Below, piece after piece: positions 1 through 64,000 of a DNA stretch of 64,000 bases. This DNA is from the human T2T-CHM13v2.0 reference genome, Homo sapiens: the NCBI RefSeq assembly GCF_009914755.1, contig NC_060937.1; one strand, 5' to 3'. Numbering within the stretch: position 1 is the stretch's first letter; every line of letters starts with the position of its first letter. Under the pieces are notes generated by a model that was given only the letters and a program-made list of their open reading frames with translations, was not told where the DNA came from and made no database searches. The translations under genes were made by a program, and so were the position numbers.

Positions 1-1
1 G

Positions 2-346
<345 letters not shown>

Positions 347-530
347 TTAAGGAATGAGAATTACCACTTCCTTTCCTGGCAGCTTTCTTTTTTTTATTAT
401 TTTTTTTTGAGACGGAGTCTCGCTCTGTTGCCCAGGCTGGAGTGCAGTGGCGTGACCTCGGCTCACTGCAACCTCTGCCTCCCAGGTTCAAGCAGTTCTC
501 CTGCCCCAGCCTCCTGAGTAGCTGGGATTA

Positions 531-821
<291 letters not shown>

Positions 822-921
822 TCACACAAACAAAACAAAACAAAACAAAACAAACAAAAAAACAAAAAACGACTCCACCCCTGCCTGTTGCCCTCTTCCC
901 AGAATATATGGGACTTCACAC

Positions 922-951
922 CACACACACACACACACACACACACACACC
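922..951. repeat. (CA)n microsatellite
   Basis: Directly visible. Confidence 0.95.
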
Positions 952-1408
952 AGTTTGGCCACTCATCAAGGAATACATCAAACAAACACTTTTACAGCTG
1001 ATTGCTTTACAGGATCATAATTTTAATTTCTCAGAGATCTCATTTAGTTTTCTCTACCAGTGATACCTATGACAGTTTCTATTATCAGAATGTCCTGACT
1101 TTAAGCATCAGGGCCCTAACTCAAGTCACCAGAGGCAGCTTGAAGAGGACCTCTGCCTTGGCATGCTGTATGAATGTTTGTGTCCTTAGGGCTGGCCGAG
1201 CAGGGCTCAACCTGGGCACTTTAAAAACATGGTATCTGGCCTGAATTCATGGCCAAGGATATTTGTAAAATGATGTGCTTCTCATTGGGAATAGAAGGCA
1301 CATTAAGGTTGGAGGCAGAGGAGAATGGAAAGCACAGTTCCTATGTTAGCTCAGACAGGAAATGATGGACATTCAATTCCATAAGCCCAGCGTGTGACAG
1401 CATTCTGA

Positions 1409-1737
<329 letters not shown>

Positions 1738-3045
1738 CAAGTTTCTTGATTTTATCTGGATCTTACACCACTTTGAGAATCTGATAAAATATATTGACCT
1801 TTTCCTCAGAAAAATGCATATATCCACAAAATTTTGCATATGATATTAAGTGTTTATGAACCTGGCCTGGCTAACTTTGTATTTTTAGTAGAGACGGGGT
1901 TTCAACATGTGGGCCAGGCTGGTCTCAAACTCCTGACCTCAGGTGATCCACCTGCCTCGGCCTCCCAAAGTGCTGGGATTACAGGCATGAGACACTGTGC
2001 CCAGCCAAGATTCAGTTCTTAGAATGAACCAAAGTGCTCTTTGTCCTGTTTGCTGTCTTGGCATTTCCACTGATGTTAAATCTCAAGAGGTGAAATCTGC
2101 ACACAAATACTCACTGTCACTCAGGAGGACGCAGCTCAGGAGGTAAGGTGGACATCACTGAGTTGGTACAGGTCTTACATGCAAGACAGAAGCCGTGTTC
2201 TGGAGATTTGCTGCTCTTCTTTGGTGTTAAGCCTCTTGCTTTATTAAACAACTAAGTCATGATGAACCATTGGAAGGAGCTGCGCTGTTTCCAGTTTGTC
2301 TGGAGGACATATTAAAAGACTAGTTTCTGGAATACATTTGTGTAACTTAATTTTGTTGATGTTTTCTTATTTGATGTCTAGTAATACTTTTTTTTTTTTT
2401 TTTTTTTTTTGAGATGGAGTTTTGCTCTTGTTGCCCAGGCTGGAGTGCAATGGCAAGATCTCAGCTCACCACAACCTCTGCCTTCTTTTTTCTTCTGTTT
2501 TTAAAACTTGTGGTAAAATCTAGATAACAAAAAGTTTGTCATTTTAACCATTTTTAAGTGGACAGTTCAGTGGCATTAGTTACATTCCCAATGTTGTGTA
2601 ACCACCACTATTATCCATTTCCAGAAGGTTTTCATCACCCGAAACAGAAACTCTGTACCCATTAAATAGTAACTCCCCATTCTACCCTTCTCTCCCTCCA
2701 TAACCTCTGTTTTACCTTCTGCATCCATCAAGTTGCCTGTTATAGATAATTCACATAGAATCATTCAGTATTTGTTTCTTTTTGTATCACGTATCAAAAT
2801 TTCCTTTTTTTTTTTTTGCTTTTGAGACAGTCTTGCTTTGTCGCCCAGGCTGGAGTGCAGGTGCACAACCATGGCTCACTGCAGCCCTCACCTCTCCTGC
2901 TCGAGAGTTCCTCCCACCTCAGCCATCTGAGTAGCTGGGACTACATGTGTGCGCCACCATACCCAACTAATTTTTTGGTTTTTTTTGTACATACGGGGTT
3001 TTGCCATGTGGCCCAGGGTGGTCTCGAACTCCTGGGCTGAAGTGA

Positions 3046-3332
<287 letters not shown>

Positions 3333-3361
3333 TGAGCCACTGCGCCTGGCCTATGCTTTAA

Positions 3362-3865
<504 letters not shown>

Positions 3866-5859
3866 TAGTCTCAAACTCCTGGCCTCAAGCGATCTGCTGG
3901 CCTTGGCCTCCCAAAGTGTAAGGATTACAGGCATGAGCACCGCCCCAGCCCACACCCTTTTGCTTGAGGCACTTTTTTCTTCTTTTTTTTTGAGGCGGAG
4001 TCTTGCTCTTTCGCCCAGGCTGGAGTGCAGTGGCGCTATCTCGAGCCCCGCCTCCCGGGTTCACGACATTCTCCTGCCTCAGCCTCCTGAGTATCTGGGA
4101 CTACCGGCGTCTGCCACCACGCCCAGCTAATTTTTTTTTTGCATTTTTACTAGAGACGGGTTTTCACTGTGTTAGCCAGGATGGACACTTTCTTCTTCCT
4201 TTGGAAATACATCCTCTGGTTTCCCTCCTCCCTCGCTGGCCTCTCCTCTCAGACTCTTCTGCCTGCTCTACTCCAGGTGCATTGAAATGCCCCAGACCTC
4301 TGTGTGGGGAGTCTTCTATGCCACACCCTTCCTAGATGACATCATCTGGCCCTAAGTTTTCAGTATGAGTCAATGTGTTGGTGATGCCCAGATTCCCACC
4401 TCCAGCCCTGATTTCTTCCAAGTGCTCTAGAGTCATATACTTATTTGCCTGCTTGATGTCCCTTCTTGGATGTCAAACAGTCATCTCAAAATTCAACTCT
4501 TGATCCTCTCCCCTGCTCCAAACTTCGCCATCTCAGTAAATGCGTTATATTCCTCCTGGTTGCATAGGCTTCAAACCTAGGAGTCATCCTTGAATAGACC
4601 CTCTTTCTTGCCTCCGCGTTTGAGCTTTCAGCAAGTCCTGTCATTCAGACCATTCACACGTATTGAAAATCCATCCCTTTCTTGCCGTCTTGACTGAACG
4701 TTCTGATGAAGTCGTCACCACTGCTCCCTGGACCTCTGTCCTCACTAACAGCGCTTCCTGTTTCCATTCCTGCTGCTCCAGAGTCCATCCATCTCCTCCC
4801 TTTTCAGAGAGGCTTCTCTGACCACCCTTTGCAATGGCTGCTCCATGGCCCCTGCTAGAACAGGCTGTCATGCTCTTGTGGGTCTGCTTGTATATTTATC
4901 TCTTTTCTGCCTCCACTAGAAGGTGAGCTCTGACAGGGCAGAGGTTCTGGCTGCCTGGTTCCGTGCTGCATTTTCAGAGTCTAGAATAGTGCCTAGCACA
5001 TGGTACGTGATGAGGAAATCTCTTTCCTGATGAATGAGCGAAGCAGAGAATCCTCAGAATCCGAGGATGCTCTCTCTCTGTCTTGGGAGCTAGAGGAACT
5101 CTTCATTTTTCCCTTCATGAATCTGCTCCACTGTCCTTTCTGTTTATTGGCTTCCTCAGTGTTTGGTTTGCCATGGCGCCATCTTGGTCCCATTTCTCAT
5201 GTTCTGCTCAGCTCAAAGCAGTCCACGGGTTCAACTCTCAGTGCCCCAGGAAGGGGAAACCCACTTCACTTGGGTCAAGTGTTCATTTTCCATCCTCCCT
5301 GTCTCCACCCCAATCAGCAAAGGCTAGTGGCTGGTGGTAAAAGGAAGGCTAGTGGCTGGGGGTAAAAGGCCACCAGCAGAGGGGGCTCTCCAGAGGCAGG
5401 CCCATCCCCAGCTCCTCCCGAGTAAGTGCCAATCACCCAGAGGTGGATCCTCTTTCAGGGCCCTGACTTGCAAAGCTGAGGACCAGCTTCCTGTCAGTGG
5501 TAACCCTCAGTGAGGGCCTTGTCTGAGCAGCCAGCAGCCTCTGAGACATTTCCACATGGGCACTGGCTAACTTAAAAAAGATAAGTATTCACCCTTCCCA
5601 GGAGGTACTGATGTCAGGAATAGCCAAGAGTGCAGTCTTGGTCTGTAAGGAGGTGGCCCTTCCACTCCATACGGCCCTTCCCAGGATACTGCTGTATCCT
5701 GGGGTCTGCTCGTGGTGCCAGCAAGCAGGCGTTCCTTGGGAGCCCCCCTCAGCCCTCCCACCCACTGCTGTCCTCTCTCCCTGCCCCCATCTGTGTAAGG
5801 ACCCTCTGATATATGTTCACTTAGTAAGCTGTGTGTGTGTAGTGGGGTGTCTTTGTCAA

Positions 5860-6300
5860 TGATCTGCTCCTTTTCTCTGAAAACTTTAAGGACTTTGATA
5901 TTTTTGGATTCACAATAGTATGTGTAGATGTCAGATTTTCCTCATCTCTCTCCTGTGGCCTCTGTGGGTTCTCTCAGTCTGAGGTCTTTCATCTCTCTTT
6001 AATTCTGGGAAATTAATCTCCATTCTGTCTTCAAATATCACCTCCCTTCCATATTTTCCCCTTCCTTCTGCAACTCCTATTACCTGGATATTAACATTTC
6101 TGTTTCTGTCCTCCATGATTCTAACTTTTTAAGTTATTTTCCTTGTTTTTTTTTTATCCTTTCTTTCCTATCAGAATTTCTCAAGTTGATCTTTCATTTT
6201 CACTAATTCTTTTCTTGACCGTGTCAATTTATTCCATTAATTCTGTTCTGTATGTCAATATTATATTTTTTACCCTGATCTTTCCACTTGGCTCTTCTGT
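5860..6300 (-). mobile_element. Ancient L1/HAL1 ORF1 fragment
   Basis: ORF 5931..6116 EDRNRNVNIQVIGVAEG...IFEDRMEINFPEL resembles the L1 ORF1p RRM region. Confidence 0.6.
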
Positions 6301-6364
6301 ATGGTTTGTTGTTTTTGTGACATGGTCATGGCGGTGTGGGTTGTGGTGGGAGGGGGTTACCCCC

Positions 6365-7078
<714 letters not shown>

Positions 7079-7674
7079 ACACGCTAGAGTGGAAAGTCCC
7101 AGGCACCAAGGCTTCCCACCCTAGAAGCAAGCTCAGGGCTTTCTCTTCATCCTTCCAGGGAGAGCACTGAGAGATGATGGGGGGTTGGCAGGGGGCATCC
7201 CTTGGATTATCATTCTCCAGACTTAGGCTTGGAGGGGAGGGTGGAGAAGTGGATTTCTGGGTCTGGTCCACCTCACCTGTTTTCTCAGCTTCTCACCCAC
7301 TCAGAGCTCTTGCCCCAATTCTCCCTTTCATCCTGCAGATCCCTGCGCCTGACTCATCTCAGGCGAGGAGGCAAATCATCAGTTATCTCAGGCAGCAGCA
7401 GGACGAGACTCCTTTCTGATTTTCTCCTTCCCTGGCCACCTCTCCCCACCCCATATTCACTCATTCCAAACCTCTGGCCTCCCCAGCAACTCTACATCCT
7501 CATCTCCATCTGTTCCCTCTCTCGATGCTGTGGGTGACGTTGGAGAGGGAAGCCCGGAGCCCTGACCTAGTCCGGCGTGGAGAGAGGAATGGAAAGCAGT
7601 GTCCCTTTTGAGAAGGCAAATTTACAGCTGGCTTTTGTAATCCTAGCTATTTTTTGTTTGTTTGCTAAGTCTTT

Positions 7675-7830
7675 GATAGTCCCCAGTGTGGTTTGTCTGC
7701 CAGTGATCTCAGCACCACCAGAGAGCTTGTTAGAAATGCGGCATCCCAACCCCACCACAGCCCTCCCAAGTCAGATACTGCCACCTCACGAGGCCCCCCA
7801 GGGATCCACAAGTTCATTAAAGTTTCAGGA
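7675..7830. mobile_element. MER5A-like DNA transposon remnant
   Basis: cagcaccaccagagagcttgttagaaatgc... motif typical of MER5A. Confidence 0.55.
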
Positions 7831-8050
7831 ATCCAATTCTACTACAAAATATACATTTATAATTAGGAAAAGGATAGTTTCTTTTAAATGGTAGAACTTC
7901 CCCAATGAGTCAGCTACCTGTATTTCTGGCCTGTCAGGCTAGACACTGGAGACCATTCTGCATAGAATTGTACCTCCCTGAACTACTGTTAGGCCTTAGG
8001 GTGGGGATTCATCTTTCCCTTCTCCCCACCATGGAGACAAAATCCTCTTA

Positions 8051-9638
<1,588 letters not shown>

Positions 9639-10540
9639 TTATGGGGACAAATGATTGCTGAAATCATAATTAGCTTTCTGGCGGGGGAAGATAGTAAGGT
9701 AGAAAGAGGAGAAATGGGTGTAATCAAAGGAAGTGGCAGAGAGAGATTAAAAAAAAAAAACAGGAAATGAGAACAAGAATATGACTAACAATGCCTGAGC
9801 CCCACCCACCCATCCTCAGAGTGGACTCCCTCTCTCAAAGGCTTGTGGGCACCTGCCCCCGAGCTGACTCACCCTGTTCAGTCATCACAGCTCACTGCAG
9901 TGATGAAGGCTCAGGTGATCCTTTCACATCAGCCTCTCCAGTAGCTGGGACTAAAGGCATGTGCCACCATACCTGGCTAATTTTTTGTTTTTGTTTTTGT
10001 TTTGAGATGGAGTCTTGCTCTGTCACCCAGGCTGCAGTGCAGTGGCATGATCTAGGCTCACTGCAACCTCCACCACCTGGATTCAAGCAATTCTCTGCCT
10101 CAGCTTCCTGAGTAGCTGGGACTACAGGTGCCTGCCATGACGCCCAGCTAATTTTTTTGTGTATTTAGTAGAGATGGGGTTTCACCATGTTAGCCAGGAT
10201 GGTCTCGATCTCCTGATCTCGTGATCCACCTGCCTCAGCCTCCCAAAGTACTGGGATTACAGGTGTGAGCCACCGTGCCCGGCCGTATTTTTTGTATTTT
10301 TAGTAGAGACAGGGTTTCACTATCTTGGCTAGGCTGGTCTTGAACTCCTGACCTCAAGTGATCCACCCACCTCGGCCTCCCAAAGTTCTGGGATTACAGG
10401 CATGAGCCACTGTGCCCAGCCACCCGTCACCTGCTAGTGTAGACAAATGAATAAACTTAGACAAGCACATGGGCTCCCTCTATACCAGCCTAGACTTTGA
10501 CACTGAAACTCCATGAGTCTGGGCCACTTCCTGCCACAAG

Positions 10541-11030
10541 TGTGAATGGAAAATAAATCATTTTCCAAGGAACCCAAAATCACTAAGCCAAGGAGTCAAG
10601 CTGAGAACTTTCAGGCAAACCTGCCCCCCATTTTATTTCCTAAATAAGAGAGCTACAAAGATTAAAAAAAAAAAAAAGCTACACACCTTGCTCATAATTT
10701 GCCCACAAGGAAATACCTAATTCCACAAGGAAGGGCTAATCAGAAACTCAACAGAATGCAACTGTTTGTCTCTTATCCACCTGTGACCTGGAAGCCCCGT
10801 CCCTCACCTCGAGTTGTCTCGCCTTCCTGGACCAAACCAATGTACATCTTACACATATTGATTGATGTCTCATGTCTCCCTAAAATGTATAAAACCAAGC
10901 TGTGCCCTGACCACCTTGGACACATGTGGTCAGGACTTCCTGAGGCTGTGTCACGGGCGTGTGTCCTCAACCTTGGCAAAATAAACTTTCTAAATTGGTT
11001 GAGACCTGTCTCGGATACTTTGGGTTCACA
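10541..11030 (+). mobile_element. MER4-family solo LTR
   Basis: tgtgaa...ttcaca terminal inverted repeats; MER4A-like body (gtataaaaccaagctgtgccctgaccaccttgg...aataaac); near-TSD caag/taag. Confidence 0.8.
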
Positions 11031-12779
11031 TAAGGAAACAGGAAGCAGGGATCTGGTGTCTATTTCTTTTTCCAAGCACAATGTAAGCACAGTTCTAGGC
11101 TGTGTTTGTCTTGTGAGTCCTTCCTGGCTCCCCTCAGGCACTGGCTTTCTCTCCTCTCTCCTGCCTTCTCTTTCTGGATCCACCCTCCAAATGTTGGAGT
11201 TCCTTAGGGTTTGATTCTTGGAACTCTTCTGTGTTTATGTGTTCTCCCTAGATAGCATCATCCGTAAGTGACTTAAATAGCACTCATAATGCTTAAAAAA
11301 AAAAATTTCCATTTCTAGCCTGGACGTCTCTGAATTTCAGAATAAGGTAAATGAAGAATTCACCTTTATACACCTTAAGTTTGAAATGCCGGTGATTTAT
11401 CCAACAGCCTCCTTGGTTTTGGTTTTAGCCGTATCACCGGCATCTCATTTAACTCAACGTATGCACATCTGAATTCTACTGACTCTCCTAAACTTGCACT
11501 CTGCTCCATCTCAGCCAATGGTACCACCCAGTTTCCTGAGCTAAGTGCCTTCTTTGACACCTTCCTTTCCAACACCACCTCACCTGATCTGTCACCAGTC
11601 CTGTCACTTGTTTTAAATCCTTGCACTGTCTCCCACCTCTGCACCTCTCCTCCTTGTCTCAGCCTGCTGTCTCACCCTTCTACTCTTCCTCCCTAAAGTC
11701 TGTAATCATCTAGCACCATCTTGTTAAAACATAAAAGATCATGCAGAGTCCCACTTAAAAGCTTACAAATATCTCATTGTACTTAAAATAAAGCTCAAAT
11801 TCAGCAATGCCTAGAAGGCAGTGAGGAGTGGATAGGTATGAGAATGGCTGCTGATGTGGATTGCCTGGGTTTAAATCTTTTTCTTCCTTTTTTTTCCCCG
11901 CCATGACAGGATCTCACTCTGAGCGATACTCAGGCTGGAGTGCAGTGGCCCAATCATGGCTCACTCTAGCCTCTGCCTCCCAGTCTCAAGCAATCCTCCC
12001 ACCTCAGCCTCCCAAGTAGGTGGGACTACAGGTGACACCACCATACTCGGCTAATTTTTGTACTGTTTGTAGAGACGGGGTTTTGCCATGTTGCCCAGGC
12101 TGGTCTCCAGCTCCTAAACTCAAGTGACCTACCTGCCTTGGCCTCCCAAAGTGCTGGGATTACAGGCGTGAGACACCGCGCCCGGCCCAGGTGCTTATTG
12201 TTAACTCCTGCTTCCTTAACCTCACCACAGTTTACACCCCGCCACTCCTGAGCACCGCACACCGGCTTCCTCCCAGTCCCTCATCTGAGAACTCATGAAG
12301 CCACTTGGAATCCCTCTCTGCTTTGCCTGGCTCATTCCATGTCAATTTCAGATCTTCACTTCAGGTCAGCTCCAAGGAGGCTATCCTTGCCCATCTTCCT
12401 AAAATAGAGCTCTCAAAACCTGGCTGTTTTCCTTCAGAGCACTGGCCTCCAATTGTAAGTAGATATTTATCTGTTTACTACGTGTCTCCATCACTAGGCG
12501 ATACACTTCAGGAGGGGAGAATTTTTTGTTTTGGTTCTCTGCCATAAGAGTGCATGGTATTTACTAAGCATGAAATAAATAGTTGTTGGGGGGAAAAAGA
12601 ATGAGTAAACGAATAAATGAAGTGTGGGAAACTCCTGAGGATGCAACTCTCTACCTAGCGGTGGCCAAAGCTACTGGATAAACCATGTATGTACCCATCT
12701 TTTTAACCTATGTGTGTTTTGCTAGAATGGAGTGTTCTAATTAGAAGTAAAAATTTGTTTGTTCTTTAATAGAATTTAA

Positions 12780-12950
<171 letters not shown>

Positions 12951-13395
12951 TAGTAGAGACTGGGTTTTGCCCTGTTGCCCAGGCTGGTCTCAAACTCCTG
13001 ACCTCAAGTGATCCACCCGCCTCGGTCTCCTAAAGTGCTGGGATTACAGGCGTGAGCCACCGCGCCCGGCCTTTTTTTTTTTTCTTCTTTTTTTAAAAAT
13101 GTTTATCTGCAAGATCGAGACGGTATCTCACTATCTTGTTGGTTTCAAACTCTTGGGCTACAGGGATCCTCTCGCGTCGGCTTCCCAAAGTGCTGGGATT
13201 ACGGGCGTGAGCCACCGCGCCCGGCCTATTAATAAAATCGGATGACCTTGCACTTTCTCAGTCAGCGAGTATTATTTACTACTCACCTCCACTTAGCAGT
13301 AGGGAGCTGTATTGCAAAGGGGGCTGATGAGCGCGGCTTGACGCCCCTACACACCCCGCCAAGGGGGTTGCTGCAGTTACGGTTTCGCCGAATGT

Positions 13396-13409
13396 CCGGC
13401 AGAGGGCGC
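13396..13409 (+). promoter_or_regulatory. Candidate CTCF site in a small CpG-rich unique patch (~13300-13620)
   Basis: CCGGCAGAGGGCGC matches the CTCF core CC[AG][CG][CT]AG[AG][GT]GGC[AG]C. Confidence 0.55.
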
Positions 13410-14919
13410 TGCGAACACGCCGCTCCAGCCGCCGGGCAGGGGAGAGCGGAATGATATTCCCAATGACCGCAGTCAGAACCATCAGCGCATTCCTAGGACG
13501 CTTTCCAGCTGCTGGGTGGCTTCATACCCCGGTAAAGTGAATGGTTTCCAAGTTCCCGCTGAGTACTGGGATCTGGAGAGCTTTTGAAAAACACGGATTT
13601 CTGGGCGGCACTCTCAAAGATTCTGGTTCCATGGGAATTGGGCGGGCCCTGGACCCTCTTGAAGATGTTTCCTGTTGATTTTGATGATCAGGTTTGGGCC
13701 CCATTGGTGGGAACTCCCCAAGGCGACTAGGGAGCCGAAGGAGAGAGGAGGACACAAACCTGGTTTCCACTCCCAACCCTGTTGCTTTTTAGCTGCGCGA
13801 TCCTTCTGTGTACTACCCCCCATGACAACTTGTAAAATGGAGCTAATGGTAAAGATAGGGCTAGGCCAGGCCCTGTGGCTCAGGCCTGTAACCCAGCATT
13901 TTGGGAGGCTGAGGTGGGAGGATCACCTGAGGCCAGGAATTCGAGACCAGCCTGGCCAACATGGTGAAACTCTGTCTCTACTAAAAATACAGAAATTAGC
14001 CAGGCATGTGGCATGCACCTGTAATCCCAGCTACTCGGGAGGCCAAGACACGAGAATAGCTTGAGCCTGGGAGGCAGAGGCTGCAGGGCTAGATCCCGTC
14101 TCAAAAAAAAAAAAAAAAAAAAGAAAAGAAAGAAAGAAATTTTGGAATTATCACTTTGGCTAAATGAATGACCATCATTTTATAGTGGCCTGTGATCCTA
14201 GGGTCTTAGGCACAGGGGATACAGCAATGAGCAAACATGCATTCTGATGAAGAGATGCTGACAATCACAACCACACAAATAAGCAAGATAATTTCCCATA
14301 GAGATAAGAGCTTTGAGGAAGCCAGAATGCAGGAATGTGATAGAAAGTGGCTGGCAAGAGGGAGCTGAGGCTGGTGGGTCCAAGAAGTCCTCTCCAGGGA
14401 GATGACATTTGAGCAGTGATCTGGACAATGAAAAAGCGCTGACTGCACCTCCAGGTGAGAAGAACTTACTGGGCTGAGGAGAAAGCAAGCCATCAAAAAC
14501 CCCAAGGAGGGAGTTTGGTGTGTTCAGAGAACTGGAAGGAGGGAACGCCATGAAAGAGAGGCCAGTAGCATGTGCGGGGCAGAGAGGGAGCCGGCTTCTT
14601 AGCCCGTGGAGAGAGAAAGCAGGAACTAAAGCCAGCACCAACGGGAAGGGCTGCATCTGGAGAGAGAGGGAGAGCAGCTGCAGGTTGGTCAAGCTGCTGT
14701 AAGGCCCTGCCCAGGCCATACGAACACAGGGAGCTACTTTCCCTGTCCTCGGGACAAATGTCACAGAGGCAGAGAGGTCTGAGGGATGGGGGGATATGGA
14801 AAATAGTTGCATAACTTTAAGAGATGGGTGCCATTTAACTCATTTCACACAGGAGGCACTAAGCCAGAGCACACTGAATGATGGCCCCCATCTCAATTTC
14901 CTTCCAGCCCTGCTCCTTG

Positions 14920-15110
14920 CTTTCCTGCATCCATGCCACGCGATTTCCTGAATCCATGCCCCTCGCTTTCCCGCATCCATGCTCCTCGTTTTCCCGCATC
15001 CATGCCCCTCGTTTTCCCGTATCCATGCCCCTCGTTTTCCCGTATCCATGCCCCCCGCTTTCCCGCACCCGTGCCCCTCCGCTTTCCCGCTCCATGCCCT
15101 TTGCTTTCCC
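14920..15110. repeat. 23-bp minisatellite, ~8 copies
   Basis: Unit atccatgcccctcgttttcccgY at 14929, 14952, 14975, 14998, 15021, 15044, 15067 and 15090. Confidence 0.92.
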
Positions 15111-16174
15111 TGTGAGTTCTCAGGGCTCTATTTCCATTGAAATTAAAACCCAGTTCCCTGTAGAGTAACTGTCTATCAGTAGTTCGTGCCTAGTTTCCTT
15201 CTCCTTTGTATTAAGTGACACCATCTGGCCTTCCCAGTCACCTTGGGCTCGTGTTTCCTTTGGATGGCTTCCCAAGGGGCAGAGGGCTCCTGAGCAGCAT
15301 GTCTTGTGACACAACTTAATTAGGATTGTATTTCATTCTGCATTTTACAAACAGATGACTTCAGCTTTGGGTTCTAAAAGGAAGAAAAGCAGACCCTCTT
15401 CCCTTTGGGACTTAGTTGAGTGACCATTTCTCTTACACATCTTACTAGACACTGTATGGAAAAGAATCTGGACAGACTCATTCCCTTCATTCTTCTGTGT
15501 ACATAAGCTCCTACTACGGTGTCAAGCCCTGGGGACTAGAATTCTGTCTTTAAACTTCAGGAAGTCACAGTAGAATCACAATGTCAGACACAGTCTACGA
15601 AACGCTTCGTATATGTTACCTCATTTGATCTTTGTAATCAACCCATGAGGCAGGTGGGGTGTGGCGGGTATGATAGTCTCCTTCTATGTTGCTGGCTTAG
15701 AGAAGGTCAGTGACTTGTTTAAGGTCACACTGCTGGTTCCTGGAAGAACTGGGCCTAACACAGGCCTGTTGGCTCTGTTTTCATCCCTCTGGAATCTTAA
15801 TCCTTAGCACTTCAGAGTGGTGGAATTCAAGATTGGGCCACTTAGCAAACTGGTCCCTTAATTTATTAAATTGTATTGACATGTGAGCTGCATGACCACT
15901 GCTTGGACGGGGCTTCTCAGGTAGACAAGTTCTGTTTTCATAGCGAGAGAATGAACTTCCTGGGAGGCTGGAAGAAAGTGAGGGAGGTGAATGATGAGCA
16001 ATCAGCTGGTCTACTCATAATATCCTCAACAGGGACCACTTCCAGTGGTAGCCAGGTAACCTATCAGAATGACCTCCTGTAGATAACAACTCTAAACTCT
16101 GGAGTGCAGAAAAATTACCTGAAGTCACTAAGGGAGATCAAAAGCCAGAATCTCAGAAAGGAGTCAATACTTGA

Positions 16175-16343
<169 letters not shown>

Positions 16344-16515
16344 TAGCTGGGATTGCAGACACCTGCCACCATGCCTGGCTAATTTTTGTATTTTTAGTAG
16401 AGACAGGGTTTCGCCATGTTGGCCAGGCTGGTCTCGAACTCATGACCTCAGGAGGTCTGCCTGCCTCGGCCTCCCAAAGTGCTGGGATTACAGGCGTAAG
16501 CCACCACGCCCAGCC

Positions 16516-16880
16516 CAGACATTTATTTCTTACTGGAAAATTGAGGATCAAGGTGCAGCAGACATGGTTTCTGGGGAGGATGCTCTCTGCTTGTCTTGCA
16601 GATGGCACCTTCTTGCTATGTCCTCACATTGCAGAGAGAGAAAGAGAAAGAGGTGGGGGGAGGGCGGGGAAGGGAGAGAGAGAACTCTGGTCTCTCTTCC
16701 TCTTGGTATAAAGCCACTAATCCCATCATGAGGACCCCACTCTCTTGACCTTATCCTTAATCACTTCCCAAAGCCCCCCGCCCTGCAACTCCAAATACCA
16801 TCATACTGGGGATTAGGGCTTCGACCTACACATTTTTATTACTACGTGTTATGAACTGAACACAATTCAGTCCATAGCAG
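16516..16880 (-). mobile_element. MLT1A-like MaLR LTR
   Basis: aaggtgcagcagac...ctaatcccatcatgagg...caaataccatcatactggggattaggg...cagtccatagca. Confidence 0.65.
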
Positions 16881-17941
16881 GTAGTAATAAAAAATACAAG
16901 TGGTGCTCTTCACTTGTGGCAGCTGAAGAACCTAAATTCTCGTGCCTGAAGCCTCCTTTCTGCTTCTCTGGCCATGTGGTCCTCGCGACCAGGGGTGCAC
17001 GCTGGGCCCAGATTGTCCCCCACAGGTCAGGAATTTACTTGAAAGGAACGCTGCAGGCCAGTGAAGAGCTGGCAAAAATTGTCATGGAGAAGCAATGATC
17101 CAAAGACAGCTTTGGGACCCGCTGGCTCAGGAAGACTGGCTAGATGTGGGCCACATGTGCCCAGAAGGTGGGAGATGTGTGTGCTGCTCATTGTGTGTAC
17201 CTTCTTGTTACTTCTGTCAGAGCTGAACTTGAAATTGCCATCTCATTTTTGGAGACCTACAGTTGAATATTTGCATATCTCTGGAATGGTGTCTTAGTCT
17301 GTTTTGTGCTACTATAACAGAAGACCACAGACTGAGTCATTTATAAGAGCAGAAAATTTATTTGGCTCATGGAGCAGCCTAGAACCCTACTATTAGGTCT
17401 GAGTCAGTCAGATGGAAAGAAGGCGAAGTAGAAGCATCGAGGTCGAATCAGTCACACATGGACTTCCCTAGTGGACTCATTGAAAACCAGACCTTCTGAG
17501 CCACCCTTGGTAGGGGCTCTGGAAGTGGCTTCTGAAGAGACCCCATTCTGCACCTCCACCAAGGGCCTGGTGGGAGAAGTGTGCCCTGCAGTGCCCTCAG
17601 AAAGGCCCACTGAAACTGCAAACATTCCCTTTCTGCACTGCCATTTGGTTCATGAAGACATATGGCTGGGAGAAGTTGAGTATCCTATGTCACCTTTTAG
17701 TCCAACAATTTTATGGAGGCTTAGCATGGGCAGGCCTGGTGCCAGGTGATGAGGATGCACATGGGAGCAGATCTGGCCCTGCACATAGGAGCCCACATTT
17801 CTGGATAGTGGGGCGGAGGTGACACATGTCCACATAACTGCAGTGTACAGAGATAGCAAAACAGTAAGATACAGGATGATTGAAGGTCTGTCTGTAGCTC
17901 ATCCAAATGATATGGTGACCAGTTCCCAAGAGGAATCTCTA

Positions 17942-18121
<180 letters not shown>

Positions 18122-18394
18122 TTAGCCAGGCATGGTGGCAGATGCCTGTAATCCCAGCTATTTGGGAGGCTGAGGCAGGTGCCATCCCAGCCAACATGGC
18201 ACCATCCCAGCCAGCATGGTGCTATCCCAGAAAATATGGCACCATTCTAACCAACATGGCACCACCCCAGCCTCAGGTATTCCTTTATAGCAATACGAAT
18301 GGACTAAGACACTGGCATAGCAATAACACTAATAAATATATATTGACTGAATGAAAGAACAAACATGTTATCTTTCTGAAAGAATATATTTTTT

Positions 18395-18685
18395 GGCCAG
18401 GCTTGGTGGCTCACGCCTGTAATCCCAGCACTTTGGGAGGCCGAGGCGGGTGGATCACGAGGTCAGGAGATCGAGACCATCCTGGCTAACATGGTGAAAC
18501 CCCATCTCTACTAAAAACACACACAAAAAAAATTAGCCGGGCATGGTGGCAAGCATCTGTAGTCCCAGCTACTTGGGAAGCTGAGGCAGGAGAATGGTGT
18601 AAGCTTGCAGTGAGCAGAGATGGGCTTACTGCACTCCAGCCTGGGTGACAGAGCAAGACTCCGTCTCAAAAAAAGAAAAAGAAGA
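18395..18685 (+). mobile_element. AluY-like element
   Basis: Diagnostic gagatcgagaccatcctggctaac segment. Confidence 0.85.
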
Positions 18686-18880
18686 ATGTATTTTTTACAA
18701 CACAATCAAATCAATGCCTTAAAACTAGGCTGTCATCACATTTTTCCCCCCGTTTTACATACTTAAATTGGCTAAATCAAGAATAGGGGCTGGCTCTCAG
18801 TCCCTACCTCGTGGGGGGTGCCTCCCCTCCCTGCGATGGGGGTCCTAAGAGCCTGGGGCGGAAGAGGGGCTGGCTCTCAG

Positions 18881-19490
18881 CCACCACAAAATGGGGAGCC
18901 TTTATGTTCAGGTTTTGCCCAAGAGTCAGCTTATTTGCTTCTGGTACTAGCAGGGCAGTTGATGCCGTGGCCTTCAAACATGGGGGCCATCCTTTAGAAA
19001 CCCTTTCTATTTGTTTAGACACGTAGGCCACCGGCCTCAGCCAGGGCCCCAGAGTTTCGGTTAAAATTCCAGCTGCCATCTTTTCTCTATCTGACGCATT
19101 CAATGGAAAAGGCTTTGTCAGATCTGGTAGCCCCGGGGCTGGGGCTGCCAGAAGTTTTTCCTTTAACTCATGAAAGACTTGCTGTTGTTGGGATCCCCAT
19201 TCTAAAGGTTCCCGGTCCCCGCCCCCTTTGTGACCTCATACAAAGACTTGGCTAATACTGCAAAGTTTGGGATGCACAGTCTACAAAACCCCACAGCCCC
19301 TAAGAATTCCCTCACCTGCCTTCTGCCCTTAGGCTCCGGTAGATTGCAAATGACCTGCTTTCTTTCTGTTCCCGGGCGTTTGGACCCCTGTCTTGGACCG
19401 CTGTCGGATAGTAAATCCCAAGTAAGGTACCTGCCGTCGGCAGATTTGAGCTTTCTTCTTGGACACCTAATACCCAGAGTCCTCCAGGTG
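18881..19490 (-). mobile_element. ERV1 (HERV-E-like) pol fragment, copy 1 (RT thumb/connection), non-coding
   Basis: Translates to gammaretroviral pol: ...RQVREFLGAVGFCRL...PVAYVSKQ..VSKGWPPCL...[14 protein letters not shown]. Confidence 0.85.
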
Positions 19491-20271
19491 GGTCCTTAAG
19501 GTTCCTGGGATCCGCCATGGGGGTCCTAAGCCAGTGGGGGATGAGGGGCTGGCTCTCAGTCCCCGCCTTGCTGGGGGTGCCCCCCCCCCCTGCGATGGGG
19601 GCCCTAAGAGCCAGGGGGGTAAGAAGGGCTGGCTCTCAGTCCCCGCCTCGTGGGGGGTGCCTCTCCCTCCTGCGCTGGGGGCCCTGAGAGCCAGTGGGGG
19701 AGAGGGGCTGGCTCTCAGTCCCTGCCTTGTTGGGGGTGCCTCCCCCCCTGCGATGGGGGTCCTGAGAGCCAGGGGGGAAGAGGGGCTGGCTCTCAGTACC
19801 TGCCTCATTGGGGGTGCCTCCATGCCCTGCGATGGGTGACCTAAGAGCCAGGGGGGGAAGAGGGGCTGGCTCTCAGTCCCCACCTCGTGGGGGGTGCCTC
19901 CCCCTCTGCGATGGGGGTCCTAAGAGCCGGTGGCAGAATAGGGGCTGCCTCTGCGTCCCTGCCTCGTGGGGGGTGCCTCCGCCTCCTGGGATGGTGGTCC
20001 TAAGAGCCAGAGGGGGAAGAGGGGCTGGCTCTCAGTCCCTGCCTCGTGGGGGGTGCCTCCCCCCCCTGCGATGGGGGTCGTGAGAGCCGGGCGGGATGAG
20101 GGGCTGGCTCTCAGTCCCCTCCTCGCGGGGGGTGCCTCCCCCCCGGCGATGGGGGCCCTGAGAGCCAGAGGGGAAGAGAGGCTGGCTCTCAGTCCCTGCC
20201 TTGTTGGGGGTGCCATCCCCCCCGCGATGGGGGTCCCAAGAGCCAGGGGGGGAAAAGGGGCTGGCTCTCAG
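19491..20271. repeat. ~79-bp GC-rich satellite block (~9 full units), SATR-like
   Basis: Unit aggggctggctctcagtccctgcctcgtggggggtgcctccccccctgcgatgggggtcctaagagccagggggggaag, with starts near 19544, 19625, 19703, 19781, 19861, 19940, 20020, 20099 and 20178. Confidence 0.9.
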
Positions 20272-20867
20272 CCACCACAAAATGGGGGGCCTTTATGTTC
20301 AGGTTTTTCCCAAGAGTCAGCTTATTTGCTTCTTTAATTAGCAGGGCAGTTGCTGCCAAGGCCCTCAAACAGGGGAGCCATCCTTCAGTAACCCTGTCTA
20401 GTTGTTCAGAGACGTAGGCCACCGGCCTCAGCCAGGGCCCCACAGTTTGGGTTAAAAGTCCAGCTGCCATCTTTTCTGTCTATAACGCATACAATGGAAA
20501 AGGCTTTGTCAGATCGGGTATCCCCAGGGCTGGGGCTGCCAGACATTTTTCCTTTAACTCATGAAAGACTTGCTGTTATTGGGTTCCCCATTCCAAAGGT
20601 TCCGGTCCACGCCCCCTTTGTGACCTCATACAAAGGCTTGGCTAATACTGCAAAGTTTGGGATGAACAGTCTACAAAACCCCACAGCCCCTGAGAATTCC
20701 CTCACCTGCCTTCTGCCCTTAGGCTCCGGTAGATTGCAAATGACCTGCTTTCTTTCTGTTCCCGGGCGGCATCGGACCCGTCGGAGAGTAAATCCCAAGT
20801 AAGGTACCTGCCGTTGGCAGATTTGAGCTTTCTTCTTGGACACCTAATACCCACAGTCCTCCAGGTG
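20272..20867 (-). mobile_element. HERV-E-like pol fragment, copy 2
   Basis: ORFs 20559..20843 (SKKKAQIC..QVPYLGF..RQVREFSGAVGFCRLFIPNFAVLAKPLYEVTKG) and 20189..20470. Confidence 0.85.
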
Positions 20868-20935
20868 AGTCCTAAGTATCTTAGGATCCGCGATGGGGGT
20901 CCTAAGGCAGGGGGGGAAGAGGGGATGGCTGTCAC

Positions 20936-21532
20936 CCAACCCAAAATGGGCGGCCTTTATGTTCAGGTTTTGCCCAAGAGTCAGCTTATTTGCTTCTTGT
21001 ACTATCAGGGCAGTTGATGCCACGGCCCTCAAACAGGGGGGCCATCCTTTAGAAACCCTCTCTAGTTGTTTAGACAACTAGGCCACCGGCCTCAGCCAGG
21101 GCCCCAGAGTTTCGGTTAAAAGTCCAGCTGCCATCTTTTCTCTATCTGACGCATTCAATGGAAAAGGCTTTGTCAGATCGGGTAGCCCCGGGGCTGGGGC
21201 TGCCAGAAGTTTTTCCTTTAACTCCTGAAAGACTTTTTGTTCTTGGGATCCCCATTCCAAAGGTTCCGTTCCCCGCCCCCTTTGTGACCTCATACAAAGG
21301 CTTGGCTAATACTGCAAAGTTTGGGATCCAGTCTACAAAACCACACAGCTCCCAAGAATTCCCTTACCTGCCTTCTGCCCTTAGGCTCCGGTAGATTGTA
21401 AATAACCTGCTTTCTTTCTGTTCCCGGGCTGCGTTCGGACCCCTGTCGGATAGTAAATCCCAAGCAAGGTACCTGCCGTCAGCAGATTTGAGCTTTCTTC
21501 TTGGACACCTAATACCCACAGTCCTCCAGGTG
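20936..21532 (-). mobile_element. HERV-E-like pol fragment, copy 3
   Basis: ORFs 20844..21077 and 21078..21293 (EWGSQEQKVFQELKEKLLAAPAPGLPDLTKPF). Confidence 0.85.
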
Positions 21533-22150
21533 GGTCCTAAGGTTCTTAGGATCCTTGATGGAGGTCCTAAGCTGTGGGGGACGGGGGGCTGGCTCTCAGT
21601 CCCCGCCTCGTGGGGGGTGCCTCCCCCCCCTGCGATGGGGGCCCTGAGAGCCAGGGGGGAAGAGGGGCTGGCTCTCAGTCCCTGCCTCGTTGGGGGTGCC
21701 TCCCCCGCTGCGATGGGTGTCCTAAGAGCCAGGGGGGAAGAGGGGCTGGCTCTCAGTCCCAGCCTCGTGGGGGGTGCCTCCCCCCCTGCGATGGGGGTCC
21801 TAAGAGCCGGTGGCGGAAGAGGGGCTGCCTCTGAGTCCCTGCCTCGTGGGGGGTGCCTCCCCCCCCTGCGATGGGGGTCCTGAGAGCCGGGGAGGATGAG
21901 GGGCTGGCTCTCAGTCCCCGCCTCGTGGGGGGTGCCTCCCCCCCTGCGATGGGGGCCCTGAGAGCCAGGGGGGAAGAGGGGCTGGCTCTCAGTCCCTGCC
22001 TCGTTGGGGGTGCCTCCCCCCCTGCGATGGGGGTCCTAAGAGCCTGGGGCGGAAGAGGGGCTGGCTCTCAGTCCGTGCCTGGCGGGGGGTGCCTCCCCCC
22101 CTGCGATGGGGGTCCCGAGAGCCAGCGGGGGAAAAGGGGCTGACTCTCAG
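21533..22150. repeat. ~79-bp GC-rich satellite block (~7 full units)
   Basis: Same unit in tandem. Confidence 0.9.
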
Positions 22151-22749
22151 CCACCACAACATGGGGGGCCTTTATGTTCAGGTTTTGCCCAAGAGTCAGC
22201 TGATTTGCTTCTTGTACTAGCAGGGCAGTTGCTGCCAAGGCCCTCAAACAGGGGAGCCATCCTTCAGAAACCCTGTCTAGTTGTTCAGAGACGTAGGCCA
22301 CCGGCCTCAGCCAGGGCCCCACAGTTTGGGTTAAAAGTCCAGCTGCCATCTTTTCTCTCTCTAACGCATACAATGGAAAAGGCTTTGCCAGATCGGGTAG
22401 CCCCGGGGCTGGGGCTGCCAGAAGTTTTTCCTTTAACTCCTGAAAGACTTTCTGTTCTTGGGATCCCCATTCCAAAGGTTCCGGTCCCCGCCCCCTTTGT
22501 GACCTCATACAAAGGCTTGGCTAATACTGCAAAGTTTGGGATCCACAGTCTATAAAACCCCACAGCTCCCAAGAATTCCCTTACCTGCCTTCTGCCCTTA
22601 GGCTCCGGTAGATTGTAAATAACCTGCTTTCTTTCTGTTCCCGGGCTGCGTTCGGACCCCTGTCGGATAGTAAATCCCAAGCAAGGTACCTGCCGTCAGC
22701 AGATTTGAGCTTTCTTCTTGGACACCTAATACCCACAGTCCTCCAAGTG
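22151..22749 (-). mobile_element. HERV-E-like pol fragment, copy 4
   Basis: ORFs 22068..22508 and 22285..22680. Confidence 0.85.
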
Positions 22750-23772
22750 GGTCCTAAGGTTCTTAGGATCCTTGATGGGGGTCCTAAGCTGTGGGGGACG
22801 GGGGGCTGGCTCTCAGTCCCTGCCTCCCGGGGGGTGCCTCCCCCCCTGCGATGGGGGCCCTGAGAGCCAGGGGGCAAGAGGGGCTGGCTCTCAGTCCCTG
22901 CCTCGTTGGGGGTGTCTCCCCGCCTTCGATTGGTGTCCTAAGAGCCAGGGGGAGAAGAGGGGCTGGCTCTCAATCCCTGCATCGTTAGGGGTGCCTTCCC
23001 CCCTGCGATTGGTGTCCTAAGAGCCAGGGGGGGAAGAGGGGCTGGCTCTCAGTCCCCGCCTCGTAGGGGGTGCCTCCCCCCCTGAGATGGGGGTCCTAAG
23101 AGCCGGGGGCGGAAGAGGGGCTGCCTCTGAGTCCCTGCCTCGTGGGGGGTGCCTCCCCCTCCCCTCCTGCGATGGTGGTCCTAAGAGCCAGAGGGGGAAG
23201 AGGGGCTGGCTCTCAGTCCCTGCCTCACGGGGGGTGCCTCCCCCCCCCTGCGATGGTGGTCCTAAGAGCCAGAGGGGGAAGAGGGGCTGGCTCTCAGTCC
23301 CCGCCTCGTGGGGGGTGCCTCCCCCCCTGCGATGGGGGTCCTGAGAGCCAGGGGGGAAGAGGGGCTGGCTCTCAGTCCCTGCCTCGTTGGGGGTGCCTCC
23401 CCCCCCTGCGATTGTTGTCCTAAGAGCCAGGGGGAGAAGAGGGGCTGGCTCTCAGTCCCCGCCTCGTGGGGGGTGCCTCCCCCGCTGCGATGGGGGTCCT
23501 AAGAGCCGGGGGCGGAACAGGGGCTGCCTCTGAGTCCCTGCCTCGTGGGGGGTGCCTCCCCCTCCTGCGATGGTGGTCCTAAGAGCCAGAGGGGGAAGAG
23601 GGGCTGGCTCTGAGTCTCCGCCTCGCGGGGGTTGCCTCCCCCCCTGCGATGGGGGTCCTAAGAGCCTGGGGCGGAAGAGAGGCTGGCTCTCAGTCCGTGC
23701 CTCGCAGAGGGTGTCATCGCCCCTGCGATGGGGGTCCCAAGAGCCAGCGGGGGAAAAGGGGCTGACTCTCAG
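22750..23772. repeat. ~79-bp GC-rich satellite block (~12 full units)
   Basis: Same unit in tandem. Confidence 0.9.
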
Positions 23773-24372
23773 CCACCACAAAATGGGGAGCCTTTATGTT
23801 CAGGTTTTGCCCAAGAGTCAGCTTATTTGCTTCTTGTACTAGCAGGGCAGTTGCTGCCAAGGCCCTCAAACAGGGGAGCCATCCTTCAGAAACCCTGTCT
23901 AGTTGTTCAGAGACGTAGGCCACCGGCCTCAGCCAGGGCCCCACAGTTTGGGTTAAAAGTCCAGCTGCCATCTTTTCTCTCTCTAACGCATACAATGGAA
24001 AAGCCTTTGCCAGATCGGGTAGCCCCAGGGCTGGGGCTGCCAGAAGTTTTTCCTTTAACTCCTGAAAGACTTTCTGTTCTTGGGATCCCCATTCCAAAGG
24101 TTCCCGGTCCCCGCCCCCTTTGTGACCTCATACAAAGGCTTGGCTAACACTGCAAAGTTTGGGATGCACAGTCTATAAAACCCCACAGCCCCTGAGAATT
24201 CCCTCACCTGCCTTCTGCCCTTAGGCTCCGGTAGATTGCAAATGACCTGCTTTCTTTCTGTTCCCGGGCTGCGTTCGGACCCCTGTCGGATAGTAACTCC
24301 CAAGTAAGGTACCTGCCGTCGGCAGATTGGAGCTTTCTTCTTGGAGACCTAATACCCACAGTCCTCCAGGTG
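23773..24372 (-). mobile_element. HERV-E-like pol fragment, copy 5
   Basis: ORFs 23714..24097 and 24055..24303. Confidence 0.85.
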
Positions 24373-24440
24373 GGTCCTAAGGATCTTAGGATCCGCGATG
24401 GGGGTCCTAAGGCAGGGGGGGAAGAGGGGTTGGCTGTCAT

Positions 24441-25041
24441 CCAACCCAAAATGGGCGGCCTTTATGTTCAGGTTTTGCCCAAGAGTCAGCTTATTTGCTT
24501 CTTGTACTATCAGGGCAGTTGATGCCACGGCCCTCAAACATGAGGGGCCATCCTTTAGAAACCCTCTCTAGTTGTTTAGAGACGTAGGCCACCGGCCTCA
24601 TCCAGGGCCCCAGAGTTTCGGTTAAAAGTCCAGCTGCCATCTTTTCTCTATCTGACGCATTCAATGGAAAAGGCTTTGTCAGATCGGGTAGCCCCAGGGC
24701 TGGGGCTGCCAGAAGTTTTTCCTTTAACTCATGAAAGACTTGCTGTTGTTGGGATCCCCATTCCAAAGGTTCCCGGTCCCCGTCCCCTTTGTGACCTCAT
24801 ACAAAGGCTTGGCTAATACTGCAAAGTTTGGGATGCACAGTCTACAAAACCCCACAGCCCCTAAGAATTCCCTCACCTGCCTTCTGCCCTTAGGCTCCGG
24901 TAGATTGCAAATGACCTGCTTTCTTTCTGTTCCCGGGCTGCGTTCGGACCCCTGTCGGAGAGTAAATCCGAAGTAAGGTAGCTGCCGTCGGCAGATTTGA
25001 GCTTTTTTCTTGGACACCTAATACCCACAGTCCTCCAGATG
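24441..25041 (-). mobile_element. HERV-E-like pol fragment, copy 6
   Basis: ORFs 24491..24766 and 24724..25017. Confidence 0.85.
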
Positions 25042-25184
25042 GGTCCTAAGGTTCTTAGGATCCGCAATGGGGGTCCTAAGCCAGGGGGTGATGAGGGGCT
25101 GGCTCTCAGTCCCTGCCTCGTGGGGGGTGCCTCCCCCTCCTGCGATGGTGGTCCTAAGAGCCAGAGGGGGAAGAGGGGTGCACA

Positions 25185-25950
25185 CCCAGTTCATGATCAG
25201 GTCCCAAAATCAAATGTCCAGTTTTTAGCTAGGACCCAGTAAGAAGAGCTATTTTTCAAAGAGAGAAAAGTTATTTGCAAAAGATAACATGGATTTGCTG
25301 CAAACCGCCAGGGGTCTGCACTGTGATTCTCCTTTCAGGGCTGGTTGAAGGCTCCATACAGTATCTCTATCTGCCTTGGACACTTCAGGCATATGTGCCA
25401 TATATGACAGAACATCTTGCACAACAGTCTGAATTTGCTGCAACCCTTCTCTTGCTCTGGGCCCCACTCAAAACCGGCAGACTTACAAATTCCTTCGTAA
25501 ATGGGCCAGGGCAGCATGGTAAAATGTGCTGTATATTACCTCCTAAAACACCCGTCAAGTATTTTTTTTTAACTCTTTCCTAGCATAGGAGTACATGATG
25601 CAGCAATTTGTTTTCATTTGAAGGAGATAACCAACATGCCTCAGGCCACTGAACTCCTAGAAATGTCACATGCTCAACATATTATCCATATAATGGACTA
25701 GTTCTGCATTTTATGGGATGTTGTGATTATCAAGACCCCTGAAGCCTTGCTTATGACAGAACAGGAGAGTTGCCATAGACCTGAGCTCAAATCGTGAAGA
25801 TGTACTGCTGTCCCTGCCATGTGAAAGCAAACACCTTCCAAAAGTGCCTGTAACCAATACAGCAGGAAAAAAAGTATATTTTACATAAATAGCTGCATCC
25901 CACATGTCAAAAGCCATTTTGATTTACTCTAGTAAGAATAACATATTTGA
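25185..25950 (-). mobile_element. Ancient ERV-L pol fragment (RT thumb/connection region)
   Basis: Degenerate translation LPWPIY...SAGFEWGPEQEK / LQQIQTVVQ...EVSKADRDTVWSL..ESQCRPL...NNFSLFEK resembles ERV-L pol (ORFs 25335..25517 and 25249..25467). Confidence 0.7.
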
Positions 25951-26084
25951 AACAGCAGCAGCAATCAATTAAATATTGATAATAAGCAATGGAGAGATAA
26001 CAGGAAATCACGTAGAATATATCATTGTTTGCCAAATATTCTGGCTCCTTTCCTACTGAGGAATCATACTTCCTTAACTGCAGT

Positions 26085-26660
<576 letters not shown>

Positions 26661-27349
26661 TATACAGTCTCAGAGATTAGCAACAGTTGAGAGTCAGTGT
26701 TCAGCGATCCTGAAACAGTCCCAAGTATTTTCCTCTCCCATGACAATGGCCATGGGTCTCTTAGGGCTTGAAGAATGATTTTTAGTATATATTGCAGCAA
26801 TGTCAGTGGGCTCCAGGTCTGCAAAATTGTTCAGCTCCCAGAACTGGGGGAAGGGCCATGACTATTATGGTGATCCAAATTAGAATTCTACTTACCTGAT
26901 AATTTCTAATTATGTAGATCAACATATATTTTAGTAGGCTATTTTATTCCTAGAGATACTACCAAAGACCCTCACAAGTCAAAAACATTCATTTTACCAC
27001 TGTGGCCCTGCTGCCCATGAAAGTAACTGTGCCCACTGTGTCTCTGGTGTTAAACACTGTCACTTGGTCTCTGAAATAAGGAAGGCAATTTAAAGAGTAG
27101 CATTTCTTATTGTCACCCCCAGCAGGCAGAGGATACCCGCTACAAAGCTCCTAAAGGGAAATGGAGCTCTCCTCCGCACATTTTTTTTTTGTAAGAGAAG
27201 GTCTTACTCTGTCACGCAGGCTGGAGTGCACTGTCATGATGACAGCTCACTGTGGCCTTGACCTCCTGGGCTCAAGCCATCCTTCCACTTCAACCTCCTG
27301 AGTAGCTGGGACTAGAGGCATGCACCACCATGCCTGGCTAATTTTTTAA

Positions 27350-27496
<147 letters not shown>

Positions 27497-27689
27497 TAAA
27501 GGGAGTGTCCTCTGGGCCCTGAGGGACACAGTCAAGGGATGAATTTTTTTTATAATCTTAGTGTGAAGGTCCACATATGATGCAAAATAACAATGGCTGC
27601 ATGAACGTGATCCCAACTTGTTCCCACAAGGGTCAGGTGGCTAACTTCATAGGATATTCTACCTGGCTCTGTCTGCCCTCCTACCTAGT

Positions 27690-29446
<1,757 letters not shown>

Positions 29447-30314
29447 TAGCTAGAATAGTCACGATCTCCTGACCTCATGATCCGCCCGCCTCGGCCTCCC
29501 AAAGTGCTGGGATTACAGGCGTGAGCCACCGTGCCCAGCCAATTTTTTAAAATTTTTTGAGGCCAGGAACAGCAGCTCCTGCCTGTAATCCCAGCACTTT
29601 GGGAGGCCGAAGCAGGAGGATCTCCTGAGCCTAGGAGTTCAAGACCTGCCTGGGCGATATAGGGAGACCCCATTTCTACAAAAAATTTAAAAATTAGCAG
29701 GGTGTGGTGGTGCGTGCCTGTAGTCCCAGCTACTCGGGAGGCTGGGGTGGGAGGATTACCTGAACTGGGAGGTGAAGGTTTCAGTGAGCTGAGATCACAC
29801 CACTGCACTCCAATCTAGGTGAGAGACCTTGCTTCAAAAAAAAAATTGAGCTCCTGGGCTCAAGCAATCCTCCTGCCTTGGCCTCCCAAAGCACTGGGAC
29901 TTTTACAGGCACCACCAGTTATTACAGAACTCAAAAGCAACTGTGCACTGGACCACTCTGTATTGTGTTCGGTGAGGCCATGCCCGCGTATAGATACAGG
30001 AATGCTGAGGAACAGCACTGAAGAGTGACCTAAACAGCAATCACCAACTGCTGGTGTTTGGCTTTGTTCCTCATATGAAAGGATTTGAAGCCCAGGGAGT
30101 AGGCTGGTTGAATGAAAAATATTTGCTTGACACGATAGTTGCTATTTCTAGATGAATTCAGGGAACTATGGGAGCCTCTCACAAGCATGAAAAATCCAAG
30201 TATTCAGATGGAAGTTGGGGCTCTTATTTTCCAGCTTGGGCCTGTACCAGGGCTACAAGGACATACAATGCTAAATCAATTAAAAACCAAAATCTACTCA
30301 AAACCATTTATTTC

Positions 30315-32597
30315 AAAAAAGTTCTGGAGATGGATGGTGGCGATGGTTACACAGCAATGTGAATGTGCTTAATGTCACTGAACTGTACGCTTAAAAATGG
30401 TTAGGATGGTAAAGTTTTTTTTTTTTTTCCTTAGGGGGATCCTTTATTTCATTCACTTCCTCCTTACAAGGTGAAATTTCAATCTGTACAGGTTGTGTCT
30501 GCCAGTTCAGTCCACAGCTCAGAGTATCACCTTGTCCTCATTCCATGGTATAAGCTGTTGTGGGGGGACAGGTCTGAGGGTCGTGGATTCACTGGACTGG
30601 ATGGGACATGATCCAGAACTCCACTCCGTTTGGCTTCCCAAGGATCCCACCACCTCATTCTAATCAGTGATCATTGAGGAAATGCATTGTATTCCTATTC
30701 ACTATTTCAAAGATCAGGCCTACCTCATTGGCATATTAAGAAAGTTTTCTCAAGTATATTTAGTGTTTATCATTTTACTATAGTTCTTCAAATGTCTGAC
30801 ATTCATCCTTTCCCTACCTCTACATTCCTTTCTTTTTCACATTATCTTTCTTGATTGCTTTTTAATAGAAAAACAAACAAAGACATGGATTTACTGTGCA
30901 TATTAGCAGATCCATACTGGAAAATGCATGGAGGTTTCATATACACCACTTACAGTAAGTAATAACTCAGAGTATAAAGTCGAAAAGAAAGAATCTGAAA
31001 TATTAGACTTGTTCTGAAATAAGCTTACCTAGGATGATACCACTTTCACTTAATCAGGATTTCCCAACTATTTAACAGTGGCAAATATAAAAAATCTGGT
31101 AGTTAAAATACACAGCAGTCACTTCATATTACTGCCTCCCTCAACCCACTCAACTTCTGAAGAACAGGGCTTTTTCAAGTTTTGTTCCCCTTTAAGTTTT
31201 AATAGAAAAAAAAAAAAAGTTTTAAGTCATGTTGTACCAATATATCCCCAGCAAGAATTGCAATTTACCAAGGTTTTCACGTGTTTTGAGAGAAATCTTA
31301 CTGAAAGACTAGTGATGTCCATTTTCCAGTAAATACTGAGCGAAAAACAATTTTTATACCCCAATCTGAGGTATAAACTTGCTTTTTGTGGGATCACAAC
31401 TGCTGTAAATTAGACAGTTGTAGCAACAATCCAAGACAATAACAGAATGCCTATGACAGTCTGCCATATTCTGGTGAGTGTCTATCAAAGCTCATCATGA
31501 TTTTTTGTGAGATCTTCCCCGTAATTGGTAGCTTGGCTTCCAACAAACATGTTCCAGTTCTCCAATATTTCCTCTTTAGTTAGCTTCTCATCCTTGTTTT
31601 TGTCTGACTCATATACCAGATGCCTGGCCTCAGCCTGTGCATGATCATAATCTTGAGGGAGGATCCAGTGGCGAATCTCATCTTTGTCTAACTTCCCGTC
31701 CTTGTTCAGATCCCGGAATTCGTTAAACTGCTCCCGTTCTGATAAAACCCAGTCTGGCTCAGGGCCATTCTCCTCATGGGAAAACATATCCGCAATATAC
31801 TCATCCTGATCCACAAACCCATCCCCGTTCTTGTCGATGTCCTCCAGGGTTTCCAAAGCCACAATTTCCTTCATATGTTCAAACTCTTCAGGATGCAGAA
31901 AGGCAGTGAACTCCTCCGGAGTAGCTGTCAGGTCACCATTGAGGTCTGCAGCTTTGAATCTTCTCTCATCACGTGGCAGCATCTTTTTAAAGGTGTGATG
32001 ATCTGAAGAATCATGAAACTCTGCGGGGTTTCCTAGGTATAGTAACCATAGGTGGCTTGTTTGTATTCTTCCCAGGAAATGTTATCATCCTTGTCCCTAT
32101 CATAATCCTTCCAGACTTTGGCGACATTATCAAAGATGTATCTTTTCTGCACCCGTTTGATCCAGGTTTTCAGCTCCTCAGTAGTGACAAAGCCATACCC
32201 ATCATTGTCGATTCGATCAACAATCTTCCCTAGCCTCTCCTTGCTCTCGTCCGGGGTGAGCTCGTCGAAGTTCTTGGAGTCCTCCTTGCCCAGGAAGGCC
32301 TCGTGGTCGTACTGGAAGCTCTGGTTGTCCTCAGGGGGCCGCTCGCCCAGCTCCGAGTCGGGCCGCACCACGCGCTCTTTGCGCACCGTGGGCTTGGCCC
32401 GCAGAACCCGCGGCGCCAGCACCAGCGCCAGCAGCAGCCCCAGGGCTAACCCCAGGCGGCCACCGCGCGCCATCGTCCCGAGGAGAGGGCGGCCGGGAGG
32501 GAGACGCTGAGCGAGCGACAACAGCGGCAGCTCGGGAATGGGGGCTCGGAGCGCGGCGGCCAAGTTTTATGTTATGTATATTTTACAAGTAAAAAAA
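30315..32597 (+). mobile_element. Old L1 (L1MB-like) 3' end split by the RCN1 retrocopy
   Basis: aaaaagttctggagatggatggtgg...aaatggttaggatggtaaagtttt (30315-30418) continues as atgttatgtatattttac...aaaaaaa after 32568. Confidence 0.75.
30415..32561 (-). pseudogene. RCN1P2: Processed pseudogene of reticulocalbin-1 (RCN1); probably RCN1P2
   Basis: Intronless RCN1 CDS (ATG 32473, TGA 31487-31485; MARGG..., EF-hands, C-terminal HDEL) with 5' and 3' UTRs. AATAAA at 30448-30443, poly(A) at 30428-30415, TSD aagtttt at 30412-30418 and 32562-32568. A +2 frameshift near 32040 gives TAG at 32035-32033. Confidence 0.93.
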
Positions 32598-32870
32598 TTT
32601 TTTCACCTCAGCCTGAACTGAACACTAGCTGACAGACGTTTTGATTTCTTTGACCATCACGGAATCGTGGCCAAGCGCGGTGGCTCACATCTGTAATCCC
32701 AACACTTTGGGAGGTCAAGATGGGCGGATTGCTTGAATCCAGGTGTTTGAGATCAGCCTGGGCAACATGACAAAACCCTGTTTCTAGTAAAAATACAAAA
32801 ATTAACCAGGCTCAAGCCATGACCATGCACCATTGCACTCCAGCCTAGGCGACAGAGCAGGACCCTGTCT

Positions 32871-32903
<33 letters not shown>

Positions 32904-33394
32904 AGAAGAAATCTCAGCAGGCTGAGATGGAACTCATTCTTCTCATGAAGAACGTGGCAAGCATTATACAGAGGGGCCATAGTCTGGAAAGCAGGAGATG
33001 CTTACAGACATATAAGTTGTTTCCAGTGTTTTGCTCTTGGTACTCATGGTTCCACTATTTACATCAACCTTTTGAGAAACATATTTATACACTGTCTTAT
33101 ACTTCCCTCCTTTGCTACAGAATGAATCTACTTGTAACCTACCAAAAATTTACCCTGTCACATTTCCCCAGCTGCTGGTTTAAAAATAAATATCCTGGAT
33201 TTAAAGCCAATTGTGTCTAACAGGTGCCACCATCCAAGTGAGGATTTCACTGTTCACAGGCATTTGAGACACACCAGCGGCCGGCGGTTCTCACTGCTCT
33301 TCATATGGAGGCAACCATATATGGGTAAGTCATTTAGTCTCTTAGGTAGGCGAACTGAGGCCAATCTCCCCACTTTTAGGGCTGTGAAACTGTT

Positions 33395-33660
33395 CTGTAT
33401 GATACAATAATGGTGGATATGCGTCACTATACATTCGTCCAAATCCACAGAATGTACAACACCAAGAGTGAACCCTACTGTAAACTATGGACTCTGAGTG
33501 ACAATGATGCATCAAATAGGTTCATCAGTTGTAATAAATGCACTGCTCTGGTGCAGAATGTTGATGATGGAGGAGACAGGGGTACATGGGAATCTCCGTA
33601 CCTTCCATTCAATTTTGCTAAAACTACTCTAAAAAATAAAATTAAAGAAAAAAAAAAGCT
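33395..33660 (+). mobile_element. L1MC-like 3' fragment
   Basis: tacattcgtccaaatccacagaatgtacaacaccaagagtgaaccct...gtaataaatgcactgctctggtgcag. Confidence 0.65.
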
Positions 33661-34454
33661 CCCCTCTTTCCCCAGTTTTACGATTTATTTATGCTTTGTG
33701 AAATGGAGTCTCACTCTTGACTCCCAGGCTGGAGTGCAGTGATCTCAGCTCAATGCAACCTCCACCTCCCGGGTTCAAGAGATTCTCCTGCTTCAGCCTC
33801 CTGAGAGGCTGGGATTACAGGCGCATGGCACCATGCCCAGCTAATTTTTGTATTTTTAGTAGAGATGGGGTTTCACTATGTTGGCCAGGCCAGTCTCGAG
33901 CTCCTGAACTCAAGTGATCTACCGTACCCGGCCCCCAATGTTAGTTTTTAAATAAACGACTATGTTTAATTCACATGCTAACAGGCACCTAGAGAATACT
34001 TTCAAGTAAAAAGATTAATGAACCCACTTCGCATTGAGTTAGCTGGTTGTTTTCTGCCAACCAGGTGTCCCTGCCTGGTCCACAGTTGACCAAGGATCCC
34101 TGCATCTGCCTCTAGCAACACCCAACACTGTATGAAGGGCTGAGGGGGTCTGACAGTTCACGTCACTGACATCCTCTCACTGGTATTTCGAATGCCAAGC
34201 CAGCCCTCAAATCAAGTTCACTGGCCTCGACTGAGCTGCCAAGTATTTCATACATGGGGAGGGGGGTTGGGGGGGGGGAGGGTAGGGGGATCACACAGGT
34301 GCCAGGCAATGAGTAAGATTATCCCAGCAACTTCTCCATGCAGAGAGAAATGTCTGCAGCTGCAACACTATTTCTACTCCAGCCTTCTAGACTCCATGTA
34401 GTTTGCCTTTGTTTGAATGTTTCTATTTATCTGAAATAACCAGAAATCATTTTT

Positions 34455-37107
34455 ATTATTATATATTACTCCAGTTTATTAAATAAATGAAACAAGGCTT
34501 ATGCCACATATTCCAACAATGTTTAAATAAAGAGCTTGAAATATAAAGGCTTATGAAAACTTCATACTCTTTATATAATGCATACTATTTCTAGCACATG
34601 AATAAATATAAAGGACAGGAGCCACTTTTTATATTATGAATCCACAACATTAAGCATCAATGATTACACAAATCCATAAGCACACAAACAAAAAAACCCA
34701 TTGGTTATAAAAACTAGAATTCCTTTTGGCATATTTAAGAAAACCCAAAGGTGGGGAGGTACTTATAGCCAGAACCCTGACAACGAGGGGACCAAGTCTC
34801 CCAATTCCTTAAGTTGTTTCTTGGTTAGAAGCTTCAACAATTGCATTAACTCTTTCAAAAAAACAGAAAAAGCAGGTTAAGATCCTGTTCAATAAGGCAC
34901 TTAATAAGTCTACACTGAAGAAATACTATGCTTTTATCTTAAATCGTGCTTAAGTTTTACCATGAGGTTTGAATTTCTTTCCACCTTGGTAGGAACATGT
35001 ATGTAATTTGAATAAACTGGTAATAATACTGTCTGACATTCGCTCTTTACATGGTCATTAAAATGAATTTGCTTCTACTGTTTTAAAAATTGTATGCATA
35101 TTTGAAAAAGTAAAATTTTTCTACATTAAAAAAAGAGCATTTCAAGAAAAGCAATCTTTAAACTCAAAGAACTCAAAAGTGAAAGCCTCTCTATAGAAAG
35201 TCTTTATAAAATCAATGGAATGTTTTGGAAAGAAGAAAAAATCCTAAGGTGTAGTTTAGAACAAGCAGCAAGGCCTGAATGAGCTCTGGGGTCCTCTGCT
35301 GCCCTCTAGGGTTGCCCAGGGAGAGCTGGACTTTCATCTGAGTCTCAGCAATTAACAGGTAACCCTACCCCACTGCACCCCGCCCCCGCCCCCACCTTCT
35401 GTTATCCTCTCTTTTTGATGACTTTGTCTTAGCTCTCACTTTTGGAAATAATATTCAAAGGGACCATTCATGCATAAGGAAGGCAAGGGAAAAATGCCTG
35501 CGAGGAAAAATTATCTCATCCTCCAAAAAAACCTGCAGTCCTTCTATTCAGTCTCAACAAAGAGACTGGCCAGACTGGGAATTTGGCCGCACTACTGTGG
35601 AAGGAGAATGCCCTGGAGCCCCAGCTAACATGTATTTAATGTTGTTCTCAAAGGGGGAACTGAAGAGACCCAAATAAATATGTTCCCTGTCCTGTGGCTG
35701 CCTCCCAGAAGTGGAAGTTCTTGGGGTTCTCACAGTCATCTTTTATTTTGAAAAGACTAAGATGAAGACAAGAAGGAAGAGGGCTCTTTCTCTGAAGCAG
35801 GTTAGAGTAAAGAATAAGAAAATAGAAAAAGAAAAAAAGAAGAGGGAGAATGACTTATTGTGTCTACAGAAGGAAAGAAAAAGGGAAAATATTACATACC
35901 ACCTATCAGAAACTAGCTAAATAGATGCACTAAAGAAATCATTTTTAAAATTTCAAGCAGGTATTTTCCATCCAAACTAAACAGAAAGTCCAAGACAGGC
36001 ACAACATAAACTAAAGTAAAAACTGGAAACCTGGAAAAATCAACTCTTTGATTCACTACCAACATTTTGCTAAGGAAAATGTACTAAAGCCTGAACTTAT
36101 ACAGTGTTCTTTCTTCAACAAGACCTTAACAAAGGGCTTCATTCACAATTACCATGAGAAGCCCATGAGAACATGCCCCTCTTCTACATAGACTGTTTAG
36201 AGCTGTTCCACAGCATGATGTAAACACATTTACCTTTCCAGTCAAGTAGCAGCAGCTACTATTTGTTCTTCATTTGACCCTCTACATCAATAGACGTTAT
36301 TATCCCCATTTTACTCATTGAGAAATACATATGCTTTGCTAAAAATCATAAAGCTAATTACTAACATGACCTAAGACAGAACCTAAGCTGCTTGAAAACA
36401 CCCCCCACCAATACAGACCTTGCAACCTTCAAAGCCAACACATAACACCACCACGAATTTAGAGATTATTACTTTGTAACAATTTCTCACAAATGTCAAG
36501 TCTTCAAAGCTTAAAATCACTTATTATAAGTGGAAGATCCTGCCAAAATAGGAAATGATAAAGCAGTGTGATATTCCTAGGATCCATTTCCTGCACCGTT
36601 TATACCTGGGGTTGAACAGTCCAGGTCTCCATACATGAAATTTCTTCAGTTGACAAGGAGCAAAATCTCCCAGAAATTCAGAAACCATAACACCTTCTCG
36701 GAGGCTCCATTCCATGGTTCCAGTGAGCTTTTCTAGAGCAGTCTGATTCTCAGTCATGAGCTGAGATGCATCAGGAGCTACTCTCCCTGAATAAAACAAT
36801 ACATCGCTCCTGATTTTCTTGCAAGTTTTCTTTAGCAAGAAACATGCATTTCACATATTATCTTTGATGTTGAAGGGCACTTCAGTGGTAAAGACTAGTG
36901 TTTGGATGTTAGTTTATGCCATTAAACGTTTGATGAAGAGCATCCAATGCCAACACACAGCAATCTCAACTAACCCAGTCTTCATCTGTTGCTCACATCC
37001 CAGAATCTGTGATGAGCCAAGCAGTGAGAAGCAGAGTGAAACACAGGAAGCTTTGCTGTTTCAGAAGTTACCATTTTCAGAAAGATGTCTCATGCAGCCT
37101 TGGCTTG
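34455..37107 (-). other. SLC25A30: SLC25A30 3' UTR (3' end approximate)
   Basis: AT-rich, Alu-free stretch after the stop codon, ending at minus-strand AATAAA signals (tttatt at 34475-34480 and 34452-34457). Confidence 0.65.
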
Positions 37108-52561
<15,454 letters not shown>

Positions 52562-54709
52562 TCTCACACTGTCTCTTCTTTGATTTATAGAAACATTGCC
52601 TCCAGTGCTGTTTTTCCTGGACACAACAATAAGATATTATCAAGCTGTAACTTCTCACACAGGCAGTTTCTTCTCCAAACTCTTCCCCTAGGTTTTATTT
52701 GGAGAGTGCTATCACCAAAACCCCTGCAGCAATTCCCAAGGGGAGCCTCCCCTTAATAAAGCAAAGCACCCCTATTTCCTCAACCTCAAATCAACAATTT
52801 CCAATCTTACTTTATCAGTGATCTTAATTTTTACTGTGACCTCAAGAAGTAATCAGCTACTTTGATACCTTGGTATGCGTGTATGTATTCAGTGTAGTGC
52901 AGCGGAAGCTGTTCTCTGGGAAGTCTATTTTATCTTAAATCTATTCTTCATGCAATAAGTATTTGCAGCAGCCATGATGGCTCACGCCTGTAATCCCAGC
53001 ATTTTGAGAGGCCAAGGTAGGAGAATTGTTTCAACCCAGGATTTCAAGACCAGCCTGGGCAACACAGTAACACCCTGTGTCAAAAAAAAAAAAAAAAAAG
53101 TATTTGCTATTCGTTCACTGCTATCTTAGTGAGTCCTTACTGGGGGTGGGGGGGTGGGGTGGGGATCACATCCCTCAGGTGCACTGCAGCAGACAAATGT
53201 TGCAAACTTGTGTCATAAGGTAAAATGACAATTACTTAAAATTACAAGCTACTTCTTTTTTTGTTTTTTTTTTAAGACAGGGTCTCACCCTGTCACAAAG
53301 ACTAGAGCGTAGTGGCACAAACATGGCTCACCGTAGCCTCAACCTCCTGGGCTCATGTGATCCTCCCACCTCAGCTTCCCAACTACCTGGGACCACAGGC
53401 ACACACCACCATGCCAGCCTAATTGTTTTATTTTTTGTAGACTGGTCTCTAACTCCTGGACTCAAGTAATCTTCCAGCCCTAGCCTCCCAAAGTGCTGGG
53501 AAAAGAGGTGAGAGCCACTATGCCCAGCCACCACAGGCTACTTGTAGTCTACATTCTATAAATATCGGCTCACTTCTCTTAGCCTTATTACGTTACCAGC
53601 TGTGAGGCAGTTTGGCATGAGGAAAGAGGCTGACTCTGGGGTCAGAGCCACCCCACACCCTTCCTAGAGAAGTTCCTGCTAACCTGAGTCTCGGTTTTCT
53701 TCTTCGCCAACACCATCATCACCACAGCAGGCAACACAACCAATTAGGGGGACATCCATACTTTTATTCACTAAGTTAAATAAATGTCAAGCTGTAGGCC
53801 TATTGTGGGCATTAAGCCATATATATTTTAAAGACACTCACAAATATTGCCCTCCATCTTCCTTTTCCATAATAAGACCTTGCTCACTGTGACATGTACT
53901 TATGTGCCACAGCTAAGGCCTTTCACATTCATGACATGTTCTGCAGTTGTATGTAATTAGAGCTGGTAAATGTGGCCTCACACCCCTTAACAGGAGACTC
54001 ATATGACTAATACTTTTGTATATATACTATCAACTATAGCTACTGTTGGTTTAAAATAAAATTTCTAACTTTTCAGTCATTATTGGCAAGCAATATGCCA
54101 ACATGTTTACTTTGCCTGTGTTTAGGAATTTCCCAAGTCTCCTTTTCCCAGGAGAGGACTACCACAAGTCACCACTGCCCAGAATATCAGTTTCCAACAC
54201 TAGGACCCCCCATCGGGCACCTTGAATAAATCTATTAATCATTATTCCTTGTTTATGGATATTAACCAAATTCATAGCAGTTACAAATGAGTAAAATAGA
54301 AGGTTCTGTAAGAATGAAACATGAAAACCACTGTATGTTTTTAGGTATTTCAGTACTAAGGAGCAAGCCCTCTCCCAAAAGACTCCTCTCATCTCCCTAT
54401 TATCTTTGAAAATATTTAATAACTGCACTTAAGTAATTCTTAGCCTTATTAAATTCATAACTCATATAATAGTTAAGATTGTAAGAGACTGTAAGAACCT
54501 ATTAATAATAAATCCAATAATTCATTTACCACCCAGTACTAACTTCCTTAACCCATTCTTAGACCTAGCTGATTGCAGATTAAAAAGCAAAACAAAGCCA
54601 GGTGTAGTGGCACGCATCTGTAGTTCCTGAAAGGATGGCTTGAGCCTAGGAGTTCAAGACCAGCCTAGCCAACAGAGTCAGACTCCATCTCTTTTTTTTT
54701 TTTTTTTGA

Positions 54710-54995
<286 letters not shown>

Positions 54996-55756
54996 TAAGT
55001 TTTAATGAGATTTGGCTACTTTTTCCTCTGTCGGTTTTGATATTAAGTTTTCAGTTGGTTAGGTTAAAATCCAGAGGCTCTGGGTTAATACTAATATGCA
55101 AATACTTAACTAGAGCTAAAAATGTGATGGAATTGCTTCTTCATAGTTTTCAATCACATGGGATGAATCACATGCCCATTCATTCAGAAGTACCACCAAT
55201 AAAACTTTTCTACAAATTAGTGTCCACTCCTGGATCAGCATCCTATAAGCAAGTACTTCTATTCAATTACGATTTTTAAAAGTTAGCTAGTCAGGAGGTA
55301 AAAACAACTTTTTGGCCTTTCTCTTCCTTTCCAAAAGGTAGGACTAGATCCCTAAGCAGTTAATATTACTGGAACTTATCAAGTTAATGTTTGCTGAGTA
55401 AAAGAATAATTTGGCTTAAATATGAACTAGAGAGCCGCAGTACATGGGCAAACATCCAAATAAGGAAAAGGGGGCGGGCGCAGTGGCTCATGTCAGTAAT
55501 CCCAGCACTTTGGGAGGCCGAGGTGGGCGGATCACCTGAGGTCAGGAGTTCAAGACCACCTGGCCAACATGGCAAAACCCAGTCTCTGCTAAAAATACAA
55601 AACTCAGCCAGGCATGGTGGCGGGTGCCTGTAATTCCAGCTACTCAGGAGGCGGAGGCAGAAGAATCGCTTGAAACCGGGAGGCGGAAGTTGCAGTGAGC
55701 CAAGATCTTGACACTGCATTCCAGCCTGGGCAACAAAAGCGAAACTTTGTCTCAAA

Positions 55757-55764
55757 CACACACA

Positions 55765-55809
<45 letters not shown>
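55757..55809. repeat. (CA)n microsatellite in an Alu tail
   Basis: Directly visible. Confidence 0.95.
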
Positions 55810-55811
<2 letters not shown>

Positions 55812-56606
55812 AAACGGTTCTAGTTAGGACTGGAATAAGTAAGTAGATGTCCACTAAGCTGTACTGGCCACAGCAAGCTGTGACAGGGCTATAAGTATCT
55901 TAGGCTGAAATCTCTGTTCAGTAAACTAACCCATTTCTTTGTTTTGGAGCTCTTTCTGAAGGGAAGTCTCGTGAAACACTTCCTTGAATTCCAAACACAG
56001 TTGTTTGGAAAAATCCCAACTGGATCTACAGAAGTCCCAAGGCTGACAAGCCAAGACAGTTAGAGAGATTAATGTGTCCTTAGCAGTCAATAGTGTCTGG
56101 GCAGCATCTCGGGGAAGGAATTACAACTTTGCAGAAATTCCAGTGTCGGGCAGTGGCTGTAGATCACTTCTGATTTGACAGTCCTCTTACAGCCATGTTC
56201 TCTAAGCCATGCTAAAACCCAGTAATTCCTTACTTCTCCTTGCTGCGTTATGAACATAATACTAACACTAGCAGTCATCCCTGAATACCTGCTGTTAGGC
56301 ATTGCTATACATTTTCTTCACAGTCCTATGAAAGAGGTATCATTATCCACATCTCACAACTAAGCAAACAGCCTCAGAGAAGAAAAGTAACTTTCCCTGG
56401 TCAAAGCTACCAAATATTCAAACTAAGGTTTCTCTGAAGGATCACATGACCCTTCCTCTAGATAGTACTTTGCAGACACTATCTTCCAAGGGCTGTTAAA
56501 AAAATATTGGTGGGGGGCAGGGCAGGGAATTCTATACATTCAGAATAAATATAGAATTTTCCAGCAGAGGAAATAAAAAATTTTATTTTTAAAAATGTTA
56601 GCTGTT

Positions 56607-58470
<1,864 letters not shown>

Positions 58471-58699
58471 TAAGTTCTTTCAGTTTTACTTCCTGTTCCC
58501 TTTTTAGTCTTAAGTCTTAAAACTGTAATTGCACAGCCTTTAATGTGCTCTCATACATTTATTGTTCCTTGCTGGACCGACTGCCCTTTCAATAATGCCC
58601 TTTCATGAACTTTTCCTATTTCCTATTCTTTTTAAAGGTGCAGAAGGAAAACTAAGCTCATCACAGACTTACAAAAAGCCGGGTTTAAAAGAAATCTTC

Positions 58700-59860
58700 G
58701 AAATTATCATCTCGTTTCACGTTAATTAACTGAGCCCGCGGTCACAAAGCTTCGCAACGGCAAAGCCAAAAGCAAGATTCATGCCTTTCAACTTTCTCAC
58801 TACCCAAGTAGCACCGCAAGCCGAATCCGCAGGGCAGTGCCAACATTGTTTGCTACTCTTGCGCAGAACAAAAATGCTAATCACTGCAACTGCTTTACAT
58901 GAAAGTGCACCTAGAAAGACTTCAAAACCCAGAGGTACATTAACTTTCCAGGCAAGTTCCTCCCAGCCTGTGTGCCACGAGCGATTCCGAATGTGGTGTG
59001 CCCTCTCCCACAGTGCGAAGCTCGCGGGCGCTCAGGCTGCCGTTTGAATGAACGCACGAGTGGGAGGGACGCACAAGCAGGGTTGCAAGCCCGGGGCTCG
59101 TTAGCAGACGCGGAGATGCCAGGACGGGCTTCGCACTCGGATCTGAATGACCCTGGAACAGGAATCACCCCACGCCAACAGCGATGGGGGCCCCGCGGCA
59201 CCGGCCCGACCCAAGGAGGCAGCAGCCCGAGAAGCAGAGCCCTGTCCCCAGTCCCCGGAACCTCGCGCCCCGCCGAGCCCGGCCCGGCCTGCGAAGTGGA
59301 GAGCACAGGCAGCCCCGAGCACGCCCGGTTGCAAAGGAGGCTCCTCGGAAATCGCAGCCCAACCTTACCCCAGGCCCGGGTTCCAGGAGCCGCAGAGAAA
59401 GCGGGGCCGGCAGGAGGAGGCACGGGCCAGGACTTACCTGGCGGCAGCGGCCCCACACCTCCTCCAACCCGGACTCAGTTGTAACAAGAACCTGAGGCCG
59501 CTGGAGAAAAGGAAAAAATGCCGTCGCGGGCGGGGCAGACCCACGAGCCTGCACGCAGCCCCGCGCCGCCCCGCCCCGTCCGCGCAAACACGCGACCTCC
59601 TCAGCTCCCATTGGTTTCTGCCAGCACTAGCCACACCCCTGACAGCCCCAGATGGGGACACGGAGGGGCGGGGCCCGTCCCAAGTGCCCCTCAGGATCTT
59701 CCCCTGCCGCTGCCTGAGGGAGCTGCCCGGGACTCGGTGACACCTGATGTGGCCTCCGATATCGACTGGGAGGTGGAAGAGAAATTTGGGGAACGCATCG
59801 AGAACCGTGGAAAAGCAACCTTCGCAGGGGGCAACCTTCTCACGGTGCCCCCGTGAACCT
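58700..59860. promoter_or_regulatory. CpG island / SLC25A30 promoter (possibly bidirectional)
   Basis: High CpG and GC content; GC boxes (gggcggggc ~59528, gccccgcccc ~59568, ggggcggg ~59666); minus-strand CCAAT at ~59610; contains the exon 1 donor. Confidence 0.85.
59438..59530 (-). other. SLC25A30: SLC25A30 non-coding exon 1 (5' end approximate)
   Basis: Consensus donor CAG|GTAAGT on the minus strand at 59438/59437, inside the CpG island and just downstream of GC and CCAAT boxes. Confidence 0.7.
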
Positions 59861-59929
59861 TCACAGTTGGATGGAAGTAAACTTGCCCTTATTTTTTTAT
59901 ACCCCAGCTTTTAGCTTGAAAATATACAG

Positions 59930-61085
<1,156 letters not shown>

Positions 61086-61770
61086 GAGAAAGAAAAGGAA
61101 AGGAAAGGGAGGGGAGGCGAAGGGAAGGGGAAGGGGAAGAAAGGAAAGGGGAAAGGAGAAAGAGGGAGGAAGGAAGGGAGGAAGGAAAATGCATATGTAT
61201 AAAACTTGCATCTGTTGATGCAAAGTGCTACTCCAGGAATCTTTACATCCCTTGGTTCATTCAAGACAAAGAAATGTTATTTCCATTTTACAGATGACAG
61301 AACAGAGGTTTCATGAGATAACTGCCCTGTTACAGAACCAGGGCCCAGGGCCATCTCTCTCTCATTTCCTTCTCTTGTGTCTCCAGCTCAGGCCCCAGGT
61401 TGAGCTTAAACAATCTCTTTTCTGTGCTCCAACTTGGACTCTAGGTGAGTACCTGGATTTTTGGCCACACAATGTTTTGAAATCAATAAAATTTGGACCC
61501 CTTTGAAGTATCCCCTGAATTCTGGCCATAAAAACAAATACAATCCCCAGCCTGTGGGGGAAAGTCATTGGAATGCTTGCCTTTCTAGGGCAGGGAAATA
61601 AGTACATGACCCTTTCTACCTCTCTCTCACCTCACCAAGTCCTTTCCAGACTCATGACTGTGTGGTACTACATACAAAGCACTGGATTCCTCCCTTTCCT
61701 GTAGAGCTTTTGGACACCCAAACTCTACCATTACCCTAAGCCCCACCAGCCCATGCTAATACTCAGATAA

Positions 61771-62573
<803 letters not shown>

Positions 62574-63644
62574 CTACGAACTATTCAGTGCCAGTCCCTG
62601 TTGGAAGCAACTTCTTTTTCATCTATTCTTTGCCTTCAACTTTCCCCCTATTTGGCTCTTTGTGCATGTTTTTTATCTGACTACAGTTAACACACCCAGG
62701 TAGCAATATGGAAATGAAGACCTAGGTTCTACTCAATCCTGGCCACAGCTTTATTAGCTCTCTGGCCTTGAGTTAATTAAAGTCCTCAGTTGCAAAATGG
62801 AAACAATACCCTCCCTACAGAATGTTAAATGAGGCGACGTGTGCAAAAACATACTTTGTAAAATGTAAGTGCTGTAGAAATATCTTTGAATTCATCTGGC
62901 CATGGCACTCACCAGCTTAAAATTCTTCATTGGCTCCCCAGTGTCCTCAAGATTAAGGCCCCTGACCACGTGGTCCTTAGAGCCCTCCAGCCATAAGAAT
63001 CCAGTTCCCTATCCTCCTCACCCATGCACTTGCCCCTCAATCCTACATTCTAAAGTCTGGCCATATAGGCACTTCTCAAGTAGCTGGGCTTTTATTGCCA
63101 TTTAGGCCTTTTATTAGCAAACTGTTAGAACAGTAACATCCACACAGCCAAAAGCCCTCACTACACTCCCTTAGGTGGATGATGCCAATCTCTATGAGGA
63201 GCTGGGCAGCAGGAACCATTTTTTACCCACATCATGGTTTTCATCATCTTGGCAATTGTGTGTGCACTATATAGTGGCAATAAATAACAAATGCTTTGGA
63301 ATCAACTACAATTTGATAAATGTTTGTTTAATTACATTAAACTACAGGAATGATGCAGATAATATGGACCTGCGTCTTGTCAAGAATGAGTCTCACAGGT
63401 TTTTCTGGATGGTTGGTGCTTGCAGAATGAAAGGGCTTAGTCAGACCTTTTAGGGGTAACATTTGGTGGTTGGCGAAAGGAGGAGGTTGTATCTGACTGA
63501 GACATCTGGTCACCTCCTCTCCTTGGCAAAATGCAGAAGCAATGAGCCATTGCTACTCCTAAGAAGAACACCTGGATAGGCCAGTGTTCCTAGCTGGTGT
63601 ACTGGGAATGAGCCCATAAAATTCTTTATCATTATATTTTATTG

Positions 63645-63825
63645 CAGCGGTTCTCAATCTGAATCAGATTTTGCCCTCCAGGAGAAATTCACAATGTCTG
63701 GAGTTTTTCGGTTGCCTCAACTAGATGCTTGCTACTGGCAAGTTGGTAGGGACCTAGGTTGCTGCTAAACGTTCAACAATGCCCAGGAAGGTGGCAATAG
63801 TACTGAAGTTTTAGAAATCCTGTTT
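63645..63825. mobile_element. MER20 DNA transposon remnant
   Basis: cagcggttctcaa...attttgccctccagg...caatgtctggag...gctactggc...gctgctaaac. Confidence 0.6.
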
Positions 63826-64000
63826 TATAGGAATGTTGCTTTGGGCATTTGTTTTTCTTGGTTACAGGTGCTTTGTTGAGAATGCATCTTTTGTGTAAGT
63901 CACTGAATGGCTGTATAAAATACTCACAGCTCCCCAAACACAGGGATACTCCCTTTTACCTCTGCAACTTGGCACACACTGCATTGCACCTGCTGAGTTA

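What the first reader, a model, noticed from the sequence alone, without database searches (positions are those of the whole stretch)
18785..25178. LTR-less composite array: six copies of one retroviral RT fragment interleaved with a hairpin satellite
Seen: one ~600-bp pol segment recurs six times (18881, 20272, 20936, 22151, 23773, 24441), with the same boundaries and orientation each time. Satellite blocks of about 1, 9, <1, 7, 12, <1 and 1 units of a ~79-bp repeat flank and separate the copies. There is no LTR, gag, YxDD motif, RNase H, integrase or env. Knowledge: the translation is gammaretroviral, HERV-E-like RT thumb/connection, and proviruses do not normally occur as a fixed internal fragment amplified in tandem. 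Inference: a satellite captured a retroviral fragment and the chimeric unit was then amplified as a macrosatellite. It may be copy-number polymorphic, with paralogues elsewhere. An RNA-level role (for example as a small-RNA source against HERV-E) is possible but unproven. I cannot confirm from here that the element is undescribed.
Basis: partly seen in the sequence, partly recalled or inferred. Interest (0 to 1): 0.88.

Follow-up and report, generated by a model that had tools for sequence, protein, structure and literature searches.

The report
Old HERV-E fragment and satellite array
An ancient, non-coding tandem array made of one piece of a retroviral polymerase gene and a hairpin-forming satellite sits in human chromosome 13, belongs to a small family of such arrays scattered over five chromosomes, and supplies five repeated exons of the long non-coding RNA TPT1-AS1.

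Summary
Window 18781-25178 holds six ~600-bp copies of one gammaretroviral RT fragment. Its coding sense is on the minus strand. The copies are separated by 1.4, 9.8, 0.6, 7.7, 12.7, 0.6 and 1.5 units of a 79-bp, 70% G+C hairpin repeat. No other retroviral part lies in the 64-kb window.

The array is neither unique nor recent. The same chimeric unit, with the same two junctions, forms arrays at about 13 other places on chr3, 7, 9, 12 and 13. At chr3:8.67 Mb the array lies inside a published "SATR-HERVE-SATR" (SES) element of the Xiao/DA duplicons. The 79-mer is homologous to the G+C-rich repeat at one SES end. The family therefore descends from one rearranged SES, and the chr13/chr7 arrays are a derived clade.

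Units within the window differ by 3-10%, so this is an old, decayed array and not a homogeneous macrosatellite.

The one role shown by the annotation is exon supply. The antisense pol tail of units 1-5 forms five of the 11 TPT1-AS1 exons. Unit 6 has lost the GT donor.

I judge it a new variant of a known kind, of modest interest. An antisense or small-RNA role is untested.

The parts
18781..18880 (.). 79-bp G+C-rich hairpin repeat, 1.4 units; left end of the array
   Evidence: BLAST with the satellite; sequence
18881..19490 (-). pol unit 1 (type alpha): RT thumb/connection fragment, coding sense on the minus strand, frame broken
   Evidence: RT_RNaseH_2; tree
19517..20271 (.). 79-bp repeat block, 9.6-9.8 units
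20272..20867 (-). pol unit 2 (type beta)
20890..20934 (.). 0.6 unit of the 79-bp repeat between units 2 and 3
20936..21532 (-). pol unit 3 (type alpha)
21557..22150 (.). 79-bp repeat block, 7.3-7.7 units
22151..22749 (-). pol unit 4 (type beta); matches MLV RT at E 1.3e-37 and 1.3e-14
22774..23772 (.). 79-bp repeat block, 12.6-12.7 units
23773..24372 (-). pol unit 5 (type beta)
24395..24439 (.). 0.6 unit of the 79-bp repeat between units 5 and 6
24441..25041 (-). pol unit 6 (type alpha); the GT splice donor at its end reads AT
25064..25178 (.). 79-bp repeat, 1.5 units; right end of the array
19333..19487 (+). TPT1-AS1 exon from the antisense tail of unit 1 (acceptor cccttag|GCT, donor CAG|gtgggt at the pol/satellite junction)
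   Evidence: hub annotation NR_024458.1
20723..20864 (+). TPT1-AS1 exon from unit 2
   Evidence: hub annotation
21385..21529 (+). TPT1-AS1 exon from unit 3
   Evidence: hub annotation
22671..22746 (+). TPT1-AS1 exon from unit 4; uses an internal acceptor (ggatag|TAA) and donor CAA|gt
   Evidence: hub annotation
24225..24369 (+). TPT1-AS1 exon from unit 5
   Evidence: hub annotation

Best explanation
The array is a decayed, non-coding composite tandem repeat. Its unit is a ~600-bp piece of a HERV-E-type pol gene (end of palm, thumb and most of the connection domain), lying antisense on the + strand, joined at two fixed breakpoints to a 79-bp G+C-rich hairpin repeat of the SATR satellite group.

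Shown:
- The unit arose once. The same two junctions occur at every locus.
- It is built from parts of the SES (SATR-HERVE-SATR) element that flanks the Xiao/DA duplicons.
- It exists inside such an element at chr3:8.67 Mb. There the unit still carries a third ~600-bp SES piece, which I call modB.
- A derived form without modB makes up the chr13 and chr7 arrays, including this one.

Inferred:
- Arrays grew by unequal exchange or replication slippage, and shrank by microhomology deletions.
- Whole arrays or pieces of them were copied to new sites by DNA-level duplicative transposition and segmental duplication, not by retrotransposition.
- This happened roughly when the Xiao elements spread (about 25-14 million years ago according to PMC2700803), with later local duplications.

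What it does at this locus:
- Shown by the annotation plus sequence: on the + strand each unit carries a pyrimidine tract with an AG acceptor, and a CAG|GT donor exactly at the pol/satellite junction. Units 1-5 are spliced into TPT1-AS1 as five repeated exons, 663 nt in all. Unit 6 lost the donor and gives no exon.
- Inferred: the G-run-rich satellite just downstream of each donor may help exon definition, as intronic GGG runs are known to do.
For: Structure and protein identity.

Family:
- A whole-genome DNA search found full-length matches at 10 other loci (58 matches from 40 scored of 283 candidates).
- The pol|satellite junction motif has 58 hits against 1 in the reversed control, at 13-14 places. 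These include all 6 window units.
- The satellite|pol junction motif has 32 hits against 0 in the control.

Origin:
- At chr3:8.67 Mb, SES positions 1258-5647 and 5048-8677 flank the array, so the end units run on into the rest of the element.
- modB equals SES L038 8289-8857.
- The 79-mer matches L038 8798-9318 at 72-74% over several units, and one L036 unit at 90%.
- PMC2700803 (passages and Table 1 read) names SES and lists Xiao elements at 3p-8, 13q-45.9 and 13q-63 Mb. By approximate coordinates these are three of the array loci.

Polarity:
- In the tree of 35 array units plus 4 SES copies, the 27 chr13+chr7 units form one clade (support 100/98). The chr3 units sit unresolved at the base with SES.
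- The chr3, chr12 and chr9 junctions keep SES-like bases that chr13 and chr7 have changed.

Age:
- K2P distance within the window is 0.032-0.097 (mean 0.066, 15 pairs), against 0.054 between SES copies (6 pairs).
- CpG observed/expected is 0.26-0.38 despite 70% G+C in the satellite.

No retrotransposition marks:
- Array ends fall at different points of the unit at 8 loci examined. None has an LTR or a shared terminus, and I saw no clear poly(A) tail or target-site duplication; one right flank (c13_62.96) begins with a run of T, which I did not follow up.
- The window flanks are unique apart from Alus.
- Short units on chr12 and chr7 are microhomology deletions.

Exons:
- All 5 annotated exons start at an AG and end at a GT in register with the units. 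Exon lengths of 155, 142 and 145 nt follow unit-specific indels. Unit 6 reads CAG|AT.
- There are 4-7 GGG runs in the first 120 nt of each downstream intron.
Against: - The branch that separates array units from SES copies is weak (support 48/77). Descent from SES therefore rests mainly on the chr3 anatomy and the shared satellite and modB. The reverse order (SES copies having lost an array) is not excluded.
- No orthologous empty site was available, so the mode of arrival at this locus is inferred only from the absence of retrotransposition marks.
- The window's alpha units cluster with one another, and so do its beta units, not with positional counterparts at other loci. Either the array grew in place or gene conversion erased the history.
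- The HERV-E and SATR names come from the literature and approximate coordinate matches. No Dfam or RepeatMasker run was possible.
- The dates use a distance comparison with SES copies plus published PCR dating, not a calibrated clock.
- The help of G-runs in splicing is inference from general knowledge.
- The genome search scores only the best candidates, so locus counts are lower bounds.
Confidence: 0.75

Rival explanations
1. The array is a functional antisense module. Through its five exons, TPT1-AS1 carries about 660 nt complementary to HERV-E pol mRNA. It pairs with HERV-E or SES transcripts, or yields small RNAs, and so restrains them.
For: - The exons are antisense to pol and about 88-94% identical to SES/HERV-E copies.
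- Five exons from five units are kept in a BestRefSeq transcript (hub annotation).
- The splice signals are intact in units 1-5.
Against: - No expression, small-RNA or dsRNA data could be consulted.
- The exon RNAs fold no better than shuffles (z +1.03, +1.14, +0.52, -0.44).
- No Rfam family matches inside the array.
- Units have drifted 3-10% with indels and one lost donor, as expected without constraint.
- In the held library, only 4 papers hold both 'TPT1-AS1' and 'transposable element'. Going by their titles and abstract openings alone, none concerns this array or HERV-E.
Confidence: 0.1
2. It is a copy-number-variable macrosatellite that acts on chromatin or as a regulatory element (boundary, enhancer or non-B-DNA hotspot), as D4Z4- or DXZ4-type arrays do.
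For: - It has a tandem composite structure.
- It has strong hairpin potential.
- It has 140 G-runs of four or more in 6.4 kb.
- The SATR repeats of the parent element mark rearrangement breakpoints at 8p23.1 (PMC5088589, passages read).
Against: - Units are 3-10% diverged, with uneven satellite blocks, unlike homogenised macrosatellites.
- CpG observed/expected of 0.26-0.38 argues for long-term methylation and against a CpG island.
- None of the RefSeq functional elements listed in the hub table lies between 18785 and 25178; the table notes one further enhancer whose place it does not give.
- There are only six units.
Confidence: 0.1
3. It is an assembly artefact of T2T-CHM13 in a repetitive region.
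For: G+C-rich tandem repeats are hard to sequence. The macaque T2T preprint reports read dropout in such repeats (10.1101/2025.08.04.668424, passages read).
Against: - The six units differ by 3-10% and carry unit-specific indels. These are mirrored in the lengths of the cDNA-based RefSeq exons: 155, 142, 145, 76 and 145 nt.
- Arrays with the same junctions occur at about 13 other places.
Confidence: 0.02
4. It is a non-autonomous retroelement, SVA-like or an LTR-less retrocopy, that spread through an RNA copy.
For: - It is dispersed to unique sites on five chromosomes.
- The published Xiao/DA work reports target-site duplications of 4-9 bp at most Xiao loci and raises retrotransposition as a possibility (PMC2700803, passages read).
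Against: - At the 8 loci inspected I saw no shared terminus, no LTR and no clear poly(A) tail or target duplication. One right flank (c13_62.96) begins with a run of T, and another (c9_77.05) has a T-run about 60 nt in that resembles an Alu tail; neither was followed up. The ends fall at arbitrary points of the satellite or of pol.
- The introns (satellite blocks) are retained between the exon-bearing units, so these are not spliced copies.
Confidence: 0.05

Closest known systems
SES (SATR-HERVE-SATR) flanking element of the Xiao and DA composite duplicons (Ji & Zhao 2008, recalled only; Li et al. 2009, PMC2700803, passages and Table 1 read)
   Same: - The pol fragment is 88-94% identical to the HERV-E part of four SES copies.
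- The 79-mer and modB are homologous to the repeat and the adjoining segment at one SES end.
- One array (chr3:8.67 Mb) lies inside an SES. Three array loci match listed Xiao loci by approximate coordinates (3p-8, 13q-45.9, 13q-63).
   Different: - The window has only 600 bp of the roughly 4.5-kb HERV-E part.
- It has none of the 76-bp A+T-richer SATR arrays and no Xiao core.
- The fragment is repeated six times with two junctions that normal SES copies lack: 7 of the last 11 bases of the 24-nt junction motif differ.
- The window locus is not among the 30 published Xiao/DA loci.
SATR1, SATR2 and the G+C-rich variant SATR1v (Hoyt et al. preprint 10.1101/2021.07.12.451456; macaque T2T preprint 10.1101/2025.08.04.668424; passages read)
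   Same: It is a satellite with a 76-79-bp period, tied to HERV-E/ERV1 and to Xiao. A G+C-rich variable-length variant next to a ~589-bp SATR1 piece is described in macaque, which resembles the 79-mer plus modB seen here.
   Different: Identity with SATR1v could not be tested, because no Dfam library is available here and the supplements are closed. The published core units do not mention a pol fragment.
Composite tandem arrays / TE-derived macrosatellites of T2T-CHM13 (Hoyt et al. preprint, section 6 part 1 read)
   Same: It is a repeating unit built from a TE piece plus satellite, arrayed in tandem, probably expanded by unequal crossing-over. It is found both as arrays and as single units on several chromosomes.
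   Different: - The text names only ACRO_Comp, LSAU-BETA and TELO_Comp as multi-chromosome composites. This family is not mentioned.
- The units here are old and diverged, not near-identical.
Harlequin (mosaic HERV-E-backbone provirus; Vargiu et al. 2016, PMC4724089, passages read)
   Same: It is HERV-E-derived and rearranged. One paper describes Harlequin as a HERV with simple repeats inserted (PMC2700803).
   Different: Harlequin is LTR2-flanked and a mosaic of several ERV families with env. None of that is present here.
TE exonisation into lncRNAs
   Same: Cryptic splice sites on the antisense strand of an ERV piece give cassette exons.
   Different: Here one exon type is repeated five times in one transcript because its source is a tandem array. 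The donor sits exactly at the TE/satellite junction.

Membership tests
Canonical HERV-E provirus | Two LTRs flanking the internal region | tested here: not met
   The only bracketing direct repeat is an Alu pair (family D7). No shared terminal sequence at 8 array loci.
Canonical HERV-E provirus | gag, pro, full pol (with the YxDD active site, RNase H and integrase) and env | tested here: not met
   The match to MLV RT covers only chain residues 245-435 of 4mh8_A. 0 of 56 flanking ORFs hit any Pfam family. No other SES/HERV-E DNA lies in the 64 kb.
Gammaretrovirus-type RT (sequence kinship of the fragment) | Best similarity to gammaretroviral RT thumb and connection | tested here: met
   The top PDB hits are MLV/XMRV-type RT at E 1.3e-37 and 1.3e-14. 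Foamy virus and Ty3 RTs are far weaker. Pfam RT_RNaseH_2 scores above its cut-off.
SES (SATR-HERVE-SATR) element of Xiao/DA | About 4.5 kb of HERV-E flanked on both sides by SATR1/SATR2 arrays | tested here: not met
   The window holds only SES positions about 5048-5647 (six times) and the repeat homologous to L038 8798-9318. It derives from SES and is not a member.
SATR1 / SATR1v satellite | Match to the Dfam/Repbase SATR consensus | not testable with these tools
   No Dfam or RepeatMasker here. There is only indirect homology to the repeats of SES elements, which the literature calls SATR (PMC2700803).
Composite array in the sense of Hoyt et al. | [quoted passage not shown] | tested here: inconclusive
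   The window unit has two components (pol piece and 79-mer array). The chr3, chr12 and chr9 units have three (pol, 79-mer, modB).
Macrosatellite | High identity between units and copy-number polymorphism | tested here: not met
   Identity between units is 90-97% (K2P 0.032-0.097), so the first half of the feature is not met. Polymorphism is not testable here.
Retrotransposed composite (SVA-like) | Poly(A) tail, target-site duplication and defined termini | tested here: not met
   The ends are heterogeneous, with no clear A-tail and no target duplication at 8 loci. No empty site was available to confirm this.
TE-derived lncRNA exons | Annotated exons bounded by AG/GT within the TE copy | tested here: met
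   5 of 5 array exons of NR_024458.1 have an AG acceptor and a GT donor in register with units 1-5. Unit 6 has AT in place of GT and no exon.

The most novel reading that the evidence does not exclude
The arrays of pol fragment plus 79-mer are an unrecognised composite satellite family. It moves as ready-made DNA arrays, for example through excised circles or break repair at its hairpin and G-rich repeats, to unique sites. Because every unit is a pre-formed cassette exon (the acceptor in antisense pol, the donor at the junction, G-run intron enhancers in the satellite), it seeds multi-exon repeat modules in host lncRNAs. TPT1-AS1 would then be a lncRNA whose core is a five-fold antisense HERV-E pol repeat, able to pair with HERV-E/SES transcripts or to bind one protein in several copies.
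Probability: 0.12. Interest if true: 0.6.

Novelty: new variant of a known kind. Interest (0 to 1): 0.35.

Why it matters
- It links an odd-looking array to a known but little-studied source: the SATR-HERVE-SATR ends of the Xiao/DA duplicons, which mark rearrangement breakpoints at 8p23.1 and elsewhere. That element has spawned a secondary family of arrays at unique sites.
- It explains the exon structure of TPT1-AS1, a much-cited cancer lncRNA. Five of its 11 exons (663 nt) are paralogous antisense HERV-E pol pieces. This affects primer, probe, siRNA and read-mapping specificity for the gene, and also 'miRNA sponge' claims that rest on repeated sites.
- It is a clean example of a TE/satellite junction creating a splice donor.
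- It is not a new kind of element.

Tried and rejected
- The satellite as amplified neighbouring pol sequence: rejected. A protein alignment ran on into the first satellite unit ('RWLS'). The DNA comparison with an SES copy shows that homology stops at the fragment borders and that the real pol continues differently.
- Harlequin: rejected (passages of PMC4724089).
- An RNA/splicing origin for the junctions and for the short chr12 units that start at the exon acceptor: rejected. The GT is retained after CAG. The short units join satellite to pol at a GGCT(C) microhomology, with satellite blocks kept between them.
- Target-site duplication or shared termini: none seen.
- Structured RNA in the exons: no signal.
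- Known RNA families: only Alu-derived SRP and mir-1268 hits in the left flank, plus one chance hit.
- CpG island: rejected.
- Literature searches found no description of this array family and no link between TPT1-AS1 and HERV-E. Ji & Zhao 2008 is not in the library, and the supplements of the Hoyt preprint (Table S2) are closed, so a prior description there cannot be excluded.
- Earlier findings of this scan were not open.
The tree therefore has only four SES copies as outgroup.

Full report
**1. The observation**

Tandem Repeats Finder reports three long 79-bp arrays: 19517-20271 (9.6 copies, 83% matches), 21576-22150 (7.3 copies, 90%) and 22774-23772 (12.6 copies, 85%). The repeat finder gives six in-register copies of a non-satellite segment with start-to-start spacings of 1391, 664, 1215, 1622 and 669 bp. 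BLAST with copy 1 and with a satellite block gives the full map (locus coordinate + 13999 = window coordinate):

- satellite 1.4 units
- pol 18881-19490
- satellite 9.8 units
- pol 20272-20867
- satellite 0.6 units
- pol 20936-21532
- satellite 7.7 units
- pol 22151-22749
- satellite 12.7 units
- pol 23773-24372
- satellite 0.6 units
- pol 24441-25041
- satellite 1.5 units, ending at 25178

The reading frame of the fragment is on the minus strand. Two ORF pieces of unit 4 match Moloney MLV reverse transcriptase 4mh8_A. Chain residues 316-435 match at E 1.3e-37 and residues 245-349 at E 1.3e-14. Pfam finds RT_RNaseH_2, the connection domain, in 2 of 4 pieces. From memory of the MLV RT domain map, this is the end of the palm, the thumb and most of the connection, starting just after the YVDD motif. 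The two pieces lie in different frames in the copies I read, so no copy can encode the stretch in one frame.

The satellite unit folds as DNA into an 11-bp stem around a G6/C6 stem. The z-scores in four folds are -3.05, -2.75, -0.79 and -3.89. The satellite blocks are about 70% G+C.

**2. No other retroviral part is here**

Two complete SES/HERV-E elements were compared by BLAST with the whole 64-kb window. They hit only the six pol units, one stretch of satellite and Alu-like sequence. None of 56 flanking stop-to-stop ORFs matched any Pfam family. Those 56 were taken from the 83 ORFs listed; I left out the shorter overlapping ones. The only direct repeat that brackets the array is an Alu pair (family D7).

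**3. The array is one of a family**

A DNA search of the window's own assembly with unit 1 plus its satellite edges returned full-length matches (query 1-661, 88-93% identity) in clusters at ten other loci (58 matches from 40 scored of 283 candidates):

- chr13: 45.69, 62.96, 63.06 and 79.93 Mb
- chr3: 8.67 Mb
- chr12: 9.39 and 31.0 Mb
- chr7: 151.2 and 155.2 Mb
- chr9: 77.05 Mb

It also returned single matches limited to the pol part (query 20-631) at other loci. After fetching these loci, the same map-making showed arrays of the same unit with the same borders at all ten.

A 24-nt motif spanning the pol|satellite junction, with up to 3 mismatches, occurs 58 times in the genome against once for the reversed control:

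| Place | Hits |
|---|---|
| chr3:8.67 | 3 |
| chr7:151.2 | 12 |
| chr7:155.2 | 8 |
| chr12:9.39 | 3 |
| chr12:31.0 | 6 |
| chr13:44.6 (this window) | 6 |
| chr13:45.69 | 4 |
| chr13:62.96 | 4 |
| chr13:63.06 | 6 |
| chr13:79.93 | 2 |
| chr9:77.05 | 1 |
| chr9:42.19 | 1 |
| chr9:80.50 | 1 |
| chr5:149.33 (doubtful, 3 mismatches) | 1 |

The opposite junction (satellite|pol) occurs 32 times against 0 in the control, at the same loci plus chr9:140.35. Two fixed junctions at all loci mean that the chimeric unit arose once.

**4. Where the unit came from**

The single pol-only matches lie in long elements (7.4-7.5 kb shared at 91-94% between L035, L037 and L038). In these, about 4.5 kb of retroviral sequence is flanked by long 75-76-bp tandem arrays. 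At one end there is a short 78-bp G+C-rich array.

The literature names this structure. "SES" stands for SATR-HERVE-SATR, the conserved flanking element of the Xiao (~30 kb) and DA (~300 kb) composite duplicons, where SATR means satellites SATR1 and SATR2 (PMC2700803, passages read; PMC5088589, passages read). The listed loci 2p-71, 11q-67 and 3q-127 fit my loci L036, L038 and L037 by approximate coordinates.

Three results tie the arrays to SES:

- At chr3:8.67 Mb, SES positions 1258-5647 lead into the array and positions 5048-8677 lead out of it. The first and last pol units are therefore continuous with the rest of the element. The repeated piece is exactly SES 5048-5647.
- The arrays on chr3, chr12 and chr9 carry a further ~600-bp module (modB) between satellite blocks. 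It equals SES 8289-8857, the segment next to the G+C-rich repeat.
- The window's 79-mer is homologous to that G+C-rich repeat. It matches L038 8798-9318 at 72-74% over 528-539 aligned bases, L035 950-1179, and one L036 unit at 90%.

Homology between a window unit and an SES copy stops sharply at both borders of the fragment. The true pol sequence continues differently beyond them. The satellite is therefore not amplified neighbouring pol.

Table 1 of PMC2700803 lists Xiao elements at 3p-8, 13q-45.9 and 13q-63 Mb (hg18). By approximate coordinates these are three of the array loci. The window locus is not listed.

**5. Order of events**

I built a maximum-likelihood tree of the 35 full-length array units and 4 SES copies, using 600 columns.

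- All 27 chr13 and chr7 units fall in one clade (support 100/98).
- The three chr12 units form a second clade (99/96).
- Three chr3 units and the chr9 unit are unresolved at the base. The fourth chr3 unit, which is continuous with the SES body, groups with an SES copy (96/82).
- The branch between SES and the arrays is weak (48/77).

At the satellite|pol junction, chr3, chr12 and chr9 keep the bases of the SES copy, while chr13 and chr7 share changes. The simplest reading has three steps:

1. A rearrangement inside one SES made the unit pol-79mer-modB.
2. Loss of modB gave the chr13/chr7 form.
3. Arrays were then copied onward.

Within the derived clade there are two unit types. In the window the order is alpha, beta, alpha, beta, beta, alpha. 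The two tight pairs (0.6-unit spacer) are both beta-alpha. The chr13:63.06 array shows the same beta-alpha pairs. The window's alpha units still cluster with each other, and so do its beta units. Either the array grew in place from a small seed or gene conversion has acted.

**6. How the arrays moved**

- The chr7 pair are inverted segmental duplicates, with 2-kb flanks 96-98% identical.
- The chr13 62.96/63.06 pair share a flank at 99.3%.
- The window's flanks match no other locus beyond Alus.

At the 8 loci inspected, array ends fall at different points of the satellite or of pol. There is no shared terminus or LTR, and I saw no clear poly(A) tail or target duplication. The c13_62.96 right flank does begin with a run of T, which I did not pursue. 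Short units on chr12 (the last 159 bp of pol) and chr7 (the last 77 bp) are joined to satellite at microhomologies, and satellite blocks remain between them. This points to DNA-level copying and deletion, not retrotransposition. The actual mechanism at this locus is not shown.

**7. Age**

| Comparison | Pairs | Mean K2P | Range |
|---|---|---|---|
| Between the six window units | 15 | 0.066 | 0.032-0.097 |
| Window to other arrays | 174 | 0.086 | |
| Window to SES | 24 | 0.084 | |
| SES to SES | 6 | 0.054 | |

(All.)

Xiao elements were dated by PCR to have emerged 25-18 and peaked 25-14 million years ago (PMC2700803, abstract and passages). By comparison of distances, the alpha/beta split is at least that old and the youngest local duplication (units 4 and 5) is roughly half that. 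This is inference, not a calibrated date.

CpG observed/expected is 0.26-0.38 throughout despite the high G+C. That fits long methylation and decay and does not fit a CpG island.

**8. What it does here**

The hub annotation places five of the 11 exons of TPT1-AS1 (NR_024458.1, + strand) inside the array. In an alignment of the six units, the exons of units 1, 2, 3 and 5 begin at the same AG, after a pyrimidine-rich tract (...cctgccttctgcccttag|GCT). They end at the same CAG|GT, which lies exactly at the pol/satellite junction.

- Unit 4 uses an AG 69 nt further in and the same donor.
- Unit 6 reads CAG|AT and has no exon.
- The exon lengths of 155, 142 and 145 nt follow unit-specific indels.

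This also argues that the six units are real and not an assembly artefact, because the RefSeq model is cDNA-based. The five exons add up to 663 nt.

Each donor is followed by 4-7 GGG runs within 120 nt. Intronic G-runs near donors are known splicing enhancers (general knowledge), so the satellite may help exon definition. This is inferred.

The exon RNAs do not fold better than shuffles (z +1.03, +1.14, +0.52, -0.44). No Rfam family matches inside the array.

**9. Comparison with what is known, and novelty**

The parts are known: a HERV-E-type pol, SATR-group satellite and the SES element. A G+C-rich SATR1 variant (SATR1v) next to a 589-bp SATR1 piece is described in macaque and credited to the T2T-CHM13 repeat work (10.1101/2025.08.04.668424 and 10.1101/2021.07.12.451456, passages read). 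The 79-mer may be that variant, but I could not test it.

In seven searches of the paper library I found no description of the pol-plus-79-mer arrays as a family, and none of the HERV-E origin of the TPT1-AS1 exons. The part I read (part 1 of 2) of the composite-element section of the T2T repeat preprint names other multi-chromosome composites and not this one. I therefore rate it a new variant of a known kind, with modest interest (0.35).

**10. Verdict**

- The array is an old SES-derived composite repeat, one of about 13 such places in the genome.
- It is non-coding, and its one documented role is the supply of five paralogous antisense-pol exons to TPT1-AS1.
- The antisense or small-RNA idea remains open at low probability.

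Noticed in passing
L024 (chr13:45.69 Mb) 2532-3228 and 3700-4397: Two pol units are internally rearranged. Query positions 338-610 are followed directly by positions 1-440, a permuted or overlapping join. It is present twice, so it was duplicated after the rearrangement.
   Followed up: no
L030-L033 (chr7:151.2 and 155.2 Mb): Two arrays about 4 Mb apart are inverted segmental duplicates (flanks 96-98% identical over 2 kb). They differ in unit number (5 versus 3 full units). Both hold many mini-units made of only the last 62-77 bp of pol plus satellite.
   Followed up: partly
L021 and L022/L023 (chr13:62.96 and 63.06 Mb): An inverted pair of arrays about 100 kb apart shares a flank at 99.3% identity. 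It probably represents the two ends of the published '13q-63 Mb' Xiao locus.
   Followed up: partly
L028, L029 (chr12:9.39 and 31.0 Mb): The short units start exactly at the base where the TPT1-AS1-type exon starts. This is explained by a GGCT(C) microhomology between satellite and pol, not by splicing.
   Followed up: yes
window 18000-18669: Alu-derived sequence lies directly left of the array, with sub-threshold Rfam hits to SRP RNA and mir-1268. A 20-bp tandem repeat (4.6 copies) lies at 18182-18272.
   Followed up: no
hub table, masked stretches: None of the ~600-bp pol units or the 0.6-1.0-kb satellite blocks appears among the 20 longest masked stretches (the shortest listed is 333 bp). 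NCBI's soft-masking therefore seems to leave the array largely unmasked. This says nothing about whether Dfam knows it.
   Followed up: no
The chr5 hit has 3 mismatches and may be chance.
   Followed up: no
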